DNA of 64,000 bases from a virus. Lineage: Duplodnaviria > Caudoviricetes. Shown in pieces: positions 1 through 64,000 of this stretch. Where the stretch lies: positions 1,020-65,019 of IMG/VR virus record IMGVR_UViG_3300031414_000022; one strand, 5' to 3'. Positions within the stretch are counted from its first letter, which is position 1. Every line of letters starts with the position of its first letter. The position numbers and the translations under genes are program-made. A model generated the notes under the pieces. The model worked only from the letters and a program-made list of their open reading frames with translations. It did no database searches and was not told the origin of the DNA.

Positions 1-3
1 AAA

Positions 4-1377
4 GTGGGTACTGACACCAAGACTAACAGCCTGACGTTCAAAGTTGTTGGTCCTACTGACAGCGTTGTATCTGTTGCAATCATCGGTCCTGACTCTGTTA
101 CGGAGAACTCGACCTCAACTGATTACACAGTGCAGACCACAAGCGCCTCTGGTGCAGTTGCAACGTATCAGGCAACCAACCCAGTGTTCGTGCTGTCCTC
201 TGGTGGTGCTTATGCAACTCTGGTTAGCGGCAGTGTTCCGTACGCCAAGAAAATCAACGTTGCCAAAGACGCCCTGACTGCTGACCAGAATGCTGTGCTG
301 ACCACTCAGACACTGACTATCGACGGTAAGACTTACACTCCTACCAAGACTGTCAAACTGATCAACAGTGCAACAACGCCAACTGCAAGTCTTGTTGGTC
401 CAAATCAGGTTAATGCCGGACAGACAGGTCAATATGTACTGCGTCTTACTTTCCCTGATACTGGCGCTACCACTGATGTTGTTCCTGTTATCAGCTTCGG
501 CGGTACAGGCACTGACACAGACAAGATCTTCACGTACCCAGGTACTGACAAGATCACTGGTAACACTATTCAGGCAACCAAGAGCGCGACAATCAAAGGT
601 GTTGCAACGTACAATGGCCAGCAATACACCGCTACCATGAGCGTGACCAACAGCGTTACTCCTGTGACTGTTGACAGCCTTGTCCTCACTGGCCCTGACT
701 CAATCGTCGGCGGACAGAGTGGTCAGTATGTCGGTACTGCAACCCTCAGCGATGGCACTATCGTCGATGTTGGTACAAACGGTACGTGGACCCTGCAAGT
801 TATCAGTGGTTCAATCAACAACCCACTGATTGGCACCAACGGTCTGCTGCAAACTGGTAACACTACCGTTGCTGGTGTGATTCGTATTACACTGAGCTAC
901 ACGCGTAATGGCCTGACCAAGACTGCAACCAAAGACGTTAACGTTGCTGTTACTGGCGGCGGTACCACTGACCCAATCGGCGCACGCTTTGGTGTGAGCA
1001 CGAAGGTCACTAGTCAAGCAGGTTATACCAAGGCTTGGGCACAGGCTCTCGCAACCAAACTGACCACTACTGGTGAGCAGTTCGTTGAGTGTCCTGCTGG
1101 TCAGTCTACGTCGAGCAACAACAAGTTCTTCTACGTGATTTGGCCGAAAGCCCTGGGCTATGGCTACTTCCGTGATTACTCTGCTGGCTCGTACGGATTT
1201 GCTGGTAGTTGGGATGGCGCACAGGAGTACGACGACTTCAACTTCGTCGGTGCTGCTGAGGTGACCATCGATGGTAATCAGTACATCATCTATCGTAACG
1301 ACTTCCCGTTCGATAACACCTACTACAAATACAGCATCATCTACGGAAGTGCTGATCCGCTGTCAGGTAACCCGTAA
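4..1377 (+). CDS. Ig-like repeat virion structural protein (5'-truncated)
   Basis: Frame is open to the window edge. Thr/Gly/Val-rich beta repeats (GPDSV..., GPNQV.AGQ.GQY, GPDSIVGGQSGQY). C-terminal module resembles that of 45634..50163. Confidence 0.7.
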   Translation: MGTDTKTNSLTFKVVGPTDSVVSVAIIGPDSVTENSTSTDYTVQTTSASGAVATYQATNPVFVLSSGGAYATLVSGSVPYAKKINVAKDALTADQNAVLTTQTLTIDGKTYTPTKTVKLINSATTPTASLVGPNQVNAGQTGQYVLRLTFPDTGATTDVVPVISFGGTGTDTDKIFTYPGTDKITGNTIQATKSATIKGVATYNGQQYTATMSVTNSVTPVTVDSLVLTGPDSIVGGQSGQYVGTATLSDGTIVDVGTNGTWTLQVISGSINNPLIGTNGLLQTGNTTVAGVIRITLSYTRNGLTKTATKDVNVAVTGGGTTDPIGARFGVSTKVTSQAGYTKAWAQALATKLTTTGEQFVECPAGQSTSSNNKFFYVIWPKALGYGYFRDYSAGSYGFAGSWDGAQEYDDFNFVGAAEVTIDGNQYIIYRNDFPFDNTYYKYSIIYGSADPLSGNP

Positions 1378-1389
1378 TAGGAGAAAGCA

Positions 1390-2160
1390 ATGCCGGTAAC
1401 TATGAACTCGTTTCTAACGCCGGTATCTGCTGCACTGCCATTTCTCCTCGAGGATAAGTATCTTCGAGGAGGGATGCGCTGCTATTCCACTTTGGCTGAA
1501 CGTGATGCGATTGCTGCCGGTACCAAGAAAGCAGGTATGTTGGTGTATACCTCTGAGGACGGGCAGATCTATCAACTTCAAGAAGACAAGACAACGTGGA
1601 AGAAAGCTAACCTGGGCGGCAAGAACTACAAGTTCCAAAGCCCCCTTGTCAGTGCAGAAGACGCCGATGGCAATATCATTGTTGCCCTCAACAGCAACAA
1701 CTCTATTCCTGACAGTCCCGGCGCAGGCTATACCTTGGTCAGTGGACCAAACAATACCTATGTGTGGCTTGACCTCACAGGTAACGCTGCCAAAGGTACG
1801 CGTCTGACTAAAGAGTATGAACTCCAAGACTTCATCATTCCTGGCGCCCAGTTTGATTTCGAATTGGAAATGGCCAAGACGTGTATGCTGATTGAAGTTA
1901 CACTCAATGCGTTTGACATTGAGCTGACCTGCCATACTTCCAACGACAGAAACGACGTAAATCCTTATTTATTCCGCTCCTCAGCTAATTTCTTAACTGA
2001 TGAAGGCGTTAGAGAAGAGGATGGTCAGTTCGTTAAGGGTAGACGCTTCTCGTTTATCTCAAACACGGACGCTGCTAACTTGCAGTTCTGGCGTTTCAAG
2101 AACATTGGCACTGCGCCAGCTAAACCGAAACTCACAGTAACCTATCTGGTAATGGAGTGA
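1390..2160 (+). CDS. virion structural/fibre-associated protein
   Basis: RBS AGGAG upstream. RGG...TLAERDAI...KAGMLVY motif is typical of phage fibre/collar N-termini. Confidence 0.55.
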   Translation: MPVTMNSFLTPVSAALPFLLEDKYLRGGMRCYSTLAERDAIAAGTKKAGMLVYTSEDGQIYQLQEDKTTWKKANLGGKNYKFQSPLVSAEDADGNIIVALNSNNSIPDSPGAGYTLVSGPNNTYVWLDLTGNAAKGTRLTKEYELQDFIIPGAQFDFELEMAKTCMLIEVTLNAFDIELTCHTSNDRNDVNPYLFRSSANFLTDEGVREEDGQFVKGRRFSFISNTDAANLQFWRFKNIGTAPAKPKLTVTYLVME

Positions 2161-2163
2161 TAC

Positions 2164-3138
2164 ATGCAATATCAAACAGGACGTAGTATCGTCGGACCGG
2201 AAGCATTGGTTCGAGATCTCGTCGGTAAAATGAAATCTGCCGGCTTTACCATCATCGGTGTTGACGGTACTGCGGGTGACACTGTTGGTACAATCGGTAA
2301 GGCGTATGCCCTGCAAGCGACCACCGCCGTTGACACGCAAGCTGACACTCAGCCTTGGGTTGTGCTGATCAGTGCCTCAAACACTGACAAGTACATTGAC
2401 GTTAGCGTGCTGCCTAAGTTGCAGATGAGCACCCAGTTCACTGCACTGGCACGCAACGCAACTACCACAATCGGCCGCCTGTCAAAAGACGGTCTGACTG
2501 CAAGCCACTTTGCTGATCTGGTTCTGGATTGGAAGATGGACGCAGCGGCTGACTTGGGTGCTTACCCACTGTCATACGATTTGGTTACCACTGACCATGG
2601 CTTTGCTCTCCAGATCAACGCAGAAGGTTACGACAACACCGGTACCGCGTATTCGTGGACTGTTGTGCAGCGTGGCCTGACTGACGGTGAAGCGAAAGCT
2701 GGACAGAAGAGTCCACTGTTTGCAATCTACAGTGTTGGTGGCGGTCAGAACGGTGACCCTGATACCGTTGTTGCTACTTCAATTCAACGCTTTACCGTTA
2801 TTGAAGCTGGCATCAACTCAGCTACCAAATCAATCAGTGCCTCACAGGCAAGCGCCGACGCCAGCCCGATTATCAACCCTATGCAGCAAGTAATGCTGGC
2901 AGAAGGTAACACGGCTGTTGTTCTGTTCCCGCGACTGATCAACACTCAGCGTTATGTGTACTTTGTGACACTGGACCTGCTGGGCTATACCTCGGCAGAC
3001 GTTATCTCTGCTGGCAGTCAGGTTGATCTCACGCCAACTGCGGGCAACAAAGTTACCTATCGTGGCATGAACGCGAACGGCAAAGACAACCGTGGTATGC
3101 GTCTTATGTTCCCTGTCGCCATCCCAGCTTCTGCGTAA
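2164..3138 (+). CDS. virion structural protein (whisker/hair-like family), paralogue of 3151..4341
   Basis: Shares motifs with the next ORF (PW, VVQR, PLF..YSV.GGG, SIQRFTV.E, INP.QQV, NTQRY, GY.SADVIS.G, NxGMRL). Strong codon bias. Confidence 0.6.
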   Translation: MQYQTGRSIVGPEALVRDLVGKMKSAGFTIIGVDGTAGDTVGTIGKAYALQATTAVDTQADTQPWVVLISASNTDKYIDVSVLPKLQMSTQFTALARNATTTIGRLSKDGLTASHFADLVLDWKMDAAADLGAYPLSYDLVTTDHGFALQINAEGYDNTGTAYSWTVVQRGLTDGEAKAGQKSPLFAIYSVGGGQNGDPDTVVATSIQRFTVIEAGINSATKSISASQASADASPIINPMQQVMLAEGNTAVVLFPRLINTQRYVYFVTLDLLGYTSADVISAGSQVDLTPTAGNKVTYRGMNANGKDNRGMRLMFPVAIPASA

Positions 3139-3150
3139 TAAGGAAACAAC

Positions 3151-4341
3151 ATGTTTATCGAAAAAACTGGCTTTACAGACAACCAAGCAATGTGGAAATC
3201 AATCCTCAGCGATTTGGTTGCTAACGGCTTTGACCTGATCAGCGCAAACGGCGCACTGGCGACAACTGTTCCAAGCACCAAGCTGGACAACTTTGTTGTT
3301 AAACCAAAGAACACTGTTGACCCACTGATTGCTGACCAGCCGTGGCGCATCGCAGTTAAATGTTTCCCACTGTCTACTCGCATGTACGCTGGTGCACCTG
3401 AGCAGATTAGCGATCTGGGCGTGTTGGCTAAAGTGGGTCAGGTTCCATTCAATACTTCTTCTCTCAAGCCGAACTATGCAGGCGCAATCGGCAGTCGTAT
3501 GATGAACCTGAACCAATCCGTTTCAACTGACGGTGACAACAATGACAGCAACGAAGTCTGCTTCTGGCATCGCGGTATTGACAGCCAGACTGGTGTGAAT
3601 AACACTACCTATGCTGGTACCATGAGCTTTTCATCCAACACTGCCGTTGGTGGTACTGTTGACCAAACAAACGGTGACAGCCTGATTCGCAGTGATGCGG
3701 CAGCAACGCCAATGACCTATAGTCTGGCTATCTCTGATCACGGTATCGCTCTCCAGATTCGTGTTGAAGGTCAAGATGATGCTGGCTGCCGTCAGGCGTG
3801 GGTTGTTATCCAGCGTGCAATCAACAGCGATGGTACTGTGGTTAAAACCGGTAAAGCACCTCTGTTCTGTATGTTCAGCGTTAATGGTGGCGGTAGCCCA
3901 ACCAACGATCGTCCGTTGAACATTGCTGCAAGCACTCTTACAGGCCTGAACACCAATCTGGCGTACAGCATTCAGCGCTTTACCGTGCGTGAATCTGACG
4001 TTAACGCACCAACTCAGCCAGTAAACGCTGCGGTACACAGTGCTGATGCGACTGCGGTTATCAATCCACTCCAGCAGGTTGCTTTCTCTGAGAACAACCA
4101 GTTCGACTTCCGCCTGCCGCAGGGATTCAACACCCAGCGTTATTCATATCCGTACGAAATGGATATGGTGGGTTACGCAAGTGCTGACGTTATCTCTAAC
4201 GGCACCACTATCGAAACTCAGGTGTACGGCGAGACTGATGGCGATGAGCCTAAGCTGCGTAAGTACAAGGCACTGAGTGCCAACAGTCCTAAGAACACCG
4301 GTATGCGTCTGTTCATTCTGACCGAAGGCGGTGGCGTATAA
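3151..4341 (+). CDS. virion structural protein (whisker/hair-like family), paralogue of 2164..3138
   Basis: RBS AAGGA; shared motifs with the preceding ORF; followed by a terminator. Confidence 0.6.
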   Translation: MFIEKTGFTDNQAMWKSILSDLVANGFDLISANGALATTVPSTKLDNFVVKPKNTVDPLIADQPWRIAVKCFPLSTRMYAGAPEQISDLGVLAKVGQVPFNTSSLKPNYAGAIGSRMMNLNQSVSTDGDNNDSNEVCFWHRGIDSQTGVNNTTYAGTMSFSSNTAVGGTVDQTNGDSLIRSDAAATPMTYSLAISDHGIALQIRVEGQDDAGCRQAWVVIQRAINSDGTVVKTGKAPLFCMFSVNGGGSPTNDRPLNIAASTLTGLNTNLAYSIQRFTVRESDVNAPTQPVNAAVHSADATAVINPLQQVAFSENNQFDFRLPQGFNTQRYSYPYEMDMVGYASADVISNGTTIETQVYGETDGDEPKLRKYKALSANSPKNTGMRLFILTEGGGV

Positions 4342-4347
4342 TTCACT

Positions 4348-4370
4348 GGGGAGCCTTCGGGTTCCCCTTT
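4348..4370 (+). terminator. intrinsic terminator
   Basis: GGGGAGCC-TTCG-GGTTCCCC hairpin (cUUCGg loop) followed by TTT. Confidence 0.75.
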
Positions 4371-4396
4371 GTCGTTTTACTGCCGCGAGGTGACAA

Positions 4397-7300
4397 ATGT
4401 CTAATCAGATTCAAACAATCATTGCAGCCACAGCCGCACAGTGGTCTGCCAGCATTGTTCCAGACACGGCTACAGGAGATCTTGTATTTCACGTAGTCGG
4501 CGGTACGTTTTCTGATGGCAACACCCAAAAGACCGTTAGCCCTGTCGATGGTAAGTACAATCTCTCGCTCACAGGACAGCCACCAGCCGACGTAGGCACA
4601 ACACAGATTGTGAGTGTGTACTACGAGTTTGATGGCAGTTGGCAGATCTCTCAACAGGCATCGCGTGTTATCGTCTTGCCTCAACAGCGTGAGATTGACT
4701 TCCGTATTCAACGCAGTGGCTTTGGTGTGCTGCCTAAAGGCGCAACACTGGACTCAACGTATGCTGGCCTTGCTCTTGTCGGTGAAGCTAAAACACCTTC
4801 AGGAGACAGCTTCCGTACAGCATATCAGGCTGGCAACATTCGTCGCTTGAGCCAAATCCCAAGTGGCCTGTTCAATACAGCCAAGAGTCCGTTCATTGCT
4901 CATGACCGCGCAAACGGCATTGTGTATTTCCTGAATGCTGCAACTACCCTGTCTGCCATCACTGTGGGTTCAACACTCACAGACCCTGATGACGACAAGA
5001 TCATTCAGGTGTTTGAACGACTCAATGGTACAGCACGCGAATTCACGGTGTTCTATCAGTCTGGCCTTGTAGAAGTCTATGACCGTGGAATGAACTTCCT
5101 CTCACAGGCTGATACTGGCGTTAAGCAAACTCAGCGTGTTGTGTACAGACGCAAGAACGTTGGAGCTAACGGCACGGCTGATACTTACGTTGTGCTTGAT
5201 GCTCAGGGCCGTGCGCATTATCTGAATGCTGCATACTCAGAAACGTCCATGCTCAACGACCGATTCTACACGGATGCAAGTGACAGCTACAACGTCCTGT
5301 GTACTCGTAGTGGTCAACTCGTTGGTACCAGCACCAGCAACGCTCCTCCGGGATATGCGTTCTATCAGTTCGTGCCTGCGTCGTTGATTGCAGTCGGTGT
5401 CAATGTTGCAACAGGTACGGTGTGCCAGTTCAACATTCGAGACAATGCCCTGTATGCGCCTTCTCGTACTTTGGTTCAAGACAACTGTGTTGCTTATAAC
5501 GCAGCGGCAGACTGGACTCCTAACGGTACTGGCTTTGTTGGCGGTCTGGACACTGTTGGTAGCAATGACCTTTTCCGGTTTGCTGACAGCACAGCTCCCC
5601 AAAACGTTAATGCTGGCTTTTCTTATCTTAACCTCTACGGAGAGCCGTACACTGATTCAACCGCTCGACGTTTCTATGCTGTTGCACGACCTGCGTCTGG
5701 ACTTGCTCACCTGAATGTGCGCGACTACACGGCTGTTATTCCTCAGTACGACCAAGCTGGTGGCACAAACGTCAAGTTTACTCTGACTGTTGCTACTGCT
5801 GATCACGACATGCCTCTGGAAGTTCGATTCCCTGATGGCGTTACGTGGACTGCTAAGGTTAATGGTCAAGCTGTTAAGTATGTGCAGAACGGTGATGTGG
5901 TTAGCTTTGAAGCAAGCCATCCGACAATCACTCAACACAGCTTTGCGTTTACCATTGGACGTTCAACAGGTCTTTTCGAACTCCAGCCTGACACCCTGCC
6001 TGATGCATTCCACTTTGAAAGCAAGAGTGGCATTGAAGAAGGTGAGGTGTATTCAACAGAAGAAATCACGATTACAGGTATCAACACTAAGGTACCAGTG
6101 ACCGTGACCGTTAATGGGCAACCAGCAACGGACAACGTGCAGATCTTTATCGATGGCGTAGAGGCCAAGGAACCATTCTTGATTGCCAACAACGGCAAAC
6201 TGCGACTTGAGGTTCTGCATGAAGGTGATACTAGCCGTGTTTCTGTTACCGTTGGTTCCGGGCGTAGTGAGTTTGGTCTTTATACTGTTCCTGAACCAAT
6301 TCTCAATACGATCCGAAACTGGGCCTATCAGGCAACAGGAGTGGAAGTTGTTAGTGACGCAATCACAAACCCCGGACCTCAGCGAGTTATCCTTACGCTG
6401 ACGGACGATACAACTGCCCTGTTCTCTACTGGTCTGAAACAGGTAACGTTAAACGCAGGACAGTCTGCTACAATCAAGTTCACTCCCGATGAGAACAAAC
6501 AGTATCACGTTGTTTTCAACACGGAGCAGAACACGTATGATTGGCAGGTGTGGGCTGATGATCATTGGTTGGACCCGCAGCCTGCTACCCAACGTGCTGA
6601 ACGGTATGTGTTGGGTGATAGTGGTGACATTCACTTTGATGCCATTCCACCAAACTTCTACACGCATATCCGTGTGCCCGCTGGCATCCTGTTGCAAGTA
6701 GACGGCAAGTACGTTGACCTACCGCTTGATGTTCGTGGCGTGTACAAGGTGCAGACTGAGATTAGAAACCTCGCCTGCACCAGTGTGTTGCGTATGGAAG
6801 GTCTGCCTAGTCACGATCAACCACACACGATTCGTCTTGGTGATGCACGCCTCGAATGGCTGTATGACTTTACCACAGACCCACAGTACATCGTGGCGCA
6901 AGATGGCATTGTTAAATTCAGCACCAAGCTGAATGCTGTCGCGGAGTCTGTGACAAGTCCTGTGCCTGCCAAGTATCGTGCGGATCGTGGCATTGTCGTG
7001 ACAACCACAGACCAGCAATACACAGACGTTCCAACCGTGTCGGACACAGCCTTGTTCAGTCGTGCATTTACCTCAGTGGTTGATCGTGCTGCTGCCTCAA
7101 TGACTGGCCGTGCATTCTCCGCTGTGCAAGATGCTGCGATGGCTGCCATGCCTAGTCGTATGTTTGATGCAGTGACGGACGCCCAGCAAGCCAGTTGGTC
7201 AAATCGTTTTGTGTACCGTGAAGACGCCTTAACTGAGTCTGAGTTTGCTCAACAATTTGGCGTTGTTGAGAGCGAGTCTGCTGTTACTGCCTCAATGTAT

Positions 7301-8485
7301 GAGTTCACGTCTGCACTTGACCTGACGCGCTCGGAGTTTGCACAGGCAACAGCTCGTCACGTATTCTGGAACAAGTCAGCACCAACGCCTCAGGCTGTTG
7401 TTGTTTACCGCCGTCCAGGAACCTTGACTAAAGTGGACAGCGCCAAGCGTGCTCGATACGTTACTGAGACTGTTGCAGGCCGCATCGATAACGGAAGTCG
7501 CGTACACTGGTTAGCTGTTCATGCTGCCTATCAGTTACCAAACGACGTCCGTGTGCGTCACGTCAAGAACGAGGTCAACTGGACTGATACAGCTCTGCCA
7601 AACGTTGTTCTGCCTGTGGCTCGTATCGATGTTGCTGCCCTTGTGCCCAAGACACAACCTGAGTTGGTGCATCGCATCGACTTCCAGCCTGCTGTGTGGA
7701 CAGCCGGTCAGCCTGTGTATCATCATGACAACCATGAGCCACGTTGGACTCACACTCCACGTATCACGTTCCGTTATGATATGTATGTGGGTATTGTGTC
7801 TAAGCCTAAGACCTATCATGTGTCAACGACAAGCAAAGCTATTGGCAGCACGCGTAGCTACAAGCTGGACTACAAACCTCAGCATGTGTTTGATCGTGTT
7901 CACAGGCAGGACAAAGCAGACGTTCAGTATGCACCACCAGCCAAGACAATGTACCAAGCAGTGTCTGAGGCCCAATACGCACCACCAGCCGTTGTCTATC
8001 CACAAGCAACAAGTGTAGGACAGCATCAACCGAACGATGTGCGTGCCAGTATCATGATGGAAAGCCGTATGATTCCTCAGGCTACTGTGCCGCAGATTGA
8101 CGGTGCTGGTGGGCGTCAGGTGCAGTCACCTCGCGTTAACGAAGTCACGCCACAACAACCTCAACGCGTTAGCAATAACGTGATTGCAGTTGTTCAGCCT
8201 CGTGCTCAGCGTGTTGTAGTCAAAACTATCGGTGTGCCTCGTCCTGTGCTTGAGGTGCCTGATATGAAGATTGATTACGGTGAGCAGGACCCGATCAAGC
8301 AAGGTTACTTTGCTACCGAGCTTGATGCATTGAAGAATGCTACCGAGGTCTGGCATCATGACCCAACGGCTGTGTACGGCATCAAACAACCAAACGGATA
8401 TTGGACGTGGGCTGTAGTTGTTACCTGCGAAAATGTCTGTGGTTCTTACGGCTGCGACACCCGAGGCTATCTCAGCGGGGGGTAA
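4397..8485 (+). CDS. large virion structural/fibre protein (1362 aa)
   Basis: Long ORF with beta-rich N-half, internal short repeats and a Cys-rich C-terminus; structural gene neighbourhood. Confidence 0.55.
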   Translation: MSNQIQTIIAATAAQWSASIVPDTATGDLVFHVVGGTFSDGNTQKTVSPVDGKYNLSLTGQPPADVGTTQIVSVYYEFDGSWQISQQASRVIVLPQQREIDFRIQRSGFGVLPKGATLDSTYAGLALVGEAKTPSGDSFRTAYQAGNIRRLSQIPSGLFNTAKSPFIAHDRANGIVYFLNAATTLSAITVGSTLTDPDDDKIIQVFERLNGTAREFTVFYQSGLVEVYDRGMNFLSQADTGVKQTQRVVYRRKNVGANGTADTYVVLDAQGRAHYLNAAYSETSMLNDRFYTDASDSYNVLCTRSGQLVGTSTSNAPPGYAFYQFVPASLIAVGVNVATGTVCQFNIRDNALYAPSRTLVQDNCVAYNAAADWTPNGTGFVGGLDTVGSNDLFRFADSTAPQNVNAGFSYLNLYGEPYTDSTARRFYAVARPASGLAHLNVRDYTAVIPQYDQAGGTNVKFTLTVATADHDMPLEVRFPDGVTWTAKVNGQAVKYVQNGDVVSFEASHPTITQHSFAFTIGRSTGLFELQPDTLPDAFHFESKSGIEEGEVYSTEEITITGINTKVPVTVTVNGQPATDNVQIFIDGVEAKEPFLIANNGKLRLEVLHEGDTSRVSVTVGSGRSEFGLYTVPEPILNTIRNWAYQATGVEVVSDAITNPGPQRVILTLTDDTTALFSTGLKQVTLNAGQSATIKFTPDENKQYHVVFNTEQNTYDWQVWADDHWLDPQPATQRAERYVLGDSGDIHFDAIPPNFYTHIRVPAGILLQVDGKYVDLPLDVRGVYKVQTEIRNLACTSVLRMEGLPSHDQPHTIRLGDARLEWLYDFTTDPQYIVAQDGIVKFSTKLNAVAESVTSPVPAKYRADRGIVVTTTDQQYTDVPTVSDTALFSRAFTSVVDRAAASMTGRAFSAVQDAAMAAMPSRMFDAVTDAQQASWSNRFVYREDALTESEFAQQFGVVESESAVTASMYEFTSALDLTRSEFAQATARHVFWNKSAPTPQAVVVYRRPGTLTKVDSAKRARYVTETVAGRIDNGSRVHWLAVHAAYQLPNDVRVRHVKNEVNWTDTALPNVVLPVARIDVAALVPKTQPELVHRIDFQPAVWTAGQPVYHHDNHEPRWTHTPRITFRYDMYVGIVSKPKTYHVSTTSKAIGSTRSYKLDYKPQHVFDRVHRQDKADVQYAPPAKTMYQAVSEAQYAPPAVVYPQATSVGQHQPNDVRASIMMESRMIPQATVPQIDGAGGRQVQSPRVNEVTPQQPQRVSNNVIAVVQPRAQRVVVKTIGVPRPVLEVPDMKIDYGEQDPIKQGYFATELDALKNATEVWHHDPTAVYGIKQPNGYWTWAVVVTCENVCGSYGCDTRGYLSGG

Positions 8486-8498
8486 TATCCCCGCTTTT
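8474..8498 (+). terminator. intrinsic terminator overlapping stop codon
   Basis: AGCGGGG...CCCCGCT stem followed by TTT. Confidence 0.6.
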
Positions 8499-8507
8499 CC
8501 TCAGGAC

Positions 8508-8522
8508 GCTAATTTTCAGTAA
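8508..8522 (+). promoter_or_regulatory. recurring (GC)TAATTT motif, putative phage promoter
   Basis: GCTAATTTTCAGTAA directly after a terminator and 38 nt before an ATG; recurs at 23402, 36824, 43326, 50213, 63295. Confidence 0.55.
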
Positions 8523-8545
8523 CCGCAACCAACAGAGAATAATAC

Positions 8546-10420
8546 ATGCACTCGTTATCTGCTACCTACGATGACGCCGTGAACAAATATGCTTGGTATA
8601 CTTTTGATGGCCCACGTGGACGTGAAGTAACTCAGCGTAGTCACAAGCGTATGATCAAAAATGGTGATGTGTTCGGCCTGATTGCCAGTCGTACAGGCAG
8701 TCGATTCACTTTGATTTTCCCTGATATGCCCCACATCGATTTCCCTATCGACAAAGCGGCAGCCAATTTCTTTATTGATCGCAGCAAGAAAATGCGGTCA
8801 GCTCCAAACGTTGTAAAGCGTGAAGGTCGAACCAAGTCTGCTGGTGCTGTGACTATGGAACGTCAACTGGCCCGTCGTCAGATTGATAACCCACGCTTTG
8901 CTCCACGTAAAACACCTGTCGAGTCTGCACACGGTATCGACTTCTCAAACTACCAGTGGCGCATCATTGAGCAGCCTAACTACAAGATCAAGCACTCGAA
9001 AGGCATTGACCAGTTCATTCAAAACGATGTGATTGGTGTGCGTTTCCTGCGTGAGTCTAAAGGCGGTATCATCATCAATCAGGATGGCATGTATCTCAAA
9101 GTGCCTACTGAGGAATATGATCGCGTTGTAGCTGACAGCAAGGTGCTTGCTTTCCCCGACTGGCCTACAGGCACGCTTACTGCCGAAGAGGTGCTGTCGT
9201 ATAGGAAGCAGTTGCGCCGTCTGAAACAAACCACTGCCGTTGAAAAGGCTGCTGCTGCGCGTCTGGCTCAGCGTGCTGATCGTATTGCCGTACAGCTTGA
9301 GCAGCGAGAGGTTCGCCGTCAACAGCGCCAAGCAACATCGGCCGAGGAAAAACGCATGGCTGAACTACGCGCCAAAGTACGCAATGGTGAAATGGAAGCA
9401 CCTGGTCCCAAGCCTGTTGAAGACCTTCACCCTGTGTTCAAGGCAGAGATTCGTCGTGGTGTTCGTCGCGTGTTGCGTGAAGAACGTATGCTGGATGACG
9501 AAGAACTGGACCTCAATGAAATCCTGCGCAACGATATGACGCATGAAGAAGATGCCATGTCTGATGTGCTGGTTACCAACCCGTTCGGCGCTGACAGCAT
9601 GGGCATCGAAGACAGCATTGCCAAACTGTTTGGCCGTGACGATGATGTGGATGATTCTGTTGATGACGACGGTGCGTTTGACCTAAGCGCTATTGACGAG
9701 CCTGAGGACGATGAGGAAGAACCTCAGCCCAAGGCTAAAGTGCGCAAGAAAGGCACGCCTCCCGTTGCTGCTGCACCTGATGCAACCGAAGACGATGATG
9801 ACAATCCCGATGACCAAGAAGATGACGAGGACAATCAGGATGATGAATCTGATACTGAGGAAGACGATGCGGACGCAGACGCAGAGGACGAGGCAGACGT
9901 TGAGGCTGATGAAGATCAGGACGATGAGTCCACAGATGATTCAGATGCAGACGAGACAGACGAAGAGGATGAGGACGTTGATGACAGTGACGCCGACGCT
10001 TCCGCTGCCGTTGATGAATCTGATGACGAAGACGCCGATCCAGATGTAGCGGCTGCTGACGACGAAGCATCCAAAACTCCTCAGGACTATGCTAAACAGA
10101 ACTCCAATCCTGTGGGCAGCAAGGCGCGTGAAGCAGAAGAGGGCGACATTGTCCGCTTCAACGCTGATGCCAAGCTGAAACGTGATTGGGTTGTGCTGCG
10201 TGTGTCTACTCACAACTCGTCTGACAACATTGTGATCTATACGGTGTTTGATATCACCAACAGTCCTGACGAAGTTCGACAAGTCCGTGTCAACCGTGCG
10301 CGTAAGCAGAACCTGTTCGATTACTGCACCCACGTCAAGGACATGACGCCGAAGCTGTTCAATCGCGTCTATGACATGGCGGAAGATTACCCTGTCAACA
10401 AAGAGCCGATTGCATCCTAA
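8546..10420 (+). CDS. multi-domain protein with long Asp/Glu-rich tract (putative internal head protein)
   Basis: Two copies of a small beta domain, a basic coiled coil, then a >100-aa D/E tract. N-terminus MHSLSA. Confidence 0.55.
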   Translation: MHSLSATYDDAVNKYAWYTFDGPRGREVTQRSHKRMIKNGDVFGLIASRTGSRFTLIFPDMPHIDFPIDKAAANFFIDRSKKMRSAPNVVKREGRTKSAGAVTMERQLARRQIDNPRFAPRKTPVESAHGIDFSNYQWRIIEQPNYKIKHSKGIDQFIQNDVIGVRFLRESKGGIIINQDGMYLKVPTEEYDRVVADSKVLAFPDWPTGTLTAEEVLSYRKQLRRLKQTTAVEKAAAARLAQRADRIAVQLEQREVRRQQRQATSAEEKRMAELRAKVRNGEMEAPGPKPVEDLHPVFKAEIRRGVRRVLREERMLDDEELDLNEILRNDMTHEEDAMSDVLVTNPFGADSMGIEDSIAKLFGRDDDVDDSVDDDGAFDLSAIDEPEDDEEEPQPKAKVRKKGTPPVAAAPDATEDDDDNPDDQEDDEDNQDDESDTEEDDADADAEDEADVEADEDQDDESTDDSDADETDEEDEDVDDSDADASAAVDESDDEDADPDVAAADDEASKTPQDYAKQNSNPVGSKAREAEEGDIVRFNADAKLKRDWVVLRVSTHNSSDNIVIYTVFDITNSPDEVRQVRVNRARKQNLFDYCTHVKDMTPKLFNRVYDMAEDYPVNKEPIAS

Positions 10421-10422
10421 TG

Positions 10423-10431
10423 CTGTAAATA
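10423..10431 (+). promoter_or_regulatory. CTGTAAAT(A) motif, putative phage promoter
   Basis: Intergenic, upstream of the ligase; same motif at 41241 and 42980. Confidence 0.4.
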
Positions 10432-10458
10432 GTGATGTTGAGCATTATGGAGAATATC

Positions 10459-12438
10459 ATGAAAGTACAGCTTTCAATTTCGGCTTCGGTGAGCCTTAAA
10501 ATGTTGTCCAAGAACCCCCAAAAGGTCTTGGACACACTGAATCAGAAGCAAGTTGGCAATCTGATTAAAGCACTGGACAACGCCTATCACACGGATGGTG
10601 AAGGGCTTGTCAGTGACGCTGTGTATGATGCAATTCGCTTTTACATCGATGCCAAGTGGCCCAAGTCAAAGCTGGCGCGTAAGATTGGCCAGCGTGACGA
10701 TGCCGATGTTAAGCTGCCTGTGCCTATGGCAAGTCTTAACCAGTTTCAGGCTGGTTCAAAGCAGATTGCTAAAGCACTAGCGAAAGATGTTGAGTACGTT
10801 GGAACAGACAAGCTGGACGGTCTGAGCCTTGAGATTGTCTACGAGGGTGGTGTGCCTGTTGCTGCCTACACTCGTGGCGATGCTACTCATGGCAAGGACG
10901 TATCGCACCATATTCCCGCAATGAAGATTCCTAAAAAGATTCCTACGCGTGAACAAGTGGTGATGCGCTTTGAGGCGCTTATCCCAGAAAAGACCTTCAT
11001 GAGCAAGATGCATGAGTCTGCTGGTGGACGATTCAAGGCCGCACGTAATGCTGCGTCTGGCCTGATTCGTAACTTTGAAACAGCCTCCGAGTTCAAGTAT
11101 GTGCGTCAGGTGTGCTTTGGTATCATTGGCGGCAAGGGTGCTAATCTCAAACAGTCCAAACAGTCCAAACAGTTTGATCTTTTGGAGCGTTGGGGATTCG
11201 AAGTTGTTAAGCACACTCCACCACAGCGCTTTGAAACGGAAGAACAGTTGATCGCGTTCTTGGAGCGCCGCCTGTCTAAAGCTATCTATGAACTGGATGG
11301 CATTGTGTTGACGGAAGATGTGCCTCAGCCAAAAGCTACGGCATCCAATCCCAAGCACGCATTCAAGTTCAAGATGAACGTTGATGCAGACACCGTAGTC
11401 GTCAAAGTCAAAGACGTTATCTACCAAGAGACCAAGTACGGTATCTTGCAGCCTGTTGTCCTGTTCCCACCGACTGTCATGACCGGTGGTGTGACTGTAC
11501 AGCGTGCTAATGGTCACAATGGCTATTATGTAGAGCACGGCTATCTCAAGCCAAAAAGCAAAGCTGCGGCGCCACATGCCAAGCGTCCACTCGGTCCTGG
11601 TGCTACAGTCAAGCTGGTGCGTAGCGGCAAGGTAATCCCATACATCATGGAGATTCTCAAGCCTGCGTCCAAGCCCAAGCTGCCTGACGTTCCATACACT
11701 GTGAACGGTGTTGAGTTTGTTGCCAAGAACAAAACAGACGTTAGCACAAGTCGTTTGCTTGGTAGCTTCCTGAAACAGCTTGAGATCAAGAACGCTGGAC
11801 CATCGACTGCTAAGCTGTTTGTGGACAACGGCATTACTGAACCAAGTGCTGTGTTCCAGCTCGGCATTGAGCAGATGCAGAACATTGTTGGTGATGCTCG
11901 TGGTAGCCAGTTGTTCCGTGACTTGAAAGCCAAGCGCCAAGCTATGCCTGTCAATGCGTGGTTGAAAGCAACAGCGCCTTATTACATGCGCGGTGCCAAC
12001 ACAACGTTTGATAAGGTGATTGACAGCGTTTCAGATCTGGACAAGCTGATGCGTCGTCAGAATGCACTGGAGCTGGCCAAGGCCATCAGTGCTATTCATG
12101 GCATTAAAACCAAGTCGCCTGATATCGCTCGTGCCTGTGTCGAAGCCTATCAGCTTGCTGGTCAGATTGGAATCAAGCTGGTGGCTCCTGCCAAGGTCAA
12201 AGTTGTAAGCAGTAAGCTCACAGGCGTCAATGTTGCCTTTACTGGCATTCGTGACAAAGACCTGATGGCGCAGATTACCGCGCTTGGCGGCGTTGCTACT
12301 GACTCGATGAAGTCTGACACCACAGTGCTGATTGCTAAAGACCCAGGCAGTGGTAGTGCCAAGCTGCAAAAGGCAATGGACAAAGGTATTCCTGTGTACT
12401 CAATTGCGGAGTTTAAACAACGCTACAAACTGGAGTGA
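10459..12438 (+). CDS. ligA: NAD+-dependent DNA ligase
   Basis: Domain Ia (YH...VSDAVYD), motif I KLDG, RGD.T.G.DV, RN.ASG, DGIV, AFKFK, OB fold with G.VIPYI, HhH region, C-terminal BRCT. ATG 10459 has a GGAG RBS (track start 10432). Confidence 0.93.
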   Translation: MKVQLSISASVSLKMLSKNPQKVLDTLNQKQVGNLIKALDNAYHTDGEGLVSDAVYDAIRFYIDAKWPKSKLARKIGQRDDADVKLPVPMASLNQFQAGSKQIAKALAKDVEYVGTDKLDGLSLEIVYEGGVPVAAYTRGDATHGKDVSHHIPAMKIPKKIPTREQVVMRFEALIPEKTFMSKMHESAGGRFKAARNAASGLIRNFETASEFKYVRQVCFGIIGGKGANLKQSKQSKQFDLLERWGFEVVKHTPPQRFETEEQLIAFLERRLSKAIYELDGIVLTEDVPQPKATASNPKHAFKFKMNVDADTVVVKVKDVIYQETKYGILQPVVLFPPTVMTGGVTVQRANGHNGYYVEHGYLKPKSKAAAPHAKRPLGPGATVKLVRSGKVIPYIMEILKPASKPKLPDVPYTVNGVEFVAKNKTDVSTSRLLGSFLKQLEIKNAGPSTAKLFVDNGITEPSAVFQLGIEQMQNIVGDARGSQLFRDLKAKRQAMPVNAWLKATAPYYMRGANTTFDKVIDSVSDLDKLMRRQNALELAKAISAIHGIKTKSPDIARACVEAYQLAGQIGIKLVAPAKVKVVSSKLTGVNVAFTGIRDKDLMAQITALGGVATDSMKSDTTVLIAKDPGSGSAKLQKAMDKGIPVYSIAEFKQRYKLE

Positions 12439-13346
12439 CCATGCTTGCACAAGTTTGTTTGTTTGACTACTGGCGCAACTTTGTCCCCTATGCACCGAAT
12501 CTAAAGATTCCTGCCAAGAACAGTGAGGAGACGCGATTTAGTTTGCGTCCCTTGCTGCTTCAAGGCAGTCGCAACGAGGAAACAGGACACAGCCCTACTG
12601 AGGGCATCCTGGATAAAGTTCCGGCTCAACGTGGGTGGCGCCTGAATGCCATTCTGCAATCTGAGACAGTGCGTGGGACTGTGTGGCTTGATGTTCCAAA
12701 CGAGGAGCTGGTGTATCGTCCTCGAAGTGGTTACATCGGTGTGGACTGTTGCAACTACGTCCTCACAAACGGCACACAGCAATCCAACATTGCTCAGATT
12801 AACTTTGAAGTGTATCAGTGGTATCAGTACCTGATGCGCGTCTATCTCAAAGACACAACAGGCTCACGGCACCAGTTTGTATTAAACGAAGTGCCTACGC
12901 CCAACCTCGACCCTGTGCTGTACCGTGAGTTCACTTGGTACTATAACCAGTATCGACTTGAACTTGATTCAAAGGGCGTTAAGCGCATCTATCGTCGTCG
13001 TTATGCAGTTGCAAAGACAACAGCAAACTACACGGCGTACAATGCCCTGACTGCAACACGTCCAACGATTATCAATCAGTATGATAAGGTCACGTATGAC
13101 ACTTATCTTGATACGGCGTTGGGCCCAGCGTTCGATGGTGATACAGACGTTCCATTCAGCCCCTTCGGATTACAGGGTGATGTGGAAGTTGAAATCAAAC
13201 TGTACACCAAAACAAAACAAGTAATAAACCCAGCTACTGGTGCTAAGTTAGACCAAGTAGACCTCGCACAGCCCATCAACATTCTTATGAAAGCTACCGA
13301 CATTTACGGCAAGCGCTGGTGGGAAAGTGGTAACATCTTAATCTAG
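12435..13346 (+). CDS. hypothetical, probably structural protein with an Ig/cadherin-like segment
   Basis: Overlaps the ligase stop. The LVYRP..GYIGVD..NYVLTNG segment resembles Ig-like repeats. Confidence 0.45.
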   Translation: MTMLAQVCLFDYWRNFVPYAPNLKIPAKNSEETRFSLRPLLLQGSRNEETGHSPTEGILDKVPAQRGWRLNAILQSETVRGTVWLDVPNEELVYRPRSGYIGVDCCNYVLTNGTQQSNIAQINFEVYQWYQYLMRVYLKDTTGSRHQFVLNEVPTPNLDPVLYREFTWYYNQYRLELDSKGVKRIYRRRYAVAKTTANYTAYNALTATRPTIINQYDKVTYDTYLDTALGPAFDGDTDVPFSPFGLQGDVEVEIKLYTKTKQVINPATGAKLDQVDLAQPINILMKATDIYGKRWWESGNILI

Positions 13347-13357
13347 TGGGATTGAAT

Positions 13358-14596
13358 ATGAGAATTTGCGTAGCGGCCATTTGCCGGGATGAAGAAAAGA
13401 ACATTGAGCAGTTCCTCGAACACGTTCGTGGTGCTGATGCCGTATCAATCGTGGACACTGGTAGCACTGATTCAACCATCCAGTTCTATGATAAGTTCGG
13501 CCACGACAATTTCTTTTTGAGCTATGACGTATCAAACGTCCGTGACCTAGGTCGCAGCCGTAACTTGGCCGCTGCGCCGTTCAGCGATGATGACCTGATT
13601 GTTTGGTTGGATATCGACGAACGTTTCTCTGATCCAGATTGGGTCGAGACGCTACGCACTCAGCTTGAAGGTATCGATGACCTGCGTGCTATCTGGATTC
13701 AGATGCACAATGGAGATTCTCAGTACCCTCAAAAGAAAGCCTATCGCAAACAGTTCTACCAGTGGCGTTATGCAGCACACGAAGTCTTGATTGCTAATGA
13801 CCCCAATGACCGCAATGAAGGCCTGTATGACCTCAGTGATTTCCACACTGACCACTTCCCTGATTTAGACAAGCCTCGCAACTACGCTAACGAACTGGCG
13901 AGTGATGTGGCTAACTGGCCATTTGAAGATCGTCCACGCTTCTATTATGCGCGTGAGCTTTGCTACATGGTGAAAGCAGGTCAGTACGAAGCCATTGATG
14001 AGGCCATTGCAGAAGTGCAACAGCTTGAACGTATCTGCCGTTGGAAAGACTACATCGCCTTGATTCACGTTGACCTGCTGGGAGCATTGTACATGGCAGG
14101 CCGTAACTGGATGGCCAGTGCTTATGCCTCAGTTGCAGCACGTCCTGATCGCATTGAGTCTTACGGTACTGCTTGCGATGCTTTCTATCGTCAAGGCGAC
14201 AACGTAAACGCCTTGGGCTTTGCAATTCAGGGTATTGCAGCACACAACAATCCGACTAAAAAACCCCTGCTGTTTGATCGTAGCCAAAGTAATTTAGACT
14301 TATGTTTGGATGTAGCCTATTGGGCATCGCACAATTTAGGTCTCTACGAACCAGCACTTAATTATCTAATCCAACTCGCAGCTTTGAGAGGCCAAGATGT
14401 TACTCAGTCTATCGAACAGTCCGGACTGGTGGAAAAAATTGAGCAAAGCCGAGCAGGAACAGTACCTCAAGGAACATCCCCGCTCGAAACTCCGAGTGAC
14501 GGCTCGCCAGCAACCGAGGAAATCCCCGAACATGAACAACAAAGTACAGCGCCGCAAAGTGGCTCCTCGCAGGCCAAACCTGACCAGCCTGAGTGA
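13358..14596 (+). CDS. family 2 glycosyltransferase with helical (TPR-like) C-terminus
   Basis: ICVAAICRDEEKNI...VDTGSTD.T...WLDIDE (GT-A DxD); later F YYAREL and HRPDRIE-like helical repeats. Track start is 13346. Confidence 0.85.
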   Translation: MRICVAAICRDEEKNIEQFLEHVRGADAVSIVDTGSTDSTIQFYDKFGHDNFFLSYDVSNVRDLGRSRNLAAAPFSDDDLIVWLDIDERFSDPDWVETLRTQLEGIDDLRAIWIQMHNGDSQYPQKKAYRKQFYQWRYAAHEVLIANDPNDRNEGLYDLSDFHTDHFPDLDKPRNYANELASDVANWPFEDRPRFYYARELCYMVKAGQYEAIDEAIAEVQQLERICRWKDYIALIHVDLLGALYMAGRNWMASAYASVAARPDRIESYGTACDAFYRQGDNVNALGFAIQGIAAHNNPTKKPLLFDRSQSNLDLCLDVAYWASHNLGLYEPALNYLIQLAALRGQDVTQSIEQSGLVEKIEQSRAGTVPQGTSPLETPSDGSPATEEIPEHEQQSTAPQSGSSQAKPDQPE

Positions 14597-15401
14597 GCGT
14601 ATTTCAGAACGTTTGCGCAATGAATTAAGCGATGATGACCGTGCCGCACTGGACAACGCAATGCGCCTTGCCGCCAAGAAGAAACTAGGCCGCAGTCTCA
14701 GCCAAGAAGAAATCCTGGATATCGTCAAGCGCACTGCTAACCCTGATGTGGCTACTCGCATCATGGCAGATCTTAGCGGTACAGGTGAGCAGAACACCTA
14801 CAAGACGCTGGCCCGTGTTGCTATCGGTATGGCTGTAGTTGCTGCTGCCGGAGCTGGACTTGCTGTGGCCAGTGCTACATCAGGTTCAACTCTGCCATTG
14901 CTGTTGGGTGCATACTTTGTCAACCGTATCATTGATGACCCCACCAGCACTGTTGCTCGTCTGAACACCATTGCTGCTCCGATTGAAGACCGCATTGGAC
15001 GTTTGTTCAATAGCTGGTGGTCAACACTGGACGTGACTAAGCTCAAGGACCTGATCAAGCCGCAGTCGCTTAGTGCTGCTGCTCGTATCACGTTTAAGAA
15101 AGCCTCTGCTAAAAGCCCATACGATGGCGCAGAGAAGATCAGCTATGTTGTTAATCGTGCTGGCTCAAACTGTGGTGTTATCAATTGGGACCCAAGCTGC
15201 GGCGCCTGTTCAGACAAGTCCACCGGTTGGGTTGTTACGTTGTTTGATGGATTCAATGAAGCGGCTTATCGCAGTGGCCGTGGTGAAAACAAAAACGAGC
15301 CGTTCACTGCCGTACACAAGGGTGAGGTTAAACTCCAGAACCCAAGTCGTATGACACTGGACATGGCACGTAGCTGGGCACGGGGTGCCTTGAGGGCGTA
15401 G
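14397..15401 (+). CDS. hypothetical protein (possible virion/head protein, central hydrophobic segment)
   Basis: N-terminal WW..LS..EQ..YL.EHP.SK motif seen in large-phage proteins; overlaps the GT gene by 200 nt. Confidence 0.55.
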   Translation: MLLSLSNSPDWWKKLSKAEQEQYLKEHPRSKLRVTARQQPRKSPNMNNKVQRRKVAPRRPNLTSLSERISERLRNELSDDDRAALDNAMRLAAKKKLGRSLSQEEILDIVKRTANPDVATRIMADLSGTGEQNTYKTLARVAIGMAVVAAAGAGLAVASATSGSTLPLLLGAYFVNRIIDDPTSTVARLNTIAAPIEDRIGRLFNSWWSTLDVTKLKDLIKPQSLSAAARITFKKASAKSPYDGAEKISYVVNRAGSNCGVINWDPSCGACSDKSTGWVVTLFDGFNEAAYRSGRGENKNEPFTAVHKGEVKLQNPSRMTLDMARSWARGALRA

Positions 15402-15402
15402 C

Positions 15403-15822
15403 ATGTCAACTTACCAATTTGATCACAATATCGGCGACGTTGTATGCTACCGCTTTCAAAACGATGAAGGTACCTGCGGCGGAACCATTCGTGGTATCAT
15501 CCGCAGTATCGTTGTTGGTGATGACAAGTATGGCTACACAATCGAAACTGTGAACGGTACTGACTACGTTAACAGCAAAGATGTGGCTCGCACTGTGTAC
15601 AGCACCAAATCGTTTGATGTGATGCATCCAGGCATTGAGGTTAGTTACTACCGTTTTGGGCGTGACGAACCGCCACTGCTGTGCCTTGTGGAAGCTGCTT
15701 ACATTGAACGTGGTCGCCTGTACTATCGCGTGCGCGACTCGGACATGAATTGTTTTATCGCGCCTGAGGGAAATGTTGAGATTGTCAAATCCAACGAATA
15801 CAACCTTCAGTATTTCGACTAA
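15403..15822 (+). CDS. hypothetical protein (two SH3-like beta repeats)
   Basis: Tightly packed in the operon; IGDVV.Y and GIEV.Y half-repeats. Confidence 0.5.
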   Translation: MSTYQFDHNIGDVVCYRFQNDEGTCGGTIRGIIRSIVVGDDKYGYTIETVNGTDYVNSKDVARTVYSTKSFDVMHPGIEVSYYRFGRDEPPLLCLVEAAYIERGRLYYRVRDSDMNCFIAPEGNVEIVKSNEYNLQYFD

Positions 15823-15831
15823 GGAACCACA

Positions 15832-16605
15832 ATGAAAAAAGAATTAACGGTGCGTAGTCAATCCTTTGACTTGAGCACAACGGGACTTGCTGCTATCGAT
15901 ATGCACAAAGAGCAGGCCGATCGTGGTACCAGCGCTTTACGCATTGGTGGCGATCGCATGGGTGGCGTGTCGAGCTTTGACCTCGATATCAACACCTGGC
16001 TCAAGCCTGCATCAGAAGTGTTCAACACCAGCAGCGATATCCGTGACTACATCATGGTGCCTGTTCCGGTAAACATCAGTGAGCTTCCAAACACCAACGG
16101 TGATGCATTCTCTAAAGCTGAGTGGCTGCGATTCAACGTTGATGAAGGACGCCTTGCGTTCCAGACGTTTAAAGGCAAGCCAACGTTTATCGAGCACAAC
16201 AACAAAGACCATACCAAGGCACAGGGCATTATCTTTGATAGTCACCTCAGTGCGTTGCGTGGGTTTCAAGGCGATCATGTGCGCCTGACACTGTTGCTGG
16301 GCTTTGACCGTACACGTTGTCCTGAGCGTTGTGCCCGTATCCTGCGTGGTGAGCTTAACACGTACAGCAAAGGCACAACCTACAAGGCGTATGAGTGCAG
16401 TATCTGTGGACAGATTGTTACGCCAAAGGCACGCAACTTCTGTGAGCACACGTCATTCAACAAGCCTGCTTTCCTCGACTCACGCACAGGCCGTCTTGTG
16501 TATCGCAACTGCATCGGCCTGCGTGGCTTTGAATGTAGTTCGGTAGATGACCCTGCGTTTGCCTGTGCTGCGTCATACTCTGATCACCTGATGCAGATCA
16601 AGTAA
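15832..16605 (+). CDS. prohead (capsid maturation) protease with Zn-finger insert
   Basis: F.GKP.FIEH, YSKG, CSICG...CEH, ECSSVDDPAF: HK97/assemblin-type protease pattern; lies upstream of scaffold and capsid genes. Confidence 0.65.
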   Translation: MKKELTVRSQSFDLSTTGLAAIDMHKEQADRGTSALRIGGDRMGGVSSFDLDINTWLKPASEVFNTSSDIRDYIMVPVPVNISELPNTNGDAFSKAEWLRFNVDEGRLAFQTFKGKPTFIEHNNKDHTKAQGIIFDSHLSALRGFQGDHVRLTLLLGFDRTRCPERCARILRGELNTYSKGTTYKAYECSICGQIVTPKARNFCEHTSFNKPAFLDSRTGRLVYRNCIGLRGFECSSVDDPAFACAASYSDHLMQIK

Positions 16606-17681
16606 TGTCTCAGTTTGATTTTAAGTTCCGCCGTTACCTTGGACCAGATGTTCTCAAGTCTAACGGCGTTGAAATCCAGCCCCGTGATGTTGTCGGACTC
16701 ATGTCTGTCAACGATGGGCTGGCATATATTGCAAGCACCCGCTATCCAGTAGTTGGCGCAATCGATGGTGATACCTATCGATCAATTCTGGATAACAGCC
16801 GCGATTTCACTGCTGACCCTAGCGCGTTGTTCAAAGGCTTTGACTTTTCACTGCCTAATGATCGCTCAGCACGTCCATCTAAAACTCCTCCTGCTTCAAC
16901 TGAAATCGTTCCTGAGGTTCGTAAGCCTAGCGTGGAAGATGACTCTGATCCAGCAACCCGTGCAGCACAGGAATTCCAACGACAAGTAAGCCGTGATTTT
17001 GGCTCGCTGCGTCCACTGGAATATGCTCGACCTGTGTACAGCGGCGGAACGCCTGGTAACTATCTTGTTAAGAAACTAGCACGCTGTGGCAAGGTCTCGC
17101 TTGAGGTTAAACCTGTGTCGGAGATTCGTGACAAGTTACCACAAGGCCGCCAGATACACGCACAAGATGCGCCTGACTACGTTATGCAAGATATCCAAGA
17201 CAACGTAATGCCCAGCCTGGGCCTCATGATTGACCTACCGTTTAAACGTCTATACGTTGGCCTGACCAACGATGCGCGTGACGGTACTCACATTGTGACC
17301 TACCGTGTGTCTGGCATCCTGTATGGCGTTATTGCTATTGACCCTAAACAGTTAGTAGCCCTGTTTGGTGGATACAACAGCACAAGTGTGGCGCACGCAA
17401 CCACGCACGAACTGGCACACTTTGTCGATCACACCATGATTAAAAACGTAGACCGTATGCGTTTTCAACAGGCCATTAAAGGGAAAAAGATTCACCCGGA
17501 TATGCTTAAATCTGGTGCTATTAGCAGCGTGCCCGCAGAACACTTCGCAACGCTTGCAGAACTAATGGTGTGGGGAGACAGTATACGCAAGGTTTACACG
17601 CTGAATGGCGTTGAAACCGTCGCCAAATACTTCAAAAACCGGTATATCCCGCAATCTGACATAGATACCAGAAAAATTTGA
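16605..17681 (+). CDS. zincin-like metallopeptidase domain protein
   Basis: HELAHFVDH (HExxH) with downstream AEHFA; N-terminal small beta domain shared with other ORFs. Confidence 0.6.
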   Translation: MSQFDFKFRRYLGPDVLKSNGVEIQPRDVVGLMSVNDGLAYIASTRYPVVGAIDGDTYRSILDNSRDFTADPSALFKGFDFSLPNDRSARPSKTPPASTEIVPEVRKPSVEDDSDPATRAAQEFQRQVSRDFGSLRPLEYARPVYSGGTPGNYLVKKLARCGKVSLEVKPVSEIRDKLPQGRQIHAQDAPDYVMQDIQDNVMPSLGLMIDLPFKRLYVGLTNDARDGTHIVTYRVSGILYGVIAIDPKQLVALFGGYNSTSVAHATTHELAHFVDHTMIKNVDRMRFQQAIKGKKIHPDMLKSGAISSVPAEHFATLAELMVWGDSIRKVYTLNGVETVAKYFKNRYIPQSDIDTRKI

Positions 17682-17760
17682 TTTTTTGGTCCATTTTTTC
17701 TGAAATCGTTAATTTTTTCCTGTCGAAACAACGACTTTCAAAAACAGTGAGGGTTTCACC

Positions 17761-19869
17761 ATGCCAAAGATTTCCCTTAAGGGGATCGTGTGTGTCGGCG
17801 CAAACCACCAGCAGGCAGTAGATAACTTCCGTAATACCGCTACCGGTCAAGGCATGATGTTCTTCGCTTCTCAGAGCGGTGAGACCTATGCTTCCCAGAG
17901 CGGCGCGGACATCTACAAACCAGACGGCAGCCAAGAGCTGCTGACTGAACGCCCTGATTTGGTGGAAAAAGCCAACTTCGCGTCCACATCGTCTAGCGAA
18001 GATGTTCGTGCCAATTACACCGTCTGTCTGGATGGCTGTGGCGCACACATCGTAAGCGAAAGCACCGCAAACGTCACGCATTGCCCATCGTGCAGCGCTG
18101 ACTTGGGTGAGATTAGCGACGAACGCATCCACGAGCACCTTGCAACAGTTATGGACACACAGTCTGTGTCTCACGACGGCCTGGTAGCGGTTGGTGCTAC
18201 TGCCGAAGAAGCGCAACAGAACTTTGTTCAGGCGCTAAGCTCGGCCACCAGCTTTGTTGCAGAGTCTGGCACCAGCCAGTTCAAAGCAGCAATGGCTGTT
18301 AAGTTCGACCCATACACAGGCGCTGATGTTACTTCGGTATCTCAGGCATCTGATGAAGTGGTCAGTGCGCTGTCCAGCACCATTGTTGGTGACAGCCAGA
18401 ACGTTGATGTTCACATGTATAGCTGCTCGGCTGCTTGTGAAAATCCGTTCACAGTTTCAAGCGATGAGAACCCAGTGTTCTGTGCTCATTGCTCTGCGGT
18501 CCTGATTGATATCAACCCGGAAGAAGCGTCATTAAGTTCTGACGACGAAGACGGCGCTGATATCGATATCCTGGACGACGAAGACGAAGACCTCGACGTT
18601 GATGATGAAGATCTCGACGAAGAAGAATCCGAGTCTAGCGCCCACGGTGACGAAGAACTGGATAGCCTAAGCGCCGACGACCTCGAAGAAGACGAGGAAG
18701 AAGACGACGAAGATCTGGATGAGGACGAAGAGGAAGAAGAAGACGACCTCGACGACCTTGATGATCTGGGCGATGACGACTTCGAAGACGAAGACGAAGA
18801 TGATTCCGAATTCCTTGATGACGAGGAAGACCTGGAAGAAGAAGACGACCTCGACGACGAAGAAGAAGATGATGAAGATTATGATTCTGAATCTTCTGCC
18901 GATGCAGACGAAGTTGAAGAAGACGATGACCTGCTCATCGACGACGAAGACCTCGACGAACTGGAAGACAGCGATGACGATATCGATGACTCCGAGTTTG
19001 AATCTGATTCTGCCGCCAAGCCAGTCACTCGCACCTTCGACAGCCTGTCTACCGCGATTGCTGCACACACCAACCTGAACCCTGCGCTGGTATCTATCAG
19101 CCGCACTACAGGTGGTCCGGTTCCTACCGTTCACATGTACTACGACGGTATGCCGATTGCTGCTGCAACATTCCAAACTGTGTCTAACGCAGTTGGTGAA
19201 AAAATCGCGCGTGAAAGTTTCGAATCTGCTAATTTTGAGCGTGTAGTTAAGGCAAGCCTCAGCGATGTTGGCGTTGTCGAAACTTGCAGCCAGATGGGCT
19301 TCGAGCCGTTCAAAATCGAAATGCCTGTTGACCGCCTGCTGGCCAACGAAGCTGATAGCCGCATCAACGCAGCCACCAGCGACGTACAGCAAACAATCAG
19401 CTCTAGCGTAGATGCTTACCAAGAGCGTTTCATCGCAGCACTGTCTACTTCAATGCTGGGTGTTACTAAGGGCTTCTGGAACGGCGTGACCAACCCTGTG
19501 GTTGAAAGCCTGTGCCGTGCCCTGCAAGCTGCTGGTATCAAAGAGCCGCGCGGTGTTGTTGAGCGTGCATTCTTCTCCCACAGCTCTGACTTCCTGACTG
19601 TTGCACTCAGCCAAGCTAATTCGCTGATGCATAAATCGGAAGTCGCTCAGAATGAGATCGCGGAAGCGGTATCAAGTTCTGTTGGTATCTCTCGTGCCAC
19701 TGTCGAAGACGCACCGCGTCAGGAAGCAGTACAGCCACAAGAGCAACCAAAACCATCCGCCGCACAGCGTCTGGCTATCCAGCGCGATGAGGCTCCTGTA
19801 CAGTCCCAGAGTTCAGCTTCTGTTGACTCATTCGCTGCTAAGGCTGCAAACGTTCTGCGCTTCCAATAA
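17761..19869 (+). CDS. scaffold-like head assembly protein with Zn ribbons and acidic linker
   Basis: CxxC pairs (CLDGC, CPSC, CSAAC, CAHC), ~165-aa D/E tract, position between protease and capsid. Confidence 0.55.
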   Translation: MPKISLKGIVCVGANHQQAVDNFRNTATGQGMMFFASQSGETYASQSGADIYKPDGSQELLTERPDLVEKANFASTSSSEDVRANYTVCLDGCGAHIVSESTANVTHCPSCSADLGEISDERIHEHLATVMDTQSVSHDGLVAVGATAEEAQQNFVQALSSATSFVAESGTSQFKAAMAVKFDPYTGADVTSVSQASDEVVSALSSTIVGDSQNVDVHMYSCSAACENPFTVSSDENPVFCAHCSAVLIDINPEEASLSSDDEDGADIDILDDEDEDLDVDDEDLDEEESESSAHGDEELDSLSADDLEEDEEEDDEDLDEDEEEEEDDLDDLDDLGDDDFEDEDEDDSEFLDDEEDLEEEDDLDDEEEDDEDYDSESSADADEVEEDDDLLIDDEDLDELEDSDDDIDDSEFESDSAAKPVTRTFDSLSTAIAAHTNLNPALVSISRTTGGPVPTVHMYYDGMPIAAATFQTVSNAVGEKIARESFESANFERVVKASLSDVGVVETCSQMGFEPFKIEMPVDRLLANEADSRINAATSDVQQTISSSVDAYQERFIAALSTSMLGVTKGFWNGVTNPVVESLCRALQAAGIKEPRGVVERAFFSHSSDFLTVALSQANSLMHKSEVAQNEIAEAVSSSVGISRATVEDAPRQEAVQPQEQPKPSAAQRLAIQRDEAPVQSQSSASVDSFAAKAANVLRFQ

Positions 19870-19923
19870 GGCGCAGGGTGTTTCAACTTAGGGTGATTCG
19901 TAAATTCCTAACGGAGAATAATC

Positions 19924-20631
19924 ATGCTGTTTACTAATGCAACTGACATTGTTCAGACCAACGAAGCTGACCTGCTGCCTGGTGAAATGATTCAGGAAGA
20001 AGGCCAAGCGCTGGTATGGGTTAAAGAAGGCGGTAAAACTTATCTGAAAGTTTCTACCGGTGCTGCTGATGAAGTGTTTGCTGGTTTCGCAATCGCGCGT
20101 CTGCTGCCTCCTACCCACCAGATCCGCGTTGAAGAGTTCACCATCGACGCAACTGGTCGCTTCACTGCTGGTCGTCTGCCAGAAGCTGGCGCGATGCTGG
20201 TTAAAATCGGCGGCGTTAAAGCTACTCAGGAAGCTGACGATGCTGCTTCTGCTGCTGGCTCAGTCGGTGTTGACGGCAGTAACCTGTACTTCCACAAAGA
20301 CGACATTGGTAAGAAAGTTTACATCCAATACGGCTATGTGCTGAATGCTGTTGAAGCCCGTTCGTTCCTGGCTGACGCACCAATCGGCGGTCTGGCTGCT
20401 AACCAGCTGGGTCGTTGTGGTTATATCAAGTTGGGCAACGTTGCTACCAACATGATTGACTTCGCTGCTGACTGGTCTGCTGACAACGTACTGCACCCTA
20501 ACCTGGGTCCAGAAGGTCGTCTGACTGTTGGTGGTACCGGTACTCTGCTGAAAGGCGTTATGATCAAGCAGGCACCAACCTCTGAACGCGGCTACATCAT
20601 CTTTGAGATGGCGTCTAGCTACGGTCAGTAA
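19924..20631 (+). CDS. head structural protein (decoration/cement-like)
   Basis: Immediately upstream of the capsid gene; high-expression codon bias; RBS GGAG. Confidence 0.55.
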   Translation: MLFTNATDIVQTNEADLLPGEMIQEEGQALVWVKEGGKTYLKVSTGAADEVFAGFAIARLLPPTHQIRVEEFTIDATGRFTAGRLPEAGAMLVKIGGVKATQEADDAASAAGSVGVDGSNLYFHKDDIGKKVYIQYGYVLNAVEARSFLADAPIGGLAANQLGRCGYIKLGNVATNMIDFAADWSADNVLHPNLGPEGRLTVGGTGTLLKGVMIKQAPTSERGYIIFEMASSYGQ

Positions 20632-20692
20632 TCCGTCGCGCATTGTGACAACGAACAATTATTATTGAGAGCTTTTCTCAGGAGATTTGCAA

Positions 20693-21808
20693 ATGGCTCA
20701 GAACCAAATGATGCGCGGCGCTAAAGTTACCCTGCGTAACGGTGCCCCAATTGAAGACCTGCGTTTTGGTGGAAAGGGCGGTCTTGCACTGTCTCAGTCT
20801 ACTGGTGAAGTCAATGCGTGGGATAGCAAAGACCTGCTGGCGAACATCGGCCGTATGCTGCAAGAAGCATCTGCTGGTAACATCGTCCAGTCTACCAGCG
20901 GTTCAGAATCAGCACTGTCTGAATCTCAGGTTAAAGAACAGCGTCGTGAACTGCTGGAAGAAGCAGTAAACGATCCTACTGGTGAGAAGTGGGCTTCTCT
21001 GGGTGCATCGATTGTTGGTTCAATCGAAGACCGTGCAGAGCGTCAGGGTATCCTGCGTCGCATCTGTAAAGGCGCTACCATCCGTCAGGGCGACGTTGCT
21101 CGTGTCGAACTGAAAACTCACCAGGCTGAAGGTATCATCGCTGTCGGTCCTACTGACTACGGTTATCGTCTGCTGCGCGGCCGTGTGTTTACCCCGCAGG
21201 AATTCGAACTGAAATCCAACATCCGTGTTTCTAAAATGGATCTGGACCAGATCAACGGCGACCTGCTGGACCGCGCTCAGCAAGATGGTCTGTCAGCCAT
21301 CATGGTTGCAGAAGACCGTCTGTGGAAACGCAGCGTAGATATGGCTGTTGGCATTGCTAACCCAATCAACTACGTTCACGGTGACCTGACTCCACGTCTG
21401 CTGTCTCAGCTTCGCACTCAGGTGTCAAGCTGGCCGATGCCTGTCAGCACTGCTATCATGGCTGCTGACTACTGGAACGATATCGTTGGTAACGATCAGT
21501 TCACCTCTGCTCTGGACCCAGTGTCCAAGTATGACCTGATCACCACCGGTCGTCTGGGTACCCTGCTGGGTATGGAACTGATCACTGACGGCTTCCGCGC
21601 ACCAGAGCACCGCGTTCTGAACGACGGTGAACTGTACGTTGTTGCTGACCAGGATTACCACGGTATCTACACCACCCGTGGCGGCACGCAGTCTACTCCT
21701 ACCTCTGGCGCAAACCAGGGTAACACAGACCGCGGCTGGTTGCTGTCAAGCACCTTCTCCTTCACGCTGGCTAACGTGCGTTCAGTCGCCAAAGCTGTTA
21801 AAGCGTAA
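20693..21808 (+). CDS. major capsid protein
   Basis: ~370 aa, strongest codon bias in the window, RBS AGGAG, follows protease/scaffold, followed by a terminator. GRLGTLLGMELITD and LYVVAD segments fit the HK97 fold. Confidence 0.8.
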   Translation: MAQNQMMRGAKVTLRNGAPIEDLRFGGKGGLALSQSTGEVNAWDSKDLLANIGRMLQEASAGNIVQSTSGSESALSESQVKEQRRELLEEAVNDPTGEKWASLGASIVGSIEDRAERQGILRRICKGATIRQGDVARVELKTHQAEGIIAVGPTDYGYRLLRGRVFTPQEFELKSNIRVSKMDLDQINGDLLDRAQQDGLSAIMVAEDRLWKRSVDMAVGIANPINYVHGDLTPRLLSQLRTQVSSWPMPVSTAIMAADYWNDIVGNDQFTSALDPVSKYDLITTGRLGTLLGMELITDGFRAPEHRVLNDGELYVVADQDYHGIYTTRGGTQSTPTSGANQGNTDRGWLLSSTFSFTLANVRSVAKAVKA

Positions 21809-21821
21809 TCCCGTGCAAACA

Positions 21822-21845
21822 AGGGCAGCGTGAGTTGCCCTATTT
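21822..21845 (+). terminator. intrinsic terminator after capsid gene
   Basis: AGGGCAGC-GTGA-GTTGCCCT followed by ATTT. Confidence 0.6.
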
Positions 21846-21858
21846 CTGAGGACCAAAC

Positions 21859-22269
21859 ATGAAATCGTTATCTGGTTCCTTAGCTGCACTGGCGATTCTC
21901 GCTGCGCGTGACGGAAATATGGAAGACGCTGCTCGCATGTTATCGCAAGCGGCTGTCGCTCCAGACAGTGAACTGTTCCTTGAAGAATCTCTGAATGGGA
22001 ACTATGTAGTAGCTGCTATCGTTGATTCTGTTAGCTGCACGTTGACCAATTCCATGTCCGAGTCTGTTGCTGCACTAAGTGCGGCGCTTGAGATTCAGGG
22101 TGAGGAAGATCGACGAGCTGCTATCAGCGCATCCCTTTATGGTGATGATGAAGAGATTGATGTTAGCCTCGCTTCAAACGAAGACGAGGACGATGTTGAT
22201 TTCGACCTTGGAGACGATGAGGAGGATGAAGAGATTTCAAACTCATCCTCTTTAATCAGATTCGATTAA
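21859..22269 (+). CDS. small acidic protein (putative head-associated)
   Basis: N-terminus MKSLSG; acidic C-terminus; RBS GAGG. Confidence 0.55.
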   Translation: MKSLSGSLAALAILAARDGNMEDAARMLSQAAVAPDSELFLEESLNGNYVVAAIVDSVSCTLTNSMSESVAALSAALEIQGEEDRRAAISASLYGDDEEIDVSLASNEDEDDVDFDLGDDEEDEEISNSSSLIRFD

Positions 22270-22291
22270 GGCCCGATAGCGGGTAACCAAA

Positions 22292-22316
22292 GGGGTCCTT
22301 AAGGGGGCCCCTTTTT
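22292..22316 (+). terminator. intrinsic terminator
   Basis: GGGGTCCT-TAAG-GGGGCCCC followed by TTTTT. Confidence 0.8.
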
Positions 22317-22329
22317 CGTATCTGGAGCC

Positions 22330-23058
22330 GTGGAAATGTCGATGAAAGACATGATGCAGAACAGCACCAGCCTCAAAGCAACCATCTTTGGCATCCAGCG
22401 TCAGTTCCGTAATGGCTATGGACTAACGCGCTTTGTATGGTCTGTTCACAACAATCCCAAGCAGGGTATTCGAGCACTCAACGCACAGTCCACTGATTAT
22501 CCCTACGGTTGGTTTAAGTTGACCAACATGGCATTCAATCGTGAACTCATGCAGAACCCCAAGTCTGCTGGACGCTTCGGTACTGGCTGGGCACTCAACC
22601 CAGACCCTGACAACGCGATTGTGGTACAGAACTATTATTTCCCTGTGACACTCAGTGCGGAAGTCACGGTCAAGTTTATGCAGATTGATGAGGCTCTTGC
22701 ATTCTGCCAACAGATGCTGGTGGCAAGTCTTGTTGAACTCATGGCATTTGAAATCAAGATGCCTACCACGCAGTTTACCGTGCGTGTATTGCTTGACGGT
22801 GAAGCCATTCCTTTCCCTTACATCGAAGACTTGGATGATGGCTCAACTCCAGGCAGCTTTGAAATCATCATACCTCTGACTATTCAGACCAAGATTGGAT
22901 TCTCTACCGACCAAGCCAAAATCAACAACTATGGCGAAGTCACAATGAATACCAAGCTGGACATTGATGATTACGAGGCAGGAACCACCAGCATCCCACC
23001 GCCTCCGGGTGATGGTTTCGACGACGCCGAAGAGGACGATGACAATGTACACCCGTAA
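22330..23058 (+). CDS. neck/tail-completion-type structural protein
   Basis: Lies between head and sheath genes; beta/alpha pattern compatible with a tail terminator (inference). Confidence 0.45.
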   Translation: MEMSMKDMMQNSTSLKATIFGIQRQFRNGYGLTRFVWSVHNNPKQGIRALNAQSTDYPYGWFKLTNMAFNRELMQNPKSAGRFGTGWALNPDPDNAIVVQNYYFPVTLSAEVTVKFMQIDEALAFCQQMLVASLVELMAFEIKMPTTQFTVRVLLDGEAIPFPYIEDLDDGSTPGSFEIIIPLTIQTKIGFSTDQAKINNYGEVTMNTKLDIDDYEAGTTSIPPPPGDGFDDAEEDDDNVHP

Positions 23059-23389
23059 GCCTTACCGCCCTCTTGACCGTACTCTGGTAGTTGATGCCCG
23101 TGTGCGTAGCGTGTCAGGACAGCAAAACGCTATCTTGACCTCTAACTCAACGGCAGCAGGTATCCCACTGGACGAGCCTTACATGGAGCAGCGCGTTGTC
23201 GTTGGCCCTGCTGGGTATGAATTACGTCCTACTCAAAACGTGCTGTTTATCACAACAGCCGAGCCTATTAAGATGCAGCTAGGTACAACGGCAATTACCA
23301 TCGACGGACAGTTCATTCTCACAGGCAAACAGCCCGCCTGTGTATTGGTCAGCGATGTGCCGGTAACTGTTAACGTAATCCAATCGTAA
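23045..23389 (+). CDS. hypothetical structural protein
   Basis: ATG 23045 overlaps the upstream stop region (track start 22964). Confidence 0.5.
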   Translation: MYTRKPYRPLDRTLVVDARVRSVSGQQNAILTSNSTAAGIPLDEPYMEQRVVVGPAGYELRPTQNVLFITTAEPIKMQLGTTAITIDGQFILTGKQPACVLVSDVPVTVNVIQS

Positions 23390-23399
23390 GATCTAGGTT

Positions 23400-23412
23400 A
23401 CGCTAATTTAGC
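23400..23412 (+). promoter_or_regulatory. ACGCTAATTTAG motif upstream of tail sheath
   Basis: Member of the recurring GCTAATTT motif, ~50 nt before the ATG. Confidence 0.5.
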
Positions 23413-23452
23413 ATAGTCTTAATACGTTGTGCATTCTCATGGAGACGGTAAT

Positions 23453-25144
23453 ATGCTCGTAACAAATCACCCCTCCCCAGGGGTATACTCCTTAGAGAAT
23501 GACCGTTCCAATCAACAGACTCTGGTCACTAACGGTGTTTGTTCTTTGGTCCTGCCATTCCCGAAAGGTGATGTGGGAGTAAACACGACTGTTACTTCGA
23601 TCGATGAGATCAACGCAAAGTTTGGTCCTGCAAAAGGTTCTAGCCCATACGCAAAGAACGTTGCATACGCCAAAATCCTGATGACTAAGGCTAGTCGCCT
23701 GAACATCACGCGTGTGGGTCTCAATGTCAAGTACGGTGGTGTGTATCTCACTCTTTTTAAAAACTTCTGCACCTGCCGTCCGCTGGGCGATGCTGGACTT
23801 GTAGACCCAACGCAGATTCCATTCACTGAATCGGATATCGGCCTGTTCTACTCTGTCAATGGCTACAGCCGCGCTAACGAAACATTCATTACCGTTGAAC
23901 CCGACGTGAATGACGCACAGGCTATTCGTGCTATCGTTAAGGTGTACCAAGCAGGCAGCCTGACTCCCGTCGAGAAGTTCACTGTTACCACGTTCTATTA
24001 CAAGGACGGCAGCGGTAATCAGTTGTTCATCGAAGACGTGATCAACAACGGTAGTGAGTACGTTCGCTTCAAGCTGAATGACTCTAACTACAAGCTGTTG
24101 CAGGACCCTAACTTCATCGTGCTTAATGCCGTTGCTGGTGGACCTGCTGACCCAACTGACCCTGCCAGCATCAACGGCCAGTTCACTGGTGGTTCAGATG
24201 GCGACCTGATTGATATCGATCACAGTGACCCAATCATTGCTAATCGCAGCCTGAGTGCTGTGTTGAATGCTTGGGATAACTATCGTGATTGGGAAGACAT
24301 TCAGGCAGGCATCTTGTGTGCTGGTGGCCTTGAGCACCCAGTGGTTGCAAGCAAGCTGGATGAAATGGCACTCAACCGCCAAGACAGCATTGCAGTCAAC
24401 GGCTTGCCTGTAGCAATGCAGGCGCGTGATAAAGCAGTTGCTTACCGTCGTGGCATCTTGCCATACATGGGCGCTGAGTTCTCTATCACAAGTAGCTGGT
24501 CATGCTTGACCAACAGTGACGTCCTGTACCGCGATACTGACAACGCACGCGACATTTATGTACCTGCTTCGATCTGTATGGCTTATGCCATGCTGAACAC
24601 GGACCAGATTGCACAGTGGCTTGCTCCTGGCGGTATGAATCGCGGTCAAATGGACTTTGCTAAAGACGTTCGCTATCGCTTTAAACAAGGCGACCGTGAC
24701 GTTCTCAACGACAACCAGATTAACCCTATCGCTGTGTTCGATGGCGAAGGTATTTATGTCTGGGGCGCTGATACCACTATGACGACCAAGAGTCCTCTTA
24801 ATGATATCGGTGTGCGTCGTCTGCTGGCAATGCTTCATGCCTCTGTCCGTGCAAACAACCTGCGTGCAGTGTTCGAGCCGAACGATGATGTGCTGAAACA
24901 GAACCAACGAGTGGGTATGGAGTCTATCCTCGAACCTATCAAACAGGGTCGTGGTCTGGACTGGTATGCTGTTGAGTGTAACTACAAAAACAACACAGCC
25001 GAAGATGAAGCACGTGGTGACCTGATCATCGACGTATTCCTCGACCCAACTCGCTATACTAAGCGCATCCACGTTACTGCTATCGTGCCACCTGTTGGTG
25101 ATATTCAGTACGCGCTTGACCTCATCAACAAAGGCAGCCTGTAA
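23453..25144 (+). CDS. contractile tail sheath protein
   Basis: SPGVY N-terminus; W.APGG.NRG, INPI..F..EG..VWG..T, IGVRRLL, FEPND, RGDL.IDV...P: canonical sheath motifs. Confidence 0.93.
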   Translation: MLVTNHPSPGVYSLENDRSNQQTLVTNGVCSLVLPFPKGDVGVNTTVTSIDEINAKFGPAKGSSPYAKNVAYAKILMTKASRLNITRVGLNVKYGGVYLTLFKNFCTCRPLGDAGLVDPTQIPFTESDIGLFYSVNGYSRANETFITVEPDVNDAQAIRAIVKVYQAGSLTPVEKFTVTTFYYKDGSGNQLFIEDVINNGSEYVRFKLNDSNYKLLQDPNFIVLNAVAGGPADPTDPASINGQFTGGSDGDLIDIDHSDPIIANRSLSAVLNAWDNYRDWEDIQAGILCAGGLEHPVVASKLDEMALNRQDSIAVNGLPVAMQARDKAVAYRRGILPYMGAEFSITSSWSCLTNSDVLYRDTDNARDIYVPASICMAYAMLNTDQIAQWLAPGGMNRGQMDFAKDVRYRFKQGDRDVLNDNQINPIAVFDGEGIYVWGADTTMTTKSPLNDIGVRRLLAMLHASVRANNLRAVFEPNDDVLKQNQRVGMESILEPIKQGRGLDWYAVECNYKNNTAEDEARGDLIIDVFLDPTRYTKRIHVTAIVPPVGDIQYALDLINKGSL

Positions 25145-25154
25145 GGAGTTCTAA

Positions 25155-25673
25155 ATGCCTAAGGTAACTCTTGATGAATTTGCATCAACGGCTGATCCGC
25201 TGTTAGATGATAACTTCGAGTTTCTGATTCCCAACCCGCCTTCCGAGACAGGTGGTTCAGAATACGCTCGTGCGCTGCGCATCATGTGTAAGACCGGCGT
25301 TAAGCCTGGTAGTACCGTGGAAGAAGTGTTGAAAGAAGCATTTGGCCACCAGCTCAACTATGCTGGCCGCAAGATCTTCTCTCACAGTCTCAGCACTGAG
25401 TACAACGAAAACGCCGAGATGGCTATCTACAAACCACTGGAAGCATGGCACGATAAGATCCGTGCTACGCAGACCCAGCTTGGTGCTGTGAAAGCCGAAT
25501 ACTCAACCAAAGCAATCTTCCGTATCTTCAAACAGGACGGTAGTGTTGTGGCTGAGTATGAAATCTACGGCGTATGGCCTAAGCAGGTCCCTGACTTGCA
25601 GTTCAGTGGTGCAGCTCAGGCAGTACCAGTGTCAATCGAATGGTCCTTCGACTACGCGCTGCGAACCGTTTAA
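25155..25673 (+). CDS. tail tube protein (T4 gp19-like)
   Basis: Follows the sheath; YAGRK, W.D.I, Y.IYGVWP..V..L.FS motifs. Confidence 0.85.
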   Translation: MPKVTLDEFASTADPLLDDNFEFLIPNPPSETGGSEYARALRIMCKTGVKPGSTVEEVLKEAFGHQLNYAGRKIFSHSLSTEYNENAEMAIYKPLEAWHDKIRATQTQLGAVKAEYSTKAIFRIFKQDGSVVAEYEIYGVWPKQVPDLQFSGAAQAVPVSIEWSFDYALRTV

Positions 25674-25677
25674 TCGT

Positions 25678-25699
25678 ATGGGGCCTTGTGCCCCATTTT
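25678..25699 (+). terminator. intrinsic terminator
   Basis: ATGGGGC-CTTGT-GCCCCAT followed by TTT. Confidence 0.7.
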
Positions 25700-25718
25700 C
25701 GTTTCTGGGAGAATTTTT

Positions 25719-26399
25719 ATGCTGCCGCTTTTCATTAGCGTTAGTGCCAGAAAGCCCAAGGGTGTTGCTGTCAAAGACTGTGATTGGTATCGCTTTGAAG
25801 GGCAACGTGCAGTCAGTGTGGAAAACAGTGAGTTTGAAGCCGATGTCGAATATAAAGACGTTTATGGCATTAGTAATCTGGGCGTTAACAAGTTCGTTCT
25901 GCTGCATCGAGAAGACCCATCAGTCCAGTTCGAAATCGATGCGAAAACAGTTCGTAGCTTGCTTGGCCGCAGTCGTCCTTTTACAGGTACCATCAGCGGG
26001 ATAAAAGTCTCAGCCAAGCCTAAAGGAACCAAAGCACAGACAAAGGACACGCCAACAGACTCTGCCCAGAAAGGCAAAATGAAAGTGTGGACAGCGGTGC
26101 CTGGCTCCAAGCCGGAAAACAAAAAGATTACCAAACTCTTGCAATCGCTGCCTGTCGATGGTGCTGCTGGTATTCAGTATCTCGCACGCGTTCCATTCCC
26201 TAGCGGTGAGCTTTATAATTACTACGAGGCATCAACCACTTTTAGCAGCTATGATAACAAGCAGCGTGCCAAGTGGGAACGTGACATGGAAGATGCTGTG
26301 ATTCGCAAGGCCGGCCAGTTGGGTCTTGTTGTAGGTGCAACGTTCCTCAAGTTTAATGACGGTACAGTGCATCCAGTGCTTGTCTTGGTAGAGGAATAA
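25719..26399 (+). CDS. hypothetical protein of the window-wide paralogous beta-domain family
   Basis: ATG with GGGAG RBS; N-terminal FISVSA; domain WYRFEG...DVYGI...F.L...P...F.ID. Confidence 0.6.
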   Translation: MLPLFISVSARKPKGVAVKDCDWYRFEGQRAVSVENSEFEADVEYKDVYGISNLGVNKFVLLHREDPSVQFEIDAKTVRSLLGRSRPFTGTISGIKVSAKPKGTKAQTKDTPTDSAQKGKMKVWTAVPGSKPENKKITKLLQSLPVDGAAGIQYLARVPFPSGELYNYYEASTTFSSYDNKQRAKWERDMEDAVIRKAGQLGLVVGATFLKFNDGTVHPVLVLVEE

Positions 26400-26403
26400 A
26401 AGT

Positions 26404-26919
26404 ATGGCAGCGGTAACTCTTGATGAACTGCAAGACTCGTCACAGCCTGGCCTTGCAGATCCTTTCATGCTGGACAAGTGGCGTATTCTCACACTGCCTC
26501 AGATTAGTGGTGTGAGTCTAAGCCCGATAGCGTGTGAAGAAGTTGGGCTGCCTTTTCCTGTCTTCCAACAAAAGACAAAAGAGGTAGCTACCACCAGCTT
26601 CTCTTGGCCTCACGCAACAAACGTTGATGGCTTTACTGCACAGTTTGGACTTGACCAAAAGGCCGCTGTGATTCGCTATTATACAGCATGGCAAAACCTT
26701 ATTCAGAATCCATATACTGGTGGCATGAGACTTCCATCAGTGTACAAGAAACGCCTTGAAGTTGCCTTGTTTGATAATCAGGGCAATCAAATCATGGTAC
26801 AAGAACTGCGCAACGTGTGGCCTTTAGGCATGCAGGAGCTATCGCTTAATGCTACTGGTGGGCGCGGTCATATCAGTATTCAATTCGAGTGTGACGTAGC
26901 ACGCTCCATTTTTAGTTGA
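26404..26919 (+). CDS. second tube-like protein (tube initiator, gp54-like)
   Basis: VTLDE N-terminus and LRNVWP motif shared with the tube protein. Confidence 0.7.
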   Translation: MAAVTLDELQDSSQPGLADPFMLDKWRILTLPQISGVSLSPIACEEVGLPFPVFQQKTKEVATTSFSWPHATNVDGFTAQFGLDQKAAVIRYYTAWQNLIQNPYTGGMRLPSVYKKRLEVALFDNQGNQIMVQELRNVWPLGMQELSLNATGGRGHISIQFECDVARSIFS

Positions 26920-26926
26920 GGCACTT

Positions 26927-27625
26927 ATGGTTATCGATATTCTCACGTTAAATCTTCCTTCCAGGGGTTGGAAATCAGGACTGCCTGAGAGCTTTGAGAT
27001 GGAAAAGTTCAGCGGTCGTCACACAATGAACATCGCTATGGCAGCACAGAAAGACGACATGGAAATCCTGTTGACTCAAGTCCTGCCGGATTGCCTGTCT
27101 ATCCCAATCGACAGCCTGACTATCAACGATGCCCACCACCTGCTGTTCTTGCAGCGTATGCTGATGAACCACGCCAGCCCTGTTGTGGTCAACTGGACGT
27201 GTCGCAAGCCACTGTTCCGTTATTCAAGTGGCGTGTTCAACACGATTCAAGGCGATATCCCAGCCCTTGACCAATTCCCTTGTGAGAACTTTAACCAGAG
27301 CATTATCGATGACCAAAGCTGTGCCGTTGCTGTGCTGGATGCTGCTTCGGACGAGTTTGACCTGGCCCGTATGCGTCATTATCACCACACGCTGGATGAG
27401 AATGCCTTGTTCAACTGGCACGCAGCCCACATGGGCCCGAACTTTGATGCCAACATTGCACGCCTTGAATCGCAGCAGGACCTTGAGCTGTGGACAAGAC
27501 TTAGCGCGTGGGTAATCAAAGCACGTCATGGACTCAGCACACAGATCAACGTGACCTGTGATCACTGCGGCCGTCCTTCGGGCCGTGAGTGGGACATGCG
27601 TCCACGAGTGTTTATCAATGCTTGA
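26927..27625 (+). CDS. baseplate hub assembly chaperone (T4 gp26/gp51-like)
   Basis: LNLPSRG, D...LL...R, C-terminal TCDHCG; precedes the tape-measure-like gene. Confidence 0.55.
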   Translation: MVIDILTLNLPSRGWKSGLPESFEMEKFSGRHTMNIAMAAQKDDMEILLTQVLPDCLSIPIDSLTINDAHHLLFLQRMLMNHASPVVVNWTCRKPLFRYSSGVFNTIQGDIPALDQFPCENFNQSIIDDQSCAVAVLDAASDEFDLARMRHYHHTLDENALFNWHAAHMGPNFDANIARLESQQDLELWTRLSAWVIKARHGLSTQINVTCDHCGRPSGREWDMRPRVFINA

Positions 27626-28457
27626 GATTAGCCTACCGTCAGGCAGACCTGATGTGCGTATCAAAAAGGTTACGTCAGACTTTATGACGGGCCTGTATAA
27701 CGCGCAAAAGTACAAGCTGCCTCACTTACTTGTCGATACACTCAACCACTTTACCAACATCAATATTCGGGAAATGTATCTCGAAGATTTTCGGTACATG
27801 CTGGCGATGTTCGATAAAGATAGCTGGCCTCGAAGCCACAGGATGTATGAGTGGCGCTGCACACGTCCCTACTATGTGGACATGCGTGGTGAACGCTTTT
27901 ATACACGTCCTCTTGATAGAACGTATCACGAACTCCAGTGCAACATGCTTAACACGGAAGAAGTTTCCAAGTTTCGTACTGTGACCAACAAGTGGCGTGC
28001 CATGCCTCCTGGCTTGCGTCATCCTACTGTACAACGCTGGGCTGATGCCTATGTTCTCAGTGAGACTGTTGGTCCTGTAGCACTACAGGCAATGTACATC
28101 GACAGTGACCTCAGCATTGAAGATACAATTGCCAACACGCCGCCCGATGAGTTGATGAACGTCTCCAAGCATGTGTTCGAGATCTGCGAACTGGAGACAA
28201 CGTTCAAGTGTAACCGATGCTTCCGCACGTACACCCAGCGCACGGCTGTTGACCTGTTGAGTTACCTGCGTGTGTACAGTGACGCGTCCATGATGAATAT
28301 GAGCATGGACCTCACGACAAACAAGGGCACGTACATTCCTGACAACATTCCCATTGAGAAACTTCTTTACTGGCATAGCTGCTTTATCAAAGATATGCAG
28401 CGGGCTAAGGAAGAGGCTGCTCTCCAGAAAAGTAAACGCAAAGGAGGGAAGCGCTAA
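27618..28457 (+). CDS. baseplate hub assembly chaperone paralogue
   Basis: ISLPSG, DFRYML, WRC..P, KCNRC; ATG 27618 overlaps the upstream stop (track start 27558). Confidence 0.5.
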   Translation: MLEISLPSGRPDVRIKKVTSDFMTGLYNAQKYKLPHLLVDTLNHFTNINIREMYLEDFRYMLAMFDKDSWPRSHRMYEWRCTRPYYVDMRGERFYTRPLDRTYHELQCNMLNTEEVSKFRTVTNKWRAMPPGLRHPTVQRWADAYVLSETVGPVALQAMYIDSDLSIEDTIANTPPDELMNVSKHVFEICELETTFKCNRCFRTYTQRTAVDLLSYLRVYSDASMMNMSMDLTTNKGTYIPDNIPIEKLLYWHSCFIKDMQRAKEEAALQKSKRKGGKR

Positions 28458-31093
28458 TGGCAGGCCCTTTAGGCATGAAAGCAGACGAGCGCCAACTGTC
28501 TGCCCTTGAATTGATGATGGAGCATGCCGATAATCTCAGTGCTGAGGTTGTGGGTGCTCCGCGTAGTCGCCGTCGTCGTGCTGCCACCAAAGAACAGACA
28601 GTGAGTGCCCGAGACTTTATGCAGGGCCTGTCTAATGACACTGACTTTGAGGACTACGAGTATTATGTTGGGCCAGGCAGTCGTGCTCTCAATAAGGAAT
28701 TACGCGAACGTCGTGCTGCTCAGCGCACTGGTACCGTAGCTCGATCTGCTCAAGCCGTGCAGGCTGTTCCACAGGAAGTTGCTCGTCCTAATGACGCAGA
28801 GCTTGAGCGTGCGTTGGAAAGTATCTTCACTGCCAATGCTGCCTCAAGTGGCGACATTGTTGATGCCCTGCACCAGAACACAGATATCAGCGCACAAACA
28901 GCCAAGACACTTCACGAATGGATGGAGTGGGAGAAGTCTGAGACGTTCAAAGAAGCCAACCGTGCTCGTACCGACGATGCTGCACCTGAGCCTACCAAGA
29001 ACTTGCCTGCTGTACGCCAGACCGGTACAGACCTGTCTCTGCCTGATGCTGACTTCCCCGATGAGGGTAATGGTCGTGAGGGCAGACGTGGTGGCCGTCG
29101 AGGTCGTCGCTATGGACGTGATGGTCGTCCTCGTCGTGAGCCTCGCACTCGCGGTCGCGGCAGAGGTAAGTGGGGAGCATTGCTTGGACTTGCCGCTGCT
29201 GGTGGTGCGTTCTGGTGGGCTAATCACGAGAAGTCTGAACAAGACGGACCTGAATCACCAGAAGCCAACGATGCAGCACAGGCTCAGGTAACTCCTGATC
29301 AACCTCAACCCGAAGTAGCTCGTCAAGAACCCAAGCCGGGTCTGACACAAGAGCAGAAGGACATGGCATTCGATGCTACGTCTCTGGGTGCATTAGCCCT
29401 TGGCGGTGCTAAACGTATTCCGTTTGTGGGTCCTGCTGTAGCACTGGCAGGTGCTGGCTATAACGCAGAGCAGATTGCTAATGACGACACACTCTCGGAA
29501 CAAGAAAAGAAACGCGAACAGACCAAGAATGTTACCAGTGCTGGCGGAGGTGCTATCGGGGCTACTGCGGGTGCTTGGATTGGCGGCACTCTCGGTAGTA
29601 TCGTTCCTGGTGCTGGGACTGTTGCTGGCGCTGCTGTGGGCAGTGTTATCGGGGGCCTTATTGGCGATGCTATCGGTGATAAAGTAGGTGATGCTGTTGC
29701 GGACAAGATGGATGAAAGCAACGAGAAGCAAGCCGAAGCTGAGAAGCAGCGTCAATCAGAGGAAGATGCAAAAGGACTAACAGCACAGAATCAGCAATCA
29801 GGCTTTATGAGCATGATGCCTAACTGGTTCAGTGGCATGTTTGGTTCTGCCGGCAACACAAGTGGCGGTGGCGGTAATCGTGCTCGTCCTGCTCAGTTCG
29901 ACAGCAAGCAGATCAACGACTTTGCAGCCAAAGCCGCTGCTGGTGGATTGGGATCAGTCAGTGCTCAGTTCGAGTCCGGCGGTCGTGGTGTTGCTACTGT
30001 GTCGAGTGGTGCAGGTGATAACGGTGGTGTGAGTTACGGCGCCCACCAGCTTGCTACCAACAACGGCAGCATGATGAACTTCTTGAACTCTAAAGAAGGT
30101 CAACCGTTCCTTGCTCAATTTGGTGGACAGGCGCCGGGTACTGCTGGCTTCAACGCTGCATACAAAAATCTTGCCTCAACTCAGGGTGATGCATTATCGA
30201 AAGCGCAGGATGATTATATCTCGCGTACTCACTATGCACCTCAGGCGGCCAAGCTGCAAAACGACTTGGGCCTTGATGTGTCTAAGCGGGGCAAAGCAGT
30301 GCAGGAGATGGTGTACTCAACAGCGGTGCAGTACGGTGGCAATACCAACGCTATCAAACGCGCCCTGCAGGGCCTCGATCTTGATTCAATGACTGACAGC
30401 CAGATCATCAACACCGTCCAGCAGTCGAAAGCCCAGAACGTAGGCACGGACTTTAAATCAAGTTCAGCCAATGTGCAGGCAGGTGTTGCAGCACGCGCAG
30501 AGAACGAACGCAAAGTGCTTGAGAAGATGAGCCAAGATGAGGTCAAGCAGAAAGTAACTGATGCTCTGACTCCAGATGTGACTGCTAGCCCTCAAGACGC
30601 CAACGTTCCACTGACGCGTACACCAGAGCAGCAACGTGACGCTGACATGGACCGCAAGATTGCTGAACGCTTCCCAGAGTTAGCGAAAGGCACAGGCAGT
30701 GCAGAAGACTACGCTGTTAAGCCTGTTGACGCACAGCCAGTTCCTGACCTCACAGCGCGTGGTACTGTTGCGCCCAAGATGACTCCTGAGGAATACGCAC
30801 GTCACATGGATTACGTGATGGACCGTCAGCAACCCATCCAGCCTGTGGAGCGTGAGTCAAACGTTGTTGACCGCCAGCCTCTTGTTACTGCCGCTGATAT
30901 CCCAGATACCGATGCAGGCACACAACAGGCACCGGCCCCAGCACAGCCCGAAGCTCCACGTGGTGCTACGGCAGGCAATCAACGTCAGACAGTCAATCCT
31001 GGTGGCGGCGCAGCCAAGACACACTCGCTTGATGATTTCCCTGTGTTCTTGGATGACCCAACGCTGCAAATGATCAACGTCGGTTATATGTAA
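28457..31093 (+). CDS. tape-measure-like protein with VgrG3-type peptidoglycan hydrolase domain
   Basis: Gly/Ala-rich hydrophobic helices; LGSVSAQFESG...VS.G.GD.GGVSYGAHQL lysozyme-like motif (~29940-30530). Confidence 0.7.
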   Translation: MAGPLGMKADERQLSALELMMEHADNLSAEVVGAPRSRRRRAATKEQTVSARDFMQGLSNDTDFEDYEYYVGPGSRALNKELRERRAAQRTGTVARSAQAVQAVPQEVARPNDAELERALESIFTANAASSGDIVDALHQNTDISAQTAKTLHEWMEWEKSETFKEANRARTDDAAPEPTKNLPAVRQTGTDLSLPDADFPDEGNGREGRRGGRRGRRYGRDGRPRREPRTRGRGRGKWGALLGLAAAGGAFWWANHEKSEQDGPESPEANDAAQAQVTPDQPQPEVARQEPKPGLTQEQKDMAFDATSLGALALGGAKRIPFVGPAVALAGAGYNAEQIANDDTLSEQEKKREQTKNVTSAGGGAIGATAGAWIGGTLGSIVPGAGTVAGAAVGSVIGGLIGDAIGDKVGDAVADKMDESNEKQAEAEKQRQSEEDAKGLTAQNQQSGFMSMMPNWFSGMFGSAGNTSGGGGNRARPAQFDSKQINDFAAKAAAGGLGSVSAQFESGGRGVATVSSGAGDNGGVSYGAHQLATNNGSMMNFLNSKEGQPFLAQFGGQAPGTAGFNAAYKNLASTQGDALSKAQDDYISRTHYAPQAAKLQNDLGLDVSKRGKAVQEMVYSTAVQYGGNTNAIKRALQGLDLDSMTDSQIINTVQQSKAQNVGTDFKSSSANVQAGVAARAENERKVLEKMSQDEVKQKVTDALTPDVTASPQDANVPLTRTPEQQRDADMDRKIAERFPELAKGTGSAEDYAVKPVDAQPVPDLTARGTVAPKMTPEEYARHMDYVMDRQQPIQPVERESNVVDRQPLVTAADIPDTDAGTQQAPAPAQPEAPRGATAGNQRQTVNPGGGAAKTHSLDDFPVFLDDPTLQMINVGYM

Positions 31094-31102
31094 GGAACAA
31101 CT

Positions 31103-31861
31103 GTGGCTAACTATTTAATGCCTGATACAGGTCAAGCCGCTGCTCCTGTTTCCGGAGGAGGTTCAAGAGGTGACTTTATCTCTGTGAACAAGATGTATCA
31201 AATGCGCATCTACAACTCCTCCGGCACGATTCAGTTCACTGGCTTTACACCTCCTGACTTTTCAATGAGTCTTGCTAGTGCGTGGACTCCACCTTATGGC
31301 GATACGTCACTTGGTGAGAAGGCCATGGACAAATTGCCGGGCCTAGGTGGTTCTCTGCAAGCTGCCGACCGTGCTATCAAGTTTGGTGGTGCATCAAGTA
31401 TCTCAAAGATCATGAGTGCCAAGCGCTGGACACAGCCTAGCTACTTTGAAATCTCAATGCCCATCTTCCTTGACGCCTACACAGACAGCAAGAAAGAAGT
31501 TGTGGAGAACTTGGTGCAGTTGCTTAGCCTGTGTGCTCCGAGTGAGAGCGTGGGCGGCATCTTGATTCCACCGGGACCAAGTCCTTTCAAACAGGTTGCC
31601 AACGAAGCTGCTAACCAAGTGGGTTCGGACTTCCAGTACGATGACCCTGAGGCATTCACAGTCGATATTGGTAATTTCTTCTCAATGAAGCCTGCCGTGG
31701 TAGACAGCGTAAGCGTGAACTACGATAACATCTATGAGGACGGTACAGGCAACCCGATTAGCTGTGACTTTGTTCTCCAGATGACCAGCTACTTTGCCGT
31801 TACTCGCGAGGACTTACGCAAATGGTTCAAATTGTCGCAAGCGTCGATCAGTGGGGCATAG
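31103..31861 (+). CDS. baseplate/tube-cap structural protein
   Basis: PPGP motif, IG.FF....VV.SVSV.Y...G.PI..D..L pattern; position after the tape measure. Confidence 0.55.
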   Translation: MANYLMPDTGQAAAPVSGGGSRGDFISVNKMYQMRIYNSSGTIQFTGFTPPDFSMSLASAWTPPYGDTSLGEKAMDKLPGLGGSLQAADRAIKFGGASSISKIMSAKRWTQPSYFEISMPIFLDAYTDSKKEVVENLVQLLSLCAPSESVGGILIPPGPSPFKQVANEAANQVGSDFQYDDPEAFTVDIGNFFSMKPAVVDSVSVNYDNIYEDGTGNPISCDFVLQMTSYFAVTREDLRKWFKLSQASISGA

Positions 31862-32112
31862 ACCCACTGAGTGTTGAGCTTTTCAATGATGCGGACAGCA
31901 GCCAGTATACTGTAAAGACTATTGATGCCTCTATGGAGGGAAATCCCCAACTCCTCAGCGTAGACAACTATGGTTCGACGCAGTTCTGGAACTTGATATT
32001 GATCGCCAACGCCTTAGTACACGCCTCAGAAATGAAGGCAGGCATGACGGTCAAACTACCTATCAAGCAGGCACGCGCCGCAGTCAAACAATTGAAAAGG
32101 ACAACGATATAA
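31822..32112 (+). CDS. LysM-like/gp53-like baseplate protein
   Basis: P.LLS.D.YG....W.LIL.AN......GM..KLP pattern. Confidence 0.65.
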   Translation: MVQIVASVDQWGIDPLSVELFNDADSSQYTVKTIDASMEGNPQLLSVDNYGSTQFWNLILIANALVHASEMKAGMTVKLPIKQARAAVKQLKRTTI

Positions 32113-32507
32113 TGGTAATGAAGAACGGTAAGATTGTGGGTCTCAAGAAAAAGAAAGTTGAAGCAGTGCTTGATAACCCACGCCCAAAGAAGCCCAAGAC
32201 TGATCAGCCTGCAAAGACTGAGAAAGTCAAAGCGAAAGGTAAGACTGCCAAGCCAGCACAGTCTAAGTCTCGCAGTGAACCTGCGGCCGGGTATCTCAAG
32301 CTGGGTGAACATGGGTATCTTACCGTTAGTCTTACTGAGGACGACGGAGGCCACAAGGTTGTTGCTTTCCGTAAGTTCTACACCACTAAAAACGACAGCG
32401 AGAAAAAGCCTGCACGTGGCGGATTCAACATGCAGGCCAGCAGCGCTGAACTCAAAATCCTTGCGGCACAGCTTCGACAGATCGCAAAGGAGATTGACGG
32501 GGAATAA
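32112..32507 (+). CDS. PC4-like ssDNA-binding protein with Lys-rich N-terminal tail
   Basis: V.V.....V.FRKFY.T......KP..GG..M......L: PC4/p15 fold pattern. Confidence 0.6.
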   Translation: MVMKNGKIVGLKKKKVEAVLDNPRPKKPKTDQPAKTEKVKAKGKTAKPAQSKSRSEPAAGYLKLGEHGYLTVSLTEDDGGHKVVAFRKFYTTKNDSEKKPARGGFNMQASSAELKILAAQLRQIAKEIDGE

Positions 32508-32509
32508 GC

Positions 32510-34399
32510 ATGGCACAAGTTTCAGTAGGTGGTATTGACGGCCTCGGGTTTTTCGGACTGCTTATCGATGGCAAGACCCCACCAGCAACACCAGGACTCC
32601 TCCGCAGTTGTTTCGTGATTGAAAACCCATTCTCTGTACCATGTGCTGTGGTAGAGTTTGCTGATCACAACAATAAACTGCGTAGTGAGAACGCGATTGT
32701 GGACGGAACTAAGTTCACATTCCACATGGGTCCCAACGAGGACTCAATTCAAGAATTCAATTTCAGCACCATTGGCTTGAGAGAATACGATGACGGTGGT
32801 ACTCGTATTATCCGAGCCGTTTGTGCTTTTGACGCCCATGCATTCATCTACGACAGCCGCAGCTATTCAGTGCGCGGCACATCGCGTGATGCCCTGCAGG
32901 AGATAGCCACACGCTGTAACATGCTGCTTGATATGCCAAGTGACTTGCAGCCCAAGGACAACATGCTGTGGCTTAGTTCCACCGTGAGTCCCAAGCGCTT
33001 TGCCTCTGACATTGAAAAGCACATCTGGTTGGGTGAAGATGCAATGCCCAAGCTGATGCTGACTGCCGACCGTCGCATGATTGTTCGTGACCTCGCAAAG
33101 GTTATCGAGCAACAGCCCAAAGCCACGCTGGTGTTCAACGACAAGGCAACTGGCTCAGAGTACAACGTTGCAGAGCTGCGTACCAAGTCGGCTGCTGGTA
33201 CGTTCAACGGTGTGTCGAACTATGGCGATACACTCCTGTGGGCAGACAGCAAGGGTAACATCAACGAACTCAAATCCGTCAACGTCAAGACGCGTGACCC
33301 ACTCAACATCAACAGCGATGTGCGTGGAGAGATTGTTGGTGCCCGTCGTCAGTATGCTCGTCCTACCAATGACACAAACATCCACTCACAGTACAATCAG
33401 GCTTACTACAACTGGCGTCGTCAGGCAATGACGTACACAGAAACAGCACGCTGCCTCATTCAAGGCGGTATCCCTGCTGTAGACCTGTTGGACTGTGTTG
33501 AAGTGCGTGCCGGTCTGCCTACGCGTGATCAGTCAATGCTCACTGATGTAAAGACCAGCGGCAAGTGGATTGTTATCGGCAAGACGCGTGGCTACTACTC
33601 AGGCCAGTATTCTGAGACATTGCTGCTAAGCAGGAACTTTACACCTGTTGAAGGCACCACAGGTGTTGGCGGTGGTTCGAATCTGGCATTGAAAACGTTT
33701 CCTACCATTGCTGATATCCTGCGTCCGTTCCAGCTCAACACCAACATTAAACAGTCGCTTGATGGCCTGAACCCCATCGACTTCCTGAGTCAGTCGCATG
33801 AACTTCACCTCAATCTCATGCTGGACGAGTTCCAGTCTGAATCTGAAATGTTCAAGTTCCCAGAGCTTGCGCAGAAGTATGGTGAGGGTGCTGACTACCT
33901 GAAAAGTTTGATGCAGGAGTTTAGCATGGCCAGCTACATCAACAGCATTTGTGGCGCCTTGTCTAAGCTGGAAAAGCTGAGTATCAACCTTGCTATCGAT
34001 ATCGGACCTTCTATCCTGACTGCTCTTGCTTCACGTCTCGACAGAATGGAAGGCATGATGAGTGGCTTTACGGGCGATATCAACGGGCTGATCTCGAATG
34101 GTGATATCCCTGACTACTATCTGGATGGTCCTCAGATCAATCAGACGTGTGTCTCAAACAAACTCAGTGACCTGCAAAAGTCTGTGTCTGATGCCTTGCC
34201 TGACAAGTGTATGGACGCCCTGTCGATGAGCCGACTGTTGGGTCCTAAGACAAACCTAAGTCAGTTGCTGCGTCAAGCAGAAGAAGACCTCAGAAACTTC
34301 CTGTGTAGTCTGGGTGATGGTACTGTTGATGGCTCAGGCACAACAGGAACACCTAGAGGTGAGAAGTTAGAAATGTACATGCCTAAGGTATCCCAATGA
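32510..34399 (+). CDS. baseplate hub protein (gp27/VgrG-like) with C-terminal helical extension
   Basis: Precedes the spike; G.W.VIG.T...YS....L.R at the end of the hub fold, then ~240 extra aa. Confidence 0.6.
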   Translation: MAQVSVGGIDGLGFFGLLIDGKTPPATPGLLRSCFVIENPFSVPCAVVEFADHNNKLRSENAIVDGTKFTFHMGPNEDSIQEFNFSTIGLREYDDGGTRIIRAVCAFDAHAFIYDSRSYSVRGTSRDALQEIATRCNMLLDMPSDLQPKDNMLWLSSTVSPKRFASDIEKHIWLGEDAMPKLMLTADRRMIVRDLAKVIEQQPKATLVFNDKATGSEYNVAELRTKSAAGTFNGVSNYGDTLLWADSKGNINELKSVNVKTRDPLNINSDVRGEIVGARRQYARPTNDTNIHSQYNQAYYNWRRQAMTYTETARCLIQGGIPAVDLLDCVEVRAGLPTRDQSMLTDVKTSGKWIVIGKTRGYYSGQYSETLLLSRNFTPVEGTTGVGGGSNLALKTFPTIADILRPFQLNTNIKQSLDGLNPIDFLSQSHELHLNLMLDEFQSESEMFKFPELAQKYGEGADYLKSLMQEFSMASYINSICGALSKLEKLSINLAIDIGPSILTALASRLDRMEGMMSGFTGDINGLISNGDIPDYYLDGPQINQTCVSNKLSDLQKSVSDALPDKCMDALSMSRLLGPKTNLSQLLRQAEEDLRNFLCSLGDGTVDGSGTTGTPRGEKLEMYMPKVSQ

Positions 34400-35184
34400 T
34401 TCCACTGAACGAAAACGTTGGTAAAAAGGGAATTGATCGATTCATGGACTATGAAGGGATTGTGATTGATAACAACGATCCCAAGCAAATCAGCCAAGTC
34501 AAAGTACGCATCAAAGGACTGATGGATGATGTTGAAGACGAGAACCTGCCGTGGTTGCGTCCTCACATTCGTCACCTGGAGGGATATCTGGGCGGCAGTC
34601 AAGTCAATGCGTTTGGCACGTTCTGTGTTCCAGTCAGAGGCAGTCGCGTAACTGTGAACTTCCCTACTGGCAATCTGTATGAAGGTCAATACAGTGGACA
34701 TGCTCGTCCGACGGAAACAGAGCAACTGCCCGCCAGCCTCATCAACTATCCACACAGGATTGTGATGCAGCTATCAACAGGCACTCAGATGATCATTGAT
34801 CGCAAAACACGCGAGACATTCCTAATCTTGAGCGGCGACTACAACCAAACAATCTTTGGTGATGTGAATCAGACCATTGTCGGCAATCAAAGCCTTGTTG
34901 TCACTGGCAGCAAGTCAGACATTCCTGATTACATCCTCAATGACCCTGTTATGACCGCTGCTAAACTGAAAGCCAGTCCCAACAAACGCATCAAGTTCCT
35001 GGGCAAAGCTCAGGGTGATGCGGGCAATCAATATCTGCATGTCAAAGGCAATCAGACCACCATCATCGATGGCAATCGTGATGTTACTGTTAAAGGCAGT
35101 GATAAGCTAACAGTTCGTCGCGGCATTGATACAAAAGCTGGTGGCTCTATCAAGATAAACGGTCAAACAATCGATCTCAACTAA
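34396..35184 (+). CDS. baseplate central spike (gp5/VgrG OB fold plus beta-helix)
   Basis: GIVIDNNDP...VKVRI.GL...LPW, P.RGS.V.V.F..G; V.GNQ repeats at the C-terminus. Confidence 0.85.
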   Translation: MIPLNENVGKKGIDRFMDYEGIVIDNNDPKQISQVKVRIKGLMDDVEDENLPWLRPHIRHLEGYLGGSQVNAFGTFCVPVRGSRVTVNFPTGNLYEGQYSGHARPTETEQLPASLINYPHRIVMQLSTGTQMIIDRKTRETFLILSGDYNQTIFGDVNQTIVGNQSLVVTGSKSDIPDYILNDPVMTAAKLKASPNKRIKFLGKAQGDAGNQYLHVKGNQTTIIDGNRDVTVKGSDKLTVRRGIDTKAGGSIKINGQTIDLN

Positions 35185-35193
35185 GGAACAACC

Positions 35194-35889
35194 ATGCAAG
35201 CTACTGCACAGAAGCGAATACTTATTACACACATGGACGGCGGTGTTCCTTTTGTCACGTCTGCCGCGATCATCGCTCAAGGCACGACGGACCAACTCCC
35301 TGCAATCAACGAATTTCTATCGCGCCTTGATACGCTCAACAACTACATGTTCTTTTGTATGGAAGATGAAGACGTTGAGCTACAGGGACCGCGCAATACC
35401 CTGATAAGTGATTACGTCAGCATCGACCACTTCTGGAATCACCTCCAGATGATTCCTCGTGTCCGTGCCAGCGTCGAGCATGACTATAGCTGCATCTGTT
35501 GCTCGGTGGAAGAATACTTCCGACAACACAACCATGTGCAGACACTGTTGGCAGAGGGCTTTGACTTTGAGGTAGTTCCTCAAGACCTGCCTGCTCTTGA
35601 TTGGGTTGAAGCACAGAACCCTTTTGAGAACCCTACACTGCCATTCGTCGAACTGCCTGTTATTGAAATTCTGCCCAACGGTACGTGGGCAGGTGGCATC
35701 ATGCTGACTGATGCAGTTCGCATGGACCGCAAGTGTGTGATTGTCAATCGCAGCCAAGGCAATGCTACAGTAAGTGGCAATCGCCTGTACGTTGTGAATC
35801 AACCAGACACAAATCAATTTGATTATACTGCGTTGAAGCCTTACTTTTCAACGTATGGCATTTTCCGTAACGTGGTGCTCAAAAAATGA
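35194..35889 (+). CDS. hypothetical protein
   Basis: RBS AAGGA; packed in the operon. Confidence 0.55.
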   Translation: MQATAQKRILITHMDGGVPFVTSAAIIAQGTTDQLPAINEFLSRLDTLNNYMFFCMEDEDVELQGPRNTLISDYVSIDHFWNHLQMIPRVRASVEHDYSCICCSVEEYFRQHNHVQTLLAEGFDFEVVPQDLPALDWVEAQNPFENPTLPFVELPVIEILPNGTWAGGIMLTDAVRMDRKCVIVNRSQGNATVSGNRLYVVNQPDTNQFDYTALKPYFSTYGIFRNVVLKK

Positions 35890-36533
35890 GAACAGTACAT
35901 ACCTTTCAGCGGCGCGTCACCTATATCGAGGACGGCTGGCCGCACGTTCGCAACATGGAATTTACTGTAGGCTTCACAGACCTGTCCGACAGTCCTGAGA
36001 AACTTGTAAATATACAGCAACACCTTGCGTCGCATGTGTTTGCTTTCTTTGACCAAGAAATGTTGATTGATAGTGAAGCAGGTATCGTACAGTTCAAACA
36101 TGTTACGTTCCCACATCATGGTATTGGTATCGATATCGTAACCCAAGACCTTTCCGAATTCAGTGTTATCGCAGATGCCCTGTCTACGCATTTGAGCATT
36201 TTGTTTAGCTGTAACGTCGAGGCATATTCCTGCCAGTCTGACGATAACAAATGCATCCTGCGAAGCCTACAGATTGGCACAGGCAAGATGCGTCGTTGTC
36301 AGATGTTTGACCTTGCTGGTGGTGCGTTGGTTGGTTATGAAGTGCTAACTGACAAGGCTGACGTGCCCAAGAATGTTGTGCTGGATGATCGCATTGAGAT
36401 TGCAGACGGCGCGCCATTCATCGAGGTTGACCGCAGTACAAAGAACAGAGGCTTTAGTCCGTATTTCATCAAGGGCATTGTGACTCAAGCAGGAGCCATT
36501 AATGGGCAAGCCCTTATTAACGAAGATGCTTAA
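35886..36533 (+). CDS. hypothetical protein
   Basis: ATGA overlap with the upstream ORF. Confidence 0.55.
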   Translation: MRTVHTFQRRVTYIEDGWPHVRNMEFTVGFTDLSDSPEKLVNIQQHLASHVFAFFDQEMLIDSEAGIVQFKHVTFPHHGIGIDIVTQDLSEFSVIADALSTHLSILFSCNVEAYSCQSDDNKCILRSLQIGTGKMRRCQMFDLAGGALVGYEVLTDKADVPKNVVLDDRIEIADGAPFIEVDRSTKNRGFSPYFIKGIVTQAGAINGQALINEDA

Positions 36534-36828
36534 CGTTGACGTGTATTGCGGCAAAGCGCCAACAATGACGGAAGTGTTGAATGTTCGTGATCTAATCGTT
36601 CGTACTCAGGTAAAGATGGGACGTCCTTACTATGGGCATTGCGTGTATCTGACTGGTGATTTTGCTGATCAGTTCAGAACGCATTGTCAGGGCGTCAACA
36701 TCAACTTCTCTATGAAGCCTCGTGTGCCATGTCACTTGGGTGTCGTGATAGGCCGGGCGCCTCCCAGCTTTTACTCAGAGCGCAATCAGGTACTAAACTG
36801 TCCTGAGCAGAGACTCGAACGACGCTAA
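36502..36828 (+). CDS. hypothetical protein
   Basis: Overlaps upstream ORF; ends at the GCTAATTT motif. Confidence 0.4.
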   Translation: MGKPLLTKMLNVDVYCGKAPTMTEVLNVRDLIVRTQVKMGRPYYGHCVYLTGDFADQFRTHCQGVNINFSMKPRVPCHLGVVIGRAPPSFYSERNQVLNCPEQRLERR

Positions 36829-36842
36829 TTTCTAAGCGTTAA
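36824..36842 (+). promoter_or_regulatory. GCTAATTTCTAAGCGTTAA, putative phage promoter
   Basis: 19-nt exact duplicate of 50213..50231; both lie just upstream of an RBS and ATG. Confidence 0.65.
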
Positions 36843-36860
36843 CAACCTGTGGAGAAAACC

Positions 36861-37361
36861 ATGTTAAGTCTGAACAGTGCGTGGGGAACAGATTTCTTCC
36901 CTACTCAGATCGAACCCAACGATCTTGCTGTGATGATAGTTGCTGGCGCCATGAATCTTACTGGTGCTCGTCCTGTCATTGAGCAAGCCTATCGTGCAGA
37001 ATCAGCGCGTGCCGCTGTGCTGGCTCGTCCTTTCGCTGACTGTGCTCAATATATTCAACGCGATTACGGTCGCAACCCTACTCACACTATCTCCATCTTG
37101 GGAAATAGTCAGGCGTGCAATGCCATCATTACTGATGAGCAGGGCAACTTGATTTATGACCCATACGAAGGTAGTCGTCTCAGCTATGCGCCAAACGTGT
37201 ATGCGTCATACGGTAAGCCTGAAGGCATGCCTGTGATGTACGAGTTCCTGGGCAGCGTGAGCTACTCGGACGCCGTGCAGGTGTTGAAAGACAACGGCTA
37301 CTGGATTGACAACAGCCTCAATTGGGGTCTGGACTCAGCCCGTGCAGGAGATACCCTGTAA
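36861..37361 (+). CDS. hypothetical protein
   Basis: GGAG RBS then ATG (MLSLNSA); track start 36849. Confidence 0.55.
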   Translation: MLSLNSAWGTDFFPTQIEPNDLAVMIVAGAMNLTGARPVIEQAYRAESARAAVLARPFADCAQYIQRDYGRNPTHTISILGNSQACNAIITDEQGNLIYDPYEGSRLSYAPNVYASYGKPEGMPVMYEFLGSVSYSDAVQVLKDNGYWIDNSLNWGLDSARAGDTL

Positions 37362-37819
37362 TGAAACTGCGCGTATCATTGTCTGCGAAAAAGACGCAGA
37401 TGCCTCGTATTCAGAGTGGCGTTGTCCCGTACCGTCTTAACATGAAAACAGGCGAGATTGAAATCCTAATGATACGCACAAAGCACGCGCGTAACTGGGG
37501 ATTGCCTAAAGGCGGTAAAGAATCACACCTCAGCCTGATTGCCTCCGCACTCAAAGAAGCTGACGAAGAGGCAGGAGCTGTTGGTACGCCTGAAGAGTTT
37601 GTCATGACCAGCGAGTACACAAAAGGCAGTACTGGTCGTGATCAGCATGTGACGTGGTACTTGATGCATGTTAAACGCCTCAAGGACAACTACATGGAAG
37701 TCAACCTGCGTGAGCGCAAATGGTTCCGTGTTGATAAGGCTTTGCTCAAGATTGACAAAGGCTTTCATCCAATCCTCAAGCGTGCTCTCAAAATCTTGAA
37801 CAAACGCACAATCGAGTAA
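37361..37819 (+). CDS. Nudix hydrolase
   Basis: SGVVPYR...EILMI...W.LPKGG...A.KEA.EEAG Nudix box (partly degenerate). Confidence 0.85.
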   Translation: MKLRVSLSAKKTQMPRIQSGVVPYRLNMKTGEIEILMIRTKHARNWGLPKGGKESHLSLIASALKEADEEAGAVGTPEEFVMTSEYTKGSTGRDQHVTWYLMHVKRLKDNYMEVNLRERKWFRVDKALLKIDKGFHPILKRALKILNKRTIE

Positions 37820-37822
37820 CCA

Positions 37823-38314
37823 ATGGCTCTTAGACGACGGACTTATGTGAGACCGTCTCAGGTAGATTTCCTATCGTTGAGCAGACCTGATAAAACGGCT
37901 TTCATTACGGAGGCCGTTGTTCAATACTGGATTGGTAAACGCTACTCCTGCCATATTGAGTTGGGACTGAAAAAGCGTGGCCATCTACGTGCTGACGTGT
38001 TCTGCCTCAATACCAAAAGTGATTGCGTTATCACGGAAGTAAAGAGCTGCTGGCAAGATTTCAAAACAGACAAGAAGTGGCAGAACTACAAGCCATTCTG
38101 TATGCGGATGTACTTCGCAATTGACGAAACTCTTTTTGCCACACACGGTACAAAGATACTCGAAGCAATCGAAGGCCATAGCTGCGGTCTGATTGTTATC
38201 GATGCTGTGGGCAACGCAGCCGTACGTTCCAATGCTCGCCGCACAAAAATGAAAAACGAAGTCCTGGCACGTATGCTGATTAAATGCGCATGGCGTGGTG
38301 GACGTTTTAGCTAA
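37823..38314 (+). CDS. MmcB-like PD-(D/E)XK nuclease/DNA repair protein
   Basis: RADV......I.EVKS...DF..DKKW..Y..FC...YFA motif. Confidence 0.8.
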   Translation: MALRRRTYVRPSQVDFLSLSRPDKTAFITEAVVQYWIGKRYSCHIELGLKKRGHLRADVFCLNTKSDCVITEVKSCWQDFKTDKKWQNYKPFCMRMYFAIDETLFATHGTKILEAIEGHSCGLIVIDAVGNAAVRSNARRTKMKNEVLARMLIKCAWRGGRFS

Positions 38315-38335
38315 CTTTTCTTAGTGGGATTATCC

Positions 38336-38998
38336 ATGATTCGTAAACAGCCCAATTATATTCTTGTCGAAGGGCCTGACGGCAGCGGCAAGACAACCGC
38401 AGCTACAGCATTGGCAGAGATTCTTCAAAAGCGCCGCAAGAATGTTGTTCGCATACGTGAGCCGGGCGGTACCCCAATCGCCGAGCACATCCGTAGCGTG
38501 GTATTGGGCACCGACTACCTCAAGTTGACCGATCAAGAGGAGATTACACCTCTGTGTGAAATGTTCATGCTGCTGGCAGCCCGCAGTCAGAACATGGCCT
38601 ATGTAAAGCGCCTGATTGAATCACAGCCTGATACGTTTGTTATCGCTGACCGTGGATTCCCTTCGACGTTTGCCTATCAGGCGATTGACGAACAGACCAC
38701 CAGCGTGTATGAAAACACTTGGCAGATACTGGCACCACCTTCGCGCTTGAGTATCTTGCTGGACGTAAGCTATGACGTTTCCTGTGAGCGCCGCAAACAG
38801 CGTGCTGGCTATGCTGACCGTATCGAGCAGCGTCTTACCGAAGAGCATTTCAACTCAATGCGTGAGCGCTATGCCAACGTTCCTGGCGGATATGACTTGG
38901 TTATCAACACTGACAACCTTTCCGTCACTGAGGTTACCCGCCAAATCTTAGGATACATTTTCAATGAATCTCAACCTGTTCGGACAAGCAACGCCTGA
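38336..38998 (+). CDS. tmk: thymidylate (dTMP) kinase
   Basis: P-loop EGPDGSGKTT, REPGGTP, LLAARSQ, VIADR...STFAYQ. Confidence 0.92.
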   Translation: MIRKQPNYILVEGPDGSGKTTAATALAEILQKRRKNVVRIREPGGTPIAEHIRSVVLGTDYLKLTDQEEITPLCEMFMLLAARSQNMAYVKRLIESQPDTFVIADRGFPSTFAYQAIDEQTTSVYENTWQILAPPSRLSILLDVSYDVSCERRKQRAGYADRIEQRLTEEHFNSMRERYANVPGGYDLVINTDNLSVTEVTRQILGYIFNESQPVRTSNA

Positions 38999-39398
38999 GC
39001 AGCAAGAACGAGTAATGAAAAGAGTTTGCTCGGACAGTGGCTACATCCCTCAGTTTGAGCAACGTCTCCGCACAATGGCGTACTTCACCTGCACCAAAGA
39101 ACTGCGCCAACAAACGGATATCTTTTCCTATGTTCCTGCTGCACAGCAAAGAGTAGCAGTTGGCTACCGCATTCAGCAAAGAGCTGGAAAGTTTATCGCA
39201 GAGCCTTGGGTGTTTCTTGTGCCCAACCCTCTTAAAAGTTTTGCAACAGAAATCACGACGCGCGTTCCCAACAGCCTGTACTTTGGCTCACTGGTACCAC
39301 AAGAGTTACTTGCCTCTGTAGGCACTCAGGCATACAATTTGATGCTGGGTAACTTGGACCTGTTACGTCGTCACTCTTTCAATCCTGTATCTCTGTAG
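38964..39398 (+). CDS. hypothetical protein
   Basis: Overlaps the tmk 3' end; same strand. Confidence 0.5.
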   Translation: MNLNLFGQATPEQQERVMKRVCSDSGYIPQFEQRLRTMAYFTCTKELRQQTDIFSYVPAAQQRVAVGYRIQQRAGKFIAEPWVFLVPNPLKSFATEITTRVPNSLYFGSLVPQELLASVGTQAYNLMLGNLDLLRRHSFNPVSL

Positions 39399-39409
39399 GA
39401 AAAAGCAAC

Positions 39410-41185
39410 ATGGCTCTGATTAAAAAGGAAGGCAATCGTCTTCATCGCGATCTCGGGATTGTAGTGAGCACCATCCGTCGCGTTAAAGATATGTATGTTG
39501 GTCTGAGTGCTGCCTCTGCTTATGCTTGGGGCAATGGTGAAATCCGTGAGTTTGCGCCTGGTGATTTCGTTAACTTCCCAAGTGTTAGCGCTGCAACCAT
39601 TCAGCGTCTGAGTGGCATGAAGTTCGCAGGCACGTTGGACAATGGACAGACTGTGTTTATGTCTGCTTCTAACGCTGTTCACATGGCTCTCCATGCGCAG
39701 CGTGCTGCCCTGCCTGTTGTTGATCGTCGTGACGTGCTTGAGGCTGCAACTGAATATGCAACCACCAGCTCAGAAGTTACAAGCAAGTTGCTGGTGGCCA
39801 GTGAATCGGCGGCGCGTACTTGGGCTACCTATCAGGGCCGTCGTCTTGCAATCGATGACGCCAACGATGAGTACGAACTCGAACTGACCAAAGGCGAGAA
39901 GTTCAGCCTCACGTATCTCAACCGTGATAGCTATGAACTCGTTACCCAGGAAGAGCCAAAGATTAAGTTTGTGGTGCGTGGTCATGTGCGCGTTGCTAAC
40001 ATCATCGGACAGTCTGAGTGGCCTAAAGCGTTTGGCTCAGTGGGTGCTAACCGTGAAGCAACGTTTGAGCCTGTAGGTGAAGTCAGTCGCAACGTCGCAC
40101 AGCCTATTCAGATCAAGAAAGGCACTCAGGTATACATGTTCCGCAAGCGTCACTATCTTGCACAGAACCTTGTTGTGCCTCTGGAGAAGATTGTCGGTCA
40201 AGCTGACTTGGACAAAATCCTCACTGCGGTTAAACCTCAGAGCAATCCACGCGCTATCGTCAAAGGCCGTGAAGTGGGCGTCAAGCTGCCCAAGCTGGAG
40301 AATGCTAAGCGTGCAAAAAGCGTTGCACCGCTCAAGGGTGCCAAGCAACTCAGTGTTGTGTACGGCGCATTTTTTGCTGTGAGTCCTGCAACTCCAAACC
40401 GCAGTCGTATTGTATTTGGCTCGTCGGCAGCACAGGTACAGGAACAGGCACGTCGTGCTATCAGCGCGATGACCAGCCCTGTTGACTACTTCCTGTTCCA
40501 GACTTCAAGCAACGATGAGCTGTTTGACCTGGCGCGTGATGGTCGTGTTGTGATTCGTGCTAGTGGCCTGCTTCGCTCTGCTTATCCTCGTGCGCAACAG
40601 GTTGGTATGCAGGTAGCTGGCGCTGATGCTTATCAAGCACCTGACTACGTTGAGCCTGCAACTGGCGCACCTGAACTCACTGTGCCTGCTATTGCAGAAA
40701 ACGAAGACAAGATCGTTGAAACGCTGGTACGTCTTATCTCCGAAGGCTTTTTCGTTACTGGCCTGCATCTGGCAGAACAACAGCCGGGCAATGCGATTCG
40801 CTTTGCAGCGCCTGTAATGTCAGATGAACTGTATGACCGTGTTGTCGCAGGCTCCCGCCGCATCGCTGCTTACTTGGTGCAACAGGGCGTTGATATGCGT
40901 GGCAAGGTTACTTCTGCTCGTGGTACCAAGACGGCTGAGATTCGTTTCAAGTTGCCTCAACCAACGCAGGAGCAGCGTGTGAGTATCGAGCGTCTGCTGG
41001 CAGAACAGCCTACACTCAACAGCCCTGCATACGAAACGATCAAGCCCAAGCAGCCAACTGTTGAAATCACCAACATCAACATTCACACTGGCATGGTTAC
41101 CGTGCGTGCGCAGCGTGGTCCAGAACTGTTCGGCAGCCCGTACGATGTGCTGTACAACAACGTATTGCGTAAATCAATGTTCTAA
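39410..41185 (+). CDS. large hypothetical protein with paralogous beta domain (putative head protein)
   Basis: RBS AGGA; TWATYQG...KGEKFSL...Y.LV...P.I.F segment matches the family domain. Confidence 0.55.
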   Translation: MALIKKEGNRLHRDLGIVVSTIRRVKDMYVGLSAASAYAWGNGEIREFAPGDFVNFPSVSAATIQRLSGMKFAGTLDNGQTVFMSASNAVHMALHAQRAALPVVDRRDVLEAATEYATTSSEVTSKLLVASESAARTWATYQGRRLAIDDANDEYELELTKGEKFSLTYLNRDSYELVTQEEPKIKFVVRGHVRVANIIGQSEWPKAFGSVGANREATFEPVGEVSRNVAQPIQIKKGTQVYMFRKRHYLAQNLVVPLEKIVGQADLDKILTAVKPQSNPRAIVKGREVGVKLPKLENAKRAKSVAPLKGAKQLSVVYGAFFAVSPATPNRSRIVFGSSAAQVQEQARRAISAMTSPVDYFLFQTSSNDELFDLARDGRVVIRASGLLRSAYPRAQQVGMQVAGADAYQAPDYVEPATGAPELTVPAIAENEDKIVETLVRLISEGFFVTGLHLAEQQPGNAIRFAAPVMSDELYDRVVAGSRRIAAYLVQQGVDMRGKVTSARGTKTAEIRFKLPQPTQEQRVSIERLLAEQPTLNSPAYETIKPKQPTVEITNINIHTGMVTVRAQRGPELFGSPYDVLYNNVLRKSMF

Positions 41186-41190
41186 CCAAG

Positions 41191-41231
41191 TGGGGCGGAA
41201 AATATATTGTTTTCTTGCCCCATTTTTGTTT
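41191..41231 (+). terminator. intrinsic terminator
   Basis: TGGGGCGGAAAA...TTTTCTTGCCCCA followed by TTTTTGTTT. Confidence 0.75.
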
Positions 41232-41240
41232 CAGATAAAT

Positions 41241-41249
41241 CTGTAAATG
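41241..41249 (+). promoter_or_regulatory. CTGTAAAT motif upstream of the non-coding structured region
   Basis: AATCTGTAAAT also occurs at 42977; lies just after a terminator. Confidence 0.45.
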
Positions 41250-41261
41250 TTAATTAGAAAC

Positions 41262-41870
41262 AAGATTACTTCGGAAGGTTCGCCTTACACCTTCCGTCCT
41301 GGTGGTGCTTGCGCAGCATGGTATTAGCCACACAGATTTCTCAACAGGTTTGACGTTGGTCTGTGAAAGGCGCTGTTCAAGTAAACGTCTTAAAAGTGAG
41401 TACCAGTAACAGCCTGTGGAATTGATCGGCCTCATGTGGACAAGTGTCTCCCAGCATTTGTTCGGTCGGTGCTCTAAAACTTGATACGGTTAGACCTGTC
41501 TCAGTGGGGAGACGGGAACTTTATCAGGGCCCTTTGTAAACTCCGGCAAGAGTTTGCATCGACTGCATCATAATCAATCGTTCACGGTGACAAGCGGAGT
41601 ACACATCGTAGGCACGGGCTAGTCCATCCTTCACTTTCATGCCTGGTGCCAAATGTACTTAATTAGTGGTTAACATCCGCAGCTGAGTATGCCGTTGATC
41701 AGAGTTGGGTAGCAGTTCCCTTCCGATGACAACACCTTACGGCAGGACTAAAGACAATGGCGAGACCTGACTCAGTTGGGAGACGGGCGCTAGTCGAGCG
41801 GGCAGTTGGAAAGACAACCTGGTGCGCATTCGGGCTTTCACCCTGGAGTGTGCATTGGGTTGACACCAAA
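41262..41870 (+). ncRNA. candidate large structured ncRNA (~600 nt), family unknown
   Basis: No credible ORF in a gene-dense genome; many G-U-containing helices, long-range pairs, a predicted pseudoknot and a duplicated 25-nt hairpin (see findings). Ends are approximate. Confidence 0.6.
41492..41787 (+). repeat. two 25-nt imperfect direct repeats (41492..41516 and 41763..41787)
   Basis: AGACCTG[T/A]CTCAGT[G/T]GGGAGACGGG, 23/25 identical; each folds into a hairpin. Confidence 0.9.
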
Positions 41871-41884
41871 CATGAGATAATACA

Positions 41885-42310
41885 ATGGCTATTGACTTAA
41901 ACAGCTTTGACCTTGACGACACCGCAACAGATGACGTTCGTGATCGCATCATTCGCCCAATCAGTGCAGTAGCCGTACTAATCGCCGACAACTTCGGAAC
42001 TGAGAGTCCGACAGTGTTGCAGCGTGATACCTTGCGTCGTTTGCTGTGGGCACGTAACCAACTGTGGTACTGCATGGGCAGACAGGAAGAATCTTCCCTG
42101 CTCGAAACAGATTGTCGTTCACTGTTTGACGTGCTGACCACAATCGATAGCACCACTGAGGCAAGCCTTAGCGTGACACAGGCCGTCAGTGAACTCGTTA
42201 TCAAACTGGACGCAGACCTTAAAGAGCGTGCTGATAAGTTTTTCGCATATCAGTATCTCGCAAAGGCGCGTAACCTGTTTTTGAAGAGTTTGGACAACGC
42301 CCATGCCTAG
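41885..42310 (+). CDS. hypothetical helical protein
   Basis: ATG after a GAG-type RBS; overlaps the next ORF. Confidence 0.55.
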   Translation: MAIDLNSFDLDDTATDDVRDRIIRPISAVAVLIADNFGTESPTVLQRDTLRRLLWARNQLWYCMGRQEESSLLETDCRSLFDVLTTIDSTTEASLSVTQAVSELVIKLDADLKERADKFFAYQYLAKARNLFLKSLDNAHA

Positions 42311-42515
42311 TCCTATAATGAAGTATTTCAAATTCGACCACCTGCCGGGTTTCTTGCAGGAAGTGTCGAAGCCTATCGGTGAGCTTGCACAACAGATGGA
42401 TGCAGCCTTGCCTGACGGTGCGGAGAAGTCTGCGGGTCTTCGCAAGTTACTTGAAGCGAAAGACTGTTTGGTACGTGCTGCCCTGGATAAAGCTGATGCA
42501 GAAAAATCAAAGTGA
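42303..42515 (+). CDS. Acb2/Tad1-hairpin-like small protein (putative nucleotide-signal sponge)
   Basis: ELA..MD..LPDG.EKS..L.KL.EA....RA pattern matches the helical hairpin of Acb2-like anti-defence proteins as I recall it. Confidence 0.55.
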   Translation: MPSPIMKYFKFDHLPGFLQEVSKPIGELAQQMDAALPDGAEKSAGLRKLLEAKDCLVRAALDKADAEKSK

Positions 42516-42655
42516 CTGTAGTGGCGTAGATTTTGATATCGCTGAAATGGAACATGCGTTTGACTGTGAGTTCGTTGAACCTCCATGTCATACAGCGGAA
42601 GAGTTCCGCCAGTACGTGATGCAAAGTGAGTTCGAACAAGAGGAGACAGGTCCAG

Positions 42656-42808
42656 ATGACTTTTGAAACAGGCATGAAGTTGGCGTTTATCTTGTATGTT
42701 GCATTCCTATTATTCGGTGCTCCTTGGTTGGCAGAAAAGCAAGCCAAGGCAACCCTAGCCAAGTGGGCGCGTGAAGATGCACAAGCTACCTCAAAAGGCC
42801 GTCGTTAG
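42656..42808 (+). CDS. small membrane protein
   Basis: AGGAG RBS; one hydrophobic helix (LAFILYVAFLLFGAPWL). Confidence 0.5.
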   Translation: MTFETGMKLAFILYVAFLLFGAPWLAEKQAKATLAKWAREDAQATSKGRR

Positions 42809-42956
42809 ACATTACTCTGATGACAAATATCCTGTGTTGAAGTTCGATGGCAACGAATGGACGATTCAGGGTGACCGCGAAGATGCAGATGACCTTGCTG
42901 CATCAATCAACAAACTGATAGACCACCAGCGTTTAGGGAGCAGCGATGATTTATAG
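42771..42956 (+). CDS. small hypothetical protein
   Basis: Same-strand packed ORF. Confidence 0.4.
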   Translation: MKMHKLPQKAVVRHYSDDKYPVLKFDGNEWTIQGDREDADDLAASINKLIDHQRLGSSDDL

Positions 42957-43028
42957 CGATTGGTTCTTTGACGATTAATCTGTAAATAAACTCTGTGGCA
43001 ATCGCCACAAAACAGTGACGGGAAATGT

Positions 43029-43265
43029 ATGCTCACATTTATCCTGTCGCTCGTGGCTGTTTGTTTGCTCGGCAAGCAGTCATGTTACGATGATGAATTG
43101 CGCGTAGTTATCAGCGAAACACGCGCTCCGGCTTACGTCTCCCAGGAGACCGAGGCACACGTTCGGGGGATGTGGGAGCGACGAGCGACGAAACAAAATG
43201 AGCGAATGATTCTGCGGGCTACACGCTACTGTATGAGCGCTGACGAGCGAGTGTGTGGTAGGTAG
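43029..43265 (+). CDS. small protein with signal-like N-terminus
   Basis: Downstream of a CTGTAAATA motif (42980) and upstream of a terminator. Confidence 0.45.
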   Translation: MLTFILSLVAVCLLGKQSCYDDELRVVISETRAPAYVSQETEAHVRGMWERRATKQNERMILRATRYCMSADERVCGR

Positions 43266-43279
43266 CCAAGCAGGCAAAG

Positions 43280-43304
43280 TGGGTGACTTCGGTCGCCCAT
43301 TTTT
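43280..43304 (+). terminator. intrinsic terminator
   Basis: TGGGTGAC-TTCG-GTCGCCCA followed by TTTTT. Confidence 0.85.
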
Positions 43305-43351
43305 GCGTCTATGGTCTGTTCTGAGTAATTTTCAGCAAAGAGGAGATTGCT

Positions 43352-43480
43352 ATGACCAGACTCACAGAACTAGCAAAACTGAATTACCTGCGCATGATGC
43401 GTGGTGAAAAGCCTGTTATGCCCAGCGGTGTGTTTGCTCCTGCACAGGGTCCCAAGATTCCACAGATGAGGAACAAGTAA
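43352..43480 (+). CDS. 42-aa small ORF absent from the ORF track
   Basis: AGGAG RBS; MTRLTELAKLNYLRMMRGEKPVMPSGVFAPAQGPKIPQMRNK; TAATG-coupled to the PAAR gene. Confidence 0.55.
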   Translation: MTRLTELAKLNYLRMMRGEKPVMPSGVFAPAQGPKIPQMRNK

Positions 43481-43770
43481 TGGGCAAGCCAGCTATCAGA
43501 CTCGGTGTTGATCTGTCTACAGGCCATCAGGGCTTTGCACCTGTGCCTGCTGTTGCTGCCTCAGGCAACGTGTTTATCAATGGCAAGGGCAGCGTCAGAA
43601 AGGGTGACCCCTATCGAAAGCACTCAGCACCTAAAAAGCCTCCACATGTTGGTATTGCTATAGGACAGAGTAGTGTTCGCGTCAATGGCAAACCTGCGCA
43701 ACGTGCTGGTGACCCAAACACCTGCCGAGATACTGCATCTAACGGCAGCAAGAACGTGAGGTTTGGATGA
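43480..43770 (+). CDS. PAAR-repeat spike tip protein (T4 gp5.4-like)
   Basis: AIRLG.D..GH, NVFING....R.GD...H, V.VNGKPA.RAGD..C...GS.NV.FG. Confidence 0.9.
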   Translation: MGKPAIRLGVDLSTGHQGFAPVPAVAASGNVFINGKGSVRKGDPYRKHSAPKKPPHVGIAIGQSSVRVNGKPAQRAGDPNTCRDTASNGSKNVRFG

Positions 43771-44180
43771 TTGTATCAAACGCTGTTAAGCTGCCTCCAG
43801 GCATGGCCACCTACTCGGACGTCAACGCTTGGATTAAGCTGGAAAACCGAGACGATGTGCAAGACATTGATAGTATCACGCAAAAGATCTTGTTCATCAT
43901 CGGTACACGCAAACGCAGTCGCAAGTGGCGTCCTAACTTCGGCTCAGATGTGTACCGCCAACTGTTTGAACCATTCGACGATACAACTGCCGGATGGATT
44001 CAGACGTACATCAAGGACGCACTTGAAAGCCCTTACAACGGATTGACGGCAGATGTTACTGGCATCAATGTCGAAGTTGTGCGTAAGGTAGATCAGACGT
44101 ATGGTGTGCGCATTGCATACCGCGTGCCTAAACTCGAAACCAAGAAAACAATTGCATTCAGCATGAGGAGTATGGCATGA
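43767..44180 (+). CDS. baseplate wedge protein (gp25-like)
   Basis: GT....R..RPNFGS.....LFEP.D motif. Confidence 0.85.
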   Translation: MIVSNAVKLPPGMATYSDVNAWIKLENRDDVQDIDSITQKILFIIGTRKRSRKWRPNFGSDVYRQLFEPFDDTTAGWIQTYIKDALESPYNGLTADVTGINVEVVRKVDQTYGVRIAYRVPKLETKKTIAFSMRSMA

Positions 44181-45637
44181 GCCTTCTCAATACCTACACA
44201 ACACATGAGGAGTTTGCTCAGGACTTCCTTAGTCGCATTAATGCCAAGAGCTACTGGACTGACGACCAAGTTAGCAGCCTGACAAGTTTGATTGCTGACG
44301 CACTGGGTGATATCGGTGTGTCTAACGCCTATGCCTGTATGATTGCAGCGCGTGAAGCATTCATCCGACTTGCTCGTCGTGATACAAGTATCATGGCAGG
44401 TGCTCGCTTTCTTGGCGTTGATATCGGCCGTAAGTCTGCTGGTAATGTTAGCTGCCTGATCGTCAACAACACAGGACAGAAGGTTACGTTGGACAAGTAC
44501 GAGCCGTTTCAAATCAATGGCACCGATGCTCTGCTTGCCGAAGTAACGCAGTGGGAAAGCGGTGAGAGCAAGACTGTAGACATGATCGTCGGCAGTATCT
44601 TCTCATTCAGTCAGCCAATCCAGACGACCACAGACTACGTTAAGGTAACGCTGGGCAGCGAGAACTTCGAACTGACCCGAGACCTGACTGTGTGGATTGA
44701 AGACGTGCGTGGACTTAAAACTCAATTCGACCGCTTTGACAGTGCCTTGTTTGAGGCGTATGCAGGACAGCGCATCTATCAGGACATTACCACAGACACA
44801 GGTGACGTTGAACTCCAGTTCGGTGGTGAGCAGTGGGGAACAGCCCTACCAGCAGGCTACACGTTAAAGGTGCGTGCTGTGCGTTCACTTGGAGCTTCCG
44901 TCAACACAGAAGCAACCGGCCTGAAAGTTGTATCAGTCAATCAAAGCAACATCCTGGGTAAAACTCTGTCGTCCATTGCTGGTGCATCTGATCACACAGA
45001 CCTCAGCTACTACAGAACGTTTGCACCAATCGTAGCACGCAGCAAACGCAAGCTGATTCGTGAAGACGAATGGCACGCTGCCGTCATGCTGTATCCTGAT
45101 GTGGCCGACTGCGTTGTTCAGGGACAGCGTGAGATAGCGCCAAACGACAAGTCTTGGATGGGAGTTGTTCGCGTGTGCGTGCTGCCTCTCAACACCAGCA
45201 CTTGGGGTGGAGTGAATCCCAACCCTGATTCAGCACAGTGGAACAAGTTTCTCGACTGGCTGGCGCAGTTCAGGGCGATGCTGGATGTGCAGACGTACAA
45301 CCCGACCAAGCTGCCAATCGACTGTGTGATTCGCGTTACCCTGTTCCAAGATGCCCCTGGCTCCAAGCAGACCAACGAAGATAACCTCAGCGCTGCCGTT
45401 CAGAAACTGTTTGAACGTCGTGTCGGTATCTTGGGTAAGCGTCTTGCTATCTCTGACATTATGGACCGTGTCAAATACGACTATGCTAATCCAGACAGTC
45501 CTGTAAAACGTCCTGAGGTTGATTACGTTAACCTTGATAGCCCGCTACAGGATATCATTCCTAACGGCAAGACCGAGTATGTTGCACTTCGCAGCATCCG
45601 AGTGATTGTTAGTTACAGCGAAAGGAAGATGCAGTGA
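44177..45637 (+). CDS. baseplate wedge protein (gp6/J-like)
   Basis: EAFI..ARR.TS...A..LG, VELQFG, R.S.GA..N; follows the gp25-like gene. Confidence 0.8.
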   Translation: MSLLNTYTTHEEFAQDFLSRINAKSYWTDDQVSSLTSLIADALGDIGVSNAYACMIAAREAFIRLARRDTSIMAGARFLGVDIGRKSAGNVSCLIVNNTGQKVTLDKYEPFQINGTDALLAEVTQWESGESKTVDMIVGSIFSFSQPIQTTTDYVKVTLGSENFELTRDLTVWIEDVRGLKTQFDRFDSALFEAYAGQRIYQDITTDTGDVELQFGGEQWGTALPAGYTLKVRAVRSLGASVNTEATGLKVVSVNQSNILGKTLSSIAGASDHTDLSYYRTFAPIVARSKRKLIREDEWHAAVMLYPDVADCVVQGQREIAPNDKSWMGVVRVCVLPLNTSTWGGVNPNPDSAQWNKFLDWLAQFRAMLDVQTYNPTKLPIDCVIRVTLFQDAPGSKQTNEDNLSAAVQKLFERRVGILGKRLAISDIMDRVKYDYANPDSPVKRPEVDYVNLDSPLQDIIPNGKTEYVALRSIRVIVSYSERKMQ

Positions 45638-48600
45638 AGTCTGAAACCGAAAAGTTTTTTATTGACTTCTTGCAGGACAACCCAGCGTGGGAAGAGTTGT
45701 TCGAGGCAATGTCTGAGGCGAACGATGCCCTCAACCTCTCAACGATTCAACAACTGCTGGACGTTCGCAAGATCAATAGTGAATCTCCTGTAGAACTTGC
45801 CGAAGAAAGCCTGCGCGAACTTGGCATCAACATCAGCCGCGATATGATGACGTATCGCATTGACACCTACCGTCGTATCTTTGACACCCTGCCAGACTAC
45901 AGTCAGGTAAGTGGTACCAAGAGCTGGCCCAAGTTTGTTAGCATGTTGCTGGGTGCTCAGTTTGAAGCTCAACGTCTGTATACTGCCGACTATCAAACGT
46001 TCCTGCCCACCCCACTTGGTGCATTGGTGCAAGACGGTGGTCAGTGGTATAGAACAACCCACGTTGACCTAGACGTTGATGCACACGTTATCGATGTAGG
46101 GCTTGACCTGACCGTTGATCAAGAAGCGCAAGCAGAAATTGTTGCAGCCCTGCAGCAGATTGGCATGACGGAAGAACAGGCACTCGACTGGCATGTTAAT
46201 CACGTAGGCTTTGATCCCGTCAACAAAGATCTGACACAGCGCACAGCACGCAACGTAATGTTGAACCGTCGCATTACCAACTTGTTCTACCAGTGGGCTC
46301 CTATTGAGGACGTCTTGCACGCGGTCAACACAACGGTCAGTCTCGCAATGCAGGTGTTCCTCACGGCACACACTGTGGTTGAGCCTGTTCGTCGCTTTTT
46401 CGTGGGCCGCCCACTGACCCAATCACTGGAGTTCATCGAGCCTGAGTACATTCACGGCGGTGAAGAGATTGTGTTTGGTGTGCTGGTACGCTACTCAGAT
46501 GGAACCGAGAAGACTGAGGAGTGTTACGTTGAGGACAACTCGAACATACAAAGTCGTAATGGCAATGCTGTTGTGTTTGCTGAGCCTAACGCTATTCTTG
46601 CTCTTGACCTAACAGTCACGTACAACGGAACGCAGCATCAGATTTCAACACGCCTGTTCCCGCTTGGCATTGAGCCGGACCCTGTTGAAATTTATGTGGC
46701 TGCTCCTATGCTGTACGGCAACAGCACTAACCGTCTGCGTGTTTACGGCAAGTACAAAGATGGAACAACGCGTGACCTCACAGGCAACAACACGCTACAG
46801 ATCGTTCCTACTCTGGGCACCCTAGACGGCACCAGCCTCATCCTGCCGAGTGTTGTTCAAGACACCACAATGGACATTCATGCGGTGTATCGTGGGCAGG
46901 CTGATATCAGTGTGACAAACACATTTGACGTGCTCAAGTCTGTGCGTCAGCTTACGCCTGTTGAATTGAGCGTGATTGTGCCCGATGTTATCACACAGGG
47001 CGTGGACGTTGAACTCCAGTGTGTCTGCACATACAACGACAAGACGTCCAAGATTGTTACGGCGCAGCTTATGTCCACCAGCCGTGATGCAAACATCGTG
47101 CAGGACGTGCTCAAGTCTAAAATCCGTCGTCAGGATTATATGACCAACATCGTTGCTCAGTTTGATGATGGTGGAACTGTACAGACCACGTCTCAGGTAC
47201 GACTCCGTGCGCCTGTTAACTTGCTGGCTGATGTTGATATCGTCATTCCACAGAACATCATGGAACGCGACAACATTGTGCCTAAAGCAATGGGACTGTT
47301 TGTGCTGGAGACTGCAACACAGCAACAGATTGCTGACCGTGACCCATCGATCGTGGTTGCGTATCAGGAACTGTCAGGACGTTGGTTCACAAGTGAAGAC
47401 CTTGCGCAAGACGTGTATGGACTGCAAAATGTTGATGCCAAAACAGGTGAGTTCCAAGCGCCTTGGATTGATTCAGGCTACCGTGACTACAGCCTGCACT
47501 TCACAGTGATTGACGGACAGATGACGCGCACGTTCAGCACAATCTTCCCTGTGCATGATACGCTTCTTGTTCCACGTCAAGTCGATATCACCAGCGGTAC
47601 GCGTGTGGCAAGCGGTGACTTTATCAGTCTGCCCACTGTGTGCCTGTGGTCTAATGGCAAGAGCTATGCAGCGGCAGCCAGCCTCACAGTTGAATACGTT
47701 CCATCGGCAAGTGCTGTTGAAGAAGCACGCCAGCGCACCATTGAACTGCAAAAGCAAGCTGTGGCTATCAATCAAGACCCAACGGTGTTTGACCCAGACA
47801 ACCCTGATTACTCGCAGTGGGTTAGTGTGGAGATTTCAAACGGTGTGGGAACGTTGTTTGACCCAGTGCTTGACCGTGAGCAACCCATTCAGATCCTGTA
47901 CTTCAAAGGTGACCTGCATGGTGTAGCTCGTGTGCATATCACATACAAGTCAGACGACGGCACTACCATCACTAACTCGCGTGACTTCCAAGTTGTGCCT
48001 GTACGTGCCTTGGTGGACAGCATCCTGATTGAAATGCCTGACGAAGTGCTTGACCAGAGTCGTACCTTTGCGAGACTGTTTGCAACGTATGCCGATGGTG
48101 TGCAGGAGTATGTTCAAGCTGCTAACTGGAGTGGCGTGTGGCCTGATCAAGACACAGACCCTTATCAGGTCCTGCGCTTTGTTCCTGGTACATACACTGG
48201 TGCGTCAATTGTTGAAGCCGTGCATGGACGTGTGCCTACTGATATCAAAGACTTCCGACAGATGCGTATCAGCAAGCTGCCGATGTTTGACGATATCGGT
48301 ACAATGGACCAGTTGGCAACAACAATGTATGATGGTGCTTTGGTGCAAGTTGGTAAGTGCAACGAACAGATCAGCGCTGCGGTGCGTGCTCGTTTCTATC
48401 GCATCGAAAACCAGATGGCTATCACAGTCGTGCCAACACCTCAGCCGAGTATCAACACAATTCTCAACAGCCGTATCGAAGGTGCTACTACCATCAGCGC
48501 TGCCGTGCGATTAGAGAGTTATGCCTTGGTCAACACGTATGAGACTGGTGGTATTGTTCGTCAGCTTGATGGGAGCTATGCGCAAGGTGAAAAGAAAACC

Positions 48601-50163
48601 TTTGACCTCGAGGTGTCTGCCGATTGGTCTATCGTCAACAGTTGGTACTTTACGAAACAGGATAGCAACATCATCCTCGAACCTACCGACGACGTGGTGG
48701 CAGAGATTGATGATAACGGCGACGTTATTCCTAGCGTCAATGCTAACTGTGCTATTCGTATACGCGCTCAGTTTATCTGCGATGGTTACGCAATAGAGAA
48801 GTTCCTCACTGTGTACATCCAGCTGGCCAACACGTATCTCCAGCAGGGATCTGTCCTGGGTCCAGAAGTGTTGTTTGACCTTGTTGATAAGAACCCAACG
48901 TTTGAGTACGCTAACGGCAGATGGTACGTGCCTTACTCGCTGCGCATCCTGTTGAAAAGCGGTGAAGAAGTCACAACAACATCAGCCTTGTGGTCGATTG
49001 GTGATGACACGGATGTGGAGAGCGTCAGCATTGACCCACTCAACGGTCACCTGTATCTTGCTGATCAACAGCGCTCCGACGGACGTATCAGAATCAACGC
49101 TGTGTTCAGTGCAGTCAACCCTGAGACTCAGGCAAGCGAGACACTCAACATTACTCGCGTTATTCAGATGCATTCGACACGCACTATCCTCACAGGCGCT
49201 ATCGAGCTACCAGCGTCCAACATTGAACCCAACAAGACCTATCAGGCTGTTGTCGAGTACGAACGTCGTGACGGTCAGACGGGTACCAGTGTTGTTCCTG
49301 ACTCAGACTCGGTTAAGTTTGTGTGGTCTGTCGTCTCAAGTGTGCCTGGCTTCCAGATCAATACACAGACCGGTGAATTTTCTTTTGTTCCGCAGAAGAA
49401 TCCTCAAACGGTCAAGATTGAATGTGTGCTGACTGAACAGCGTACCAGCCTGACAATGATCAAGGAAGTGACTTGTCCCGGCATTGGATTCCCGCAAGAC
49501 CTGGCCATCATTGGATTCACCAACGTCCGTGATGATAGCTCAATGCAGATGAAGACCAGCTTGGGTCGTACGGGTACGTTTGTGAAAGACGATGTTACTG
49601 CCAAGACATTGTGGCAGACGACAAACGTCAAGGGTGATGTTGTTACCTTGCCTGGTATCTCTATCAATGCCCAGACAGGTATGCTGACCATCAACCAGTT
49701 ACTGTCAGATGTGGACTTTGGTGTGCGTGCAACGTATATCGAGAACAACGTGAGACTTACTCAAGTCCACTATATGCGTGCATTCTCATCCTACCCACGT
49801 TACGGCACAGCACAGTTTGGTGTTAACACTATCGCCAGTCTGGAGGCAAGCATTAACAACCGTATGCGTAGTTCGACAGGCGGAACGTTTGTACTCACTC
49901 CTAAAACAGATGAGTATGGATATTTTGCTGCGCGTGCTGACTACGGACGTGCTGTGTTTGCTGCTGGTGCAGATGCACAAGGCAACGTTAACCCTGATTG
50001 GAATGGGTTTGATGCAGCCAAGTGGCCAGTGACGGGCGATGACGGTCAACGTGGTCCTCTTGTGTTGAGAAAAGTCTATGACAATCTCACGGAGAACATC
50101 AACGTTTACCGTACCAACGCTCGTGCGTTCGGAAGTGCTGTGATTACAGTGCGTTATAACTAA
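45634..50163 (+). CDS. large baseplate wedge protein (gp7/I-like N-terminus plus Ig-like repeats)
   Basis: L.ELGI.I...Y...SGT N-terminus, repeated Ig-like segments, C-terminal module shared with ORF 4..1377. Confidence 0.65.
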   Translation: MKSETEKFFIDFLQDNPAWEELFEAMSEANDALNLSTIQQLLDVRKINSESPVELAEESLRELGINISRDMMTYRIDTYRRIFDTLPDYSQVSGTKSWPKFVSMLLGAQFEAQRLYTADYQTFLPTPLGALVQDGGQWYRTTHVDLDVDAHVIDVGLDLTVDQEAQAEIVAALQQIGMTEEQALDWHVNHVGFDPVNKDLTQRTARNVMLNRRITNLFYQWAPIEDVLHAVNTTVSLAMQVFLTAHTVVEPVRRFFVGRPLTQSLEFIEPEYIHGGEEIVFGVLVRYSDGTEKTEECYVEDNSNIQSRNGNAVVFAEPNAILALDLTVTYNGTQHQISTRLFPLGIEPDPVEIYVAAPMLYGNSTNRLRVYGKYKDGTTRDLTGNNTLQIVPTLGTLDGTSLILPSVVQDTTMDIHAVYRGQADISVTNTFDVLKSVRQLTPVELSVIVPDVITQGVDVELQCVCTYNDKTSKIVTAQLMSTSRDANIVQDVLKSKIRRQDYMTNIVAQFDDGGTVQTTSQVRLRAPVNLLADVDIVIPQNIMERDNIVPKAMGLFVLETATQQQIADRDPSIVVAYQELSGRWFTSEDLAQDVYGLQNVDAKTGEFQAPWIDSGYRDYSLHFTVIDGQMTRTFSTIFPVHDTLLVPRQVDITSGTRVASGDFISLPTVCLWSNGKSYAAAASLTVEYVPSASAVEEARQRTIELQKQAVAINQDPTVFDPDNPDYSQWVSVEISNGVGTLFDPVLDREQPIQILYFKGDLHGVARVHITYKSDDGTTITNSRDFQVVPVRALVDSILIEMPDEVLDQSRTFARLFATYADGVQEYVQAANWSGVWPDQDTDPYQVLRFVPGTYTGASIVEAVHGRVPTDIKDFRQMRISKLPMFDDIGTMDQLATTMYDGALVQVGKCNEQISAAVRARFYRIENQMAITVVPTPQPSINTILNSRIEGATTISAAVRLESYALVNTYETGGIVRQLDGSYAQGEKKTFDLEVSADWSIVNSWYFTKQDSNIILEPTDDVVAEIDDNGDVIPSVNANCAIRIRAQFICDGYAIEKFLTVYIQLANTYLQQGSVLGPEVLFDLVDKNPTFEYANGRWYVPYSLRILLKSGEEVTTTSALWSIGDDTDVESVSIDPLNGHLYLADQQRSDGRIRINAVFSAVNPETQASETLNITRVIQMHSTRTILTGAIELPASNIEPNKTYQAVVEYERRDGQTGTSVVPDSDSVKFVWSVVSSVPGFQINTQTGEFSFVPQKNPQTVKIECVLTEQRTSLTMIKEVTCPGIGFPQDLAIIGFTNVRDDSSMQMKTSLGRTGTFVKDDVTAKTLWQTTNVKGDVVTLPGISINAQTGMLTINQLLSDVDFGVRATYIENNVRLTQVHYMRAFSSYPRYGTAQFGVNTIASLEASINNRMRSSTGGTFVLTPKTDEYGYFAARADYGRAVFAAGADAQGNVNPDWNGFDAAKWPVTGDDGQRGPLVLRKVYDNLTENINVYRTNARAFGSAVITVRYN

Positions 50164-50167
50164 ATAA

Positions 50168-50205
50168 AAGGGCCTTGGGAGCTAACGTTCCTTAGGCCCT
50201 TTTTT
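50168..50205 (+). terminator. intrinsic (possibly bidirectional) terminator
   Basis: AAAAGGGCCTTGGGA...TTCCTTAGGCCCTTTTTT. Confidence 0.8.
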
Positions 50206-50212
50206 GTTTCTT

Positions 50213-50231
50213 GCTAATTTCTAAGCGTTAA
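50213..50231 (+). promoter_or_regulatory. GCTAATTTCTAAGCGTTAA, putative phage promoter
   Basis: Identical to 36824..36842; sits between a terminator and an AGGAG RBS. Confidence 0.65.
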
Positions 50232-50248
50232 TCGAACAGGAGTTTATC

Positions 50249-52576
50249 ATGGCTGCCACATCATCAATTTATGTTGATGCGCTAAGACTTACAACACAAG
50301 GTGAGCAGGCCGTTGCTGACGCGAATAGTGGTGGCCTGGCCATCCAACCAGTAGCGTTCAAGGTTGGTGACTATACAGGAACTGAGCCTAGCGATGTGCC
50401 TACGAGCTTGCTGGGCAATGAACTTGCCTCAGGCAAACTCAGCTTTGTCCAAGTGTTGACTGAGAACTCGGCGCGTTTCAACTTTGACGTAGAACTGAAA
50501 TTCAATGCAGGCGATAACCTGAAACAGATTGGTGAGATTCTGATCATGTTGAAGGACAATCGTGCATTCGGTCACGTCGTCCTCAACGAGCCAATTTTGG
50601 CCGTGCCCAACGCTGTTACTCGTATCAGCCTGTTGGTGCATATCCAGCAAGACATTCAGAAGATTCTTGCTGTTGAAATGGCAGACTTTTCATCCGTACC
50701 GAGTGTTGCAACGCTGGACAATCTGCCTGCGCTGAACGACAACATTTTCAACGCTGTGTCAGTGCTTGACCTGCACACTAACTCTGATGGTTCCAACAGT
50801 CCTGGCATGGCGTATCGCTATGGTCAAGGCGGATTCTATTGGGGTTTCAGTGAGCATGACCGCGTGTGGGGCAACAAGCTGGGTACTGCGTTTATCAATG
50901 CTAACACGTTCAATATTCCTGGCCTGAATCTCAAGTCAGGTGAGACTGTTATCATCCATGCAGTGTCTGGCCCAGGTGCTGGTGCAAGCCGTCACTTTGT
51001 CTATCAGCAAAACGGACAGCTTGTTAATCAGGGTGCTGTGATTCCTTTTATCAGTGCTCAAACAACCGTTGCTGTGTGGAAGCGTATCACCAATCCAATC
51101 GTTCCTACTGCTGGGCTGCCGTGGCCGCTTAACAGTGAAGTACCTGAGAATTGGGTACTGCAACGTGGACGTGACGAAGAACCTGTGTGGGCTCCACAAG
51201 CCACAGGCGGTAGTGCTGCAACTGCAACGCTGTTTACTGCGCCTGGCAAGATGACGTTCTCCAGCATTGTCACAACAGCCGTGCCTGAGCAGCTTATCTA
51301 TCCACTGTCAGAAGATATCGACAGTGGTACTGACCTGTTTGTTGCTCTGAGTGGTGTTCTCCAGCATCGATCTGCCTACACGGCACAGGGCTTGGAGATG
51401 CAACTCAGTGAATCGCCATCAGAAACAATGACGCTTGACCTAAGACAGTTCCGTTTGGAGCCGTCCCAGGGTCACGTTGTGCTTTTTGACGTGTATGAAA
51501 GCACGGGTGATGGTCAGACAAACGCGTTCAACATCGGACAGGCTGTTGATTCGGCTGATCATGTGTTTGCTGTTATCGGTAACACTTGGCAGCCAACCAC
51601 CAGCTACAAACTGAACTCCGGTAATGAAGTAGCATTCACCGAAGCAATCCCGAGCGGTGCTGGTATCAGTTTGTACTGCGCACGCTACGAGGAACGTCAG
51701 GGTTGGTCTACTCGTATTCGTGTGGCACAGTATCGCCATCCGTATGAGACAGATACCTTCCAGTTGCCTGTAACTCCATTGAGCAAGGCATACTGTGTGG
51801 TAAACGTTGGTGGTGTGATTGCACACACTTCACAATTCAGTGTGGTCAACGATGTGCTGCGCCTTACTGGTGCTGTTAGCGCTGACACGTTTGTTGAAGT
51901 AACCGTGTTCGAAAACGTCAAAGCTGTAGGCTCGAAAGAGAACTCCATTGACGGTGTTATCACGGACGCTATCCCAACGCCTACCGGTATCATGTTCAAG
52001 CGCCACAACATGACGCCACTGATCGTGCCTGGTGTTACGCCTGAGATTCAGTCTGGTACTGGTATTCGTCTTGAAGGTATCTGGCCCAACATCCGCCTCG
52101 TCAACACAGCGGCAGAAGCGGCAGCAACAGATCCTAAGAACGTCTACAACATCCAGATGATTGATGAAGACAGCGAAGAATTGATTATCACCCAGCGCCT
52201 TGAGTTTAAGCGTGGACTGATTATCACAGCAACCGCTGATTTCAACGTTGAACTCGGTCCAGGCTTTGCTGCCAAGAGCGGTAAAGAGCACATCGAATAC
52301 GTGCTGGGTGTCAAAACCCCAGGCTCTGCTGAACCTGCTTATGCTCGTGGACTTAAAGGCACTGGTCAGGCGGGCTTTAACGTTGTTGACGACTCAAGCA
52401 CAGAAGCTGTTGCCTATGCCAACGTATCTGCATCCCAGATGTGGGCAATGAGTATCGACAACCAGCCGCAAGGTTACATTGAGATTGTGGCTAAGGTGCG
52501 TGTTACCGATAGCCAAGTAAGCTCTTACGGTAGCAAGCTGACTGCTAACCTATGTATCAAGGTCGAGCCTAAATGA
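50249..52576 (+). CDS. tail fibre/baseplate-attachment protein
   Basis: N-terminal LTTQG..A.A.A......I....FKVGD...IGEI.I resembles tail-collar fibre anchors; repeated V.L.GV.Q...Y modules. Confidence 0.65.
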
Positions 52577-54006
52577 CAACGCTGAGATTATCAGACATTG
52601 AGACTGACCCGAACGATAGCGGTAAAGAGGCTGTGTCTGAGAATGGCGTAGTCGAATACGTTGCGTCAGATCTCGAAACCCTTAAGTCCATCGGCAAGAT
52701 ACGCTTTGACCAGAACATGGGCCTGCTGACATTCATCAAGAAGAATGGTGATGTGTTGCAGGTCGCTGGACTGCCAACGCTGTCTTCCTTTGGTAGTGGC
52801 AAGCCGGGCAAGCGAGGTGCTCCTGGCGCTCCCGGTCGTCCAGGTCGTGATGGCCGTGACGGCGATACAGGTACTGTTGGTTGTGCAGGCCGTCCGGGTG
52901 AGCGTGGACTCACAGGCCCTGATGGTGAAGATGGTGAAGATGGTATTCAGGGCCAGACAGGCTATGATGGCTATCAAGGTGACCCAGGCAATCCCGGACC
53001 GGTTGGACCTCCAGGCCCTACGGGACCCATTGGCCCACGTGGTAATGACGGTCCTAGCTGTATCGCTGGTCCAGTCGGTCCTACAGGTCCAGCGCCAATC
53101 ACTGTCGCAGTGGTAAGCACAGTAACACCTGGAGATAGTCGTGTGTTTGCATGGCTGTATCCTACCGCTGCCGGTACACCTGCACCTCCTCTGCCTACAA
53201 TTCAAGTGCTGTCTGCGTCGTGTTCTAACGTGAGCATGGTAGGGCAGCGCTCAGTGCAGGGCAGCGACTTGTTCAACTCTCTTGCCTATCTGCCAGTAAA
53301 CGTTCGTGGTGGTCGTGGTGGTTATAAGTACAAGTGGACAATCAGCAAGATGGAAAATATCACAATTGCTGATGACACTTCCGACACAGTTCAGATCAAG
53401 TTTGATGGACGTGTTGAGCCTGGTTCCGAGAAAGTCTTGCGCGGCACCATCACCTGTGTTGTAACAGACTTGGGCCAAACGTCAAGACCTACGGCAGTAG
53501 CATCAAGCTCAATCACATTCGTAGCACGCAACCCACAAGGTGTGCAGCGCGGTTGTATTGTGTTTGGCTCTGACGTGGATACCCTGATGGGTGTGCAGAA
53601 GGTTGAATCGATTCAAGTCGGTGACAGCTTGCTTGCGCGTACCAATCAGCCCAAACAGTTCCGTGATTGGTCAGCTCGCGCCATCACAGGACGCAATGAC
53701 TATGCAGCCGTTCGTGCCTTGCGCTATGGACAGGAAGATCACTACTTCTTGATCAATGGCCAGAAGTTTACGCATGAACATCCTATCTTGGTGAAACGTG
53801 AAGCATGGCAGTATGTGCCTGCACGTGAAATCCAGAAGGGTGATTTGGTTGTTGGTCGTAAAGGTCCTGTGCGTGTTATTCAGTGTGAGCGCCATGATGA
53901 AACTGTTTCAACCGTAGACATTGATGTTGAGCCTTATGATTGTTATTACGTTGGTGATATTCTGGTACATAATACAGATATCGTTGCGCAGGCGGAGAAA
54001 ACATAA
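52573..54006 (+). CDS. collagen-like fibre protein with C-terminal Hint (intein-like) domain
   Basis: Gly-X-Y run; then G|CIVFGS...IQVGD...FTHEHPILV...IQKGD...[10 protein letters not shown]|T. Confidence 0.85.
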
Positions 54007-54635
54007 TGAGTCTCGTAAAAGTAAAAAGTAGTCAGATTAGCACTGGAAGCTCCGCCGCACAAAGTATCCTCCGCGCCCAGAACAGCAAGCTGGTTGTGTC
54101 TACCCTCGAATCGACTGCTACCGCTGAACTCACAGAGGGCAGCTATGACGAAACAAGTGGTGTGCTCAGCCTTACGTTTGCTAATGGTGAGACTGTTAAC
54201 GTCAAAGGCTTTCCAACTGCAAGCGATATCCCTGTAGGTCGTCAGGGTGGTCGTGGTGAGACAGGTGCTGACGGTAAAGATGGTCGTGATGGACGTGACG
54301 GTGCACCGGGTGAGCCTGGGTGTACGGGACCTGATGGTAACGAGGGACAGCAAGGACGTCCGGGTAAAGATGGTCGTCCAGGTCTGCCTGGTCCTGATGG
54401 CGGGCGTGGTCCTACTGGCGTGCCGGGTCCTGATGGAGGTACTGGTCCTACTGGCCCACGTGGCGGTACTGGTCCTACGGGAGCTACTGGTGCAACGGGC
54501 CCAACAGGTCCTACTGGTGCGCCGGGTCCAAGTGGTCGCTTGTCGATTATCGTCAGCGCTACTAACCCAGGCAACGTAGCAGCGGGAACCGTCTGGGTTA
54601 ACCCTAACATCGATCAGGGCTCAGTCTGGCCATAA
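54006..54635 (+). CDS. collagen-like fibre protein
   Basis: G.YDE..G.L.LTFANG.TV.V.GFPT anchor followed by >30 Gly-X-Y triplets. Confidence 0.85.
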
Positions 54636-54645
54636 GAGGTAAGAA

Positions 54646-55134
54646 ATGGTTACTAAAGTTAGTTTGAATATGCTGCGTTCTGACTCTGATGGTCAGATCT
54701 TAGCGGAGCAGCAGGGCCTTGTCGTAAGAGAACTATCCACTGACCTGTTGGATGGTGTGTTTGACAGAAACAACGGTCAACTCAGCATCAACATTCCCAA
54801 CGTTGGTAAGCTGGTCATCAACGGTCTGCCTACTATCAATGATATCGGCTACGGTCCTGCGGGTATTCCCGGTCGTGACGGTCGTGATGGTATCAATGGT
54901 CTGTTTGGTCGTGATGGTCTGCGTGGCGGTGATGGTTGTCCTGGCTCTCGTGGTACAGAGGGCGCACAAGGCAAGCAAGGTGTTATCGGCTTTCGTGGAC
55001 CTCCTGGCCCTACAGGTCAAACGGGTGCTACTGGTGCTACTGGTGCTGCGGGTAAACTGGAAGTGTACATTCAGGCTACAGACCCTGCAATTGACAATGA
55101 GGTTTCACCTGGGGCGCTCTGGATTAGAGACTAA
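54646..55134 (+). CDS. collagen-like fibre protein
   Basis: Same anchor (G.FD..NG.L.I.IP..G...I.GLPT) plus Gly-X-Y; C-terminal YIQATDP...GALW. Confidence 0.85.
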   Translation: MVTKVSLNMLRSDSDGQILAEQQGLVVRELSTDLLDGVFDRNNGQLSINIPNVGKLVINGLPTINDIGYGPAGIPGRDGRDGINGLFGRDGLRGGDGCPGSRGTEGAQGKQGVIGFRGPPGPTGQTGATGATGAAGKLEVYIQATDPAIDNEVSPGALWIRD

Positions 55135-55143
55135 GGAGTAGCT

Positions 55144-57162
55144 ATGGCACGTTTTCGTGTTAGAAACAGAGCGAACAACGCCTGGCTTGATTGCATAGAT
55201 ACTCCGATGTACGTGCGCACGAAACAAGGTGATTGGGCTCCATTGCTGCCTGAGAAGTTTAGCGTGCGTAACCTATATGGCAAGCGTTGGCACGCAATCG
55301 ACGACAGCTTTGACCCGACGTATGATGACCCTTGCCTTAATCTCGAAACAGGAGAGTGTGGCGGTGGCCCAACATCCCAGACTAAAGGCAGTGGTACGGG
55401 CGATGGCTCGCGTGGTCCCAAGTACGATCAGCTTGTTGGCTATCCTGCTGGCTATGACTTGCCTGATGCTGGACGTGTTGGCTTTGGTCTTATCAACAAC
55501 GGTGCGGCGCCTACTGGTCGTAGTATCAATCGTCCTGGTATCAAGACGTTCGAGTCCTATGACCCAGTCGGTGCTGGCTCACGCACAGGACTTGGCACAT
55601 ACGCTAACCCAAACTTGCCTTATGCCAGTGTTCATGGTCGTGGTGCAACAATAACAGAGACAGTATTCGCCATGCCCAGCGTCGAGGGATTCGTTGAACT
55701 CATGTTCGCGTCCTACCATGCTAGTGGCATGAGCGTTGACGTATACCACATGGGTGTACGTGTTGCATCAACGTGTGGCAAGGTTGGTGGTCGTAGTCGT
55801 ATCAAGTTCCAGTTTGACCCTGATGCAGATGACATGCGCATCATGATTCGTGTGCGTACTGTTGCAGGTGCTTATTGGAGTTTGCAAGTGTTCCCTCCAC
55901 GTTTGGTCGTAACATCTGACCGTGGTAATTTAGCACTTGATAGCCAGTTGAGCTATGACGTTATCAACTTCCCAGACGTTGTTCATCCGGACTACATCGG
56001 CACACCAATCTTTCCAGCGCCGTGTCATGCTAGTGTGTATCCAATTGCTGAACGTATTCAAGATGCCAACGCGTTTGAATACTATCACTACATTGGTACC
56101 GTTGCTGGCCTGATGTATCTTGACCTTACGTCATGGGAGACCTATGACTTTGTTGAGGTGTATCATTCAGGTCGTCGTATCGCAACAACGCTTGATGCCA
56201 AGACAGGTGATGACTATCTCTACTTCCTGTTTGACCCACGAGCAACACAGTGCTATGACCTTATGGTACGTGTAGTCAGCAAAGACTTCGGCTCTGCTGG
56301 CAGCTTGGCATCAAACTACTACAACCTGTATTGCCCGTCAGAGCGTGGTGCGCGTGAGTATCGCCATCCATGCGAGAGCTACACTGTTAGCAGCATGGGC
56401 CACCCCGTTACAGAAGACTGCTTTGCTCTTGGCGGTCAGACTGACTTACGTGCGGGTCTGGTGCAGGTTAATAGCGGCAGCTTTGCAACCAAGTTTGAAG
56501 TGTTTGACCAGTCAATGAACTTGTTGGACACAGAGATCTTGCCTGCAGGTGCTAGTGGTACGCTGGAGTTCTGGAAGTACCCAGAGCAAGTGCTGCGTAA
56601 CAACATCGTGGTACGTGTCACAGCTCCTATCGGATGTGATTGGCAGTATTTCGTGTACTGTCCTGTGCAGCCTCCTAAGATTGACGTTAGCGACTTCCTG
56701 GTTCCCTATCGCTGCGTTGTTATCGAAGGCGGTTCAGCCAACCCTCCATTTGCAGATGCCCTGCCTTGGTATGCTTATACGTTTACTCAAGATGGCGGTC
56801 GTACTGTCAGCGGTAGCGTGGTGAATACGCACACGGATAACGGCGGTTACATGAACTTCTGGGGTGGCTCACAAGGCTGGCTCAAGTTCAATAACAGCTT
56901 TGTCAAACCAATCAGGCAGATCACCTTCCAGTGGCGATTCGATGGCACCAACGGTAGCTGGCATGATATGTCTGTGTTCGAGCGCTATGCAGGTCGCGAT
57001 GCTGCTCAACGGGTTAACTCCAACAGAAATATGCAGACTCTGACGTTCAACACCAACATCCCTGCTGGTGAAGAAATCTGGCTGTATGCGTTTGGTTCAG
57101 GTGATCGCGGTGACTCAAACGACTTGGCATATCTCGCAGTAACAAACATCGTATTTGGTTAA
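55144..57162 (+). CDS. fibre/receptor-binding-type protein with three tandem beta-sandwich repeats
   Basis: Three repeats ending ...(M/V)RV...W/Y..(F/Y)(C/P)P. Confidence 0.55.
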   Translation: MARFRVRNRANNAWLDCIDTPMYVRTKQGDWAPLLPEKFSVRNLYGKRWHAIDDSFDPTYDDPCLNLETGECGGGPTSQTKGSGTGDGSRGPKYDQLVGYPAGYDLPDAGRVGFGLINNGAAPTGRSINRPGIKTFESYDPVGAGSRTGLGTYANPNLPYASVHGRGATITETVFAMPSVEGFVELMFASYHASGMSVDVYHMGVRVASTCGKVGGRSRIKFQFDPDADDMRIMIRVRTVAGAYWSLQVFPPRLVVTSDRGNLALDSQLSYDVINFPDVVHPDYIGTPIFPAPCHASVYPIAERIQDANAFEYYHYIGTVAGLMYLDLTSWETYDFVEVYHSGRRIATTLDAKTGDDYLYFLFDPRATQCYDLMVRVVSKDFGSAGSLASNYYNLYCPSERGAREYRHPCESYTVSSMGHPVTEDCFALGGQTDLRAGLVQVNSGSFATKFEVFDQSMNLLDTEILPAGASGTLEFWKYPEQVLRNNIVVRVTAPIGCDWQYFVYCPVQPPKIDVSDFLVPYRCVVIEGGSANPPFADALPWYAYTFTQDGGRTVSGSVVNTHTDNGGYMNFWGGSQGWLKFNNSFVKPIRQITFQWRFDGTNGSWHDMSVFERYAGRDAAQRVNSNRNMQTLTFNTNIPAGEEIWLYAFGSGDRGDSNDLAYLAVTNIVFG

Positions 57163-57180
57163 GCCTTCTTCGGGAGGCTT
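57161..57180 (+). other. UUCG stem-loop without U-tract (mRNA stabiliser/processing site?)
   Basis: AAGCCTTC-TTCG-GGAGGCTT followed by GTCC, not poly-T. Confidence 0.5.
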
Positions 57181-57202
57181 GTCCTCCCCTTAAGGAACAG
57201 CA

Positions 57203-60073
57203 ATGACAATTAGAACCAGCACGCTTTATGCGCGGGGCCTTACGCCGTTGTTCACAGGCAGCCCTGGCGGAGGCTCCGAGGCAGAAGCTAACGCAATGCC
57301 AATTGATGGCAGTCGTTTCACCTCGTTCAACATTGACGGCTCAGCATTAGGATATGTGTGCGGCTTTGGTTCAGTGTTTATGAATGGTCAGTTCACACGT
57401 CAAGGCTCAATCGCTGTTGTAGCAGGACAGGGATGGGTTGGAGACTATCAGAACAAGACGTACAACAACATCGGTTGTTTGCGCCAGTTGATGACTCAGA
57501 TCAGATACAATGCTAACACCGCCGAAGGTACAAGCTGGCTGGTCATGAGTGACTATGCCTCCGTGAGTGACGGTGCCAACTATAACAACTGGGGACAGTT
57601 TGTTTCCCACTTGAAAGGTAGTCAGTTGGACATCCTGCCTCACATGTACAACGAGATTGCTGGTGGTGCTTACGGCTATGATGGACAGTCTCACTACTTC
57701 CATCAGTTCTGTGGCGTTATCCTGCTGCTCAGTGCTCCCGGCCAGACGATGGACAGCAACTTTTGTGCGGCCTTGCGGGAAGCAATTAAAAGCGGCGTGA
57801 GTGTTATCGTTCTCCAGAAGGGCCCGTTTGAAGGCAATTCAAACTTCAATGCTATCTATGGCGGCTTGGGTATCGTGAGCAACGGTGCAGCTTATGTTGT
57901 TGCTACCGAGAATGGACTACAGCGCAGCAAGCAGACATACAGCGATCACATCGGTTGGACAAACGTTCCGTCGCTGCACATTCAGGAAACAAACCGCATC
58001 AGTGCTGCCTATCAGTTTAGTGCTGGCACACAACCTGGTCCAGGCGGCATCAATGGTCAGTCTGGTCCTTGGACACAGTTCTTCCAACAGGCTGTTGATA
58101 TGTCGGATGATACCAGAGTATCCAGCCCTGTGTTCTACAAGGATGATTGCTGTGTTAACATCGGCGATGGCTTTGCTGTGTCATTTGATGTGACAACCAA
58201 TCCATACAAGCCAGACACATGGGCTGATGGCTTGGCAAAGGGTACACACCGCATTGATTGGGCTTCAAGCATTGGTGTGGGCTTGCAGAACCGCAGCTAT
58301 GTCTTTTGCCACGTAACAGGATATCAGCATACACTTGACACAGGTGACGCAAGTTACGTCAGCATCAATAATCAGATCTATAATCTGTCTCGCGGCTTTA
58401 CCGTGTTTCAGATTAGAAAGACTGACAAGGCCGTGTTAAGTGTTCGCAACTACGATCTTGAAGTTGGTGGTGAAGGCGGGCAGGGCGCTCAAAATGCTGC
58501 GGCGTGTGCAAACTTTCTCAACAGCATTGGCGGTGATTGCTTTGTGCTGGTGGCCATGCACGATACTGTTGCTACCAACCGTACGCAGGGCGGTCTACCA
58601 GGAGCCATGTATCGCATTGGTGCGTCGCGTCGTATCTTTGAAGGCTCCAAGTTTTACCACCGTGCTGCGTACAACTGCTTTGGTAGTCCTGGCGTGGGTG
58701 AAGGTAATGCCTACAACGAAATGTTGAAAGGCGACAAAGAAAGCGATCCAAAAGCGTACTTTGATGTGGGCTATCATTTTGACCGCAACAACAATCCGTA
58801 CATCACGGGTACCAACGCAATCAGTCCTGTAAGCATGGGCATCGCTGGTTTGTTTGACAACACCAAAAGTGCGCACATGAATTACTACAAGGAGATTGAC
58901 AGCGTTGACGCGCAGAAGTCGTACGGGGTGAACCATAATGCACGTATTACTGACTTGCGATTCAGAAAGTTGGTAATGACAGACGCTACGGACTTTGTTG
59001 TCAGCGTTGAAAACCCGTGCATTCCACAGCCTCTGGTTCAGTCACACGATTGGGTGCGCGTGTACAACGGCGGTGGTGCTAAGACTGTCAACTATCCGTT
59101 TACCAACCTTACTGAGTATCTGGTCACAACAACAGATGACCCTGGTACCAATGAACTGTGTACCTCTCACCTGATGATGAACTGGGATATGTTTGACGGA
59201 GTTGGTGGCAGTATTGCATACAACGAAGCAGGCCCAAGCCATCTGTTGTCTTGTGGCGGTGATAGGAGTAATCCAAGCAGTTTATTCTTCTCTGCTGGTG
59301 ATAGTCGTGTGTTCCAGATCTACCAACGCAGCTACAACTTGATTGATGGTACGCCTGGACGTGATACAAACGACTGGCAGGTACACTGGAAGTGGAGCGG
59401 TCCTGGCTCTCAGGGACACAACATCCAGATCGACCCTGGTTATGAGTACATCATGTTTGCCTATGACCGCTACGGTGATCTAGAACTTGCCGAACGTCAT
59501 TTCATCGTACCTGAAGCAAGTCAATTGCCTAAGTGGGGCGCTAACGTTTATAACCAAGACTTCTCAAACTCAACTTTGTTTGAAGTAAGTCGCAGCATGA
59601 GTGCCAATGCTCGTTGTACCAAGACCAGCAACAACGGTACCGAGACGGGCATCATGATGATCATTCGTCGTCCTCTGTATATGTCAATCGGGCCAACAGA
59701 CCGCACAGGCTGGCAGCTCACGTACAACGATCAAGGCACAACACTGCCTAAAGGCGGTAACTATCCTATCACGCTTGAGAACGACTACCAGTACATGGTA
59801 CTTGCCTCGTGTGGAAACGGCGGATTCTCTACCCACCACTTCAATGGATGGCACAAGACCTTTGAGACTAGTGGTTGGGATGAGGGCGGTAGTATCGAAG
59901 CTGAATCTTGTGGACGATGCCAGTGGTCATATGACAGAACCAAACTTCTTACGGAAGAGAAGACTTTGTCGGACAATGCTAAAAACTATCTTTCAGGTAG
60001 TTTGGCTCCTGTTGGACTGTTCCAAGTTTATCGTCGTCCTATCATGTGCTTTGAGCCAAGTGAAATCAGTTAA
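57203..60073 (+). CDS. putative receptor-binding protein with ILEI/PANDER (GG-type lectin) domain
   Basis: SRGFTV...YDL...AA..A.FLNSI...FVLVA.HD...A...IGA...R.AY..FG.PG (~58390-58700). Confidence 0.65.
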   Translation: MTIRTSTLYARGLTPLFTGSPGGGSEAEANAMPIDGSRFTSFNIDGSALGYVCGFGSVFMNGQFTRQGSIAVVAGQGWVGDYQNKTYNNIGCLRQLMTQIRYNANTAEGTSWLVMSDYASVSDGANYNNWGQFVSHLKGSQLDILPHMYNEIAGGAYGYDGQSHYFHQFCGVILLLSAPGQTMDSNFCAALREAIKSGVSVIVLQKGPFEGNSNFNAIYGGLGIVSNGAAYVVATENGLQRSKQTYSDHIGWTNVPSLHIQETNRISAAYQFSAGTQPGPGGINGQSGPWTQFFQQAVDMSDDTRVSSPVFYKDDCCVNIGDGFAVSFDVTTNPYKPDTWADGLAKGTHRIDWASSIGVGLQNRSYVFCHVTGYQHTLDTGDASYVSINNQIYNLSRGFTVFQIRKTDKAVLSVRNYDLEVGGEGGQGAQNAAACANFLNSIGGDCFVLVAMHDTVATNRTQGGLPGAMYRIGASRRIFEGSKFYHRAAYNCFGSPGVGEGNAYNEMLKGDKESDPKAYFDVGYHFDRNNNPYITGTNAISPVSMGIAGLFDNTKSAHMNYYKEIDSVDAQKSYGVNHNARITDLRFRKLVMTDATDFVVSVENPCIPQPLVQSHDWVRVYNGGGAKTVNYPFTNLTEYLVTTTDDPGTNELCTSHLMMNWDMFDGVGGSIAYNEAGPSHLLSCGGDRSNPSSLFFSAGDSRVFQIYQRSYNLIDGTPGRDTNDWQVHWKWSGPGSQGHNIQIDPGYEYIMFAYDRYGDLELAERHFIVPEASQLPKWGANVYNQDFSNSTLFEVSRSMSANARCTKTSNNGTETGIMMIIRRPLYMSIGPTDRTGWQLTYNDQGTTLPKGGNYPITLENDYQYMVLASCGNGGFSTHHFNGWHKTFETSGWDEGGSIEAESCGRCQWSYDRTKLLTEEKTLSDNAKNYLSGSLAPVGLFQVYRRPIMCFEPSEIS

Positions 60074-60082
60074 GGAGCTGTC

Positions 60083-60292
60083 ATGCCTGCTTACGCAAGA
60101 TTAGCTTTCAAAGATCCGAGTACAGACAAGTGGGTAGCTAATTTAGCTACAGGTGGAACAAAAGTTCGATACCAGGCTGCGGACGGCAGTGTGCGCTGGG
60201 CACGTATGACAATCAATAACACGATGGTCAGAAACCCAGAGTACAATGGCGGTTCTAATGGTCAGCCTGAATGGACGTCGCTTACTGGCTAG
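60083..60292 (+). CDS. small fibre-associated protein
   Basis: AAGGAG RBS; resembles the N-terminus of 55144..57162. Confidence 0.6.
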   Translation: MPAYARLAFKDPSTDKWVANLATGGTKVRYQAADGSVRWARMTINNTMVRNPEYNGGSNGQPEWTSLTG

Positions 60293-60303
60293 AGGACTTT
60301 GAA

Positions 60304-61125
60304 ATGAGTTTAGCAAGAGTTAAGTCCAGTATGCTCGACGGTGGTAACAGCGCCGTCGGTAACGTACTGATGAAAACAACGGACAAGATTGTAGCCTTTG
60401 CGCCTCCAAGCGAAATCGACAAGATTCGGCAAGCCGGTACTGCTCAGTTTGACACGCAAGCAGGCGCACTGACTATTATCTTTACTGACGGTACTCAGAC
60501 TACTGTCACAGGACTGCCCACAGCAGACCAACTTAAAAGTGGTCGCGAAGGTGTGCAGGGCAAGCAAGGTCTGCCCGGAAGACCTGGAGTTGACGGACGT
60601 GATGGGCGTGATGGTGCGCCAGGCTGTCCTGGTCCAAAGGGTGAACGTGGTCGTATCGGTCCTACTGGTGACACAGGACCGATTGGTGCTACGGGCGATA
60701 CAGGACCTGTGGGACCGACTGGCCCTACTGGACCGACGGGTAACCCAGGTCGTGACAGCGCGATTGATGACTATGCAGCGTCGCAGGTGCTTGACCCACT
60801 CACAGGTCAGCCTATTCCCAACGCGCACATTGCATCTAACCGTGATCTGAACACAGGCTTTACTCAGAACATGGCGCGTCAGATCTTCTCACGCAACCAA
60901 GACACTGTTCACGTTATTTTCAACACGCCATTCATTAACCGTTGCGCCAGTTTGTCCATTACGTTCTTGAACGCTTCTGTAAATCAAGCCAAGACGTATG
61001 CCATCTACAATTTGGATGGGACCAGCGCGAGTAACGAGAACTTCCTGTTGGGCGGATTCATTCTTAAATCCACAGGACAGAACGTTGCTGATTGGGACTT
61101 CTTCTACCATGCAACGGGGGATTAA
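60304..61125 (+). CDS. collagen-like fibre protein with C-terminal beta domain
   Basis: Same anchor plus Gly-X-Y; C-terminal VIFNTPF.N.C.S.SIT resembles fibre-tip domains. Track start 60271. Confidence 0.8.
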   Translation: MSLARVKSSMLDGGNSAVGNVLMKTTDKIVAFAPPSEIDKIRQAGTAQFDTQAGALTIIFTDGTQTTVTGLPTADQLKSGREGVQGKQGLPGRPGVDGRDGRDGAPGCPGPKGERGRIGPTGDTGPIGATGDTGPVGPTGPTGPTGNPGRDSAIDDYAASQVLDPLTGQPIPNAHIASNRDLNTGFTQNMARQIFSRNQDTVHVIFNTPFINRCASLSITFLNASVNQAKTYAIYNLDGTSASNENFLLGGFILKSTGQNVADWDFFYHATGD

Positions 61126-61599
61126 ATGGCAATTGTCCGCGTGAATGAAAAGACAGGACAAATCATCGGACGCAGCAGGGACCTTAATGGTCCCGACTGT
61201 ATCGAGATCCCTGACGAACTTTGGGGACGCATCGCAGCCGACCCGAATGCCTTTGAATATCTGTTGGAGTCTCGTAGCATTCAACTCAAGGCAAGCTACA
61301 AGCAAGCTCCTGAGCAAGACATTGGTGTTAAGGATACAGAGCGTTATCTTACAGCAATGCAGGAACTTGTTCCAGTGCCTGAACTCAATATTCAGGTAAC
61401 TCTCGGAGGAGTATGGGGCCGCGTGTTGCTTGCAGCACTAGCTCTTGCTCAATATTGTCCACAGCGAATCATGTGTAGTGACCTCTCTGGGAAGATGGTT
61501 GTTGTTGAAATCAATAATGATGCCGCGGAACTTATCGCAGGCGCACTGGCTAGACACAGCGACAAACTTTTAAACACAGGAGAGGTAGAAGATGAGTAA
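61126..61599 (+). CDS. putative fibre assembly chaperone
   Basis: Directly follows a fibre gene; D.IEIPDE.W pattern typical of fibre-assembly proteins. Confidence 0.4.
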   Translation: MAIVRVNEKTGQIIGRSRDLNGPDCIEIPDELWGRIAADPNAFEYLLESRSIQLKASYKQAPEQDIGVKDTERYLTAMQELVPVPELNIQVTLGGVWGRVLLAALALAQYCPQRIMCSDLSGKMVVVEINNDAAELIAGALARHSDKLLNTGEVEDE

Positions 61600-62410
61600 G
61601 CTCACGGACTACGTTGATCTGTTGATCAGCATGTCAACAGCGCAAGGGCTGTCTAGTTCCAACAGTGTGATGATGCAGCCTAAAGCAGGCAATTTTATCA
61701 TCGTGAGTTACAAGGAACCAACAGACAGACTGTTTCCTCTCAACGGTCTGTGGGTTATTGCTGACCCAGCAGATGCCTCATACAAAAAGATGCTGCGTCG
61801 CAAGACCAAGACAGCCACCAGCCCTTATCAGTTCACGTGGACCGAAGTCACTGACTTTGATGATATGATGAACACGGTGCAGGCATACGCTGATGAAGAC
61901 TTGCCTCAGCCTGTTATCGTCAGTGGTAAAGGCGGCAAGCTGTTAGGCAAGCTGTTGGTACGTGATGGCGTGACAGTGTTTGATGCAAACGAGATCGTTC
62001 CCAAGTCGTACACTGATGGTGTGCGTACCGCAATGAACAACTCGTTCTTTACCATGTTCAACAACCTTAACCAACGCGTGAACATTAACACCAGCGATAT
62101 CCGTGCGTTGAGGACTGCTCAGAACTTGATGGGCACTCGCCTTGATGCATTGGAGGTGGCTAAATCTACCATTGTAGGCAAGACGTTCTTACAGACTGAC
62201 CTTGACAGTGTTTGGTCGTTGCGTCACGAATTAGGACAGGGTTCTGGCTTTGCATTTGTATTGTCTGAGGAAGGCGAAATTATATGGCCGGAAACAATCA
62301 ACCCGTCAGAGGACGATCCAGACAACGTGGTATTGCTCACGTTCTTGGAGCCTGTCTCTGGTGTTGCGCAGCTCTGCTACATTCCAACGCAAGAGCCGAA
62401 GACAACTTAA
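61592..62410 (+). CDS. virion structural protein with coiled coil and C-terminal beta domain
   Basis: W.L.HELG...G..I.P..I...N.V.LTF..PVSG.A motif. Confidence 0.5.
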   Translation: MSKLTDYVDLLISMSTAQGLSSSNSVMMQPKAGNFIIVSYKEPTDRLFPLNGLWVIADPADASYKKMLRRKTKTATSPYQFTWTEVTDFDDMMNTVQAYADEDLPQPVIVSGKGGKLLGKLLVRDGVTVFDANEIVPKSYTDGVRTAMNNSFFTMFNNLNQRVNINTSDIRALRTAQNLMGTRLDALEVAKSTIVGKTFLQTDLDSVWSLRHELGQGSGFAFVLSEEGEIIWPETINPSEDDPDNVVLLTFLEPVSGVAQLCYIPTQEPKTT

Positions 62411-63273
62411 CAAGGGTTCCTGGTGTCTTTACTGCTCCACAAGATACCATTTTAGTGGTGGCTCAGTACAACGCTGGGCCCTACATAGGCAGCAGTGTGA
62501 TTCGCGGGCTGGTGGATAGTTTACCCAACCCGGCCATCGCCGTGCAGTATGTTCCCATCAACCGCATCCTGAGTGATACGGAATACCGCACAGCAATTGC
62601 AAGTGTCGAACGTGTTATCGTTGCCATGCAGCCCAAGTACGTTGTCAGTATGGACGACGATTACCTAAAGTACATGAGCGATAAGGTTAAAGCAGAGTAC
62701 GGCAAACGATTTGTTATGCTGTACAAAGCAGAGACTGTGGATAACAATCCAACGTGCGCCATCATTGAACGCATCATGCAACGCAGCTACATGCTGGACA
62801 ATCCCATCTATGTTGTGCGCGACGAGAATTCCTTCCACGCAGAAGCAGCTCGTACTCTGGTGCAGTGCTTGCGTGACAGGAACCACGAGGTAGAGTTTGA
62901 CCGTGTGGGAAGTCTGAGTGACCTCAAGCGCATCCTGATGGGACTGGAGTCTAAGCCCAAGGGTTTTTTGATTAGTTTCATGGGCACCATCTTTGATTCT
63001 GAGTTCAATCAGTTCTTGGACCAAGACAGAATCAATCAGATGATACTGGACTCCAACAAACGCCACATCGATATAACACTGGTAAGAGGTAACAAGAACC
63101 TCAGCGTGGTACTCATCCCACGTATCACCGGCGTTAAGATTTATGGCGGCAGCGTGATGATTGACCAAGTTGTGCCACAAATCTTTGTGGACCCGAAGAG
63201 GCTACAACAACTCGGCGGCAGCTTGGTATACAAAAACATGTTCAGCGACATTGCTGGAGTTATCCGACAATAA
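62284..63273 (+). CDS. secreted protein, periplasmic-binding (ABC substrate-binding-like) fold
   Basis: Predicted signal peptide (basic n-region, hydrophobic h-region, ARA|ED); alternating beta/alpha units (ILVVAQY, PKYVVSMDD, IYVVRDE, GFLISF). Confidence 0.5.
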   Translation: MAGNNQPVRGRSRQRGIAHVLGACLWCCAALLHSNARAEDNLTRVPGVFTAPQDTILVVAQYNAGPYIGSSVIRGLVDSLPNPAIAVQYVPINRILSDTEYRTAIASVERVIVAMQPKYVVSMDDDYLKYMSDKVKAEYGKRFVMLYKAETVDNNPTCAIIERIMQRSYMLDNPIYVVRDENSFHAEAARTLVQCLRDRNHEVEFDRVGSLSDLKRILMGLESKPKGFLISFMGTIFDSEFNQFLDQDRINQMILDSNKRHIDITLVRGNKNLSVVLIPRITGVKIYGGSVMIDQVVPQIFVDPKRLQQLGGSLVYKNMFSDIAGVIRQ

Positions 63274-63312
63274 AATCTCTGGCTCTGGTTTTCACTAATT
63301 TCTATTGAAAAT

Positions 63313-63618
63313 TTGGAGCTGGAGGTAAACGTGGTTATCAACACCAAGACACTCCGTATTGCCATCGCACTGTTTGTAGCATTTGTCCTTGTGACTTTTA
63401 TTTTTACCTCCGTCCGCGACGACAGGAAGCCCGTGAACCAAGTCGATAGCGAAGACGTGCAGTGTATAAGTGCTATTTGCACAAACTCTGGTACATACGG
63501 GCAGTCATGTTCGGAATTCAAACCTAAGATTGCACACATCTATCAGACAACTGATGTGAATGAGCCAGGTGCGCATCGGTTGGTCATCAATCTCAATGAT
63601 AACTCCTGCAAAGGATAA
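63313..63618 (+). CDS. bitopic membrane protein with Cys-containing exported domain
   Basis: N-terminal TM (IAIALFVAFVLVTFIF) and four Cys; downstream of a CTAATTT motif (63295). Confidence 0.55.
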   Translation: MELEVNVVINTKTLRIAIALFVAFVLVTFIFTSVRDDRKPVNQVDSEDVQCISAICTNSGTYGQSCSEFKPKIAHIYQTTDVNEPGAHRLVINLNDNSCKG

Positions 63619-63624
63619 TAAAAG

Positions 63625-64000
63625 ATGTCGTGGACAGAAGTTTTAGGTCTATTGCTTGGTTCCAACTTTCCTACATTCCTTTCTGTTGTGGGCCTGATTG
63701 CTTTATCCGCAGGCTTCTACTTCTACGTTCTTCCTCGCTTGGACCGGCTCAAGGAACTAGAAGCGAAAGAGAGCGCGGGCGCGTTTGAATCAACAGGGGT
63801 TGTTGACAACCTCAAAGCTATTCAGGAAGCCGTTACAGCAATGGCTGAATCAGGTCCAGTTGATAACTTGGACTTCAAGGAAGGTATCGATAGTATCTAC
63901 AAGGCGATTCAGCGGTTCGAACGGCAGTTATCTACAATGTCAAAAGATACCAGAGACGGCAACGAAGTACAGCAAGAGATTCTGCGTAACCTTCATGAAA
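63625..64000 (+). CDS. membrane protein with coiled coil (holin-like?), 3'-truncated, absent from the ORF track
   Basis: MSWTEVLGLLLGSNFPTFLSVVGLIALSAGFYFYVLPRLDRLKELE...; open to the window end. Confidence 0.55.
   Translation, partial: MSWTEVLGLLLGSNFPTFLSVVGLIALSAGFYFYVLPRLDRLKELEAKESAGAFESTGVVDNLKAIQEAVTAMAESGPVDNLDFKEGIDSIYKAIQRFERQLSTMSKDTRDGNEVQQEILRNLHE

Follow-up and report, generated by a model that had tools for sequence, protein, structure and literature searches.

The longest gene-free gap in a jumbo-phage contig encodes a large structured non-coding RNA on the + strand. This RNA is conserved among related phages and is modular, with tandem homologous domains, and it constitutes a previously undescribed family in a clade of jumbo phages of Enterobacterales, within the broader kind of large ornate phage-borne non-coding RNAs. 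From the sequence we infer that it is expressed, with ends that place it at roughly 41256-41872 (about 615 nt) of the window, by which we mean the whole 64,000-nt stretch of DNA that was analyzed. The best explanation of the observations as a whole is that this new modular RNA acts in trans through multivalent protein binding, a reading to which we give somewhat short of an even chance.

The gene-free gap and its relatives

The phage contig originates from a phyllosphere metagenome, and its genes are densely packed on the + strand. Positions 41247-41884 form the longest + strand stretch in the window without an ORF of at least 60 aa, the runner-up being 214 nt. The gap is flanked by a 591-aa ORF (39410-41185) on its 5′ side and a 141-aa ORF on its 3′ side. 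The features that border the RNA are:

41188-41231, + strand: intrinsic terminator of the 591-aa gene, a hairpin (41188-41225) with a U-run; fold -19.2 kcal/mol, z -4.45
41237-41255, + strand: promoter-like 19-mer AAATCTGTAAATGTTAATT, nearly invariant in 11 homologues
41885-42310 and 42303-42515, + strand: downstream ORFs of 141 aa and 70 aa (ORF list), starting 13 nt past the RNA

An earlier note on this DNA, made from its letters alone, had described a long ORF-free gap, a strong terminator before it and a CTGTAAAT motif after the terminator, all of which are borne out; the terminator hairpin is also kept in pEa_SNUABM_5 and Yoloswag. The gene 5′ of the gap encodes a protein with a KMPT-N domain (residues 137-199) as its sole Pfam domain and a match to phrog_32352. 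Its 30 database homologues, with identities of 42-100%, are restricted to the phage clade studied here. The AlphaFold2 model of the protein has a pLDDT of 80; a PDB sequence search, Foldseek on the model and an Atlas search returned no match, and VIA-align likened the C-terminal ~60 residues to an SH3/KOW/Tudor-like barrel at Z 6-6.8, which is within the noise range. On the 3′ side, the 141-aa and 70-aa ORFs are found in the close clade only and are substituted by other small ORFs elsewhere. Neither has a match in Pfam or PDB sequence searches, and the PHROGs that the two ORFs match, phrog_1761 and phrog_5120 for the 70-aa ORF, are of unknown function, such that the proposal of an Acb2/Tad1-like ‘immune-signal sponge’ at this position finds no sequence support.

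Among Erwinia phages, blastn recovered the gap in pEa_SNUABM_5 at 76% identity; in Yoloswag only conserved blocks of it matched. Searched by tblastn, the 591-aa protein matched 57 records of jumbo phages of Erwinia, Dickeya and Yersinia, and a gene-free gap follows its gene in 18 of the 18 distinct relatives' loci examined. In the close clade, represented by pEa_SNUABM_5, Yoloswag and seven Logan/ENA contigs, the gap measures ~700-750 nt, and it is ~740-1800 nt long in Y3, JA13/JA29, L018, L036 and the Alexandravirus group, which comprises Alexandra, AD1, SNUABM_30 and the unclassified SNUABM_14, which is similar to them.

Domain architecture of the RNA

Two covariance models, R2 for the 5′ domain and R1 for the 3′ domain, describe the RNA. 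Its elements, all on the + strand, are:

41256-41323: 5′ leader, differing in length and sequence among homologues; contains a lineage-specific hairpin, CGGAAGG/CCUUCCG (41272-41296)
41324-41542: Domain 1 (5′ domain), pseudoknotted; model R2, 193 bits, with compensatory changes
41326-41339 with 41357-41371: pseudoknot helix PKa of Domain 1
41345-41349 with 41412-41416: helix b of Domain 1, CAGGU/GCCUG
41352-41355 with 41386-41389: helix c of Domain 1, GACG/CGUC
41390-41411: conserved junction of Domain 1, UUAAAAGUGAGU..UAACA
41425-41429 with 41466-41470: helix d of Domain 1
41489-41519: hairpin copy 1, GUU / AGA bulge / CCUGUCUC-AGUGGG-GAGACGGG / AAC, nearly invariant in 11 sequences
41543-41583: inter-domain linker, poorly conserved and variable in length
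41584-41872: Domain 2 (3′ domain); model R1, 254.6 bits
41585-41589 with 41604-41608: PKa-like helix of Domain 2, CGGUG/CAUCG
41594-41598 with 41676-41680: helix b of Domain 2, GCGGA/UCCGC
41599-41603 with 41654-41658: helix c of Domain 2, GUACA/UGUAC
about 41687-41750: three-helix arm of Domain 2
41759-41791: hairpin copy 2, GGCG / AGA / CCUGACUC-AGUUGG-GAGACGGG / CGCU, whose flanking stem covaries in 5 of 5 pairs
41805-41818: GUUG/CAAC helix of Domain 2
41818-41859: 3′ hairpin of Domain 2

Helices PKa, b and c of Domain 1 are each kept by differing sequences in 10 of 10 homologues, and the domain is pseudoknotted because PKa crosses both b and c; helices e and f surround hairpin copy 1. Domain 2 presents its elements in the same order, with CGGUG/CAUCG and CAA followed by b and c. 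In Y3, JA29, fHe-Yen9-02 and the metagenome contig L023, models R2 and R1 match the same places, and the two domains are therefore homologous repeats. Relatives carry two to four such tandem domains per locus. A family signature, in which covarying helices b and c flank the junction UUAAnAGUGRnU..AAC and the 3′ strand of b is followed by (G)CAG, is found in both domains of the window and likewise in Y3, the JA phages and, with three units, the Alexandravirus group. Each domain, of ~220-290 nt, consists of PKa, helices b and c around the junction (CAA ... UUAAnAGUGRnU..UAACA), a variable arm, the bulged hairpin and a terminal hairpin.

The helices that the earlier note had read by eye can be judged against the homologues. 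CACAGA/TCTGTG and AGTACA/TGTACT covary, as does the 3′ hairpin TGCGCATTC/GAGTGTGCA including its CCTGG extension. The pairings CGGAAGG/CCTTCCG and GTAAACTC/GAGTTTGC stand as lineage-specific helices but are situated in length-variable regions; the former is present in the window's own fold, and the hairpin GUAAACUC/GAGUUUGC (41536-41557) begins in Domain 1 and lies mostly within the linker. The long-range pairings GGGAACT/AGTTCCC and TGTCTCCCA/TGGGAGACG had to be abandoned together with the TAGTCC/GGACTA pseudoknot, as their partners fall in non-conserved segments and are absent in homologues. A closing helix GGUG/CACC in R1 is doubtful: the close set shows no compensatory change for it, and the local CGGUG/CAUCG fits equally well or better. 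Separately, the invariant loop of the 3′ hairpin, CUUUCACC (41834-41842), is complementary to GGUG 41586-41589 at the start of the 3′ domain, and the same GGUG is complementary to the 3′-terminal CACC 41864-41867 and, locally, to CAUCG. These three competing partners may indicate a conformational switch or a tertiary contact.

Covariation, strand and coding potential

From the MAFFT alignment A2 of 11 sequences, RNAalifold derived a consensus of 86 pairs, of which 30 are compensatory. For the 3′ domain (41584-41872), the unbiased MAFFT alignment A3 of 10 sequences has 96.1% of its cells paired, with changes on both sides in 26 of the 57 pairs of the revised structure; 0 of 500 shuffles reached this result, and slid controls were 31-53% paired. 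A larger alignment to R1 (17 rows) has 94.4% of cells paired and 44 of 61 pairs compensatory, as compared to 33-48% paired in slid controls. The 10-sequence test is the cleaner of the two, since the 17-row alignment was fitted to R1. Covariation in syntenic regions across many phages thus supports the earlier proposal of a large structured non-coding RNA of a new class.

The strand of the RNA can be read from its mismatches, which had been described as mostly G-U. Among helix cells in homologues, G-U pairs number 134 versus 15 for A-C, and the RNA is therefore read from the + strand. All covariance-model hits are on the + strand, and the - strand folds ~20 kcal/mol worse. Folded as single sequences, the whole gap and the 3′ domain have ordinary energies (z -2.2 for the former, over 20 shuffles, and z -0.76 for the latter), and so the case for the RNA rests on covariation rather than on stability.

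No conserved reading frame was found among the homologues. Stops interrupt the frame of a 47-aa ORF at 41757-41900 in 7 of 9 homologues, and frameshifts occur in homologues as well; differences within the frame show no third-position bias. In GenBank, pEa_SNUABM_5 has a 46-aa CDS over the 3′ part of the RNA (L001 4625-4765, pEaSNUABM5_00121) and fHe-Yen9-02 has three small CDSs over the RNA locus (L021 4361-4788, fHeYen902_001c-003c), while in L015 (5380-5895) and L016 (5337-5927) the conserved RNA is overlapped by small CDSs or by gene calls extended at the N terminus. Because the frames are not conserved, these calls over the RNA locus are probably spurious, and several small CDSs would merit correction of their annotation.

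An invariant bulged hairpin

The only repeat detected is a 25-nt hairpin sequence, present in direct orientation at 41492-41516 and 41763-41787 (92% identical, 271 nt apart). Its consensus, an AGA bulge with CCUnUCUC-AGUKGG-GAGACGGG and a hexaloop given as CAGUKGG, occurs once per domain in the window. Both strands of the hairpin are invariant while neighbouring stems covary freely, including the 4-bp stem that flanks copy 1. Local compensatory changes in L012 and in copy 3 of Y3 indicate that the hairpin forms locally and not between copies. The CAGUUGG loop is only superficially D-arm-like, and the extended hairpin is backed by compensatory changes.

Distribution of the RNA family

Models R1 and R2, each of which includes the hairpin, match all close homologues. 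Beyond these, full-length copies of R1 were found in JA13 (E 1e-15), JA29 (two), Y3 (two and a fragment), fHe-Yen9-02, the metagenome contig L023 (three) and the IMG/VR jumbo phage L036 (three to four). The record of Yersinia phage fHe-Yen9-02 is linearized inside the RNA locus, with the domain match under its three small CDSs. The gaps of the Alexandravirus group are too diverged for R1 and R2. Aligned among themselves (four sequences), they yield 227 predicted pairs, of which 67 are compensatory, and their three units carry the b-c-junction signature with an altered bulged hairpin. The RNA is thereby present in at least five named genera (Rivsvirus, Yoloswagvirus, Alexandravirus, Sasquatchvirus and Salmondvirus), in addition to the Yersinia phage and to unclassified and metagenomic relatives.

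Scanning with the hairpin pattern gave a similarly restricted picture. In IMG/VR only the clade of the present phage was returned, and 13 matches in JGI metagenomes comprised one family member (L023) and chance matches. In GTDB (185,579 bacterial and archaeal genomes), 18 matches in unrelated taxa are about the number we reckon for chance, and none belonged to the family by R1. As there is no GTDB counterpart beyond chance, mimicry of a host RNA by the hairpin is not supported.

Searches of known RNA families and the literature

Scanning the whole window against Rfam 15 (4227 models) with cmscan at the gathering score returned no match, and the 900-nt region at E≤10 returned a single chance snoRNA match. 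ARAGORN found no tRNA or tmRNA gene in the window and six homologous loci. ROOL, GOLLD, RNase P, tmRNA, introns and all other curated families are thereby excluded. Membership in ROOL or GOLLD, which the earlier note had entertained, is rejected, there being no covariance-model match at either threshold. The Rfam search likewise left no match for RNase P, tmRNA, 6S RNA, group I or II introns, T-box, riboswitches, OLE, raiA or small ribozymes. Full-text searches of papers about ornate RNAs, of reviews of jumbo phages and of work on PaBG, Yoloswag, Y3 and the JA phages turned up no description of the RNA.

Promoter-like motif and transcription unit

The CTGTAAAT motif is part of the conserved 19-mer at 41237-41255 and has the core ATCTGTAAATA, of which 11-14 copies occur in each of three related 260-kb genomes and 0 in the reversed control. 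In pEa_SNUABM_5, five copies of the motif lie 35-75 nt upstream of start codons, all in gene orientation, and the genes that they precede include those for a methyltransferase and a DNA adenine methylase. Copies in the window are located at 10423, 41241, 42980 and 60977, all on the + strand. The copy at 42977-42995, with a hairpin (GUGGCAAUCGCCAC) behind it, precedes small ORFs that lie before the PAAR and baseplate genes, and in L018 two promoter-like motifs lie 100 nt apart (4830 and 4931) ahead of the RNA. A sigma-70 fit was sought for the motif, with no match. A phage-encoded sigma factor has been reported for PaBG, presented as a related phage (PMC7412058), which offers a lead. Judging by these sequence features, a phage-specific promoter of the CTGTAAATA class probably drives transcription of the RNA together with the variable small ORFs downstream.

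The 3′ side of the unit is less sharply bounded. In the window no terminator was found between the RNA and the downstream ORFs. With a start 13 nt past the RNA and no terminator intervening, the 141-aa and 70-aa ORFs are probably co-transcribed cargo. In both L018 and Y3, small hydrophobic ORFs of about 50 aa come after the RNA, where the window has its 141-aa and 70-aa ORFs, and a terminator is reached only beyond them. The uncalled hydrophobic ORFs of ~48-55 aa between RNA and terminator (L018 5621-5765 and 5794-5958, L008 5272-5418) probably encode small membrane peptides. Since the downstream ORFs differ between clades, the RNA is the conserved part of the unit. The notion that the RNA has its ‘own transcription unit’ is accordingly kept for its upstream side, where the promoter-like motif lies, but not for its downstream side. 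Three RNA runs, linked only by a species label shared with a DNA source, gave 0 reads.

Without a terminator before the downstream ORFs, the RNA might not be a free molecule but a leader at the 5′ end of an mRNA, acting in cis on the small ORFs, and perhaps on the baseplate operon, by processive antitermination (as in put or EAR), mRNA stabilization, or ligand or protein sensing. A position directly after the promoter-like motif, with all genes downstream on the same strand, would suit such a role, as would the terminators of Y3 and L018, which come only past the small ORFs 3′ of the RNA. We nonetheless consider a leader, the main rival of our proposal, unlikely. The RNA is conserved whereas the ORFs that it would control are non-homologous between clades, the conserved structure does not include the ribosome binding site of the 141-aa ORF, and the baseplate genes have a second promoter-like motif ahead of them at 42977. 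Additionally, a length of 600-1300 nt with two to four repeated domains is far above that of known antiterminator and leader RNAs.

Proposed function

Our tentative proposal is that the RNA acts in trans as a multivalent RNA. Each invariant hairpin, with its junctions, would bind one copy of the same phage or host protein, and the RNA would thereby serve as an RNP scaffold, sponge or decoy, with the variable number of domains setting how many protein copies it can bind. Multivalent binding is suggested by three features, namely a domain number that varies from two to four, a hairpin that is invariant on both strands, and single-stranded junctions that are also invariant; on these grounds a scaffold, sponge or decoy is plausible, although we stop short of calling it probable. 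A more specific version is doubtful at present: the giant modular RNA might be a multivalent trap or assembly platform, for example a decoy that would neutralize a host RNA-binding factor with a role in defence or regulation during jumbo-phage infection, with a capacity given by its domain number. The roles floated in the earlier note, a packaged or scaffold RNA or an anti-defence decoy, are conjectural. Some specific partners and mimics were considered and dropped. A CsrA sponge would call for enrichment of GGA, which by hand count occurs about 11 times in ~620 nt versus about 10 expected, and CRISPR-repeat mimicry, T-box-like and tRNA-mimic ideas showed no enrichment or no model match.

The invariant hairpins could equally be RNA-RNA tertiary contacts. 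On this basis the RNA might have an RNA-only architecture resembling those of ROOL, GOLLD and OLE, in which its domains would build a large tertiary or quaternary structure, such as a pseudo-symmetric multi-domain body or a homo-oligomer, or else a ribozyme, and need no dedicated protein. GOLLD and ROOL, which form RNA-only homo-oligomers (PMC12286853), are large, ornate, pseudoknotted and phage-borne, as is the present RNA, whose invariant loops and junctions could serve as such contacts. However, a domain number that varies from two to four, with variable linkers, contrasts with one fixed architecture, no Rfam ribozyme or ornate RNA resembles it, and no self-complementary kissing loop was seen by eye, so that we regard this explanation as improbable. 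An element at the DNA level (a replication origin, a pac site or an array of protein-binding sites) or small protein genes missed by annotation could be suspected from the repeated 25-nt motif and the GenBank CDSs in pEa_SNUABM_5 and fHe-Yen9-02, but compensatory pairing and a G-U excess explicable only by a + strand RNA, a broken 47-aa frame with no codon-position bias, and 0 tandem repeats by Tandem Repeats Finder make either very unlikely indeed.

Significance and comparison with known systems

To our knowledge, very few classes of large structured non-coding RNA (over 500 nt) are known in bacteria and phages. GOLLD, ROOL and OLE have each since become a subject of structural and functional study. 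The phage RNA family is notable for its strong covariation, its presence in at least five genera of cultured jumbo phages and an unusual modularity in which the number of domains varies. As hosts and phages are in culture (Erwinia amylovora and Dickeya solani), its expression, partners, structure and knock-out phenotype are directly testable.

Several known systems share part of this design. Much like the processive antitermination RNAs put (of HK022) and EAR, the RNA lies just downstream of a promoter, here a promoter-like motif, at the head of a long co-directional set of genes, but it is ten times larger, multi-domain and without Rfam similarity. CsrB/RsmB RNAs also bear repeated hairpin-borne recognition elements on one long RNA, in a copy number that varies among relatives. 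In the phage RNA, however, the repeat is a structured domain of 220-290 nt rather than a short GGA loop, GGA is not enriched by hand count, and the partner protein is putative.

Type III antitoxins and pseudo-ToxI are comparable in their setting, as tandem pseudoknotted RNA repeats in phages of related hosts. In Pectobacterium phages, such repeats, of changeable copy number, reportedly act by protein sequestration (Blower and colleagues, 2012). ToxI units are near-identical and ~36 nt long, whereas those of the phage RNA are diverged and ~250 nt long. Near-identical tandem repeats of 34-45 nt in the manner of ToxI were discarded as a description of the locus, with 0 rows from Tandem Repeats Finder and only the 25-nt hairpin repeat. 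By Pfam, no endoribonuclease gene lies beside the RNA, and the general Pfam search applied to neighbouring ORFs gave no ToxN-type match. In kind the RNA resembles GOLLD and ROOL, which are often borne by phages or prophages: like them, it is a phage-carried non-coding RNA of at least 600 nt with many covarying helices and pseudoknots. The phage RNA differs in having no match to their Rfam models and in occurring in jumbo phages of Enterobacterales, not beside tRNA genes, and it is built of two to four tandem homologous domains where theirs is one fixed fold.
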